The notes under the pieces were generated by a model. The model was not told where the DNA came from. It did no database searches and was given only the letters and a program-made list of their open reading frames with translations. Shown here piece after piece: positions 1 to 39,403 of a DNA stretch of 39,403 nt (position 1 is the first letter of the stretch; each line of letters starts with the position of its first letter). The stretch is from positions 1-39,403 of the IMG/VR virus record IMGVR_UViG_3300028840_003316, one strand, 5' to 3'. The translations under genes were made by a program, and so were the position numbers. This DNA is from a virus.

Positions 1-144
1 CAGGGAGATGTGATGTCAATGGGAGTTGCTAGCTCAAATTATGATGTGGGAAGTGATGCAATTCTTCCTAGAGAAGGTGGACTTTCACTGAGTTCAGGAC
101 AGATGATGGGGTTTCTGAACACTTATGACAAAGGTTTTAAGTGG
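1..144. repeat. Exact 144-bp duplicate of 39260-39403. This is the overlap of a circular (or terminally redundant or permuted) genome assembly.
   Basis: Base-by-base comparison of the first 144 nt with the last 144 nt shows identity. The reading frame is continuous across the junction. Confidence 0.95.
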
Positions 145-594
145 ACCAATAACCCTACAGATGACGGAAAATTGGAAAATACGGATTGTATTCTAATGAA
201 TCTCGATGAGGACGGAAATCTCTGGATTAAGGGAGATATGAACGACGGTCACTTGGGTGAGATCAGGGCTTTTGCTCTTAGTATGGCTAATGCGAAGTCA
301 AAAGGAGAGCTTCAGGATCTTGGGTGGGCGATTTGTGATGGAACCACACCTGCTTCTCAGGGTATTTCTGACGCAACCATCACCTCTACACCTAATCTGG
401 ACCACAGATTCCTAAGAATGAGTGATGATGAGACATCTGGAACCACTGGTGGACAGGACACCCTCACTCTTACACAGGGAGATTATGATGATAATGGAGA
501 AGTCGGAGTTAAAAGAATCGAGGGAATCAGTTCGGGTGAATTAGATGCAAAACCACCGTATTACGAGGTCGTCTACTTCATTAGGGTCAAATAG
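1..594 (+). CDS. Tail fibre protein with a tail-collar-like domain, 3' part. The gene starts at 39056 and crosses the junction, giving about 265 aa in the unique genome.
   Basis: The frame is open from base 1 and in phase with ORF 39056..39403. PNLDHRFLRMSDDETSGTTGGQDTLTLT resembles the phage tail-collar signature (P-D/N-L-R-G-R-F ... GG ... TLT). Confidence 0.7.
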   Translation, partial: QGDVMSMGVASSNYDVGSDAILPREGGLSLSSGQMMGFLNTYDKGFKWTNNPTDDGKLENTDCILMNLDEDGNLWIKGDMNDGHLGEIRAFALSMANAKSKGELQDLGWAICDGTTPASQGISDATITSTPNLDHRFLRMSDDETSGTTGGQDTLTLTQGDYDDNGEVGVKRIEGISSGELDAKPPYYEVVYFIRVK

Positions 595-595
595 T

Positions 596-781
596 ATGGC
601 CAAATATTCACTTGAACTCACTACTTGGGAAGTACGGATGTTAAAAATCATAATGTTCCTAGTGATTGCTCTGGCAGCACTTGGAATATCGATGATAATG
701 ATAGCTACTCCAGTAGAGATTCAAATAGATCAACAATTAATTGAACAAGTATGCCTAGAAAAGCAAAATATGTCGGAATGA
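596..781 (+). CDS. Small membrane protein (61 aa, one TM helix)
   Basis: The ATG at 596 follows the upstream TAG (context TAGTATG). It has a hydrophobic core, LKIIMFLVIALAALGISMIMIA. The track start at 545 would overlap the fibre gene by 50 nt. Confidence 0.6.
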   Translation: MAKYSLELTTWEVRMLKIIMFLVIALAALGISMIMIATPVEIQIDQQLIEQVCLEKQNMSE

Positions 782-879
782 AGAAAAACAAGAAGGGTGG
801 ATATACCCTCAAATTCCGAGCTAAACGAAAAAAAACACCTAGAGTTAAAGTAAGTGTGGTTAAAACCAAAGGTTGGTAA
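778..879 (+). CDS. Lys/Arg-rich micro-ORF (33 aa: MKKNKKGGYTLKFRAKRKKTPRVKVSVVKTKGW)
   Basis: It has an ATGA stop/start overlap with the upstream ORF. By my count 14 of 33 residues are K/R and none are acidic. It is below the track cutoff. Confidence 0.35.
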   Translation: MKKNKKGGYTLKFRAKRKKTPRVKVSVVKTKGW

Positions 880-885
880 GAATAT

Positions 886-1698
886 ATGAAAAACTATCCA
901 ACATCAGCTATAAGCATTGAACAATTCTCTCGACTTAACATTTCTGCAGGTCAAGCGGGTGGACTTAGGAGTGTAAATAAGTTTGGACGTTCAACTAATG
1001 TAGATGACGGTGTTGATACGGATATCTGGGATGGAGCAAATTCATCTGATGATATTGATATTTGGGTTGCTCCTACTCAAGCACGAACTCATCAGATTAC
1101 CTCTACGAGCGCTAACGATACTTCAGGAGGAACTGGAGCACGAACGATTGAAGTTTTTGGATTAGTAGATTGGGATACAGAGGAAACTTCTGAAACAATT
1201 ACAATGAATGGAACAAGTAATGTTGCCACAAGTAATCAATATGTGATTATTCATCGAATGAAGGTTATGACATTTGGTTCGGCTGGTCCTAATGTGGGGC
1301 AGATCTCAGCTACAGCGGATACTGATGCAACTGAAACAGCCTTTATCCTAGCTGGTGAAGGTCAGACACAGATGGCTATTTATGGGATTCCGAGTTGCTG
1401 TAATGCATTCGTTACCAAGTTTTATGCCAGTACATTGCGAGCAAACCTCGGGACCAGTGAAGCACACGTTGATATGCGGTTACTATATAACCCTATTCCT
1501 GATCAAGACGAGACTGGGTTCCTTGTAAAGCATTCATTTGGTATTGGAACGCGTGGATCAAACCCAGCTGAGCACGATTATAATCCGTATAATAAGTTTG
1601 AAGGTCCAGGCATTCTCAAGATGCAGGGAGCAGGCAGTGCAAATAACTTAGATGTCAGCGCTGGATTCGACATCATCTTAGAAACAATAAATAATTAA
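886..1698 (+). CDS. Virion-module protein, function unknown
   Basis: A 270-aa ORF with AATATATG start context that lies among fibre genes. I recognised no diagnostic motif. Confidence 0.7.
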   Translation: MKNYPTSAISIEQFSRLNISAGQAGGLRSVNKFGRSTNVDDGVDTDIWDGANSSDDIDIWVAPTQARTHQITSTSANDTSGGTGARTIEVFGLVDWDTEETSETITMNGTSNVATSNQYVIIHRMKVMTFGSAGPNVGQISATADTDATETAFILAGEGQTQMAIYGIPSCCNAFVTKFYASTLRANLGTSEAHVDMRLLYNPIPDQDETGFLVKHSFGIGTRGSNPAEHDYNPYNKFEGPGILKMQGAGSANNLDVSAGFDIILETINN

Positions 1699-1707
1699 TA
1701 GAAAAAT

Positions 1708-2004
1708 ATGAAAAATCTATCATCGGCTTTGAAAGACAAGACCCTTGAAGACCTCAAACCAGAGGCAACTGGTTCAGTTAGTAATCTCATTGAACCAACT
1801 AAAGGACAGATTGAAACTATTATGGGAATGCTCAAAGAGGGCAAGACCTATAGTGAAATTAAGAAAACAGTAAGAAAGATTACCAAGAAGGATGGTAAGC
1901 AAGTCTCTGCTCAGGGATTCAGTTTTGCACAGATTAAGGAGATTGACTTAGCTCGTAAGGCTAAGATCGCGGAGCTTACACCAGAACCAGAAGAAGAAGT
2001 GTAG
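1708..2004 (+). CDS. Hypothetical protein (98 aa)
   Basis: An ORF with AAATATG context, tightly packed after 886..1698. Confidence 0.65.
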   Translation: MKNLSSALKDKTLEDLKPEATGSVSNLIEPTKGQIETIMGMLKEGKTYSEIKKTVRKITKKDGKQVSAQGFSFAQIKEIDLARKAKIAELTPEPEEEV

Positions 2005-2011
2005 AAATCAC

Positions 2012-2039
2012 GGGGGAGTGCACGTGGTTGCTCTCCCCC
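2012..2039 (+). terminator. GC-rich hairpin after ORF 1708..2004 (GGGGGAG / CTCCCCC), with no U-tract
   Basis: A 7-bp G/C stem pairs 2012-2018 with 2033-2039. The loop is 14 nt. Confidence 0.3.
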
Positions 2040-2084
2040 AGCCATTAACTAAGAAGTCCGTCAGGACAGGGGAGCCTATAATTT

Positions 2085-3383
2085 ATGAGTTTACTTACCA
2101 GATATTCATTACCAGCCGAGAGAGCACGTGATTGTGTTTTTATTGATATATTTGAGGACACATCTCTGGTTGTTGAAAACGGTGGAACCATTACTGGAAC
2201 ACCAGTGATTGATTTTGAGTTTCAGGGCGATGGTTCAAGTTATATTGTTTATGACACTGTTGGTTTCGAAGATATTACCACTGGCAATATGGCAATCGTG
2301 ATGAGGTTTAGAACTGGTACCATTGATGGAACGGCACAGAATCTAATTTCTCAGGCTGACGGTACTGGAACAGGACGCACCTGGATTGGAATTAGTTCAA
2401 ATAACAAAATTAGCACTTCACTTAGTGGTACTTTCCGTGAGGGTTCAACAACACTTCAGAGTAACACAGAATATATTACTTCATTTAGATTTGACGGATC
2501 TACAGTTAAAGTTTATTTAGATGGAGTGGAAGAAGTTAGTGCATCCGACACTATTGATGAAGGAGCTGACGGTAATTTCATTGTAGGCGCCAATAAAACT
2601 CTATCTGACCCCATTGATAATGAATTTGCTATCTGCGATATTAGAGTCTTTAAGAAGGGTCTTACAGTGCAAGAGCATCTTGATTATGCAAGCGGTGCTC
2701 TATGGAATTACCTGAATGAGGCTGATTTGCATTTACCAATGAAACTTGAAAATCACGATCCAACCAATAGTAAAACATTGGACGTATCCTCAAATGGTTT
2801 CGACGGTACATTAGTCAATGGACCTACAAAATTAACTAATACAAAAGGCTATCGATTTAATGGAACAAATCAGGAGATAACTTTGGGGGATGTCTTAAAT
2901 GTGGGGTCTGATGATTTCAGTTTATCATTCTGGGTAAAGTTGGTTTCAAGAAGTTTAACTGAAACATACACAGGAGTTATGATGAAGGGTGAGTTTGTTG
3001 ATGGATGGGCTGTTAATTTTGGTGGAACTTCTAATCCAGGAAAATTACGTTTTCGTTTAAATGATGAGGTCGGTTCAGCATCAGATATTTTTTCTGATCG
3101 TGCTTTTGATCCCAATGTATGGGTTCACGTGGTTTTAACAGCTGAAAGAGACTCCGCTTCTGGATTGAAAATGTATTTAAATACAATTCAACAAACAGAT
3201 ACTAGTGATGGAGTAAACTTTGATATTTCTGATAATAATACGTTCCGAATTGGTAATGATGACCTTGATCGATATGGGAATATTGAAATAGCTGAGGTAA
3301 AACAGTGGCAACAAAGAATACTGACACCAATGATAATTAACGATATTAATTTTAGAGAAGAAAAGCAGTTTAACGATTTATAG
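2085..3383 (+). CDS. LamG / concanavalin-A-like lectin domain protein (two domains), putative fibre or adhesin
   Basis: A repeated LamG_3-like pattern is present (TLGDVLNVGSDDFSLSFWVKL ... WVHVVLT ... LYLNG-type strands). It is adjacent to fibre genes. Confidence 0.65.
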   Translation: MSLLTRYSLPAERARDCVFIDIFEDTSLVVENGGTITGTPVIDFEFQGDGSSYIVYDTVGFEDITTGNMAIVMRFRTGTIDGTAQNLISQADGTGTGRTWIGISSNNKISTSLSGTFREGSTTLQSNTEYITSFRFDGSTVKVYLDGVEEVSASDTIDEGADGNFIVGANKTLSDPIDNEFAICDIRVFKKGLTVQEHLDYASGALWNYLNEADLHLPMKLENHDPTNSKTLDVSSNGFDGTLVNGPTKLTNTKGYRFNGTNQEITLGDVLNVGSDDFSLSFWVKLVSRSLTETYTGVMMKGEFVDGWAVNFGGTSNPGKLRFRLNDEVGSASDIFSDRAFDPNVWVHVVLTAERDSASGLKMYLNTIQQTDTSDGVNFDISDNNTFRIGNDDLDRYGNIEIAEVKQWQQRILTPMIINDINFREEKQFNDL

Positions 3384-3384
3384 T

Positions 3385-5319
3385 ATGTCAATAATTCAAG
3401 AAAAAATTAATTCTGGAGCTCTTCAACGTTGGTTTGATTCTCGAAGTGGAACTTTTTCTGATCTTACTGGAAATCAAGTTGACCTGGGCACAGCCAACAT
3501 CACAGCTATTAATCCTAGAACTGGATTTGTTTTTAACGGTGTCGATGATCGTTTGGTAACAACATTTGATGGAACTACTGGAGATGAGGTTAGTGTCGTC
3601 GTGCTTTTTAAGAGTAAGTTGATGAATGCTGGTTTATTTTACGTTCTTGATAATAGTGCTGGAGCAGCTGGGTATGGTTTGCGAATTGATGCAACAAATA
3701 ACGAGTTGGATTGGTTTGTTTATAGTGGAGGAGCTACAGGACTCGTAACCACCGATATTTCTGATTATGATGAAGGAAAAGATTTTGTAACAGCCGCTGG
3801 AGTCCATACAACAACCTATAATAGACTTTTCTTAAATGGGGTTCAAACCTCAAATACTAATTATGATGCTTCTGGTGGTATCGATACTTCAGCGGATACG
3901 ATGGAGATTGGATCAGTTGTGGAAGGTGGAAATTACTTTGAGGGGGATATTGTTGCCGTTCTTACATTTACTGAAGCTCTAACTGATACTGAAGTGGCTC
4001 AAGTTACGGAAGAACTCCAGGCTCTAGTTTGGCCAACTAAACCTATGGGCCAATCAAAGGCCCCTCAGTTGATTAATATCAACAAACCCAACTTGGTTGG
4101 TGGGTGGAAAATGAGCCCACAAGGTAACAAAATTATTGATCTGACCTCGTCTGGAAATGATGGGACTCTTGTAGGACCTTTTCATAAGAGCGATATTATT
4201 GGAGATGCGCTGAGTTATAATGGAGTTGATAATTATGTGACTTTTGGAGATGTTTTAAACTTCACTGATGATGCTTCTTTTATCATTACTTTGAGAACAA
4301 CTGATTCAGATGGAGTTATTTTCTCTAAGTGGAATACCGCTGGGCTTAATCGGTCTTGGAATGTACGACTAGCCACAGGAAGGCCAGGGTTTACTATTAG
4401 TAGTGATGGGTCAAACTTCGAGAATGAGAATGCCTTGGGAGCAGTTAATGATAATGTGCCACGTCAGATTGGAATTGCTTATGATAAATCTGAAGATACC
4501 GTTGACTTTTATATTGACGGCAACTTTGATTCTACAGATACCTTTACTACAGCCACTGGAGGCATAAACCAGGGAACTGCTGATGTGCGAATGGGTGATG
4601 AAGAAGCTGGTTCTGTTGGAGGGTTTCTGGATGGAGACATTTATGATATTCAGCCATATGATGCCAAGTTGGAAGCAGCTGATTTTGCTGCCGAGTACGC
4701 TAAGCTTGCTGCAACAGTTCAATATAAATCTGATTGGGGTACACCAGTTTCAACAGCCAACAGAACCTCGGGCTTTTTAGAGGATACTGGATGGCAGATA
4801 GATTCAGGAGCTTGGAAAATAAGTACTGACACAATCGATGGTCAGAAAGTAAAAGTAATTGAATGTGTTTCTGATGGAATTCTTTATCTGGACACACTTC
4901 AGTTTATGACAGAAGAGGATGGTGCCTTTGGAAGCTGGAAATTTTATATCAACAAAACTGATTCTGGTAGTGCAATGATTACGTTATTTTTGGCTAATAC
5001 AGTAGGAGGGGCTGGTTCAGGAAATAATTATAATCTGCGATTTGCGGCAGATGAGAGTCTCGGAGTTAGGCGTGCATCAGGCGCTGTCTTTATCGATGCT
5101 GGGACCAAAGAGTTGAATACTTGGTATGAAATTAAAATAACACGACGGTATGACGGGTTATTTGAACTGTTTGTTGACGGAGTTTCTGAAGGAACAAGTA
5201 CCGATATCACTGTCTTGGTTTCTAAGTTAATGGTTCTTGATTATGATGCAGGAGACAAAATTGCATTTGCTGATGTTAAAGGAGACCACGCGATAGCTAA
5301 GTATTTAGGAATTATCTAA
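3385..5319 (+). CDS. Multi-LamG / concanavalin-A-like domain protein, putative fibre or adhesin
   Basis: There are at least three segments with the LamG-like pattern (for example TFGDVLNFTDDASFIITLRT and NRLFLNGVQ). The start context is TAGTATG directly after the upstream stop. Confidence 0.65.
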   Translation: MSIIQEKINSGALQRWFDSRSGTFSDLTGNQVDLGTANITAINPRTGFVFNGVDDRLVTTFDGTTGDEVSVVVLFKSKLMNAGLFYVLDNSAGAAGYGLRIDATNNELDWFVYSGGATGLVTTDISDYDEGKDFVTAAGVHTTTYNRLFLNGVQTSNTNYDASGGIDTSADTMEIGSVVEGGNYFEGDIVAVLTFTEALTDTEVAQVTEELQALVWPTKPMGQSKAPQLININKPNLVGGWKMSPQGNKIIDLTSSGNDGTLVGPFHKSDIIGDALSYNGVDNYVTFGDVLNFTDDASFIITLRTTDSDGVIFSKWNTAGLNRSWNVRLATGRPGFTISSDGSNFENENALGAVNDNVPRQIGIAYDKSEDTVDFYIDGNFDSTDTFTTATGGINQGTADVRMGDEEAGSVGGFLDGDIYDIQPYDAKLEAADFAAEYAKLAATVQYKSDWGTPVSTANRTSGFLEDTGWQIDSGAWKISTDTIDGQKVKVIECVSDGILYLDTLQFMTEEDGAFGSWKFYINKTDSGSAMITLFLANTVGGAGSGNNYNLRFAADESLGVRRASGAVFIDAGTKELNTWYEIKITRRYDGLFELFVDGVSEGTSTDITVLVSKLMVLDYDAGDKIAFADVKGDHAIAKYLGII

Positions 5320-5325
5320 TTATTT

Positions 5326-5583
5326 ATGGAGGAGACTATAGTTACAGAAGTATTAAGCCTTGGAAAGTATGGGACGATAGGAGTAATGATCGCCCTCATC
5401 CTTTTGTGTGGTACGACGATCTGGATGCTATGGAAAATGGCATCTAATCACATAACCCACTCCAACGAGGCGTTCAACAAAAACACCGAAGCTCTGACAA
5501 AACTCATTGACGCTCACAATAATAGTGAAAGAACGATTGATGAGAATACCAGAGTTCTAAGAAGAATTAATAGTAAATTATGA
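5326..5583 (+). CDS. Single-TM membrane protein (holin- or spanin-like candidate)
   Basis: An N-terminal TM segment (GTIGVMIALILLCGTTIWMLW) is followed by a polar helical tail. The ORF overlaps the peptidase start by 4 nt. Confidence 0.55.
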   Translation: MEETIVTEVLSLGKYGTIGVMIALILLCGTTIWMLWKMASNHITHSNEAFNKNTEALTKLIDAHNNSERTIDENTRVLRRINSKL

Positions 5584-6641
5584 GCAAAACAGGATTTCTC
5601 AAAGACAGTTTTGACCCAAGAGATTATTGGCTTGATGAAGTACAGCTTCTTTGTGGGGAGGAAACAAAGGAGATTCCTGATTCATACGTAGTGCCAGATC
5701 TCAAGTTTGATCATCAGGCTGGGTATCCATACTGCGTTTCATATGCAATTACAACAGCTCTAGAGAAGAAGATTAGATCATATACAGGGGTTGTTAAGGC
5801 TTTCAGCCAACCACATCTATTCCATCATAGTGGTGGGTCACAAAACGGTAGCTGGATTCGTAGGACATTAAATACTGTTGTAGATAAAGGGTGTATCCCA
5901 GAGGCTCGTTTACCACGGCCTCAGGATAAACCAAAAGACTGGTTCGATAAAATGCAGAAAGAGGCTGAGAGCATTCCATTCGCTGATTCTAGTCGTTTGA
6001 AAGTGTATGCACGAGTAGCAATGGAAGAACCGATGATGAAACAGGCCATTATCGACCACGGACCGATTGTCACTTCCCTATCAACCAACAGAGCTAACTT
6101 TGTACAGCCAAACTACTGGTCAAAGAAGTTCACCAGGTTTACTAAGACTGATACACACGCTGTGTTGATCGCAGGTTGGGATGAGGATGAAGAAGGTAAG
6201 TACTGGATAATCTTTGATAGCCTAAATGGCGGAAATTACGGAGTAGGAGATCACCAGGGATTGTTGGACGGGTATCATCGAATTAGTAGAGAGTACGACT
6301 TCTATTCAGGATACGTGATGGTAGAGCTCCCTGTGAACGTAAATCACGAGCAGGTGAAGGAAGAGGTGATCAAGAACCGAGAGGTAGAATTCAGTGTTGC
6401 GTTAAGTCATTACGGTAAGCCAAGAGACTTCAGTAAAGAAGTTGAAGTGGCAAACGAGTTAAGAAGGCAATTTGAAGACTTTAAGAACCAATCAGTACTG
6501 GAAGCAGCCGGCAAGTTCTGGACAACTTATATCAACGCTGTTGCTTACGGGAATTACAGTTATAGGGATTGTATCAACGATTGTTATAACTGGCGTCGTA
6601 CGGGAAACCACGCCTTCAATCTAAATAAAGTACGCGGATGA
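5580..6641 (+). CDS. Papain-like (C1-family-like) cysteine peptidase, candidate lysis enzyme
   Basis: Q-x5-C (HQAGYPYCVSYA) matches the papain Q19-C25 spacing. HAVLIAGW...YWIIFDSLNG resembles the papain HAV..VGY...YWIVKNSWG block, with Asp in place of Asn. Confidence 0.65.
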   Translation: MSKTGFLKDSFDPRDYWLDEVQLLCGEETKEIPDSYVVPDLKFDHQAGYPYCVSYAITTALEKKIRSYTGVVKAFSQPHLFHHSGGSQNGSWIRRTLNTVVDKGCIPEARLPRPQDKPKDWFDKMQKEAESIPFADSSRLKVYARVAMEEPMMKQAIIDHGPIVTSLSTNRANFVQPNYWSKKFTRFTKTDTHAVLIAGWDEDEEGKYWIIFDSLNGGNYGVGDHQGLLDGYHRISREYDFYSGYVMVELPVNVNHEQVKEEVIKNREVEFSVALSHYGKPRDFSKEVEVANELRRQFEDFKNQSVLEAAGKFWTTYINAVAYGNYSYRDCINDCYNWRRTGNHAFNLNKVRG

Positions 6642-6642
6642 T

Positions 6643-6780
6643 ATGCCTTTCAAGAGAATCACAAAGGGTAAGAATAAAGGGAAGTACAGAACACCGAGTG
6701 GAAAGGTTTATACAGCAAAGCAGGTGAAAGCATATCACGCTACTGGAGGTTGGAAACGTAAATCTCGTAAACGTAAATAA
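6643..6780 (+). CDS. Highly basic micro-ORF (45 aa)
   Basis: MPFKRITKGKNKGKYRTPSGKVYTAKQVKAYHATGGWKRKSRKRK has 17 K/R and 0 D/E by my count. The start context is GATATG. Confidence 0.45.
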   Translation: MPFKRITKGKNKGKYRTPSGKVYTAKQVKAYHATGGWKRKSRKRK

Positions 6781-6798
6781 TTAAGTAACCATATTTAT

Positions 6799-6924
6799 AT
6801 GGCATACGCTAAGATGAAAGTAAAGGGGAAAGCGAAGGTAAAGCCTTCACGCCGTCGAAAGCGACGATCCACTCCTAAGGGGAAGCGCAAACGAACGGTA
6901 ATGCGATATGGCAAAAGGAAGTAA
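6799..6924 (+). CDS. Highly basic micro-ORF (41 aa)
   Basis: MAYAKMKVKGKAKVKPSRRRKRRSTPKGKRKRTVMRYGKRK has 21 K/R and 0 D/E. The start context is TTATATG. It overlaps the next ORF by 17 nt. Confidence 0.4.
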   Translation: MAYAKMKVKGKAKVKPSRRRKRRSTPKGKRKRTVMRYGKRK

Positions 6925-7117
6925 AAGGTGGCAGCTCGATAAAAAGGATCTTACAAATATTCTAAAAGTGCTGGGATATTCTGTAGGGTCAGCACTCTGT
7001 GCCGCCTTAATCGCAGTATTAGCACAAGCAGATATTCCAGAAGCGTGGTTATTCATTGTTCCCCTAGTGAATACGTTACTGGTAACTGCTAAAAAATGGT
7101 TTGAAAGTAATTCTTAA
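6908..7117 (+). CDS. Two-TM small membrane protein, holin-like
   Basis: Two hydrophobic helices are present (VLGYSVGSALCAALIAVLAQA and AWLFIVPLVNTLLVTA), with charged ends. It lies near the peptidase. Confidence 0.55.
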   Translation: MAKGSKRWQLDKKDLTNILKVLGYSVGSALCAALIAVLAQADIPEAWLFIVPLVNTLLVTAKKWFESNS

Positions 7118-7128
7118 TAAAAATCCCT

Positions 7129-7263
7129 ATGTTCGAAGAAGAACAGAAGACTGAGGAGATGGTCGAAGAGACCACCGAGGAAACCCCAGAGGAAGCTCCA
7201 GCCGAAGAAGCTGAAGAAGCCGCTGAGGAGACCGAGGAGACTGAGGAAGAAGCAGCTGAATAG
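7129..7263 (+). CDS. Extremely acidic micro-ORF (44 aa, 23 Glu)
   Basis: MFEEEQKTEEMVEETTEETPEEAPAEEAEEAAEETEETEEEAAE. The start context is CCTATG. It is below the track cutoff. Confidence 0.45.
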   Translation: MFEEEQKTEEMVEETTEETPEEAPAEEAEEAAEETEETEEEAAE

Positions 7264-7274
7264 TCAACTCACAA

Positions 7275-7447
7275 TCTCGGCCTCTCAACGTTAGGGGCTG
7301 AGGAATGAGCTGATTATCTGGCGTGTTCGGGTAGACGACACCCCGGAGGAAGGCAAAAACTGGCGATTCCCGTACTCAGTTTTGACCCCATCTCTATGGA
7401 CGAGTCAATCACTCGACATCTATAAGTCGTACTACATAGGGATGGGG
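7275..7447 (+). other. Structured non-coding leader upstream of 7465
   Basis: Two elements are present. The first is a hairpin, 7276-7284 paired with 7294-7302, with 2 G-U pairs. The second is a 13-bp long-range helix, 7386-7398 paired with 7435-7447, with 1 G-U pair; it encloses the hairpin CGAGT/ACTCG at 7401-7415. The wobble pairs exist only on the + strand. Confidence 0.45.
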
Positions 7448-7464
7448 AACTAAGCCGAGTAAAT

Positions 7465-8619
7465 ATGTCAAGAACACTAAACGATTTCGAAACACAAATT
7501 CAGGACCTACTCCGAGATACTACTGGGGGTACGGTTACAACCGATGCGGTAACCCGATTTCTAAATCGGCGTATTCGAGAATTACGCAACCGACACGGAG
7601 TACACGGTGGTCGTAATTATTCAAGCATTTCAGTATTCCCTGGTATTTACGAATATCCTCTCCCTAGTGACTATGGAGACTTTATTAACATTCAGGATCG
7701 TGAGAATCCACTGAACTTCTATGAAACCACAGCCGACGAATTCTGGACTCGCCTTAATCAAATTGATGACGCCTTTGCTATTAATGGTACTCTTGGTGCT
7801 AACTTTTGTTTGATTAAGTCAAACAAAGCGGGTACATCAGCATTAGTACATAACTGTGATTCCCTCACGGATAATGGGACTTGGAGTGCAGACACAGTTA
7901 ATTCAGACGCCCTTAACTTGGTAGCAGATACAGAGGTATACAAGACCGCAGGAGCCTCTCTTCGCTTCGATATTGATGTTTCCCAGTCAGTTAATGATTA
8001 TGCCGCGATTGTCAATTCAGACCTCACAGCAGTCGATTTGAGCCGTCAGGAGGACATTGGAACCCTGTTTATCTGGGTTTATCTTCCTGAGGTAACAAAT
8101 ATCACAAACGTAACAGCCCGTTGGGGAAGTTCTTCTACAGATTATTGGTCAAATAGTACGACTGAGCAATATAACGGAAATTCTTTCGCAGTTGGATGGA
8201 ATCGAGTAGGCGTGGCCTGGAGTGGTGCAAGTGAAACAGGAACACCTGACTCAAGTGCGGTTGATTACCTTTATGTACAGATTTCTTATGGAGCAGCTCA
8301 GACGGACGCAAACAACTTCCGTGTAGATGACATCGTTATGAAAGGCCCAAGTGAGTGGGAGCTGCAATATTACAGTAAGAATCTATGTGAAGATTCCTCA
8401 GGGAATACCCAGGAAGAACTCTCAGATGGAGACGATACAACTGTTATTGATTCAGCGTTTGATGACTGGCTCTTCTATATGGCTTTAGCAGACGCTTACT
8501 GGACCAAGGAGTTATATCCTGATGTTCAGACAGCAAAACAAGAGGCAACTAATATTCTAGGTCGAGTGCTACCTCGTTATCACAGCGACCGTAATCGAGC
8601 ACGTAAACGATACTACTAG
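7465..8619 (+). CDS. Virion structural protein, possibly a head-tail adaptor with an inserted jelly-roll or carbohydrate-binding-like domain
   Basis: It comes first in a run of large tail genes. The assignment rests on position only. Confidence 0.4.
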   Translation: MSRTLNDFETQIQDLLRDTTGGTVTTDAVTRFLNRRIRELRNRHGVHGGRNYSSISVFPGIYEYPLPSDYGDFINIQDRENPLNFYETTADEFWTRLNQIDDAFAINGTLGANFCLIKSNKAGTSALVHNCDSLTDNGTWSADTVNSDALNLVADTEVYKTAGASLRFDIDVSQSVNDYAAIVNSDLTAVDLSRQEDIGTLFIWVYLPEVTNITNVTARWGSSSTDYWSNSTTEQYNGNSFAVGWNRVGVAWSGASETGTPDSSAVDYLYVQISYGAAQTDANNFRVDDIVMKGPSEWELQYYSKNLCEDSSGNTQEELSDGDDTTVIDSAFDDWLFYMALADAYWTKELYPDVQTAKQEATNILGRVLPRYHSDRNRARKRYY

Positions 8620-8620
8620 T

Positions 8621-10663
8621 ATGGCGCAAACAAAGTGGCAAATTGTAGAGAAATTCGATGATGGATTCTTGCAGAAGCGAGATGTGACCCAGATGCCTGC
8701 TGGGGCTCTTATTGTTGGGTCTCAGAATGTTGTAATTACCGATGGTGATCGTATTGCTGTTCGTGAGGGTACAAATATCTTTGGGGCTTCTAGCACTAAC
8801 ACTACTCCGATTACATCAATGCACACTTTTAGAAAGAGAAATGGAAGTGAAATAATGATGCGCAGTTATGATGAGGTGTTAGAGTACTACCACCCTGACA
8901 CGGCAGCCTGGGAGAACTTAAATGATGGATATACTGCTGCTCAGGAGTTTGGATACGCTGATCACAATGTGAACACCGACAATGAAGACTTTGTTTATTT
9001 TGGTAACGCCGTTGAGCCTTACACACGATGGAATGGAGTTATTACTCTACTAGACGGGGCCTTGAGTGGGGGTGAAACAGAAGTAACCGTTGATACAGTC
9101 CTTTCAGACGATGTTTTTTACTCAGCTACAGCAAGTGCCACTACTACAACTACACTAGATATTGCTAGTCCTGCTTGGGGAACTGACCTATGGAATGGAT
9201 TTTACGTATACATTACTAGTGGAGCGCAGGCAGGAAAGATCAGTAAGATTACAGCAACTACAAGCAATCAGATTACTTTTGGGGCTATTGCAGGACTATC
9301 TGGTACCCCAACTTTTGAGATTCGTAAAGTGCGTTTCGCCGACAGTGGAGGTGCAGCTCAACAGAGACTTCGTATTGGTACATCAACTGTCACATATACT
9401 GGATTTGACGATTATCAGACTTTTTCTGGGTGTTCAAACGTTCCTGCGGCTTCTGATGACGCAGCGGTATGTCAGGCAGTCTATGAATTAGCAGATCAGC
9501 AATATCCACGGGGCAATATTTTCCTGGTGTATAATACACGTATGTTCGTGTCTGGAGTTAAGGGGCAGGAATCGACAATTTACTACTCTGCTATTGCAGA
9601 TGCCACAGATTTCACTTTCTCTTCTCCTCGTACTGCTGATGAAGGTGGGACCATTGATACTCCAGAAGGAGGAGGGCCTATTACTGGTTTGGAGCTCCAA
9701 GAAGACGTTATTTACATCTTTAAAGAGAATTTGGTTAAAACTCTTACTTTCACTCAGGATGCTAACGATTTGCCACAGATTCAGCCTCTCATCGAGTCTG
9801 TTCAGATGGGCCCATTAACAAACAAGAGCGTATTTAAGGTGGATAACCAGGTATATTTTGTTACTCGTGAGGGTGGTGTGAAGAACATTGGACGATCCAG
9901 AGACTATGATTACGTGCAGTCAAAGCAGTTATCAGATCCTATCGTGGGGTTTGTAGATGATAAGGTGTTCACAGATGCAGCGGGTGTTTATTACAAGCAG
10001 AAGGCTTACGTTGCCTGTCAGCAGGCAGATGGAACCTTTAATGATTTGGTTTTACCATTCAATTTCCAAAAAGGTGCTTGGGAGGCTCCAATTTACGGTA
10101 TTAATGCAAGTTGTTTCACGGTTTATGACAATAAGCTTTATTACGGTAGCGCTACTACCCCAGAAGTTTATGAGATGGAGGTAGATGACCGATATGATGA
10201 TAATGGCGCCCCGATTGAAGCCATTGCACGGTTTGCATACAACAATTATGGGGCTCCTGCCAATCCAAAAGAGTATGAATCAGTATTTATGGAAGGTTAC
10301 ATTAGTGAAACCACCACAATTACAGTAAATGTTCGATATAACTATCTTGGAGCACAGGAGACACGTACGGTAGAACTTTCAGGGACAGAAGAAGATTACA
10401 TTATTGAAAACTTCAACGTGAACGTGCTTGGACGCTTCCAGTTAGGAGTTCAACCACTAGGAGGGATAGTTCCTGAAGATGATAGACCAACAGAGTTGAG
10501 TAAGTTCCGTATCTATTTCCAGACTACTCGTCAACCATTTTACGAGTTGTCAATAGAGGTCGGTAGCAACACAGAGGGTGCAGAGTGGGAAATTCTACGA
10601 TTTGGAACAGATGCAAAGATGCTACCTAATCCAGTAACAAAATTAAGAAAACAATTAGCTTAA
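8621..10663 (+). CDS. Large tail or nozzle-like structural protein
   Basis: A 680-aa ORF with a TAGTATG junction to the previous gene. Its position is analogous to podovirus tail tubular or nozzle proteins. Confidence 0.4.
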   Translation: MAQTKWQIVEKFDDGFLQKRDVTQMPAGALIVGSQNVVITDGDRIAVREGTNIFGASSTNTTPITSMHTFRKRNGSEIMMRSYDEVLEYYHPDTAAWENLNDGYTAAQEFGYADHNVNTDNEDFVYFGNAVEPYTRWNGVITLLDGALSGGETEVTVDTVLSDDVFYSATASATTTTTLDIASPAWGTDLWNGFYVYITSGAQAGKISKITATTSNQITFGAIAGLSGTPTFEIRKVRFADSGGAAQQRLRIGTSTVTYTGFDDYQTFSGCSNVPAASDDAAVCQAVYELADQQYPRGNIFLVYNTRMFVSGVKGQESTIYYSAIADATDFTFSSPRTADEGGTIDTPEGGGPITGLELQEDVIYIFKENLVKTLTFTQDANDLPQIQPLIESVQMGPLTNKSVFKVDNQVYFVTREGGVKNIGRSRDYDYVQSKQLSDPIVGFVDDKVFTDAAGVYYKQKAYVACQQADGTFNDLVLPFNFQKGAWEAPIYGINASCFTVYDNKLYYGSATTPEVYEMEVDDRYDDNGAPIEAIARFAYNNYGAPANPKEYESVFMEGYISETTTITVNVRYNYLGAQETRTVELSGTEEDYIIENFNVNVLGRFQLGVQPLGGIVPEDDRPTELSKFRIYFQTTRQPFYELSIEVGSNTEGAEWEILRFGTDAKMLPNPVTKLRKQLA

Positions 10664-10674
10664 CTTAGCGACAT

Positions 10675-13071
10675 ATGGCTGATAACAAAAAATACATTTC
10701 AGTAAAACCTACACGGCTGAGTTCAGGTGTCACTTCAACTGATACATCTTTTTCAGTTGCTGAGATCAAAGACATTGCTGGAAATGATCTTACAGCATCA
10801 GATATTGGTGATTTAAACTGGGGTGTATTTGAGCCAGAAAGTTCAGAGCAAGTCGAATTCTTTACCTGGACTGGATTCACAGGAACCTCAATCACTGGTG
10901 TGACTCGTGGAATCCTGCCTAAACAACCTTATACAGAGAATGCTTCATACAAGAGGGCCCACGCTGCTGGAGTACGGGTGGTATTATTTACCAACGCTCC
11001 AGATATGTATGATTCATTCGCCAATAAGGACAATGATGAGACCATTACAGAGACTTGGACGTTTACCAATCCTAATTATCCGAGAATTGATTCTTATGTG
11101 GCACCAACAGCCGATGAACAATTTGCCCCTAAGAAATATATAGACGATATCGCAATCGCGGGTGCTCCTGATGCTACAACCACTGTTAAAGGTATTGTAG
11201 AAATTGCAACTTCAGCGGAGAGTCAGGCGGGAACTGACACTGGTGGAACTGGAGCAAGTCTCGTCGTGCTTCCTAGTGATATTGCTACTAACATTCAAGA
11301 GGCGCAGTTCTTGTTTGCAGCAGACGCTGGTGGAACCGATGCCTATGCCATTACAATAGCTCCTGCTATCAGTGCATATACAACGGGACAATCATTCTAT
11401 TTCACAGCCAATACAGCGAATACAGGAGCAGCTACCTTAGATGTTAATGGAGTTGGAGCGATCACTATTAAGAAGTTTCACGACCAGGACTTAGAGGACG
11501 GCGACATTGAATCAGGATCAGCAGTACACGTTATTTACGATGGTACTAACTTCCAATTACAGACCCCGCTTGCCACTAATCTGTCTACAGCAGTGGTAGA
11601 TGACGTAAATTCTTTCTTCGCTGATCCAAAGCAGCAACAGATTACGATTAATGAAACTGCAGCCCAAGATATTGCGGCAGGAGATCTCGTAGCAATGGAA
11701 TCAGATGGATTACACCGAGTGAGAGCAACCGACATTGGAACTGAGGATTATATTGATACCACTGATACTAAGTCTGATGGTGTACGGATCACTGGTAGAA
11801 TTAGATCATTCGATTCTGCAACTTCTCTTCGAAGGATTATTAGTTATTTAGACGATGATGCTAGTGCGCGTCGATCCATTGTTGGAGCATATGATTTCAA
11901 CGCAGATTTTGCATCGGTATCAGCTTACTCTCCATTGTCAGCCAGTGTTACAGCAGGAATTGCTGGGGACGTGTTTATGAGTGATGTTTGTCAGTTTGCC
12001 GATGATGAGTATTTGGTTGTTTCTTCTGATGGTGGTGATATTGATGCAGTCTATGTTGAAACTACTGGGGCGTTGTCTCAGGGAGCAGCCGCTTCTATTA
12101 GTACTACAGCATTGTTTGGTGTGTGTGCCCCTTATGACGCCACAGAAGCTATTGTATGGGGGTATAACTCAGGAGGGGCAACTGGAATCCAGGCGTTTGA
12201 GATTAATTTGTCAGGTACAACCATTTCGGTTGGAACCACCTCGACATTTATTAGCTCGAGCAATTCCCTCAGACTGCACGGTGCTGCACGATTTGGTACT
12301 AGTGATTTTTACGGAGTTCTTTATTCAGATGGTGATGATACTAAGTTGTATTTCGTGATTGGTGAATACGATCAGCCTAATGGTAATTTCAGTGCTGTTG
12401 GAACCCCACTTGAAGTTGAATCTGCAGCTGTTATGGCACAATATCAAACAGCAACCCTTGTTGGAGTTGATGATACACATATGGCCATTGCTTATGTGGT
12501 TGGTTCTAATGCAAAGGTTGGAATCTATTCTCGATCCTCAACAACCGCTACAGAAGAAGAAAAAATTACCCTGACTCAAGCTGCTGAATCTAATGTAGGA
12601 ATCGGAATGGAATTGATTGGGAGTTCAACATTAGGAGTATGTTACGAAGATTCAGCCAATACTTCTGTTGCCTTTATGGTAGAAATTGAACGTGATTTGG
12701 ATGATATCACTCAAATCGATGAGCAAGGTCTAGCCGCCTCAAACGGAGGGGGAGGAGTAATTGAATTGTATCGAGATAAATGGGCTTTTGCCTATGAACT
12801 TAACAGCACCTCCGATATTAACCTGGCTGTATACGACCTGACAGTTAATGTAAATAGTTTTATTGGTGCAGCTCAAGCGGCCATTGATAACGCAGCAACT
12901 GGTGATATTACAGTTAATGGATACGAGGATACGTTTACAGGTCTAACTCAAGGAACTCCATATTATGTTGATTACGGTGGCGATACTACATCCGATAAAA
13001 CAATCTATCAGTCTGATAATCAAGTTAAAGCGGGCGTTGCGTTATCAGCGACTGAAATGGATATAAAATAA
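10675..13071 (+). CDS. Tail fibre or tail spike protein
   Basis: DATTTVKGIVEIATSAESQAGTDTGGTGASLVVLPS and NTGAATLDVNGVGAITIKK are motifs typical of phage tail-fibre N-terminal regions. Confidence 0.7.
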   Translation: MADNKKYISVKPTRLSSGVTSTDTSFSVAEIKDIAGNDLTASDIGDLNWGVFEPESSEQVEFFTWTGFTGTSITGVTRGILPKQPYTENASYKRAHAAGVRVVLFTNAPDMYDSFANKDNDETITETWTFTNPNYPRIDSYVAPTADEQFAPKKYIDDIAIAGAPDATTTVKGIVEIATSAESQAGTDTGGTGASLVVLPSDIATNIQEAQFLFAADAGGTDAYAITIAPAISAYTTGQSFYFTANTANTGAATLDVNGVGAITIKKFHDQDLEDGDIESGSAVHVIYDGTNFQLQTPLATNLSTAVVDDVNSFFADPKQQQITINETAAQDIAAGDLVAMESDGLHRVRATDIGTEDYIDTTDTKSDGVRITGRIRSFDSATSLRRIISYLDDDASARRSIVGAYDFNADFASVSAYSPLSASVTAGIAGDVFMSDVCQFADDEYLVVSSDGGDIDAVYVETTGALSQGAAASISTTALFGVCAPYDATEAIVWGYNSGGATGIQAFEINLSGTTISVGTTSTFISSSNSLRLHGAARFGTSDFYGVLYSDGDDTKLYFVIGEYDQPNGNFSAVGTPLEVESAAVMAQYQTATLVGVDDTHMAIAYVVGSNAKVGIYSRSSTTATEEEKITLTQAAESNVGIGMELIGSSTLGVCYEDSANTSVAFMVEIERDLDDITQIDEQGLAASNGGGGVIELYRDKWAFAYELNSTSDINLAVYDLTVNVNSFIGAAQAAIDNAATGDITVNGYEDTFTGLTQGTPYYVDYGGDTTSDKTIYQSDNQVKAGVALSATEMDIK

Positions 13072-13077
13072 AGAAAT

Positions 13078-15789
13078 ATGCCTAATAAGCCAAATGTAGT
13101 AACACAAGATAAGTCTGGGAATGTATGGATTAATGCCAAGCTGTACAAACAGACTGGTGATCCCTCTGCGGCATCACAAGAAGTAAACAAGCTCCTGAAT
13201 AATCCTTATCAGAAGTATATTTTAGGTGATACTGGTGGAGAGACATATCGTAAATACTACACGGCGAGTGGGGCAGATAAGAATGCTTCTGATTCTTCTG
13301 GAATATCTACCAAAGAACTGGCAACTACCACGACTGGACCAACCGGAAAAACATTCGCTCAAGGTTATTCTGATGTGATCGCTTCTAATCCTAATCTTAA
13401 AGATTATTTTGGACAGGGTGGGACAACTAAGGAAATGGAAACTGCAACCAAGCAATTAATGCTTGAGAACATTGCTACTCAAATGGGTGATAAATCGGTT
13501 ATTGGATCAGAGGCAGCAAGACGTGTATTTGGAGACATTGGAACAGGGTTAGATGATGAAACACAGAAATTAATGGAAGGTCAGGCTCAGATCGATGGGC
13601 CGCCACCAGAGATGCAACAACAGTTTCAGCCTACCCCTGATTTTCAAATGCAGATGCCGCAACAGCTACAGCAGACTGGAGGGGTTGATCTAAGCTCTTA
13701 CGGAATTCCAGCTGATACTCCTTCTGATTCATTAACACCAGAACAGAAGAGGCTTTATGAAGGAATTCAGAAATTAAACCAAGAGACATTCGACTCTACA
13801 GTTCAGGAGATTCAGAGATGGGTACAGGAGCAAACCGCAGCAGTCAAGACCGAACAGGAGAAAGCTATGGGAGCCTCTCGCGTGGCATTAGCTCGAATGG
13901 GGGCGCTACAAACAACCTCAGCCGCTACACAATACGTCAATGATCTGCAATCAGAATACACCGATAAGTTATCTGGAATAGTCCAACAAGGAATCTCAGC
14001 CATCAACACTGCCCAAAGAGCCAAATCAGAGGGTGACTTGGAAATATTGTCTCAACAGATCGAGAACATTCGACAGAACAAACAGGATATGATGGCAGAG
14101 CAGGCTCAATTTATGGACAATCTCCAGGCAATGGAAAATATCGCGAAACTGCGCAGGGATAGCGTCACGGGCCAAATTGATGCGATGGTGGCATCTGGTA
14201 TGACTGAGGATGATGTACCTGAGGGTTATTTGGGATATCTGGATTCTGCGGCAGGTTATGCCCCTGGAGTTTCTGCTGGATTGATGCAGATGGCGGAAAG
14301 AGAACGTTCTATCCAAGAATTCCAGACAATGCAAGAGGCTGAATCAGCATCAATTCAGAGAACATCTGATCTTATAGATCTGCTCAACAAGGTGCCTTAC
14401 GGCCAATCTATCGAAATAAACGGTTCTGTATATACTGGAATGGATAACGGTATGGAGTTCAAGGGATATGAAATAGATAAAACTACTGGAGATGGAGTTG
14501 CAGTAGTTTGGGATAAGAACAGTGGAGGTCTAATGACTCACAAAATGCCAGGTATGGTGTCTCCACAAATGAATTATCAGACAACTTGGGTTGAAAATGG
14601 CGACGGAACAAAGACTCTGTGGTATGTCCCTGAGAATCCTAATGCGGGAATAGCAGTTCCAGTACCAGGTGCTTACTCAAGTAACGCCACTGGTGGTGTT
14701 GGAGAGAATGCTTTAATGTCGGACTTCCCACAAGGGGAGAGCTTCTCGAATACTTCTTGGTGTGGAGAATACTTACGTAATATTATGGATGAAGGAGTTC
14801 TTCCCCCAGTTGGAAACTTCGACACCATCCAGCAGAAACGTGAATGGGCCGATGAAACTATCGGATTTGGTCCTGGACAGCGTCCTCCTCAGGTTGGTGA
14901 TATCATTGTTACTAACGAACACGCTACTTATGGACACGTCGGTATGATTACCGACATCACGGTTGACCCAAATACTGGCAGGCAGGTAGCAAGATTGGCT
15001 GAAAGTAATTATTCTGGTCCTTACCCAACCTATACGCGCACCATTGAGCTTTCGGAGAATAATATGGAAACAGCTGGAGGTAAGGTTATCGGATTCCATA
15101 CTGGAAAATTGAAGCCAGAATATACTCAAGAGTGGTATTCCACCCCAGGTTTGACAGCGGTTGGTGGTGAAGAGATTGATTGGCAACAGGTAGGAAAAGA
15201 ACAAAACTTGTTCGGTAAGTTTGAGGGTAATGATACTGTTCAGAGATTCGTTGATGTACAGAACAAGGCTGGAACATTCAATCAGATTATCGATATGGGA
15301 GTTGGTGGTCCAGGTGACTTGGCATTGGTATTTGAATTTATGAAAGCACTTGACCCAACATCAGTTGTTCGTGAATCAGAATATGAGGCTGCTGCTAAAT
15401 CAGGAAACATTTTTGCAGGCAGTTTCGCGAGATTTAATGGGTACCTGAAAGAAGAGGGTGGTTTCTTGCCAGATAATGTGAAGAATTCTTTTAATGATAT
15501 GGTTCAGGCTAAGTATGGACAGGCAAACAAGGAATTTGAGAATGTCTATAATAGTTACCGAACAATGGCAGTTAATCAGGGATTGAATCCAGATAATGTG
15601 GTTCTGGATTATCGTTTGGAATCTCCTGTTGAAGAAAATCAATCTGCAATGGTTACGAATCCTTATTCGAGCACAGATCAAATGAAAAACGAGTTTGGTG
15701 ATCTACCAGGGGTATCTGAATGGATTGACAGTATGGAAGACCAAGGATTGAACGTTGATCAAATCTATCAATTATTAATGTTTGAATAA
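13078..15789 (+). CDS. Internal virion or ejection protein with a CHAP peptidoglycan hydrolase domain
   Basis: A long coiled-coil, Q-rich region is followed by SWCGEYLRN (catalytic Cys) and ATYGHVGMITD (His), arranged as in CHAP domains. Confidence 0.65.
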   Translation: MPNKPNVVTQDKSGNVWINAKLYKQTGDPSAASQEVNKLLNNPYQKYILGDTGGETYRKYYTASGADKNASDSSGISTKELATTTTGPTGKTFAQGYSDVIASNPNLKDYFGQGGTTKEMETATKQLMLENIATQMGDKSVIGSEAARRVFGDIGTGLDDETQKLMEGQAQIDGPPPEMQQQFQPTPDFQMQMPQQLQQTGGVDLSSYGIPADTPSDSLTPEQKRLYEGIQKLNQETFDSTVQEIQRWVQEQTAAVKTEQEKAMGASRVALARMGALQTTSAATQYVNDLQSEYTDKLSGIVQQGISAINTAQRAKSEGDLEILSQQIENIRQNKQDMMAEQAQFMDNLQAMENIAKLRRDSVTGQIDAMVASGMTEDDVPEGYLGYLDSAAGYAPGVSAGLMQMAERERSIQEFQTMQEAESASIQRTSDLIDLLNKVPYGQSIEINGSVYTGMDNGMEFKGYEIDKTTGDGVAVVWDKNSGGLMTHKMPGMVSPQMNYQTTWVENGDGTKTLWYVPENPNAGIAVPVPGAYSSNATGGVGENALMSDFPQGESFSNTSWCGEYLRNIMDEGVLPPVGNFDTIQQKREWADETIGFGPGQRPPQVGDIIVTNEHATYGHVGMITDITVDPNTGRQVARLAESNYSGPYPTYTRTIELSENNMETAGGKVIGFHTGKLKPEYTQEWYSTPGLTAVGGEEIDWQQVGKEQNLFGKFEGNDTVQRFVDVQNKAGTFNQIIDMGVGGPGDLALVFEFMKALDPTSVVRESEYEAAAKSGNIFAGSFARFNGYLKEEGGFLPDNVKNSFNDMVQAKYGQANKEFENVYNSYRTMAVNQGLNPDNVVLDYRLESPVEENQSAMVTNPYSSTDQMKNEFGDLPGVSEWIDSMEDQGLNVDQIYQLLMFE

Positions 15790-15790
15790 T

Positions 15791-17647
15791 ATGGGAATAT
15801 TAGATGACCTCCAAAATACTAGACAAGAAAATAAACGTAAACTGGGAGAGTTTTTGAGTGGTGTCGGAAAGGGGGCTTTGAGTACGGTACGTGGAATTTC
15901 TAGTTTAGGTGAAAAAGGTCTTGCTGGTGTTTCTGAGCTTGGAGCACGAGTTTTTGGGGCAGAAGAAGCTGCAGAAACATTTAAAGAGCAGCGACAAGAG
16001 CCAGCGGCTGGAGAACTTATTACCGAAGAGATGACCGAAGCAAGAACTCCTATTGAAAAGGCTGGTAAGCTTACGGAACAGGTTGGAGAATTCTTTATCC
16101 CCGGTGGTCAGATTTATAGGGCAGGTAAGGGTGTACAGGCCGGTATTAAAGGAATACAACAATTACCAAGAGCTGTCAGAGCAATCGGCGGGTTAACTGG
16201 ACGTGCTGGCGTTGAGGCTGCTGGTGCTGCTGGAATGACTGCCTTACAACGTGGTGATATAGACAAGGAATCGGGAGAAGCTGCTATCTATGGAGCAATT
16301 TTTCCTTTTGGAGGAGCTGGCTTAAAAGGTATTGGAGATGCATCTGGTAAAGTGCTTCAATTCTTCACTCGCCGTTTAAGCGGGGTTCCAACTGAATCAA
16401 TGGAAATGGCACTTCGTAATCCAGAAAAAATTAGACAGGTGATGCGTCGGTACGCTAATGATATTCCGGGAGGTTTAGACGATCTTCGTGAATCACTTTC
16501 CAAGGCAATGTCCGATTATCGAGTTATGTTGAATGAAAACTACGGACGAGCATTGGGTTCAATTGATGAGGGTAAATTTGCTGGAAAGCTTTCTTTGGAT
16601 GATGTAAAAAACACTTTCCAAGATACACTGAATAAATTCGGTGGTGTTTCAGTGGAGAAAGGCGTTGTCGACACTTCTAAGAGCGTGTTGAGAAATTTTG
16701 ATAATCAACTTCAGGATATGTATGACTTGATTTATACTTGGGACGACATAACTCCAACTGGATTAAATCGCCTGAGACAAGTAATTGATTCAAGTTATAC
16801 ACAGAATCTTACCGCTGCCAGCGTTGATAAGGGGGCACGAAAGTTTAATGCACTTGTGGGGGAAGTTCAGGATAATCTTAGAAATTACGTAGGCAAAAAT
16901 GTTCCCGAGATTAAAACTGCTAATGCAGAATTCAGTAAAAACGTTGATGTATTAAAGAGGTTGGAAAATGAGATCGGAATAGGTAGGAATGTGAAAGAAT
17001 CCACTATTGAGTCAAAACTGCGTCGTACTATGACGGAGAGTGGGGATTTCTATCGAAATCTTATACGAGATTTGGGAGAGAAAACAGGAAATGACTTTTT
17101 GGCCGATATTGCGGGGTTGACCTTTGCAAGACTTCAACCAACAGGAATGTCCGCTATTCTGACTTCGCTTACTGGTATTGGTGGTGCTGGTGCGGTAGCA
17201 ATGGGAGGAGGTCTTCCAGCTTTAGCAGGGATGGCCTCAACATTCGCTATGGCGTCTCCTAGAGTCGTAGGAGAGGTTTTGACTACCTCAGGTAAGGTTC
17301 TTAACAAAGAGGGAACACAGCTTGTCAGAAGCCTATATCAGCAATCGGGACTGTCCTTTAACAGGTTCTTTAATGAGTTCGTTGATATTCTAAAAGAAAG
17401 CCCTGTTGGGGAAGGTGTGGAATGGACTCAGGATAATATCGATGCATTGAAAGATAGGATGTATAATTCTATACAACAAGAAACGCTTGACGAAGCACGT
17501 CAGCGTTTACAGGGCGGTCCTGGTATGACAGGTCTTCCAGAAGATCAGCACAAGACCGCAGTGGAGTCTATGCAGACAGCTTTACCATCAGAGACCCTTG
17601 AAGAAATAAGGAATCGAATGAATCGATCAGAAACCGTTCTTCAATAG
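15791..17647 (+). CDS. Internal virion or ejection protein with Gly/Ala-rich hydrophobic segments
   Basis: The ATG at 15791 follows the upstream TAA (TAATATG). The track start at 15782 is TTG. Hydrophobic stretches such as AILTSLTGIGGAGAVAMGGGLPALAGMA are present. Confidence 0.5.
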   Translation: MGILDDLQNTRQENKRKLGEFLSGVGKGALSTVRGISSLGEKGLAGVSELGARVFGAEEAAETFKEQRQEPAAGELITEEMTEARTPIEKAGKLTEQVGEFFIPGGQIYRAGKGVQAGIKGIQQLPRAVRAIGGLTGRAGVEAAGAAGMTALQRGDIDKESGEAAIYGAIFPFGGAGLKGIGDASGKVLQFFTRRLSGVPTESMEMALRNPEKIRQVMRRYANDIPGGLDDLRESLSKAMSDYRVMLNENYGRALGSIDEGKFAGKLSLDDVKNTFQDTLNKFGGVSVEKGVVDTSKSVLRNFDNQLQDMYDLIYTWDDITPTGLNRLRQVIDSSYTQNLTAASVDKGARKFNALVGEVQDNLRNYVGKNVPEIKTANAEFSKNVDVLKRLENEIGIGRNVKESTIESKLRRTMTESGDFYRNLIRDLGEKTGNDFLADIAGLTFARLQPTGMSAILTSLTGIGGAGAVAMGGGLPALAGMASTFAMASPRVVGEVLTTSGKVLNKEGTQLVRSLYQQSGLSFNRFFNEFVDILKESPVGEGVEWTQDNIDALKDRMYNSIQQETLDEARQRLQGGPGMTGLPEDQHKTAVESMQTALPSETLEEIRNRMNRSETVLQ

Positions 17648-17679
17648 GTAACCAATGATAAATCCCAATGCTATACAGA

Positions 17680-18330
17680 CTATGTATGTTGAGATGAATT
17701 TTGACATATTGGTGTAGTTAGTGCTCTTTCGGTGTCCCATCCTTCAAGTATTCTCTTCTTTAGAGCATCATAATTTAGATTTAATTCACGAGCCCATTCT
17801 GATAAAGTTTTTGTTTTACCTCTGAATGTTAGGTTTTTATTTTGCCTGGTATTATTTGCCTGTTCAAGCGGTGTGGACCATTTACAGTTATCTGGTGTGT
17901 AATTCCCATTGTTATTGATTCTATCAATAGATAGTCCATCACCATAATCATTATCAATTGCCCAATTTTTAAAGGCTTCATATTCATCCCACTCCTTGCA
18001 TACTTTTATACCCCTTCCACCGTATCTATGGAATGAAGGGTTATTTTTGTTATTACACCTGTTCCTCATTGCCTTCCAAATTCTGTATAGGCGTGGGTTA
18101 TTTTTGCTTTCACCGTGTGTTTTATTCCAACCACATATCTTGTTAGATTGTTCTTTGGATAGACAGCCACAACTCTTAGTTTTTTTTAATCGTAAATCCC
18201 TTCCTTTTACAATAGACCAATTCTCACAACTACACTTACATAACCAATATGCAAATTGATCTTTCTTGGCAATTTCTACGACCTTTAAACGTCCGTAGGT
18301 GTTTCCAGTCTCGTCGATAATTTTACCCAT
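17680..18330 (-). CDS. Protein of the YGGRGI family, commonly annotated as an HNH/AP2-like endonuclease or DNA-binding protein
   Basis: YGRLKVVE...WLCKCSCEN...SCGCL, RLYRIWKAMRNRCNN...YGGRGIKVCKEW and IDRINNNGNYTPDNCKW are the family signatures as I remember them. Confidence 0.65.
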   Translation of the reverse strand: MGKIIDETGNTYGRLKVVEIAKKDQFAYWLCKCSCENWSIVKGRDLRLKKTKSCGCLSKEQSNKICGWNKTHGESKNNPRLYRIWKAMRNRCNNKNNPSFHRYGGRGIKVCKEWDEYEAFKNWAIDNDYGDGLSIDRINNNGNYTPDNCKWSTPLEQANNTRQNKNLTFRGKTKTLSEWARELNLNYDALKKRILEGWDTERALTTPICQNSSQHT

Positions 18331-18350
18331 AAAACTGGATTAAATAATAA

Positions 18351-18425
18351 TACCCCATCAAGAGAGGTGATACACAGCTAGGTAAAGCTGGTTCATCCGA
18401 AGATGAAGCCTCCCTTGACGGGGTA
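18351..18425 (-). ncRNA. 75-nt Y-shaped structured element
   Basis: A 17-bp closing helix encloses two hairpins, one with a UUCG loop on the minus strand. The outer helix pairs 18351-18367 with 18409-18425; its two A-C mismatches on the + strand become U-G pairs on the - strand. The hairpins are 18375-18390 and 18392-18407, and the loop CGAA reads UUCG on the - strand. Confidence 0.5.
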
Positions 18426-18461
18426 TTTACCTATCTAGTATCAATAACAATCATATCACAT

Positions 18462-18704
18462 TTATTCGGTTTTGTCAACCCCTTTAGCCGTCTTTTTGGC
18501 TTTCTTTAGCGGTTCTTCTTGTTTTTCATCAATCATCTCCAGAGCCTCTTCTTTGGTTATTTCAGGTTCCTCTGGTGTCCACTTACCGTGTGGGTGCCAG
18601 GTACCATTGTTCATATTCCAATGGTATAGTTTGTTGTCTTCTCCAAGCCCAATGATTACTTTCTCGGACTTGGCGTAAATTTGGATAATCTTCATATTAC
18701 TCAT
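18462..18704 (-). CDS. Hypothetical protein (80 aa)
   Basis: An ORF with TATG context. The G..G.(L/I)Y.W...W pattern is shared with 19146..19328, so the two may be paralogues. Confidence 0.6.
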   Translation of the reverse strand: MSNMKIIQIYAKSEKVIIGLGEDNKLYHWNMNNGTWHPHGKWTPEEPEITKEEALEMIDEKQEEPLKKAKKTAKGVDKTE

Positions 18705-19080
18705 AGTCTTTAAGTTTATTATTATAGTGATCTTGTAGGTCTTTTAGTTCCTGAATAGTAAATTTTCTTGTTGTCCATTTGAGTTGATGCAGCTCTTCAA
18801 GGACATCCTCTCCATACATTTGTCGTAATTTTATTGCATATTCGTCAATGGCTCCTTTTTTTCCAACATTGCAACCATAGCACTGACAGTTTACATTTCT
18901 TTCATCTATAAAGGTTGAATTATGGGTGCGTGGAATGTAGTGACCTGCCTGCATCTCTTTAACAGGCTTCTGTATTCCGCAAGTTATACAGATTCCTTTA
19001 TCCCTGTTTCTTACGTATTTGGAGAAGATCTTCCAGAGCTTTTTTTTCTCTTTCGATAATGTCGTCGATTTTGTAGACAT
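18697..19080 (-). CDS. ninG: NinG-like protein (lambda NinG family)
   Basis: YVRNRDKGICITCG, QAGHYIPR, ERNVNCQCYGCN and a C-terminal ...Y..KLKDY align with my memory of lambda NinG (FIRERDRDLPCISCG, DAGHY, NERNIHKQCVVCN, YQQKLKDL). The track start at 19107 is GTG. The first ATG is at 19080. Confidence 0.8.
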   Translation of the reverse strand: MSTKSTTLSKEKKKLWKIFSKYVRNRDKGICITCGIQKPVKEMQAGHYIPRTHNSTFIDERNVNCQCYGCNVGKKGAIDEYAIKLRQMYGEDVLEELHQLKWTTRKFTIQELKDLQDHYNNKLKDYE

Positions 19081-19145
19081 CACAGTTTTTATTATGAACA
19101 CAACCACTAGGGCTTATCCATTTTATTAGATCTTCGTATTGGCAA

Positions 19146-19328
19146 CTACACTTCATCTCCTGCATAGTATAGCAACCATTCACGTTCGGTCTGACTCCAC
19201 CAGTAGATTTCTCCCGTTTCTTGATGTTGACCATAGATCTTATGTCCTTCTGATGTAAAGGCGAGGATTGAAGGAACTTCGGTTGCCTTTACCTTCTTTA
19301 CCTTCTCAGTAATTTTTTCTTTGTTCAT
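19146..19328 (-). CDS. Hypothetical protein (60 aa)
   Basis: An ORF with GTATG context. It may be a paralogue of 18462..18704. Confidence 0.55.
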   Translation of the reverse strand: MNKEKITEKVKKVKATEVPSILAFTSEGHKIYGQHQETGEIYWWSQTEREWLLYYAGDEV

Positions 19329-19485
19329 ACTTTTGTATTAGTATCTTAGTGTCTATTCGAGCTATCTCGATTAATTGTCTCCAGCATTTATCTGAGCAGA
19401 ATTTTTTTGATTTAAACCCTATGTGGCTTGAGTAGCTCCTGGGGTTCTTAGGTGTGAAATCACCTCCACAAATATCACACTTCAT
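19306..19485 (-). CDS. Small zinc-ribbon protein (59 aa)
   Basis: MKCDICGGDF...KKFCSDKCWRQ has a CxxC ... CxxxC pattern and TATATG context. It is one residue below the track cutoff. Confidence 0.5.
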   Translation of the reverse strand: MKCDICGGDFTPKNPRSYSSHIGFKSKKFCSDKCWRQLIEIARIDTKILIQKYEQRKNY

Positions 19486-19626
19486 ATATAATTTTTAAGA
19501 AAAAGATGGGCACAGTTTAAGTAGACGTAAGCCCTATTGGTCTTGTGGTTCTCCGTGTCGGAGGGAATTGACGGGGTGACCGAGAACACAGAGAACGGAG
19601 GGATGATCCTACCTTCTTGGTATGGA

Positions 19627-19821
19627 TCAGCAGGGATCTTGTATTTCCTTCATCATTTTGTCGAATGCCTTTTTGCAGCATCCGTGACTTATCGGCAGTT
19701 CGCTAACCTCCCAGTTCGAGCAGGTTTTATCGCAGTCTTCGCAATTCTTCTTTCTCTGATGATCGTTACACCCCAATAGGTGTGGGGTGGTACAGAAAAC
19801 ACAAATCCTTAGTAGAATCAT
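19627..19821 (-). CDS. Cys-rich small protein (64 aa)
   Basis: It has an ATGA stop/start overlap with the upstream ORF and 10 Cys in CxxC-like pairs (ICVFC, CEDCDKTC, GCC). Confidence 0.5.
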   Translation of the reverse strand: MILLRICVFCTTPHLLGCNDHQRKKNCEDCDKTCSNWEVSELPISHGCCKKAFDKMMKEIQDPC

Positions 19822-20000
19822 ACCATCCACTGCCCCGTAGAGAACACCTCGAAGCACTCAGGACAGGTCTTGCTGTCATCGATCTCGACACGACTCTCGT
19901 GGCACTCCTGGGTTTTACACTCCTTACAGGACTTGTAGGTACCGTCCTCGTCGCAGGCTCGTACCTCCTGACAGATGTTACATTGGTAGATGGTTATCAT
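19818..20000 (-). CDS. Cys-rich small protein (60 aa), zinc-ribbon-like
   Basis: CNIC...C, CKEC...C and CPEC motifs are present. Confidence 0.5.
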   Translation of the reverse strand: MITIYQCNICQEVRACDEDGTYKSCKECKTQECHESRVEIDDSKTCPECFEVFSTGQWMV

Positions 20001-20018
20001 CTTGGACTCCTCTCCTCT

Positions 20019-20104
20019 TAGGCCCAGATCAGTACGTGCTTGTCGATAGGGTGGAGGACACCCCTACCGTACTCATCTTGGGCCTAGGAGCAGACGAATC
20101 TGCT
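20019..20104 (-). other. Rod-like nested-helix RNA element plus a UUCG-capped hairpin between two minus-strand genes
   Basis: Nested helices pair 20019-20029 with 20075-20086, 20031-20036 with 20068-20073, and 20048-20053 with 20059-20065. A further hairpin at 20089-20104 has a loop that reads UUCG on the - strand. Confidence 0.45.
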
Positions 20105-20111
20105 CAGTTGT

Positions 20112-20483
20112 TTATTCCTTGTCTTCCTTTTCTGCAATAATTTCATCTGCTTCAGCTTCCATTTCCTTGATCATCGCTTCAAACATCACCTTGTAAAGAA
20201 CCTTGCGGCCTTCTGACGTTAGTTCGAGACAGTTGTCAAGAATTCCAGCCTTAATAAATTTCTTGGTTCTCTTATCGAGGAAGATGTTTTTAATTGGGTT
20301 CATAGAATTTTTAGTTACTTCTTTTCCGTCTTTATATACTTTTAGTCTCCAGTCCCCGTAAGGGGTATAGTCTGAGCTTAATGCAAATGAATCGTGTCCA
20401 TCCATATCTACATAATCAGTTGAACCAATATACAAGCTTCCTGCGAGAGATTCTCCCATCTCCACCATTTCTTCATAAGTCAT
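20112..20483 (-). CDS. Hypothetical protein (123 aa)
   Basis: An ORF with AATATG context that abuts the SPFH gene. Confidence 0.65.
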   Translation of the reverse strand: MTYEEMVEMGESLAGSLYIGSTDYVDMDGHDSFALSSDYTPYGDWRLKVYKDGKEVTKNSMNPIKNIFLDKRTKKFIKAGILDNCLELTSEGRKVLYKVMFEAMIKEMEAEADEIIAEKEDKE

Positions 20484-20484
20484 A

Positions 20485-21288
20485 TTATTGGTTTAAGTTA
20501 AGTAGTACGCCAGTTCCCTCTCCAAACATATATTGAGGCAAGCTTCCGTCCCATTTTTCTACCCATCGTAGATCAATAAGGTCGTTATTATATTGGAGAG
20601 CTTCGGCCTGGATCTTGATTGATTCTGCTTCAGCCTCAGCACTGGCGACTGTTTGTTTAGCTTGTTCCATTACCTGTTTGGTAACGTTTTCTTGTTCTAA
20701 GGCTCGTTGCTGTGCTACCTGCTTTGCTTCAATAGCTGCTTCATATTCGTCACTAAAGGCAAAGTCAACAATCGAGAATTCATCCACTACGAAATAAGTA
20801 TTTAGCCTGGTTTCAAGTTCTACCTTAATTGCATCCTTTACGAGAGGTCGTTGTTCAATAAGTTCTTGTGCCGTGAACTGGGCTGTTGCAGCCTTGACTG
20901 ATTCTTGTACAGCTGGATCAATGAGGCGTGAAACGTAGTCTCCCCCAACTTCTTGCCAGAGTTTATTCACCAGGTCTGGTTTCAGGTGGTAGTTCAGAGC
21001 TAGGTTAGAATCAACTGTCTGGATATCTTTAGAGTAAGCCAACGCGTGCACTTCTAGCTTTTGAGTCTGTACATCAACTTGTTTAATAGATTGTACAATC
21101 GGTGTTCGCCAGTGGATACCTTCTTCTAAGATTGTATCTTGAACTGCACCCAAGTTAATCACCACTCCCCTTTCACCTGGATTGATAATCACGAACGGAT
21201 TAAGGAAAAGGAATAGGATTAATAGAACTGGGAGTAAAATTGCGGCTGCAATAGTTCCCTTTTTGAAACGTGGTGTTTCGTAATGCAT
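20485..21288 (-). CDS. SPFH / band-7 / prohibitin-family membrane protein
   Basis: An N-terminal TM segment is followed by PGERGVVINLGAV...GIHW..P, YSKDIQTV, AQELIEQR, FSDEYEAAIEAKQVAQQ and an Ala/Glu-rich coiled coil. These are typical prohibitin/HflC features. Confidence 0.8.
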   Translation of the reverse strand: MHYETPRFKKGTIAAAILLPVLLILFLFLNPFVIINPGERGVVINLGAVQDTILEEGIHWRTPIVQSIKQVDVQTQKLEVHALAYSKDIQTVDSNLALNYHLKPDLVNKLWQEVGGDYVSRLIDPAVQESVKAATAQFTAQELIEQRPLVKDAIKVELETRLNTYFVVDEFSIVDFAFSDEYEAAIEAKQVAQQRALEQENVTKQVMEQAKQTVASAEAEAESIKIQAEALQYNNDLIDLRWVEKWDGSLPQYMFGEGTGVLLNLNQ

Positions 21289-21309
21289 AGGTGTTATTTC
21301 TTCTTTTTA

Positions 21310-21468
21310 TTATTTAGTACACTCCAGATATCCTTCCATAGCGCATATGCCGCTATTATGATCAGGAGTAGTAGCGCTGCTTCGATTAAAAACCTCATAC
21401 CACACTGCGAAGGTTAATAGGAGGAATAGGAATATAACTCCCAGATGAATTAGTAGATGTTTTCTCAT
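21310..21468 (-). CDS. Small membrane protein (52 aa)
   Basis: MRKHLLIHLGVIFLFLLLTFAVWYEVF... has AATATG context. It fills the gap between the 3D-domain and SPFH genes. Confidence 0.5.
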   Translation of the reverse strand: MRKHLLIHLGVIFLFLLLTFAVWYEVFNRSSATTPDHNSGICAMEGYLECTK

Positions 21469-21469
21469 A

Positions 21470-22126
21470 TTAGTAGATTGTTACGGTTCTTTCTTGTATG
21501 CCGAATTTAATTGCTTCATCGTATGCTTCTTGCCCATACCCCATAAACACATCAAATCGTCCGTCTAGGTATGTTGCGGTACGATCGCCACACTCATACA
21601 ACCCCATTCCAGCGATCTCGACTTTTGTACCAAATTCATATGCCGTAGGACAGGCAATGTATCCAATTTCGGCAGGTATGTTGTTTGCCATTTTACATCC
21701 TGGATAATGGCAGCTGTCGAATTCTGAATAAGCTGTAACAACAGCTTGATAGCTATCACCGATCCCCACACCAGGTTGAGACACAATATGACCCTGTGAC
21801 GTCGTGGGGACGTCACAATATACATTTTGTAGGGTGCAGGGATCAGGGATAGCCCCTGAAGTATCCGAAGCTTCGTTTCTTCCGACGCCAACGGTGTCCC
21901 CGATTAATGAGGCCGTGACCTTGTCAGTGTAAGCGTGAGTTTCAGACGGTGCTTCAGAAGCTGACTCTGTAGGCAATACAAAGAACATTATTGCCGCCAG
22001 AATCAGTAATATTGTAACAAAAATGGCTAATTCTCTCCAGGATTCTTTCTCCTCTGCGTCTATAATTGGGAACGTCTCCCAAAGACGGTCTTCTAGGTTT
22101 ATTTGTTTTTTGTTTTTCCTCCACAT
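21470..22126 (-). CDS. Membrane-anchored 3D-domain (MltA/YabE-type double-psi beta-barrel) putative cell-wall hydrolase
   Basis: An N-terminal TM segment (LAIFVTILLILAAIMFFVL) is present. The C-terminal VTAYSEF...GYIACP...FGTKVEI..MGLYECGDRT...GRFDVFMG...A..FG resembles the 3D domain pattern. Confidence 0.65.
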   Translation of the reverse strand: MWRKNKKQINLEDRLWETFPIIDAEEKESWRELAIFVTILLILAAIMFFVLPTESASEAPSETHAYTDKVTASLIGDTVGVGRNEASDTSGAIPDPCTLQNVYCDVPTTSQGHIVSQPGVGIGDSYQAVVTAYSEFDSCHYPGCKMANNIPAEIGYIACPTAYEFGTKVEIAGMGLYECGDRTATYLDGRFDVFMGYGQEAYDEAIKFGIQERTVTIY

Positions 22127-22136
22127 ATATTATTTT

Positions 22137-22313
22137 TTAATCTTCTTTTTTTATTTTGTTGATATAAGCAATAAGGTCTTCTAAATCAAGGTCGTAGAAA
22201 ATTTGCTCGTAGACTCGTTCTGTATTGTGTGTGTAATAAGTTACTTTATCGTAAGACATAGGTACATCTCTGGTTTTTTCCTCAAACTCTTCTATTTTAA
22301 CTCTGTACTTCAT
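22137..22313 (-). CDS. Hypothetical small protein (58 aa; alternative start at 22259)
   Basis: An ORF below the track cutoff with CATATG context. It overlaps the upstream gene by 17 nt. Confidence 0.4.
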   Translation of the reverse strand: MKYRVKIEEFEEKTRDVPMSYDKVTYYTHNTERVYEQIFYDLDLEDLIAYINKIKKED

Positions 22314-22677
22314 ATGGTTCTAATTTAGTTTTTACCCAATCGATCATTTTATTCATTTTTTCCCGATAGAAATCGTCGAACTCACCAGGTTCTCCTTCGT
22401 TCTTCCAGAGGACGAACAGGACGGAGCGTAGGCGTTCACTGGGCGTCTTCTGACTCTTTTCAGTTCTGATTTCTGGTAAGTCGACGACGTCTTCGGGCTT
22501 GATTTTGTTTTGTACTAGGAATGTGAACCACCCCAACTTGTCGTACTTACCCATAATCTTAGCCCTCATTTCTTCCGAGAGGTTTTCTTGGGTATCGACT
22601 TGCAGTCTTAGGGCTCCCATACCCATAGTCTGAACCTTGGATATGGTTGCTGGAAGTTGTAGTAATTCTTCATTCAT
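22297..22677 (-). CDS. Hypothetical protein (126 aa) of the recombination module
   Basis: An ORF with CTATG context, two genes downstream of erf. Confidence 0.65.
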   Translation of the reverse strand: MNEELLQLPATISKVQTMGMGALRLQVDTQENLSEEMRAKIMGKYDKLGWFTFLVQNKIKPEDVVDLPEIRTEKSQKTPSERLRSVLFVLWKNEGEPGEFDDFYREKMNKMIDWVKTKLEPYEVQS

Positions 22678-22679
22678 AG

Positions 22680-22994
22680 TTAGTCTGTATATTCAGTTTC
22701 TGAGTTTCCGTATTTTTCGAAGAAGTCCAAAGCGGTTTTAAATGCTTCCATATACTTCTTGTTCTTCTTGGTTTTCTTTCGGCGCCCCACAAACACCATT
22801 GCGTGAGTTAATGATTGCTGAGTTTTCTTACACTGAAGATCAGTTTCTGCCATTTCTACATCGTGCTGCTTCTCTGCCCCCAGTCGCATTAATTCTTGAT
22901 CAATGCCAATTTCTTCAGAAAGCATACCCAGCAATTCTTTAATTGGATTTTCCTCTTTTGTCTTTTTGGTCTTCTTTGGTGTTTTCTTCGGCAT
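22680..22994 (-). CDS. Hypothetical Lys-rich protein (104 aa)
   Basis: An ORF with TTATG context. Confidence 0.6.
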   Translation of the reverse strand: MPKKTPKKTKKTKEENPIKELLGMLSEEIGIDQELMRLGAEKQHDVEMAETDLQCKKTQQSLTHAMVFVGRRKKTKKNKKYMEAFKTALDFFEKYGNSETEYTD

Positions 22995-23082
22995 AATCTT
23001 GTGATTCTTTATAATCTTTGTATAGGCAGTAACCTCCGTAGATTACGATTACTGCAATGAATAGTGTTAGTGCGTAAGGCAT
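22939..23082 (-). CDS. Small membrane peptide (47 aa)
   Basis: MPYALTLFIAVIVIYGGYCLYKDYK... has AATATG context directly after the erf stop. It overlaps the next gene by 56 nt. Confidence 0.4.
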   Translation of the reverse strand: MPYALTLFIAVIVIYGGYCLYKDYKESQDYAEENTKEDQKDKRGKSN

Positions 23083-23083
23083 A

Positions 23084-23716
23084 TTAGTCAAATGGTATCT
23101 CCTCCGCTATTTGTTCTAAATCCATCCCTTTTCCGTCGACCTCTTCGACCACAGGCTTGCCGTCTTGTTTTGCTTTCCAGCAATCTAGACATTCTTTAGC
23201 CCACGGTGCTTTCGGGTTGGGGTTGAATTCTTGTTTACAGGTAATACATACTCGGCGTGAATCTGTTGGGTGTAGCTCTTTCTTGGGCGGAGTATTGGAT
23301 GCCATATTTGCATCATCGTCTTCGGCTTGCAGGAACAACATTGACTGTAGTGCGTAGCGTCTAAAGTATGTGATAATACTTCCCATCTTTTGCGGATCTT
23401 CGTTCTGCGGCAAGTAGTGGATAGTGTGGAATGTGCTTGCGGGGGCATCTGGATCAATAATATAGGTTTCCAGCGCTGGCTTGTCTTCAATGAATGTAAT
23501 CGGCTGCATAATTACTAGACGGTGTTTTTCGAGCAGTGGCTTCAACTGGTCAATCATACTGTTGATGTCGGCGTACATACTCTTATAGAAAGGGTTTTCC
23601 TTGTCCTTGGTAATAGCTCCAATATCATTCTGTAGCTCAAACAACTTGAGATATAGGTTCTTTGGTTCAGCCTTAGTGGCTGTCTTTTTGGTGGTTTTTT
23701 TTGGTGTCTCTGGCAT
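23084..23716 (-). CDS. erf: ERF-family single-strand annealing recombinase with a C-terminal zinc ribbon
   Basis: PFYKSMYADINSMIDQLKPLL and GSIITYFRRYALQSMLFL..EDDD are typical Erf motifs. The C-terminal CITC...CLDC is a zinc-ribbon pattern. Confidence 0.8.
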   Translation of the reverse strand: MPETPKKTTKKTATKAEPKNLYLKLFELQNDIGAITKDKENPFYKSMYADINSMIDQLKPLLEKHRLVIMQPITFIEDKPALETYIIDPDAPASTFHTIHYLPQNEDPQKMGSIITYFRRYALQSMLFLQAEDDDANMASNTPPKKELHPTDSRRVCITCKQEFNPNPKAPWAKECLDCWKAKQDGKPVVEEVDGKGMDLEQIAEEIPFD

Positions 23717-23717
23717 A

Positions 23718-23921
23718 TTAGAATGGGATTATTTCTTCACAATCACATCCTTCCTCTTTGTGATCGTGATCGTAATTATCAATAATGTATTGTGCGACTT
23801 GGTCTTCAGCTGTCTTTAGACTTTCCTCGATAATCTCTGGGCTGAATGAAGATCGGTGGTAGATGATCTCACCAGTATCCATATCTTCAGCTGATAGTCG
23901 ATATTCAATGTTATAAGTCAT
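23718..23921 (-). CDS. Small acidic protein (67 aa)
   Basis: An ORF with ATATG context. Confidence 0.6.
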   Translation of the reverse strand: MTYNIEYRLSAEDMDTGEIIYHRSSFSPEIIEESLKTAEDQVAQYIIDNYDHDHKEEGCDCEEIIPF

Positions 23922-24213
23922 ATCCTAGCTCCTTTCTCCATTTAGATTCGTGTAGTCGCCTCTTTTTAATTACTGTTGGGTCTGTAGGTAAATACTTACC
24001 CTCTTCGTTTTGTAGTCGTGCTCGGTGTCGTTTGACGTGGTCTTCTCGTGGTAACTCTTTCAAATCTGACAGTTTAACGTACCACTCGTTATCCACATAC
24101 TTTAGTCTGTCTTGATGATATTCGTACCATACCAGATAGGTGAGGGTCATATCACAGTTTCGTGCTTCTTCATATTGAGCAAGCACTTTCTCAATTTTGT
24201 CTGTTAGCCTCAT
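23911..24213 (-). CDS. Hypothetical protein (100 aa)
   Basis: An ORF with TTATG context. The EEARNCDMTLTYLVW pattern recurs in small phage early proteins of unknown function. Confidence 0.6.
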   Translation of the reverse strand: MRLTDKIEKVLAQYEEARNCDMTLTYLVWYEYHQDRLKYVDNEWYVKLSDLKELPREDHVKRHRARLQNEEGKYLPTDPTVIKKRRLHESKWRKELGYDL

Positions 24214-24433
24214 AAAGGTGTTTCATTTGATGATAAAAAATACTGGCGTTTCCGTTAATTAGATGACCTATTAGGACTGACGCGTCCCAGCTAGACAGAT
24301 TCTTCCTCATCCAATCTTCGGTAAACTCCAGTTTACCATTTAAGTCCTCCAACTCTTTATAATCATCACCGACAGCATTGAAAGCTAGCTCGGCGTAGAT
24401 CTTGTTGATTTGTTTGTCTGTTGCTTGGGTCAT
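24191..24433 (-). CDS. Hypothetical protein (80 aa)
   Basis: An ORF with CTATG context. Confidence 0.6.
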   Translation of the reverse strand: MTQATDKQINKIYAELAFNAVGDDYKELEDLNGKLEFTEDWMRKNLSSWDASVLIGHLINGNASIFYHQMKHLYEANRQN

Positions 24434-24453
24434 AGGTGTCTCTTAGTGTCTGA

Positions 24454-24678
24454 CTACATTGTATCTTGGGTGTCAGTTTTTGTCAAACTTGGATCTGGGG
24501 ATAACTCACGAACCGCTGTATTTACCCAGGTTCTACTCCTTTTAACTACCGCCCCAATCTCCCTAGTTGTTAATCCTTTCTCGTGTAGTTCCAGGGCAAT
24601 CTTTTGTTTGCGACGACGAGCAGACTGTTGATATTGATTCAGCTTTGGCATATTTGGGTATAACTTGTTAGTAACCAT
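24454..24678 (-). CDS. Small helix-turn-helix DNA-binding protein, first gene of the leftward early operon
   Basis: GLTTREIGAVVKRSRTWVNTAVREL is a helix-turn-helix motif. If the promoter below is real, the transcription start lies inside the first codons and Met10 (24651) is the true start. Confidence 0.6.
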   Translation of the reverse strand: MVTNKLYPNMPKLNQYQQSARRRKQKIALELHEKGLTTREIGAVVKRSRTWVNTAVRELSPDPSLTKTDTQDTM

Positions 24679-24707
24679 ATTGTATCTGCTATTGACTTCT
24701 TTGTCAA
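24679..24707 (-). promoter_or_regulatory. Leftward sigma70-type promoter (TTGACA - 17 nt - TACAAT)
   Basis: On the - strand the -35 TTGACA corresponds to + 24702-24707 and the -10 TACAAT to + 24679-24684. The spacer is 17 nt. Confidence 0.6.
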
Positions 24708-24720
24708 GTATAACTATACT
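24692..24720 (+). promoter_or_regulatory. Rightward sigma70-type promoter (TTGACT - 17 nt - TATACT)
   Basis: The -35 is at 24692-24697 and the -10 at 24715-24720. The two divergent -35 boxes form the palindrome TTGAC-n6-GTCAA (24692-24707). Confidence 0.55.
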
Positions 24721-24753
24721 GAAGGGGATGCTTGTGGAAAAGCGAGCCTTTAC

Positions 24754-24768
24754 AAAATGTGTTATAAT
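24754..24768 (+). promoter_or_regulatory. Extended -10 promoter (TGTTATAAT) within a 15-mer repeated at 25968-25982
   Basis: AAAATGTGTTATAAT is identical at both sites. TGnTATAAT is the extended -10 consensus. Confidence 0.55.
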
Positions 24769-24782
24769 GAGCGCGGGAAACA

Positions 24783-24880
24783 GGGGTAGGAGAACTCATT
24801 AAGATGTGGGTCTTCGATCGCAAGATCGACGGTCAGCCTCCTACCCGACCGCCCATAGGCCCCCATCTTAATGAGTTTTT
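24783..24880 (+). promoter_or_regulatory. Structured leader with mutually exclusive helices and a terminator-like stem plus U-run, immediately before the replication gene ATG
   Basis: Helix A pairs 24784-24792 with 24838-24846 (9 bp). Helix B pairs 24794-24810 with 24861-24876 (16 bp, one bulge) and is followed by UUUU at 24877-24880. An internal hairpin at 24814-24829 has a GCAA tetraloop. Confidence 0.55.
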
Positions 24881-24883
24881 ATT

Positions 24884-25651
24884 ATGCAAGGATACATCTA
24901 CCTACATCGTCAAATTACTGACAACGATATGTGGACTTCTGAAAAGTTCACCAGAGCTCAGGCTTGGGTAGACTTATTGTTACTTGCAACCCACAAGAAA
25001 ACAACGCTTTTCATTAGAGGGATTGAAGTCGCTCTAAAACCCGGAGAACTGTGTTGGGCACAGAAGAGTTTGGCCAAAAGATGGAAGTGGAGCGACAAAA
25101 AAGTTAAGGGGTACCTTGACCTGTTGCAGAGGGAGGGTCAAATCGATTATTCTACGACACAGAATATTGGCGTGGTTAAGATAAAAAACTGGGAAAGATA
25201 CCAGAGCACTACGACACAAAGTACGATACAAAGTACGATACAAAAGACGCACAAAGTACGACCTAACAATAATGTTAATAATGATAAGAATGTAAAGAAA
25301 GAATATATTGCAACTTCGTTGCAAGAGGAAGTTTCCAAAATGATTTCAGATAAACAAAAACATATTCAGATAATTGGACTCTACCTGAAAGCCAAATCTC
25401 CTGAGATTTCCAATAAGGCACAGATCCAGTCTTTCATCAAAAGAAACCTGCGAGCTGCTAAGGAGCTTGTGGGGTATGAAACGAAGAAAATAATTAAAGT
25501 CCTCGATTACTTGAGAAACTCCGCTGACTTTAAGTGGACTCTTGAGACGGTCGGGAAATACATTGACGAGGATCTCGATCAAGTCAATCAGAGTGAGGAG
25601 GACGCTAAAACAAAAAGGCAAGACGAGATTGCCAAAAACCTGTATGGATAA
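24884..25651 (+). CDS. Replication initiator / replisome-organiser-like protein (N-terminal winged-helix domain)
   Basis: W..E.F....AWVDLLLLA........IRGIEV.L.PGE......LAKRWKWS..KV..YL..L..EG.I matches a widespread phage and plasmid replication-protein N-domain pattern. The gene contains iterons. Confidence 0.6.
   Translation: MQGYIYLHRQITDNDMWTSEKFTRAQAWVDLLLLATHKKTTLFIRGIEVALKPGELCWAQKSLAKRWKWSDKKVKGYLDLLQREGQIDYSTTQNIGVVKIKNWERYQSTTTQSTIQSTIQKTHKVRPNNNVNNDKNVKKEYIATSLQEEVSKMISDKQKHIQIIGLYLKAKSPEISNKAQIQSFIKRNLRAAKELVGYETKKIIKVLDYLRNSADFKWTLETVGKYIDEDLDQVNQSEEDAKTKRQDEIAKNLYG
25211..25262 (+). repeat. About 4.5 tandem copies of a 12-bp unit ACGAYACAAAGT, followed by an AT-rich tract at 25263-25310; candidate origin iterons
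   Basis: The units read ACGACACAAAGT, ACGATACAAAGT, ACGATACAAAAG, ACGCACAAAGT, ACGAC. They encode TTQSTIQSTIQKTHKV in the linker after the winged-helix domain. Confidence 0.6.
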
Positions 25652-25967
25652 AACAAGCCAAATCTATGACCTTAAGGGTCGGATGATTTCTACTCCAGAC
25701 CACTGGGAGATTCTCTACGAGGCGTGGAGCGGACATTCTGACGAGGAGCTTGAGAAAAGGGGTAAGTCACCAAATGGGGCCATATACACCGAGATGTACG
25801 TGGCAGGGGACTATCCCAAATGGAACAAGTCAGGAGAAAGATCCGAAGGTGACGTTTACGAGGGGGTGTGCAGAGAGTTCACAATCCTAGAAATGCGTCA
25901 CGCCAGACGTGCAAAAGCCCAAGCAATGAACGATGAATCTATGGATAACTTGGTTCAAAATCAATAA
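25644..25967 (+). CDS. Hypothetical protein (107 aa)
   Basis: The ATG at 25644 overlaps the upstream stop (GTATGGATAA). The track start at 25542 would give a 110-nt overlap. Confidence 0.55.
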   Translation: MDKTSQIYDLKGRMISTPDHWEILYEAWSGHSDEELEKRGKSPNGAIYTEMYVAGDYPKWNKSGERSEGDVYEGVCREFTILEMRHARRAKAQAMNDESMDNLVQNQ

Positions 25968-25982
25968 AAAATGTGTTATAAT
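25968..25982 (+). promoter_or_regulatory. Extended -10 promoter (second copy of AAAATGTGTTATAAT), predicting a leaderless or near-leaderless mRNA
   Basis: The -10 ends at 25982 and the ATG at 25989 is 7 nt downstream. The track start at 25971 lies inside the promoter. Confidence 0.5.
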
Positions 25983-25988
25983 ATAACT

Positions 25989-26621
25989 ATGCTAAGAGTA
26001 AAAACAATCTATCCAAACATCCAAACCGAGGGCTCTTTTGCGGGTGTGCCTTCGATTTTTATTGTCTTATCTGACAACCACGACCACGAAATGAAGATTG
26101 ACGACGTGGTGCATTATTTAGGCACTGTGGCCAACACAGGCCTAAGACACATCTCAATTGTGGGAGAGGATTGTGAACCGCTCAAACAACAGGCTGAACT
26201 GGTTAAGTTGATTAAGCACGTTGCAAGATCATTTAGTCTAGTTGTCCACACCACAGGGTCTGTTTTACCCGCTGATGGGATGAATCAATGGGTGGACGAG
26301 TTTATCTGTACACCAGACGAGAAGAAGTTTAACCCTAATATCTTAGACCGACTGGCAGAAAACTCATTGTTCCTAATGGACTTCAACGGAGAAGACGTGC
26401 ACAAGACCATCCAACACATCAACAAACACATCCACACAGAGTCAGAACGCTATGTCCTAACTGGTGGAGACGAGGCGGAAATGAGAAGTATGGCTCTTGC
26501 TAACGGCTATCGAGTATCCAGTATGCTCTCAGAAGGCCCAGGATTGCCTGAGAACGCCGAAAAGCCTGAAATTGATATCTCAGCCCTTAAGACTCTTAAA
26601 GACGCCCCTGAGGGCAAATAA
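25989..26621 (+). CDS. QueE-like (7-carboxy-7-deazaguanine synthase fold) protein lacking the radical-SAM cysteine cluster
   Basis: IQTEGSFAGVPSIFIVLS corresponds to E. coli QueE LQGEGYFTGVPAIFIRLQ. The following Cys motif is replaced by DNHDHE. IVGEDCEP, HTTGS and ICTPD correspond to ITGGEPC, ETSGT and VTVSPK. Confidence 0.55.
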   Translation: MLRVKTIYPNIQTEGSFAGVPSIFIVLSDNHDHEMKIDDVVHYLGTVANTGLRHISIVGEDCEPLKQQAELVKLIKHVARSFSLVVHTTGSVLPADGMNQWVDEFICTPDEKKFNPNILDRLAENSLFLMDFNGEDVHKTIQHINKHIHTESERYVLTGGDEAEMRSMALANGYRVSSMLSEGPGLPENAEKPEIDISALKTLKDAPEGK

Positions 26622-26626
26622 CACCT

Positions 26627-26953
26627 ATGAAACCAACTATCGATGAACGAGCAACAAAAATGCTCCACGAAATTGAGTGGGAGAGACTCGGATACCAGAT
26701 TATGTATGATTTTTTCCAGAGGAAATGGACGCTAGCAAAATCTGGTAAAAAAGACCTCGAGCAGAAAATGATCAGCCAAAAGAAGCAGATTAACGACCGC
26801 CAAGAGGTTATCGACTTTATTCTAGACAAATATGAAATTCCTAAACAAACTAAAGACGAAGATGCTGGAACCGAAGGTTTACGCTCTGATGATGCAGCGA
26901 ACACTGAGCAAGACGGATCTCCTGAACCTGACACAGGTGGAGAAAAACATTAG
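26627..26953 (+). CDS. Hypothetical protein (108 aa) with an acidic, disordered tail
   Basis: An ORF with CCTATG context. Confidence 0.55.
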   Translation: MKPTIDERATKMLHEIEWERLGYQIMYDFFQRKWTLAKSGKKDLEQKMISQKKQINDRQEVIDFILDKYEIPKQTKDEDAGTEGLRSDDAANTEQDGSPEPDTGGEKH

Positions 26954-27317
26954 GATTGGAGTATTTAGCGCCTACACCCTAGAAGAAGCAATCGAAAAGT
27001 TTTACGACGAAAATGGTGACTTTGACCCGATTCACTCAGAACTAAAAGCACACTCAGCAAAGACCTTTAATGACTTAGTTGATTCTATACACGGTGATGA
27101 CACAGAGGATCTCACGGAAGAGGTATTGAAACCAGTTAATCCAGAGAGTCGTCTTATCAAGACACTCATAATGGATGGAAAGATTGATAACATCAAACAC
27201 TACGAGACCGTTCTGAATGAAAACGAAATCGCCTACATCAAAGATGAAATTAATAAAGAATATGGCGTCACGAACAATCCGAATGCCGATCGTTCGAAAG
27301 CTCCGAAAGAAAATTAA
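26832..27317 (+). CDS. Hypothetical protein (161 aa); its start overlaps the previous ORF by 122 nt in another frame
   Basis: The ATG at 26832 has the genome-typical AAATATG context. No in-frame ATG exists just after the upstream stop. Confidence 0.5.
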   Translation: MKFLNKLKTKMLEPKVYALMMQRTLSKTDLLNLTQVEKNIRIGVFSAYTLEEAIEKFYDENGDFDPIHSELKAHSAKTFNDLVDSIHGDDTEDLTEEVLKPVNPESRLIKTLIMDGKIDNIKHYETVLNENEIAYIKDEINKEYGVTNNPNADRSKAPKEN

Positions 27318-27366
27318 GGGGCGAAAGAACTATACTGTCGGCAAGAAAAATACTAAGAAGTACTAA
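27262..27366 (+). CDS. Lys/Arg-rich micro-ORF (34 aa)
   Basis: MASRTIRMPIVRKLRKKIKGRKNYTVGKKNTKKY has 14 K/R and GAATATG context. It overlaps the end of 26832..27317 by 56 nt. Confidence 0.3.
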   Translation: MASRTIRMPIVRKLRKKIKGRKNYTVGKKNTKKY

Positions 27367-27370
27367 ACTT

Positions 27371-27589
27371 ATGTCAGATCAAACACCTACAATTCCTCTC
27401 CTCCAGAAGATTTGGTTTTGGTGGGGGGTTAATGTACTCAAAATGAAGTTCATTGTTCTTCACAACGATGGAATGAAGGTGGATGGCAGACCAGTAATTC
27501 ACGGAGTTACGTTCAGTTATCGTAAGGATTTTGCAGACCGACTAGTGCAGTGGTTGAGAGACCAAAAGAAGACTAATAACAAAACCTAA
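27371..27589 (+). CDS. Hypothetical protein (72 aa)
   Basis: An ORF with CTTATG context. Confidence 0.6.
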   Translation: MSDQTPTIPLLQKIWFWWGVNVLKMKFIVLHNDGMKVDGRPVIHGVTFSYRKDFADRLVQWLRDQKKTNNKT

Positions 27590-27593
27590 CCAA

Positions 27594-27679
27594 CCACTTC
27601 CCTACTGACAAGGGTGTCCCCTATTTTCGCGATTTTAAGCTTAAATTCTCGATAGGGAAGTGGCGGGGAAGGGAAGTGG
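27594..27679 (+). promoter_or_regulatory. Operator-like repeat cluster
   Basis: The 9-mer GGGAAGTGG occurs three times (one copy inverted): CCACTTCCCTA at 27594-27604, TAGGGAAGTGG at 27653-27663 and GGGAAGTGG at 27671-27679. A central 12-bp palindrome TTTAAGCTTAAA lies at 27634-27645. The cluster is directly upstream of an HTH gene. Confidence 0.55.
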
Positions 27680-27688
27680 ATAACTTGT

Positions 27689-27928
27689 ATGAAAAAAACA
27701 CCTACCCTGCTAGAGCAGGCAAAAAAACTAAACGGCAATAAGAAAGGACAGATAATTCCAACTCAAGAGATTGCAGAATTATTGCACGCATATTATTTGG
27801 GTCAGGTGTCGCTAGCTTCTGTAGCAGAGGTATTAGATCTCGGCAGGCAGAATATGTACAGCAAACTCTCCTGTATCACTAAAGATTGTGTGAACTGGGG
27901 GTACTTAGAAATAAGACTGAAGAAATAA
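27689..27928 (+). CDS. Small helix-turn-helix DNA-binding protein
   Basis: SLASVAEVLDLGRQNMYSKL is an HTH-like segment. Confidence 0.5.
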   Translation: MKKTPTLLEQAKKLNGNKKGQIIPTQEIAELLHAYYLGQVSLASVAEVLDLGRQNMYSKLSCITKDCVNWGYLEIRLKK

Positions 27929-27929
27929 T

Positions 27930-28286
27930 ATGGAGTTAGTTGCATTTTTAATTGTCCCAAGTGTTGTAGCCATCACATTAGCAATAATATTTAACTGGGA
28001 CACGATTAAAGACCGGTGGAAAGAGAAAACAGAAAAACACAATCCGGTTTATGAGATGTTTGATGAGATAATCACAGATATGGAAAACAATCCTGATAAG
28101 TGGAGGGCTTCTCGGTTTGAACTGAGAAGATGTGATTGGGACTATTCAATCTGGATGTCTAATAGAAATTATGCTGATTGTTCTCTTGAAAACAAGGACT
28201 CCCACAGGGCTTCTTTATCTCAAAGGAAATACCTGAGAAGATTCTATGACAAGAAGCTTTTAGAGGGAATGGGGATTAAAAATTAA
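27930..28286 (+). CDS. Membrane-anchored small protein (118 aa)
   Basis: An N-terminal TM segment (LVAFLIVPSVVAITLAIIF) and TAATATG context. Confidence 0.6.
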   Translation: MELVAFLIVPSVVAITLAIIFNWDTIKDRWKEKTEKHNPVYEMFDEIITDMENNPDKWRASRFELRRCDWDYSIWMSNRNYADCSLENKDSHRASLSQRKYLRRFYDKKLLEGMGIKN

Positions 28287-28297
28287 TCTTTAGAAAT

Positions 28298-28498
28298 ATG
28301 CCTATTCAAAAAGTAGAACTGGATTTCGATAGTGATTTCCAAAAAATGATTGAAGCTAAAATTCGAGCCAAGGTTAAAGAAAAAGTGTTAAGTTCAGTAG
28401 ATCCAATAGTTTCTGAAATAGTCTTAGGAATTAGTAGAACGATGGAAATTAATACTTGTGGAGATAAAGTTACATTTGTAATTAGTCACGAAAATTAA
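28298..28498 (+). CDS. Hypothetical protein (66 aa)
   Basis: An ORF preceded by junction motif copy 1. Confidence 0.6.
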   Translation: MPIQKVELDFDSDFQKMIEAKIRAKVKEKVLSSVDPIVSEIVLGISRTMEINTCGDKVTFVISHEN

Positions 28499-28507
28499 CC
28501 TCTAGAT

Positions 28508-28666
28508 ATGAAGCACGAAGATTACATCAAGAAGCTGTTAGTTTCTGACCCTGATTTCAAGAAACGTTATAGGGGTATACGTTTGAAAAGATTATTTAAG
28601 AATCCAATCGTCGAAATAAAAATGTGGCGAACCCGCACGAAACGTATTAAAGAGGTTGAAGATTAA
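28508..28666 (+). CDS. Hypothetical basic protein (52 aa)
   Basis: MKHEDYIKKLLVSDPDFKKRYRGIRLKRLFKNPIVEIKMWRTRTKRIKEVED is preceded by junction motif copy 2. It is below the track cutoff. Confidence 0.5.
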   Translation: MKHEDYIKKLLVSDPDFKKRYRGIRLKRLFKNPIVEIKMWRTRTKRIKEVED

Positions 28667-28701
28667 CCAATAAATGTATGGAAGATAATTAACCTTTAGA
28701 T

Positions 28702-28866
28702 ATGAAAACATTTCAATTTATTAAATACGTTATCCTTACAGTTTGTGGAATAATAGTAATTGCTGAAACAGGAAATGCATTTTGGCCAGATGCTCCAACC
28801 CTAGTCCAATTTTGTTCAGGAGGATTGTTAGCAGGAGTTGTGTGGGAATTAACAATGAAGAATTAA
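28702..28866 (+). CDS. Small membrane protein (54 aa)
   Basis: MKTFQFIKYVILTVCGIIVIAETGNAFWPDAPTLVQFCSGGLLAGVVWELTMKN is preceded by junction motif copy 3. It is below the track cutoff. Confidence 0.5.
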   Translation: MKTFQFIKYVILTVCGIIVIAETGNAFWPDAPTLVQFCSGGLLAGVVWELTMKN

Positions 28867-28877
28867 CCTTTAGAGAT

Positions 28878-29033
28878 ATGTACACAATAGAATTAAAAGT
28901 CACCGACGAAGTAACAGGAGAAGAGTTCTCCCAAAATACTGGAATGCAAGACTTTGCAGCATTCAGAGTAATTCTTGATAGACTAGCCCCTGAAATCCGA
29001 AGACACTTTGAATATTTGAGTGAGAATAAATAA
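28878..29033 (+). CDS. Hypothetical protein (51 aa)
   Basis: The ATG at 28878 is preceded by junction motif copy 4. The track start at 28782 would overlap the previous mini-gene. Confidence 0.5.
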   Translation: MYTIELKVTDEVTGEEFSQNTGMQDFAAFRVILDRLAPEIRRHFEYLSENK

Positions 29034-29039
29034 ACTAGT

Positions 29040-29246
29040 ATGAAAGTAAAAGTAAAGAAAGATATGTACGGTGAATGGAGCGTCAGTAGTGGAGCTTGGG
29101 AATTAGAAACTGACCCCGATGGAAACAAACTTTTGAAGTGTATTGACACTGGTTGTACTTGCCGATGGTGGAAGAAAATACTAAAGATGTGTAAGTGCTC
29201 TGGTGTTTTGTACACAAGACTTGATAAAGAACCCAATAAAGATTAG
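29040..29246 (+). CDS. Small Cys-containing protein (68 aa)
   Basis: An ORF with TAGTATG context. The CTCRWW...CKC cluster may bind zinc. Confidence 0.55.
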   Translation: MKVKVKKDMYGEWSVSSGAWELETDPDGNKLLKCIDTGCTCRWWKKILKMCKCSGVLYTRLDKEPNKD

Positions 29247-29283
29247 TTTGTTCCTTTGAGAAGATAAGTAATATATAAGTTAT

Positions 29284-29718
29284 ATGAGACCAATAGAATT
29301 TAGAGCTTGGGAGGTAAAAAAGAAGAGATGGTGGGAATGGGCACTTGAAAAATTTTGTGTACAGGAGTCAGATAGCAATCCTTACCATTCAATATTTGTT
29401 AATAAGGATGGGGGTGGTGTCAAACAGGCTGGAGAAGTTCTGGGAAACGAGAACTTTATTTCTTGCCAATGGACAGGCTTACTCGACAAGAACGGAGTTA
29501 AGATATTTGAGGGGGATGTTGTTAGAGAAGATAAGGGTAAAGAAGCTTTGATTGAAAATTTAGAGATTCGTAGTGTTTGCTGGTCAGAAGAAGATACAGG
29601 TTTTTATCCATTTATTTATCACGGAGCCCAATGGTTTGCAGAAGGATGTGAAGTAATCGGTAACATCTACGAGAATCCTGAGTTATTAGGGGAAAAAGAT
29701 GATAACGTGGTAAAATAA
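29284..29718 (+). CDS. YopX-family protein
   Basis: IEFRAW..., QWTGLLDKNGVKIFEGDVV and GNIYENPELL are the hallmark YopX motifs. Confidence 0.8.
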   Translation: MRPIEFRAWEVKKKRWWEWALEKFCVQESDSNPYHSIFVNKDGGGVKQAGEVLGNENFISCQWTGLLDKNGVKIFEGDVVREDKGKEALIENLEIRSVCWSEEDTGFYPFIYHGAQWFAEGCEVIGNIYENPELLGEKDDNVVK

Positions 29719-29724
29719 AAGGGT

Positions 29725-30150
29725 ATGGAGAAAGAGAAGAAAGAACAAGCTAATCAATACCAACCAGACCCAAGGCAAGCATTATTCTTGGCTAATTATT
29801 TAGATCCAAAGAGTGAAACATTCGGAAATGCTTATCAAAGTGCACTATTGGCTAAGTACAGCGAAGAATACGCAAAGAAAATAATGACATTGATGCCAGA
29901 TTGGCTATCCCAAAATATCCAAGACGATTATTTAGTGAAAAAAGCAGAGAAAAACCTAAAGGATTTCCTAGAAAAAGAATCAGATGACACGACAGACAAG
30001 AAGATTAAATCAGACCTAACCAAATTCGCTTTAAGCAGATTGAATAAAGCTAAGTACAGTGAGAGATCAGAGTTAACAGGACCAGAAGGAAAGGATTTGG
30101 GAGTAGTGTTTTTACCTAAGAAAGAAGAAACTAATAAAGATAATAATTAA
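29725..30150 (+). CDS. terS: Terminase small subunit (probable)
   Basis: ALFLANYLDPKSETFGNAYQSALLAKYSEEYA resembles the HTH-type small terminase N-terminus. The gene lies upstream of terL. Confidence 0.5.
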   Translation: MEKEKKEQANQYQPDPRQALFLANYLDPKSETFGNAYQSALLAKYSEEYAKKIMTLMPDWLSQNIQDDYLVKKAEKNLKDFLEKESDDTTDKKIKSDLTKFALSRLNKAKYSERSELTGPEGKDLGVVFLPKKEETNKDNN

Positions 30151-30162
30151 GCAGAAACATCT

Positions 30163-30513
30163 ATGAAGAAAAGTTTTTGTGACCTTTGCGACAAAGAGCT
30201 CGTAGAGGAAAAGTCATTTCACGTATTCTGTGGAGTGCGAAAAGGTTTTAATCAATTAGATCAGAACATTCCAGTTCTCCCAGAACAGGTAGTTGGTAAT
30301 ACCAATCAGGAGATCTGTGATGAGTGTATTAAAGGATTCGAGCCTCTGAAGTTCGTCTTCGAAGAAGCTGAGAAGCGAAAGAAAGAAGAAGAGAAGAAGG
30401 CAAAGGAAGATCTTAAGAAGGCTCAGGAGCTATCTAAGAAAGAAGTTGATAAAGTAATTGAAGAAGCCAAGGAGAAAGTAAAGGAAGAAGAGAAGGCTGA
30501 GGGAAAGAAATAG
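30163..30513 (+). CDS. Zinc-ribbon protein with a Lys/Glu-rich tail (116 aa)
   Basis: CDLC ... CDEC pairs are followed by a KE-rich low-complexity C-terminus. Confidence 0.55.
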   Translation: MKKSFCDLCDKELVEEKSFHVFCGVRKGFNQLDQNIPVLPEQVVGNTNQEICDECIKGFEPLKFVFEEAEKRKKEEEKKAKEDLKKAQELSKKEVDKVIEEAKEKVKEEEKAEGKK

Positions 30514-30514
30514 T

Positions 30515-30748
30515 ATGACAGAAAAAGAAGTGAAAAAACCTATCTGGATCTCTATTGCAGAGGCAACTTTTGTGGTCATCCTAGCCTTCTGTCTCCTTCA
30601 CTTAGTGAGTTGGCTTGCCTCTGTTACTTTTGATGAGAACTTTGATTCTTGTTGGTTGGTTGAGGAGGAGTATGGAATAGACAAGAAAACCGGAAGAGAG
30701 GCCAATAGGGAATTTCACATCGATTGTAGTCGTTTCGAAGCGAACTAA
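30515..30748 (+). CDS. Small membrane protein (77 aa)
   Basis: A TM segment (IWISIAEATFVVILAFCLLHLVSWLA) and TAGTATG context. Confidence 0.55.
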   Translation: MTEKEVKKPIWISIAEATFVVILAFCLLHLVSWLASVTFDENFDSCWLVEEEYGIDKKTGREANREFHIDCSRFEAN

Positions 30749-30750
30749 TT

Positions 30751-32037
30751 ATGTCCGACTGGATGCCAACCACAAAGCAGAAGGAAGCACTTGTGCGTTC
30801 AGAGTTCGAGATAATGTATGGTGGGGCTCGAGGTGGAGGAAAAACGGACTGCGGGATGGCGTGGTTACTCTACAACATAGACCATCCTGAGTTCAGAGCT
30901 CTCGTTATTCGACGTAACAGTACAGATTTAGATGACTGGATTGACCGTGCCAGAACTATGTACGCAAAGGTGGGAGGAAAGGCCACAGGCAATCCTCCTG
31001 AATTTGTGTTTCCAAGTGGTGCGATAATCCGTACAGGTCACTTAAAAGACGAGAGTGCATACGAGAAGTATCAAGGACACGAATACCATCGGATGCTAAT
31101 CGAGGAGCTTACACATATTCCTCGACAAGAGGACTATTTGAAACTTATCTCCAGTTGTCGTTCGACAGTGGAGGGATTGAAACCACAGATCTTTGCCACA
31201 ACCAACCCTGGTAACGCAGGGCACGAATGGGTGAAAGAAAGATTTGTCGACTGTAGTAGTCCAGGAGAGCCAACTGTGGATAAACAGACTGGGCGTAGCA
31301 GAATTTTCATCCCTGCCAAAGTAAACGACAATCCTCACCTAATGGAGAAAGATCCTGATTATGTTCGCTTCTTGGATGGTCTACCCGATGGTTTGCGACA
31401 AGCCTGGCGAGATGGTTCCTGGGATGACTTTGACATCGAAGGAGCCTATTATTCCGCTCAAATGAGGGAAGCTGAGCTTGATGGACGTATCGGTGAAGTA
31501 CCCTATGAAACATCCATCCCTGTGGATACCTGGTGGGATCTTGGTATAGGTGACTCGATGGTCATCTGGTTTTCACAGGTGGTGGGTAATGAGATCCGTT
31601 TGATTGACTATTACGAGAATAGTGGCGAGAGTTTGCAGTTTTATGGTAAAATATTACAAGAGCGAGGATATGTGTACGATACGCACTATATGCCTCACGA
31701 TGCTAAGGTACGGGAATTGTCCACAGGTAAGTCTCGTAAACAGATTGCAGAGTCTCTAGGAATACGCCCCATTAAGGTTGTTCCACAGCTTCCAGTAGAT
31801 GACGGGATTAACGCGGTGCGTATGATTTTGAATAAATGTTGGTTTGACCGTGAAAAATGTCAGGAGGGTATTAAGACCCTTAAAAACTACCGTAAGGAGT
31901 GGGATGACAAACACGGCACCTGGAAACCGAAACCCCTACACGACTGGGCTAGCCACGGAGCCGATGCTTTTAGGCAACTGGGAGTCCAAATCGACAAACG
32001 TCGAAGTGAGACTAAAGTGTTTAGACACGGTTATTAA
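30751..32037 (+). CDS. terL: Terminase large subunit
   Basis: A Walker A-like motif YGGARGGGKT, the ATPase segment MLIEELTH and a C-terminal nuclease-type region are present. The gene is followed by the portal gene. Confidence 0.85.
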   Translation: MSDWMPTTKQKEALVRSEFEIMYGGARGGGKTDCGMAWLLYNIDHPEFRALVIRRNSTDLDDWIDRARTMYAKVGGKATGNPPEFVFPSGAIIRTGHLKDESAYEKYQGHEYHRMLIEELTHIPRQEDYLKLISSCRSTVEGLKPQIFATTNPGNAGHEWVKERFVDCSSPGEPTVDKQTGRSRIFIPAKVNDNPHLMEKDPDYVRFLDGLPDGLRQAWRDGSWDDFDIEGAYYSAQMREAELDGRIGEVPYETSIPVDTWWDLGIGDSMVIWFSQVVGNEIRLIDYYENSGESLQFYGKILQERGYVYDTHYMPHDAKVRELSTGKSRKQIAESLGIRPIKVVPQLPVDDGINAVRMILNKCWFDREKCQEGIKTLKNYRKEWDDKHGTWKPKPLHDWASHGADAFRQLGVQIDKRRSETKVFRHGY

Positions 32038-32045
32038 ATATAAAT

Positions 32046-34025
32046 ATGCCAGTAGGGAGTAAAACTTCTTTAAGAGAAGAACGTTATCAAAAATATCCAA
32101 CGAATCAGGAGAGCTGGGTTCCAGAAGGAGATTCAGCAGAACTGATGTCGTTACTTTATGAACATTGGTGGGACGCCTATCAGTTGAGAACACGACCTTG
32201 GCACCACTTAGGAGACATTTCCGTAGAACAATTTTGGCAACGATCACGTGACCTATATAATGGTTACGTAGAGCCTTCAGATTCAGTAGAGGATGAATGG
32301 AAGTCCAAAGCATTTAAGAAGAAAACACGCCACAAGGTCATTGCGACTGTGGCTTCTTTTATTTCTTCTGGAATTGGAGTTGACTTCTCAGCTTTAGATC
32401 AACAGAACAATTTAGACCGAGATATTGCTCGAGTAGCTGATGATACCTACGAGTGGTCACTAGATCGAGAGGACTTTGACTTTAAATGGATTCGTACAAT
32501 CCTTTCAATGGTTGTTGAGGGTACCGCCTGTTTGTTTGAGGAAATCGCTTATGATGAGCGAAAGGTTAAGGATATTATCGATATTGATTTTGAAACAGGT
32601 AAGATTAAGTGGGAAGAAGCAGAAAAAGTTGACTACAAAGGCCCACGTTCAGAGCTAATTCGAATTGAGGAGATGTACCTAGGTGAGGCATTTGAACCAG
32701 ATATTCAGCGCCAGCCTTACATTTTCCGACGTAAAGTTACTACCTGGGAGCGGGCTGGAGAGTTTTTAGGTAAATACAAGAACTGGAAGTATGTGCGTCC
32801 TGGTAACGATAACTTCTTCCAGACTGATGGACAGAACATAGAACGTCGAGAACGTGAGAGTGATGATACAGACGAGAACAACGTAGAGATTCTTTGGTAC
32901 TGGAATAAGTCTAAGGAGCTTTATTCAATCGTTGCTAACGGGGTACTTCTCACTGATCCAGATGAACCATTTCCATACCCACACAAGCAGTATCCTTTTG
33001 CTTGGGACATTCACGAACCGTTTGCTGATGTTAACTTCTCTTGGGGTAATTCACTCCCAATGGTTAACGAGGACGATCAGGTTATTGTGAACTCATTATG
33101 GCGACTATTCATTGATTCCGCTAAGTTACGCAATAAACCACCGTTGTTTACATCCAACTTCGAGCTTGCTGGCACTGATTTGGTGGTACCTGGAACAGTG
33201 GCAACTAAAGAACCAGACGATGAGATTGAAATTATCCCAGGTCTTGTGCAAGGGCTTACACCAGGTGAGTTTAATGTGATGCAGATGGCAGAAAGGCAGA
33301 TGGACGAGAACTCAATCGATCCTTTACTTAGTGGTCAGACCCCACAAGGAGACCCTACAGCTACTGAGGTTAATGCTGTTGTTGGTTCAGCAGAGCGTCT
33401 ACGAGGATTTAGTGAGCAATTTGTAGGCTCATTACTCGTTCAGCACGCACATTTACGCTTGAAAAACGTATTCTGGTTCCTAACACACGACCCAGAATAT
33501 AAGAGAATTGTTAAAGATAGGGTTAAAACACGAGCCAATCAGACAGGTTATCGTCAGATTAACTTTGTTTCAGCTATTGAGATCCCGAACCCTGTGGATA
33601 TTATGCAGGAAGAGATTGATCTGGAAGAGAAAGAAGAACCAACCACCATTTTGTATGTGGATAAAGACCGTGTAGAGGACTATCGATACCACATTACGGT
33701 ATCTGCTACGCCTAAACCACGCCGAAATAGCACATCTAAGCTTCTCCGAGCTATTCAGAAGTACCAGTTCTACGCACAGAACCCACTTATTGATCAGATG
33801 GAGAACACTAAGACTATGGTCGAAGCGATGGGTGATGACCCACAACAGATGATGAAACAGCCAGAGATGCCAGAAATGGCACCTCCAGGACAACCAGCTG
33901 AGTTACCTCCAGGAGGTCCACCAGGACCAGGGGGTGCTCCAGGGGCACCTGCAACTGTAGGAGTTCCGCCAGGAGCAGCACAGATGGCTGGTAATATTGC
34001 AAGTGCAGAAGAACGAGCTGTATGA
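32046..34025 (+). CDS. Portal protein
   Basis: A 659-aa ORF directly after terL, with a Pro/Gly-rich C-terminal tail. The assignment rests on size, position and general character. Confidence 0.75.
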   Translation: MPVGSKTSLREERYQKYPTNQESWVPEGDSAELMSLLYEHWWDAYQLRTRPWHHLGDISVEQFWQRSRDLYNGYVEPSDSVEDEWKSKAFKKKTRHKVIATVASFISSGIGVDFSALDQQNNLDRDIARVADDTYEWSLDREDFDFKWIRTILSMVVEGTACLFEEIAYDERKVKDIIDIDFETGKIKWEEAEKVDYKGPRSELIRIEEMYLGEAFEPDIQRQPYIFRRKVTTWERAGEFLGKYKNWKYVRPGNDNFFQTDGQNIERRERESDDTDENNVEILWYWNKSKELYSIVANGVLLTDPDEPFPYPHKQYPFAWDIHEPFADVNFSWGNSLPMVNEDDQVIVNSLWRLFIDSAKLRNKPPLFTSNFELAGTDLVVPGTVATKEPDDEIEIIPGLVQGLTPGEFNVMQMAERQMDENSIDPLLSGQTPQGDPTATEVNAVVGSAERLRGFSEQFVGSLLVQHAHLRLKNVFWFLTHDPEYKRIVKDRVKTRANQTGYRQINFVSAIEIPNPVDIMQEEIDLEEKEEPTTILYVDKDRVEDYRYHITVSATPKPRRNSTSKLLRAIQKYQFYAQNPLIDQMENTKTMVEAMGDDPQQMMKQPEMPEMAPPGQPAELPPGGPPGPGGAPGAPATVGVPPGAAQMAGNIASAEERAV

Positions 34026-34360
34026 GAAAATGGCTAATGAAACACCTATCAAGTCGGTTCTATAAGGGAATTGTCCTTAATATTACTGATATTACTGAAT
34101 TGGGTGTTGAGGAACAAAAAGACTACCTTTCAAGGGCTTCAGATCTGGCAAGTGATCCAGTATTAGAAAATGAGATAAAGAAGATTATCCAGGCCTCGTC
34201 ACAGAAGATAATAAGGACCTGTAGTAATGACGTAGAGGTGGCGTGGCAACGAGGTGTGATTTACGGAATGGAAGAGTTTGTGAAAAACCTTCAAGGTATG
34301 AAACACAAGCATAAGGTTCTTGTGGAGAAGGAAGATAAAGCAAAAAAGAAGAAAAAGTGA
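34022..34360 (+). CDS. Hypothetical head-module protein (112 aa)
   Basis: It has an ATGA overlap with the portal stop and a Lys-rich C-terminus. Confidence 0.6.
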   Translation: MRKWLMKHLSSRFYKGIVLNITDITELGVEEQKDYLSRASDLASDPVLENEIKKIIQASSQKIIRTCSNDVEVAWQRGVIYGMEEFVKNLQGMKHKHKVLVEKEDKAKKKKK

Positions 34361-34366
34361 TATAAT
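34358..34366 (+). promoter_or_regulatory. Extended -10 promoter TGATATAAT in front of the structured RNA
   Basis: It matches TGnTATAAT and overlaps the upstream TGA stop. The predicted start at about 34372-34373 coincides with the first base of the closing helix. Confidence 0.5.
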
Positions 34367-34371
34367 ATAAG

Positions 34372-34746
34372 TGTTGGTTCTTTACCTCTCTATCTAGGAA
34401 ACAGGTAGGGTAAGCGGAATATGTGAAATAGGTGGTGGCTAACCGTCCTCAACCAACTTGATTGGCTTTAAGTAGGGCCACGCTGGAGGATTCGTGGGTT
34501 CAACTCCCACTCGCACCGTGTAACCCAGTGGCAATAATATGTCCTGTTTCTGAAGTAGAGTGTATATCGTACCTCTTCTACCTTCGGGTGGAGAGGGGAG
34601 CGGATTAGTAACAACAAGGCTGATAGAACTTGTCAGAAATGACTTGAGCCGTTATTAATTCGTTGCCTTCTCTCCCTGTATTAGGAGGGTGCCTCGTCGT
34701 GTCTCTTAACCTCACTTATGTGGGGTGGAGAGGTAAGGAACCAGCA
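34372..34746 (+). ncRNA. Large structured RNA of unknown class, about 375 nt
   Basis: The core is closed by a 19-20 bp helix pairing 34372-34390 with 34728-34746 (G-U pairs on the + strand only). A second helix pairs 34397-34405 with 34543-34551. Internal elements are a T-loop hairpin at 34494-34510, a C(UUCG)G hairpin at 34572-34598, a GAAA hairpin at 34632-34643, and hairpins at 34670-34689 and 34710-34725. No ORF is present. Confidence 0.65.
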
Positions 34747-34793
34747 TAAATACAATTAAACAAACACCTACACTCGCACTATCGGGGGTTGCG

Positions 34794-34820
34794 ACCGCCT
34801 CCTAAGTGTGGCGGTTTTTC
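34794..34820 (+). terminator. Intrinsic terminator (ACCGCC / GGCGGT stem plus UUUUU), nested in the outer helix 34762-34771 / 34821-34830
   Basis: The stem pairs 34794-34799 with 34810-34815 and the T-run is 34815-34819. Confidence 0.55.
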
Positions 34821-34852
34821 GTAGGTGTTTCAATCGCCAAACTTAGAAGGCA

Positions 34853-34886
34853 ATCGCACTCTCTGATAGGGGGTGCGATGTTTTTA
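34853..34886 (+). terminator. Intrinsic terminator (11-bp stem, 5-nt loop, UUUUU)
   Basis: AATCGCACTCTC-TGATA-GGGGGTGCGATG is followed by TTTTTATT at 34881-34888. Confidence 0.7.
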
Positions 34887-34940
34887 TTAACACCTAGCTG
34901 ACCCACGATGTGATGTCGTTAAACTCAACATACTGTCTGT

Positions 34941-35600
34941 ATGACGTTAAAAGACGAAAAGGAGATGGAAACTCCTGAAGAAACCCCTGAAGAGGTTACT
35001 AGTGAGGAACAACCTGAGGTTCTTGAAGATGAACCCAAGGAGGCGGAAGAAGTCGAAATTGACTATGCAGCCGAGCTTGCTCGGGAACGTCAAGAACGAG
35101 CACAGATATCTGGAGCTCTGAAAGACGAAAGGAAACGCCGTAAAGAAGCTGAAGCTAAACTCAAGGAGACTGACGAACCAGTTGCCCCTGGCAGCCCAGA
35201 GTCAATCGCCGCAGAGATTACTCAGCAAGTCGAGCGTCAACGTGCGGAAGACGATGTTTGGGAGGCCATTGAAGGTTTAACCGAAAATGAAGCCGAACAA
35301 GATTACATCTACTTCTGCTACCAAAATCGTATTAAGCCTACTGGATATAGCCGAAAGGCCATCCGGAACGATGTACGGGAAGCATATCTTCTCGCAAATC
35401 GCAAGAAGTATGAGGCTGATGCGGAAAAACGCGTTCGTAAATCTATGGCTGAAACCGAAGCTGTCAAACGATCTTCTGGAACTCCTAAGGGGAGCGTTCA
35501 AGAGAAACCAAAGGAAGATTGGTCTAAATACTCTGCTGAGGAGCGTGCACTTCTCGAAAGGCGAGGATTGAAACCAAAAGATGTTAAAAAAGAATTTTAA
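34941..35600 (+). CDS. Scaffolding protein (probable)
   Basis: A highly charged, Glu-rich, helical 219-aa protein between the portal and capsid genes. Confidence 0.6.
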   Translation: MTLKDEKEMETPEETPEEVTSEEQPEVLEDEPKEAEEVEIDYAAELARERQERAQISGALKDERKRRKEAEAKLKETDEPVAPGSPESIAAEITQQVERQRAEDDVWEAIEGLTENEAEQDYIYFCYQNRIKPTGYSRKAIRNDVREAYLLANRKKYEADAEKRVRKSMAETEAVKRSSGTPKGSVQEKPKEDWSKYSAEERALLERRGLKPKDVKKEF

Positions 35601-35609
35601 GAAACAATT

Positions 35610-36104
35610 ATGGCCAAAGGCGACGTTAAAATCAAAGACCCAATGGGTCGTCCGTTGCCTGTCTGGACTTGGCAGACTGAAGCTGCTGCTACCGACATTC
35701 TTGCCGGTGAGCCAGTTAAGCTAAAGGCTGCAGGCAGCCCATATGTTATCCCTCTCGCTACAGGTGAGCCAGTAATCGGGACAACTACCCAGATGATTGG
35801 TATCGCTGCTTCTGACTCTACCCACACTGCTTCTGCAGACGGTAACGTCGAAGTATACGTACCACTATCAGGTGTAGTTTACTCAGCTAAGGCTACTACC
35901 CCAGCGAACATCGATACTCAAGCAGAGCTCAACGCTTTGGTTGGTGATCGAGTTACTTTCGACCTTACTTCAAGTGTTTACACTGTTGATGAGGACGAAG
36001 GGGATGACGCACCACACGGGCTTCAGATTGTTGGTGGAAGTGCAGCTACGCTGGATCTCTACTTCGCAATCCGACCTGCATCTGTCGAGGGACCAATTGC
36101 CTAG
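35610..36104 (+). CDS. Head decoration / DUF2190-like capsid accessory protein (probable)
   Basis: A 164-aa beta-rich protein immediately upstream of the major capsid gene. AGEPVKL...IGIAA...V.V...GVV resembles the decoration-protein pattern. Confidence 0.5.
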   Translation: MAKGDVKIKDPMGRPLPVWTWQTEAAATDILAGEPVKLKAAGSPYVIPLATGEPVIGTTTQMIGIAASDSTHTASADGNVEVYVPLSGVVYSAKATTPANIDTQAELNALVGDRVTFDLTSSVYTVDEDEGDDAPHGLQIVGGSAATLDLYFAIRPASVEGPIA

Positions 36105-36134
36105 TTTCTTCCCCTTACTAACTAATCGAGACCT

Positions 36135-37067
36135 ATGAGTTTTAATAGTGCCCTGAACCCCAACGTGGTCAAGACCGCTCTTGACGATGTTTGGGATACA
36201 GAGTGGACTCAGGAGCAACACCCAGGTCACGCTACCGCTGAAACCAGCTACGTATTCCACCAGGATTCTGCTGATTCTAGCGCCGTGATTTTGGAGCTCT
36301 TTGGTGGTGTCGGTCAGTGGGAAGAAACGGCTGAGGAGCAAGACCTCCCAGACGGGACCCCACGGATCACAAACCAGAAAACATTTACGGTTGTTAAGTT
36401 TGCTAAGCACGTTGACATTCCTAAGGAATTCTTCGACGACAACAAGCACGGTTCTTACGAAAAGATGGTTAAGAACTTTGCACGTCGTGCACGAACTACT
36501 CGGGATTCAAATGCTTTCGGCATCTACCGTAACTCGTTTACTACCACTACCACTGCTGACGGTGCGGCGTTAATCTCTGACACCCACACAACCATCTCAG
36601 GTGACACTGTCGATAACAAGCTTACTGCTGCTTTGACAGAAGCTTCTCTTGAAGAGGCTTTCGTTAAGCTTTATGAGCAGAAGGCTCAAGACGGTGTGAT
36701 TGATGGTCACGTAGCTCGAGTACTTTTGGTACCTCCAACTCTTTTCAAAGATGCTTGTGAGATTACCAAGTCTGAGCTTCGATCAGGTACTGCTGACAAT
36801 GATCTTAACTACTACTCACAGATTTACCCAGGTTTGATGTGTTACACATCTTCATACCTTGGTGCTGCGGCTGGTGGTTCAGACACTGCTTGGTGGGTAC
36901 TTGGTGACAATCACTCAATTACCCGATGGATTCGTGAAGGTGTTAGCACAGATCTAGTGCCGTATGAATTCACCCGAAATGACGTATACCAGTACAAAGG
37001 CCGCTTCCGTGAAGTTTACGGAGCAATGACCTATGAAGGTATTGTCGGATCTGATGGATCAGCTTAG
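36135..37067 (+). CDS. Major capsid protein (HK97-fold type, probable)
   Basis: A 310-aa protein positioned after the scaffold and decoration genes. The FTVVKFAKHVDIPKEFFDD segment is typical of capsid families. Confidence 0.75.
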   Translation: MSFNSALNPNVVKTALDDVWDTEWTQEQHPGHATAETSYVFHQDSADSSAVILELFGGVGQWEETAEEQDLPDGTPRITNQKTFTVVKFAKHVDIPKEFFDDNKHGSYEKMVKNFARRARTTRDSNAFGIYRNSFTTTTTADGAALISDTHTTISGDTVDNKLTAALTEASLEEAFVKLYEQKAQDGVIDGHVARVLLVPPTLFKDACEITKSELRSGTADNDLNYYSQIYPGLMCYTSSYLGAAAGGSDTAWWVLGDNHSITRWIREGVSTDLVPYEFTRNDVYQYKGRFREVYGAMTYEGIVGSDGSA

Positions 37068-37089
37068 AAATCCACTTTAGAGAGCTTTA

Positions 37090-37124
37090 GAGGGTGAGCT
37101 CTAATCACCCTCCCCCCTCGGGGG
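37090..37124 (+). terminator. Tandem GC-rich hairpins after the capsid gene
   Basis: An 8-bp hairpin pairs 37090-37097 with 37105-37112. A CCCC/GGGG hairpin at 37113-37124 follows, then an A/T-rich run. The alternative helix 37081-37086 / 37097-37102 competes. Confidence 0.35.
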
Positions 37125-37202
37125 CTTAAATTTAAAGCGGTAGCAGACCCCATTTGGGAGGAAGGCTAGGTAACTAGCGCATATCTGGCACGCAACAAAA
37201 CT

Positions 37203-37802
37203 ATGGCAGGTTCAAGTTTTACAGGACCACTTAAGATTAAAAAAGCAGACGGAAGTAAAGTTACTTTCGTCGATGCAGACGGTAACCTCGTCGCAGGAAC
37301 TGATATTAAGTTCGGTGACGGGGACGCTCTTATTGATACCAACGACAATGAGTTGATGGTAATGAGCGTTACTGCTGCAGCAGTTAATGAGATTACTCTT
37401 GCTAACGCAGCAACAGGTAATGCGCCTTCTTTCGCAGCTACTGGTGGCGACACTAATGTTGACCTCAAGTTGGATGCAAAGGGATCAGGTGTCGTTGATC
37501 TCGCTAGCCCTGTTGCACATTCAACTGAGGATACAATCTCAGCTTCAGGTGCAGTAAGCCTAACTGCTTCAATCACTTTAATTGATTCAACCTCAGGTGT
37601 TCAGGCCAATACATTGGCTGATGGTGTGGTTGGACAGCACAAGTACTTGGTTATGACCGTTGACGGTGGTGACTCAGTTTTAACACCAGCTAACTTGCTT
37701 AATGGAACCACACTTACATTTGACGATGTTGGTGACTCAGCACATCTCGTATTTATGGGAACTGGATGGGTTTCAGTAGGTGGAACAGCAACTCTTGCAT
37801 AA
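37203..37802 (+). CDS. Conserved phage structural protein (199 aa), function unknown
   Basis: NELMVMSVTAAAVNEITLANAATGNAPSFAATGGDTNVDLKLDAKGSGVV matches a motif I recall from many uncharacterised phage virion proteins. Confidence 0.55.
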   Translation: MAGSSFTGPLKIKKADGSKVTFVDADGNLVAGTDIKFGDGDALIDTNDNELMVMSVTAAAVNEITLANAATGNAPSFAATGGDTNVDLKLDAKGSGVVDLASPVAHSTEDTISASGAVSLTASITLIDSTSGVQANTLADGVVGQHKYLVMTVDGGDSVLTPANLLNGTTLTFDDVGDSAHLVFMGTGWVSVGGTATLA

Positions 37803-37803
37803 A

Positions 37804-37853
37804 CTTCTTAGAGTGAGGTGGGGTCATCTCACGATGGCCTCACTCATAAGAAG
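37804..37853 (+). terminator. Long hairpin (15 bp with one bulge) after 37203..37802, with no U-tract
   Basis: CTTCTTAGAGTGAGG (37804-37818) pairs with CCTCACTCATAAGAAG (37838-37853). Confidence 0.35.
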
Positions 37854-37878
37854 TGTATCGAACACATAATCACGAAAT

Positions 37879-39018
37879 ATGAAAATCTTAAATCCACAAC
37901 TTCAGAATCAGGTATCTCTGCAGACTCCAATGCCAGTAGATGATATGAGTGTATCCTCTGCTGTCACTGCAGTAACTGGTGAAACTGTACAGTTTTATTT
38001 CGATAACTCTGGTACACGAACCATTGACGCTGGTCAGGCTGCAGGAGTAGCTGTTTCTGGACAATTAGCAAACAAGAATATCTTTGATTCAGCTGGATCA
38101 AGGGTAGCTTCTTTTAATGACACTTCCCTAACGTTCACATCAACTGCGTTTACCACAGAGGTACGACGACCAGTTGATACGGCTACTTGGGAGACCGCTC
38201 AGTTTGATACCTGGGCAAATAAGCTTGCCGTTGCAACCTCGGGGTTAGCAAATGGTGAGTACTGGGTAGATTACCGATCAGGAACACTTTACGGTATCAA
38301 GGCTTCTTCTCAGGTAACCCTTACTTCTACTGGATATAGCATCAACAAGGCTCTATCAGGAGGAGGTGGAGGAGTTGCATCAGACGTGAATATTGATGAG
38401 ATCGGTGGAACAACAGTTGTAACCGGAGGTGTTAATGGATCTTTGGGTATTGGAGGTAACGTAGCTCACGATGATGCAGATGCGGGAAATCCAGTTAAGA
38501 TTGGAGGACGAGCCCGTAGTACTCAGATGACTGCAGTTGCTGAAGATGATCGGGTAGATGCTGCTTATAACACGACTGGTGGCGCGATTGATGCTGTTTA
38601 CACTTACGCAACACAGTCAAACCGAAGTGAGGAGATTGATCCTCTAGCTCAGCAGCATCGTGAAATCACAATTCTTGATGAGACCAACATCACAACGAAC
38701 ACCACTGGATACGTTTATATTGATATGGATAACTTCCGCGGGTTCAGCATTCAAGGTGAAACCTCAGGGGCTACTCCTACGGACGTGTTGACCGTGACAG
38801 TTGAAGCCAGTAACCAGGATGATGGAACTGATCCAGCTTCTGTTGCTTGGCAGGATGTAACTAACGCACTATTTGGAGTTGCTAGTTGGGTTGACACTGA
38901 CTTCTTTGGAATCGTTGATACACAGGTGCCGTTCAAGTGGGTTCGAGTTAAGTATGTTACCTCCAACGGTGGTGGTAATGATGCCGACTTAACAATGTTC
39001 CTCAAGAAGATGTTCTAG
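37879..39018 (+). CDS. Virion structural protein (379 aa), function unknown
   Basis: An ORF with AAATATG context, located between the capsid-module and fibre genes. Confidence 0.6.
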   Translation: MKILNPQLQNQVSLQTPMPVDDMSVSSAVTAVTGETVQFYFDNSGTRTIDAGQAAGVAVSGQLANKNIFDSAGSRVASFNDTSLTFTSTAFTTEVRRPVDTATWETAQFDTWANKLAVATSGLANGEYWVDYRSGTLYGIKASSQVTLTSTGYSINKALSGGGGGVASDVNIDEIGGTTVVTGGVNGSLGIGGNVAHDDADAGNPVKIGGRARSTQMTAVAEDDRVDAAYNTTGGAIDAVYTYATQSNRSEEIDPLAQQHREITILDETNITTNTTGYVYIDMDNFRGFSIQGETSGATPTDVLTVTVEASNQDDGTDPASVAWQDVTNALFGVASWVDTDFFGIVDTQVPFKWVRVKYVTSNGGGNDADLTMFLKKMF

Positions 39019-39055
39019 AGACATTTAAGGAGGGTTAACTATTAAACATTGAATT

Positions 39056-39403
39056 ATGTCAGTAGTTCTAACATCAGGCATTGACCTGAAATGGAGAATC
39101 AATCCTGATAATTCGGATGAGATTCAGGCCCTCAAGAATGTATGTATTCCAGACAAGTCCTTTGATCACATTGAGAGTATTGATGAAGCCTCACGATTCG
39201 TAGTTGAGAATGAACATAATGGAACCTCGGCTTCCGCTGGAGTCGAAACTATCAATGATCAGGGAGATGTGATGTCAATGGGAGTTGCTAGCTCAAATTA
39301 TGATGTGGGAAGTGATGCAATTCTTCCTAGAGAAGGTGGACTTTCACTGAGTTCAGGACAGATGATGGGGTTTCTGAACACTTATGACAAAGGTTTTAAG
39401 TGG
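39056..39403 (+). CDS. Tail fibre protein with a tail-collar-like domain, 5' part; continues at base 145 of the window after the duplicated 144 bp
   Basis: The ATG at 39056 has AATTATG context. The frame is open to the window end and in phase with 1..594. Confidence 0.7.
   Translation, partial: MSVVLTSGIDLKWRINPDNSDEIQALKNVCIPDKSFDHIESIDEASRFVVENEHNGTSASAGVETINDQGDVMSMGVASSNYDVGSDAILPREGGLSLSSGQMMGFLNTYDKGFKW
39260..39403. repeat. Exact duplicate of bases 1-144
   Basis: Direct comparison. Confidence 0.95.

Follow-up and report, generated by a model that had tools for sequence, protein, structure and literature searches.

The complete 39.3-kb genome of an uncultivated phage carries, between its portal-side genes and a scaffold-like gene (ATG at 34941), an element that matches no known RNA family and that occurs as a singleton in this one phage. 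As far as a single sequence allows, the element is supported as a folded RNA made from the + strand, because its predicted fold is strand-specific, its long helices contain G-U pairs and no A-C mismatches, it includes a T-arm, and its closing helix begins at the start predicted from a conserved -10 box. The reading that we favor, though tentatively, is that of a lineage-specific structured RNA housed in the conserved promoter-hairpin-terminator leader of the scaffold and capsid genes and acting in trans as a moron-like cargo. Positions below refer to the window, which is the whole 39,403-nt stretch of DNA that was analysed.

Non-coding status and predicted fold of the gap

The element lies in a 580-nt gap (34361-34940) that is, as initially annotated, the largest ORF-free stretch of the genome, here at a threshold of 50-60 aa. 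It contains 9-14 stops per frame in all six frames. All three types of stop codon occur in each frame, so the gap is non-coding under any stop-codon reassignment, and the coding signal under an alternative genetic code that had been raised as an objection is ruled out. The earlier statement that ORFs here do not exceed about 13 codons holds for ATG starts only, since TTG and GTG ORFs of 48-49 aa exist mechanically. No gene has been interrupted, as neither the 112-aa nor the 219-aa gene on either side is truncated relative to its homologues.

Table 1. Features in and around the gap, with pair probabilities (p) and z values where available
Feature	Position	Strand	Remarks
Extended -10 promoter-like box TGATATAAT	34358-34366	+	Overlaps TGA stop of the 112-aa ORF; sequence read
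Closing helix P1, 5′ strand	34371-34391	+	MFE fold; p 0.76-1.0; 4 G-U
Closing helix P1, 3′ strand	34727-34747	+	MFE fold; p 0.76-1.0
Domain A	34397-34551	+	Long stem of 9+4+4+5 bp bearing a three-way junction drawn as a tRNA-like cloverleaf (MFE)
Outer 9-bp helix of domain A	34397-34405 / 34543-34551	+	p 0.74-1.0
Acceptor-like helix of domain A	34422-34426 / 34511-34515	+	5 bp; p 0.9-0.99
D-like hairpin of domain A	34431-34444	+	p only 0.29
Long "anticodon" arm of domain A	34445-34491	+	p about 0.5
T-arm GTGGG-TTCAACT-CCCAC	34494-34510	+	p 0.99
Domain B	34553-34707	+	Long hairpin; core 34585-34678 of 26 bp (4+8+14), two mismatches, 6 G-U
Apical arm of domain B	34618-34650	+	Bears GAAA-capped hairpin 34632-34643, p about 0.9
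Hairpin C, ACCUCAC-UUAU-GUGGGGU	34709-34726	+	Adjoins closing helix and completes four-way junction; p 0.77-1.0
Sense copy of repeated 10-mer AAACACCTAC	34762-34771	+	
Long inverted-repeat hairpin	34771-34876	+	About 105 nt; z -5.5 on +, -6.6 on -
Intrinsic terminator	34853-34886	+	12-bp stem, 3-nt loop, then GTTTTTATT; called by scan as 34853-34879 plus T-run
Two copies of (A/G)TG(T/A)CGTTAAA	34912-34951	+	28-nt spacing; second copy overlaps scaffold-like ATG at 34941

In the MFE fold, the 377-nt core (34371-34747) forms a compact four-way junction composed of the closing helix (P1), domain A, domain B and hairpin C (Table 1). These domains are local and separate, being joined by linkers of 0-5 nt, and do not make up one long palindrome. 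P1 had been described as a helix of 19-20 bp and spans 21 bp in the predicted structure. Its three G-U pairs, claimed for a 19-bp range, become four over the 21 bp, two of which fall within that range. Across the three long helices (21, 14 and 8 bp), there are nine G-U pairs on the + strand and zero A-C mismatches.

The 383-nt stretch that contains the core (34368-34750) has an MFE of -153.5 kcal/mol and, in keeping with the initial proposal, is more stable than dinucleotide-shuffled controls, with a z of -6.5 on the + strand (100 shuffles) and of -2.4 on the - strand. It is the strongest outlier among 414 genome-wide windows (mean -0.7, sd 1.5), the core window having been set in register with the element. 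When the closing helix is left out, the inner part gives -3.6 on the + strand and -0.2 on the - strand. This asymmetry, together with the G-U pairs and the absence of A-C mismatches, supports the earlier view of strand-specific pairing at the RNA level.

The source of the energy signal is the closing helix and the 26-bp hairpin of domain B, and not domain A. The domain B core reaches z values of -7.1 on the + strand and -1.6 on the - strand, with pair probabilities of 0.9-1.0. Domain A has a z of -1.05 on both strands, and 28 of 200 shuffles fold equally well. The earlier description of the RNA as ornate is thus overstated, since domain A, half of the molecule, is thermodynamically indistinguishable from shuffles.

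Domain A does contain a T-arm, which is canonical, as had been recognized from the sequence: the stem has 5 bp, and G53, U54, U55, C56, A57, A58 and C61 are all present. Across both strands of the genome there is one T-arm-type hairpin, against 0.22 expected. The outer helix of this domain likewise lies where it had been placed. Elsewhere the cloverleaf departs from tRNA, as an insert of 35 nt that lacks U33 stands in for the anticodon loop, and the equivalent of position 70 is an A paired with U, not the G3-U70 pair.

Several smaller hairpins had also been proposed. The GAAA-capped hairpin and the domain B arm that bears it are present, and the hairpin given as 34710-34725 appears as hairpin C. 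By contrast, the hairpin capped by C(UUCG)G (34572-34598) and the one at 34670-34689 have close to zero equilibrium probability and belong to an alternative fold that lies 9.4 kcal/mol above the MFE. The repeated segment GGTGGAGAGG does occur twice, at 34587 and 34724.

Leader context and relatives

The promoter-like box TGATATAAT was correctly identified in the initial annotation. It ends 4 nt ahead of the closing helix, and the start predicted from it (34371-34373) coincides with the beginning of that helix. Of 12 family members, 7 have the corresponding motif, TGNTAYAAT, in the interval from portal to scaffold gene (the window, L001, L005, L008, L040, L052 and L053), and in four of these seven it is situated at the 3′ end of the small ORF. 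The motif shows no enrichment in the present genome taken alone (5 observed versus 3.7 expected). A promoter of the Bacteroidota type was rejected because TANNTTTG is not enriched and a textbook sigma-70 promoter is present elsewhere in the phage (TTGACT-17-TATACT at 24693). The early gene that starts at 24884 has the same layout as the gap, namely promoter, long hairpin, T-run and ATG.

Downstream of the core, two related hairpins with terminators had been reported. These are the two arms of a single inverted repeat of about 105 nt that is equally stable on both strands, and the terminator scan called one good intrinsic terminator here. A transcript starting at the promoter probably ends at this terminator (34853-34886), which would make it about 515 nt long. 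The upstream candidate at 34795-34819 has a stem of 5-6 bp and a 10-nt loop, and it was not called by the terminator scan; this weaker hairpin and its T5 could nevertheless provide an alternative end, yielding a product of about 450 nt.

In about 14 distinct relatives that share the gene order, this site measures 0-330 nt, compared with 580 nt in the window. Their intervals contain hairpins and T-runs, and terminator-type hairpins stand between promoter and gene in all of them. The gap is best explained as a leader to the genes for scaffold and capsid, following a family layout of host-type extended -10, long hairpin and T-run.

This setting brings up a somewhat unlikely alternative, in which the element works in cis as part of the 5′ leader, either controlling terminator read-through as an antiterminator or attenuator, or governing mRNA processing and stability through RNase III. 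Both kinds of device occur in phages: the put RNA of HK022 is an RNA-mediated antiterminator, and T7 has intergenic RNase III sites. The family conserves the -10 box immediately ahead of the genes for scaffold and capsid, there is no other obvious promoter before the ATG, and read-through control of some form is needed because terminator-type hairpins precede the gene in all relatives. A cis role is also consistent with the alternative pairings (the UUCG fold being only 9.4 kcal/mol above the MFE), with the two helices of at least 21 bp, and with the recurrence of the layout at the early gene. However, relatives run the same operon without the 375-nt module, which is thus not required for basic leader function. 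Moreover, known antiterminator RNAs are about 70 nt long, nothing accounts for the involvement of a T-arm and of a four-way junction, and no Rfam riboswitch or leader family matches the element.

Relatives were sought through the proteins of the phage. For the portal protein there are 52 homologues, of which the closest match is 59% identical; for the scaffold-like protein the search retrieved nothing but the protein itself. Look-ups returned no exact-protein record for the window's own proteins, and a portal-profile scan of GTDB genomes gave no prophage relative. For the RNA, BLASTN searches found no homologue in INPHARED phages or PLSDB plasmids, and exact and degenerate pattern scans of IMG/VR were equally negative. 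The gapped closing-helix pattern gave five matches, all of them divergent ribosome-binding-site sequences that match by chance, and the UUCG-hairpin pattern gave one, within a coding region. A T-arm pattern with free stem positions had no match in JGI metagenomes and GTDB genomes, from which the window itself is evidently absent. Finally, no RNA homologue was detected by blastn and nhmmer against all fetched loci, nor by a covariance model of domain A run on 243 kb of sequence from 27 related loci. A lack of conservation among related phages had been listed as counting against the initial proposal; in the event, the element is absent from every relative found, and is not a case of one that is present but unconserved.

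One relative, L053, carries a different insert of 565 nt at the same site, which indicates that the site tolerates cargo. In L053 a hairpin, CCCUCUCUUC-UUCG-GAAGAGAGG, occupies the place of the window's closing-helix arms, UACCUCUCU ... AGAGAGGUA. The sequence of the window's own alternative UUCG hairpin also turns up in this relative, matching at 19 of 21 positions; four changes are one-sided and preserve the pairing. The module may have originated by loop expansion of an ancestral promoter-proximal CUCUCU/AGAGAG hairpin.

The same observations could be accommodated by an insertion that is neutral or selfish and has no RNA function, such as the remnant of a MITE or other small mobile element, or recombination debris in which, for example, a tRNA 3′ fragment and inverted repeats give a low folding energy. 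We regard this as unlikely. The ends of the core do form terminal inverted repeats that match at 18 of 21 positions, with ATAA on both flanks (34367-34370 and 34746-34749). The element is confined to one genome, with no homologues in the collections searched and no counterpart in any relative, unrelated extra DNA occupies the site in L053, and domain A is no stabler than chance. Against this, the mismatches of the inverted repeats are all G-U compatible on one strand, the departures in the long helices are all G-U on the + strand, and the z of the - strand is about 0 without the closing helix, an asymmetry that argues for selection on the + RNA. The domains are separate and local, the helix begins exactly at the predicted +1, no second copy of the element exists in the genome, and a flanking repeat of 4 nt counts for little where the sequence is AT-rich.

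Comparison with known RNAs

A cmscan of the whole window against Rfam (4227 families) gave no match at the gathering score. At E<=10, the matches listed for 34250-35000 and two sub-domains comprise only an 18-nt tmRNA T-arm fragment and junk, the latter being miRNA-type families that align to the long hairpins and tRNA-remnant plastid UTR families that align to the T-arm on its - strand. ARAGORN, with permuted tmRNA included, reported no tRNA or tmRNA gene. The Rfam and ARAGORN checks that had been suggested thus returned neither a family match nor a tRNA or tmRNA gene, and of the candidates put forward at the time, ROOL (RF03087), GOLLD (RF01998) and phi29 pRNA have no match at the gathering score and none listed at E<=10.

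Individual classes could be set aside on further grounds. For tRNA, RF00005 is missing at E<=10, the acceptor-like helix has only 5 bp, and there is no 7-nt anticodon loop. For tmRNA, standard or permuted, the model matches the T-arm only (model positions 346-363; 13.1 bits versus a gathering score of 47), and the G3-U70 pair is lacking. Unlike pRNA phages, this one encodes a large terminase of conventional type (Terminase_6N, phrog_979/phrog_2). No Intron_gpI, Intron_gpII or D1-D4 match is present at E<=10, and the flanking ORFs are intact, contrary to what a group I or group II intron would entail. Ribozyme families have no match at the gathering score and none among the matches listed at E<=10. 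The 38 ORFs scanned against Pfam include no reverse transcriptase, as a retron or DRT ncRNA would call for, and no TROVE domain. Y RNA and YrlA likewise have no Rfam match, and the order of arms is not permuted.

That the element is nonetheless a diverged member of ROOL, GOLLD, phi29-type pRNA, tmRNA or tRNA, group I or II introns or retron ncRNA is extremely improbable. This idea draws on its size, phage context and position near the portal gene, on the T-arm match to the tmRNA model, and on its termini, GUGUU at the start and AU at the end. It has already been largely refuted by the database results above, by intact flanking genes with nothing spliced, and by the absence of a reverse transcriptase and the presence of a conventional terminase.

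Several known systems are nevertheless instructive. To our knowledge, the list of large structured RNAs carried by phages is very short, and their roles are still unknown. With ROOL and GOLLD the present element shares its large size, extensive structure, non-coding nature, carriage by a phage and a function yet to be assigned. It differs in having a core of about 375 nt, versus about 580 and 800 nt, in failing to match their models, and in being a singleton of which half is not demonstrably structured. The lambda PR′-6S RNA-tR′ unit provides another parallel, as it combines a host-type promoter with an intrinsic terminator within a few hundred nucleotides ahead of structural genes, and its default product is a short non-coding transcript. 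Here, however, the unit sits within the structural module and follows the genes for terminase and portal, the predicted transcript greatly exceeds 6S RNA in both size and degree of structure, and no Q-like antiterminator or qut site was identified.

Similar comparisons can be drawn with tRNA-like modules, which include the tRNA-like domain of tmRNA, YrlA Y RNAs and viral tRNA-like structures (TLS). As in these, an acceptor-like helix carries a stacked T-arm, an elbow could draw on a loop that contains GG, and a longer arm replaces the anticodon arm. Here the acceptor-like helix runs into a long stem, leaving no free CCA end. Unlike YrlA, domain A has the normal tRNA arm order, and the phage has no Ro gene; unlike tmRNA, the element has no G3-U70 pair and no tag reading frame. 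The tRNA, tmRNA and TLS models all score below threshold.

The 21-bp closing helix, which pairs the segments on either side of a structured RNA, resembles the RNase III stems of 16S and 23S precursors in rRNA operons. The T7 RNase III sites share the intergenic setting in a podovirus-type phage; each of them consists of one hairpin, about 60 nt long and interrupted by an internal loop, and does not enclose a 335-nt domain, and cleavage in the present RNA is a prediction only. Lastly, as in phage morons, extra DNA lies between a promoter and a terminator in one phage and is absent from relatives with the same gene order. The cargo differs from that of morons in being non-coding, and relatives that lack it have both promoter and terminator, which therefore did not arrive with it.

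Possible functions

Under the tentatively preferred reading of a lineage-specific RNA cargo, a module of 375-377 nt (34371-34747) would have become lodged between promoter and terminator hairpin in this phage alone. Transcription would start at about 34371-34373, on the first bases of the 21-bp helix that later closes the module, and the RNA would fold into a four-way junction of closing helix, domain A with its T-arm, GAAA-tipped domain B and hairpin C. Most transcripts would end at 34886, and some perhaps near 34820, giving an abundant promoter-proximal RNA of about 450-515 nt. RNase III would probably trim this to a stable RNA of about 335-375 nt, since the 21-bp closing helix and the 26-bp hairpin of domain B (two mismatches) are long enough to be substrates. 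The trimmed RNA might then act in trans as an accessory, moron-like cargo. As a best guess, its target would be a host factor that recognizes the tRNA elbow and that is bound or decoyed by the RNA.

Several observations weigh against this account. It is built on a single sequence, and a high z can come from inverted repeats without RNA function. Domain A, the carrier of the tRNA-mimic idea, is no stabler than shuffles, and the Rfam tRNA model does not match it. No recognizable RNA-binding or processing partner (Ro, RT, RtcB or CCA-adding enzyme) is encoded among the 38 ORFs scanned, and the -10 box is not enriched in the genome. Transcription of the genes for scaffold and capsid presumably depends on this promoter as well, and a cis-acting leader fits this at least as naturally.

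Should the RNA be functional, it would represent a new and unrelated entry among large phage-borne structured RNAs, and would illustrate how the terminated leader of a late operon can act as a landing pad for RNA cargo. Should it not be, it would serve as a caution that a striking single-sequence fold and a T-loop can arise in a lineage-specific insert. Its value is limited for now, because proof by covariation needs homologues, of which the collections searched contain none; the case is directly testable, since exact positions are predicted for both transcript ends and for the helices.

The apical loop of the 3′ hairpin (34818-34831) displays GUAGGUGUUU (34821-34830), the genome's only antisense copy of a repeated 10-mer. 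The complementarity of GTAGGTGTT(T) at 34821 to 34762-34771, noted in the initial annotation, was reproduced here. Most positions of the loop are unpaired with probabilities of 0.75-1.0, those of 34820 and 34827 being lower (0.36 and 0.44). The 10-mer has five exact copies in the genome, against about 0.08 expected, and 11 copies with one mismatch, against 2.7 expected, a count reached in 0 of 100 shuffles. The three exact copies outside the gap are in mRNA sense, 7-26 nt past ORF starts and in differing reading frames, and two one-mismatch copies are likewise in mRNA sense shortly past ORF starts.

Conceivably, the loop could pair with AAACACCUAC sites 6-26 nt past the start codons of several phage mRNAs and block their translation, the 375-nt core serving as a stabilizing or protein-binding 5′ domain. 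The candidate targets would be ORFs 27371, 27689 and 17680-18330, with AAACACCTAC sites at 27381, 27696 and 18295. Such a trans-acting antisense regulator is very unlikely. It would make sense of the over-representation of the 10-mer, of the position and orientation of its copies, and of the placement of the sole antisense copy in a predicted unpaired loop. The motif was found post hoc, however, and two other 10-mers also reach five copies in the genome; the pairing would amount to merely 10-14 bp; a DNA-binding protein or translational repressor that recognizes the motif would account for the pattern just as well; the stability of the 3′ hairpin does not differ between strands; and the 375-nt core is left unexplained. 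Target prediction by RNAduplex with the full transcript gave only meaningless long-loop duplexes.

A bolder version of the cargo reading, which we consider quite doubtful, would make the element the first of a new class of large phage ncRNA. Its core of about 375 nt would be excised at the 21-bp helix from a terminated late leader, the tRNA-type elbow would decoy a tRNA-directed host factor (a defence nuclease or processing enzyme), and the GUAGGUGUUU loop would act as a seed that silences phage genes with AAACACCUAC in their first ten codons.

Close to the scaffold-like start codon, the paired arrangement of (A/G)TG(T/A)CGTTAAA (Table 1) is also seen in L001 and L004.

Coding status of the gap and search for known RNA families

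An exact direct repeat of 144 nt at the two ends of the window (1-144 = 39260-39403) identifies the contig as a complete phage genome of ~39.26 kb (~39,259 bp), circular or terminally redundant. The longest ORF-free stretch in this genome (threshold 50-60 aa) is the gap that follows a conserved small ORF downstream of the portal gene (Table). The initial annotation was largely right in what it observed here, and reading of the sequence recovered every motif it listed. The gap does not encode protein: 9-14 stops interrupt every one of the six frames, with all three stop codons represented in each, so that no reassigned code yields an ORF.

Across the whole window, no Rfam family reaches its gathering score, and matches at E<=10 are noise apart from an 18-nt match between the T-arm within the gap and positions 346-363 of the tmRNA model (13.1 bits, where the gathering score is 47). 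ARAGORN likewise reports no tRNA or tmRNA gene. ROOL, GOLLD, pRNA, RNase P RNA and 6S RNA are therefore not supported, nor are riboswitches, ribozymes and group I/II introns, and the families suggested earlier for this RNA proved either wrong or untestable. Both flanking ORFs are full length relative to their homologues, so nothing is spliced out, and Pfam scans of 38 ORFs revealed no reverse transcriptase, Ro, integrase or RNA-processing enzyme.

Features of the phage genome and portal-scaffold gaps of its relatives
Feature	Position (strand)	Remark
Large terminase gene	30751-32037 (+)	
SU10-type portal gene	32046-34025 (+)	
Conserved ORF	34022-34360 (+)	112 aa
Gap	34361-34940	between 112-aa ORF and scaffold-like gene
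Scaffold-like gene	34941-35600 (+)	acidic, 219 aa
164-aa gene	(+)	between scaffold-like and major capsid genes
Major capsid gene	36135-37067 (+)	
Domain A ("tRNA-like")	34397-34551	z -1.05 on +, -1.03 on -
Cloverleaf core of domain A		z 0.0 on +, about -0.1 on -
Domain B core	34585-34678	z -7.1 on +, -1.6 on -
Inner part without closing helix		z -3.6 on +, -0.2 on -
AAACACCTAC, exact copies	18295-18304(-), 27381-27390(+), 27696-27705(+), 34762-34771(+), 34821-34830(-)	
AAACACCTAC, one-mismatch copies	34040(+), 21453(-), 833(+)	
Gap in L049		0 nt
Gap in L051		133 nt
Gap in L008		161 nt
Gap in L052		171 nt
Gap in L005		175 nt
Gap in L001		183 nt
Gap in L050		192 nt
Gap in L004		327 nt
Gap in L053	6129-6692	565 nt

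Predicted fold of the core

The segment 34368-34750 (383 nt), which holds the 377-nt core of the gap (34371-34747), has a folding energy of -153.5 kcal/mol on the + strand (z -6.5, 100 dinucleotide shuffles) and z -2.4 on the - strand. In a genome scan whose core window was set to coincide with the element, the core stretch is the strongest outlier among 414 windows on both strands (genome mean z -0.7, sd 1.5). Pair probabilities are ~1 for the 21-bp helix that closes the core, for the 9-bp helix, T-arm and acceptor-like helix of domain A, and for the 8- and 14-bp helices of domain B and the adjacent hairpin C. Taken part by part, the z-scores show that the energetic evidence resides in the closing helix, with 21 bp, and in a hairpin of 26 bp, both of them long helices. 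The 21-, 14- and 8-bp helices together contain nine G-U pairs on the + strand and zero A-C pairs, every departure from Watson-Crick pairing being G-U on that strand; this asymmetry, the best single-sequence argument available, would point to selection on a + strand RNA rather than on a DNA palindrome. The RNA-level reading proposed earlier is plausible, its sole basis being one sequence.

Domain A draws its support from sequence only: it contains the genome's one hairpin that combines a UUCRANN loop with a G-C-closed stem of 5 bp, a type expected ~0.22 times per genome (both strands) and ~0.002 times in the gap on the + strand. Of the hairpins in the initial annotation, the one capped by UUCG and the one at 34670-89 lie outside the equilibrium ensemble and belong to an alternative fold that is 9.4 kcal/mol less stable. 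The two related downstream hairpins of that annotation are not separate but form the two arms of one ~105-nt inverted repeat, equally stable on + and - strands, whose 3′ arm makes up the sole terminator called by the scan (34853-79). Other 380-nt windows reach z -5 to -6.4 in noisy estimates from 16 shuffles each (21661-22040(-), 35721-36100(+) and 18241-18620 on both strands); part of them fall within coding sequence, and one spans the 18331-18461 gap.

The portal-scaffold interval in related phages

Portal homologues (n=52, 21-59% identity) are all metagenomic, and in the ~14 distinct relatives retrieved the region is arranged in the same way (portal, small ORF, gap, scaffold, capsid). No similarity to the 375-nt core was detected in these relatives by blastn, nhmmer or a covariance model of domain A, and no homologue in INPHARED phages, PLSDB plasmids, IMG/VR (pattern scans), or JGI metagenomes and GTDB genomes (T-arm pattern scan). 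The scaffold protein matches only itself, and no prophage relative was found among 185,579 GTDB species genomes; the phage is effectively a singleton.

Of 12 family members, 7 carry the extended -10 motif TGNTAYAAT in the portal-scaffold interval, four of these having it at the small ORF's 3′ end; since chance would give ~0.015 per interval, this promoter is probably real and conserved. Within the window genome, neither TGNTAYAAT nor TANNTTTG is enriched. A textbook sigma-70 promoter in the early region (TTGACT-17-TATACT, 24693-24721) makes a host-type -10 box meaningful in this phage; Shine-Dalgarno sequences are absent from all 34 gene starts examined, where upstream regions are A/T-rich, yet the promoters are of sigma-70-like type.

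When read and folded, the gaps of four relatives (L001, L004, L005 and L008) contain long hairpins with terminal T-runs. The conserved family leader of the scaffold and capsid genes is a host-type promoter, a long hairpin/terminator, ~60 nt with two CGTTAAA repeats, and the ATG, similar in form to the lambda PR′-6S-tR′ unit. Given such a leader, a cis role of the gap RNA in read-through or mRNA processing is conceivable, if somewhat unlikely. In the window, the CGTTAAA-containing motifs lie 28 nt apart (34912-34951), the second overlapping the scaffold-like start codon; similar pairs precede the scaffold gene in L001 (6390-6435) and L004 (4740-4775), amid different surrounding sequence. The pair may be a late promoter or translational operator. 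The order seen in the gap (promoter, long hairpin, T-run, gene) also appears at 24690-24883, where a second -10-type box (TGtTATAAT, 24760) lies beyond the sigma-70 promoter and a 21-nt inverted repeat (24793-813 / 24857-877, 90% complementary) is followed by TTTTTATT directly before ATG 24884; the 380-nt window from 24701 has z -5.3.

L053, the second-closest relative, has different gap content: its structure is only moderate, and UUCG-capped CUCU/GAGA hairpins flank two ATG-start ORFs, one encoding a very basic product of 39 aa and the other a product of 68 aa. Because this different insert occupies the same site, the portal-scaffold gap appears to be a hot spot at which phages of this family carry accessory cargo. 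Two short hairpin motifs are common to both phages, in the same order. CTCTTC-AC-TTTCGGGTGGAG of L053 agrees with the window's UUCG hairpin at 19/21 positions, the hairpin being preserved through four one-sided changes, and TCTTTCCCTCTCTTCTTCGGAAGAGAGGTAGGG aligns to the closing helix along its 5′ arm, which suggests that this helix derives from a small CUCUCU/AGAGAG hairpin near the promoter, later enlarged by expansion or invasion of its loop.

Possible accessory cargo and alternative readings

The gap RNA is a credible orphan candidate, short of being established as the large ornate RNA first envisaged. The preferred reading, a tentative one, is that the 375-nt structured module, present in this phage alone between promoter and terminator hairpin, may be accessory, moron-like RNA cargo selected at the RNA level. 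Its closing helix begins at the predicted +1. By default the transcript would measure 450-515 nt; the RNA is probably trimmed at two RNase III-sized helices and perhaps acts via a tRNA-type elbow. A neutral insertion, which the G-U asymmetry would not favor, is unlikely. The core (34371-34745) is flanked on both sides by ATAA (34367-34370, 34746-34749), adjoining terminal inverted repeats that match at 18/21 positions; these flanks resemble a target-site duplication, weak evidence since the sequence is AT-rich.

Antisense action through the loop of the 3′ hairpin is quite improbable as the function, and bears on a repeated 10-mer, AAACACCTAC. Five exact copies occur against ~0.08 expected, two further 10-mers also reaching five, and the count rises to 11 when one mismatch is tolerated, against 2.7 in shuffles. 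The pattern could reflect either a protein operator or an antisense seed and the sites it targets: the sole antisense copy lies in the apical loop of the transcript's 3′ hairpin, and the three exact copies beyond the gap, like two of those with one mismatch, are found in the mRNA sense 6-26 nt past ORF starts, in different reading frames.
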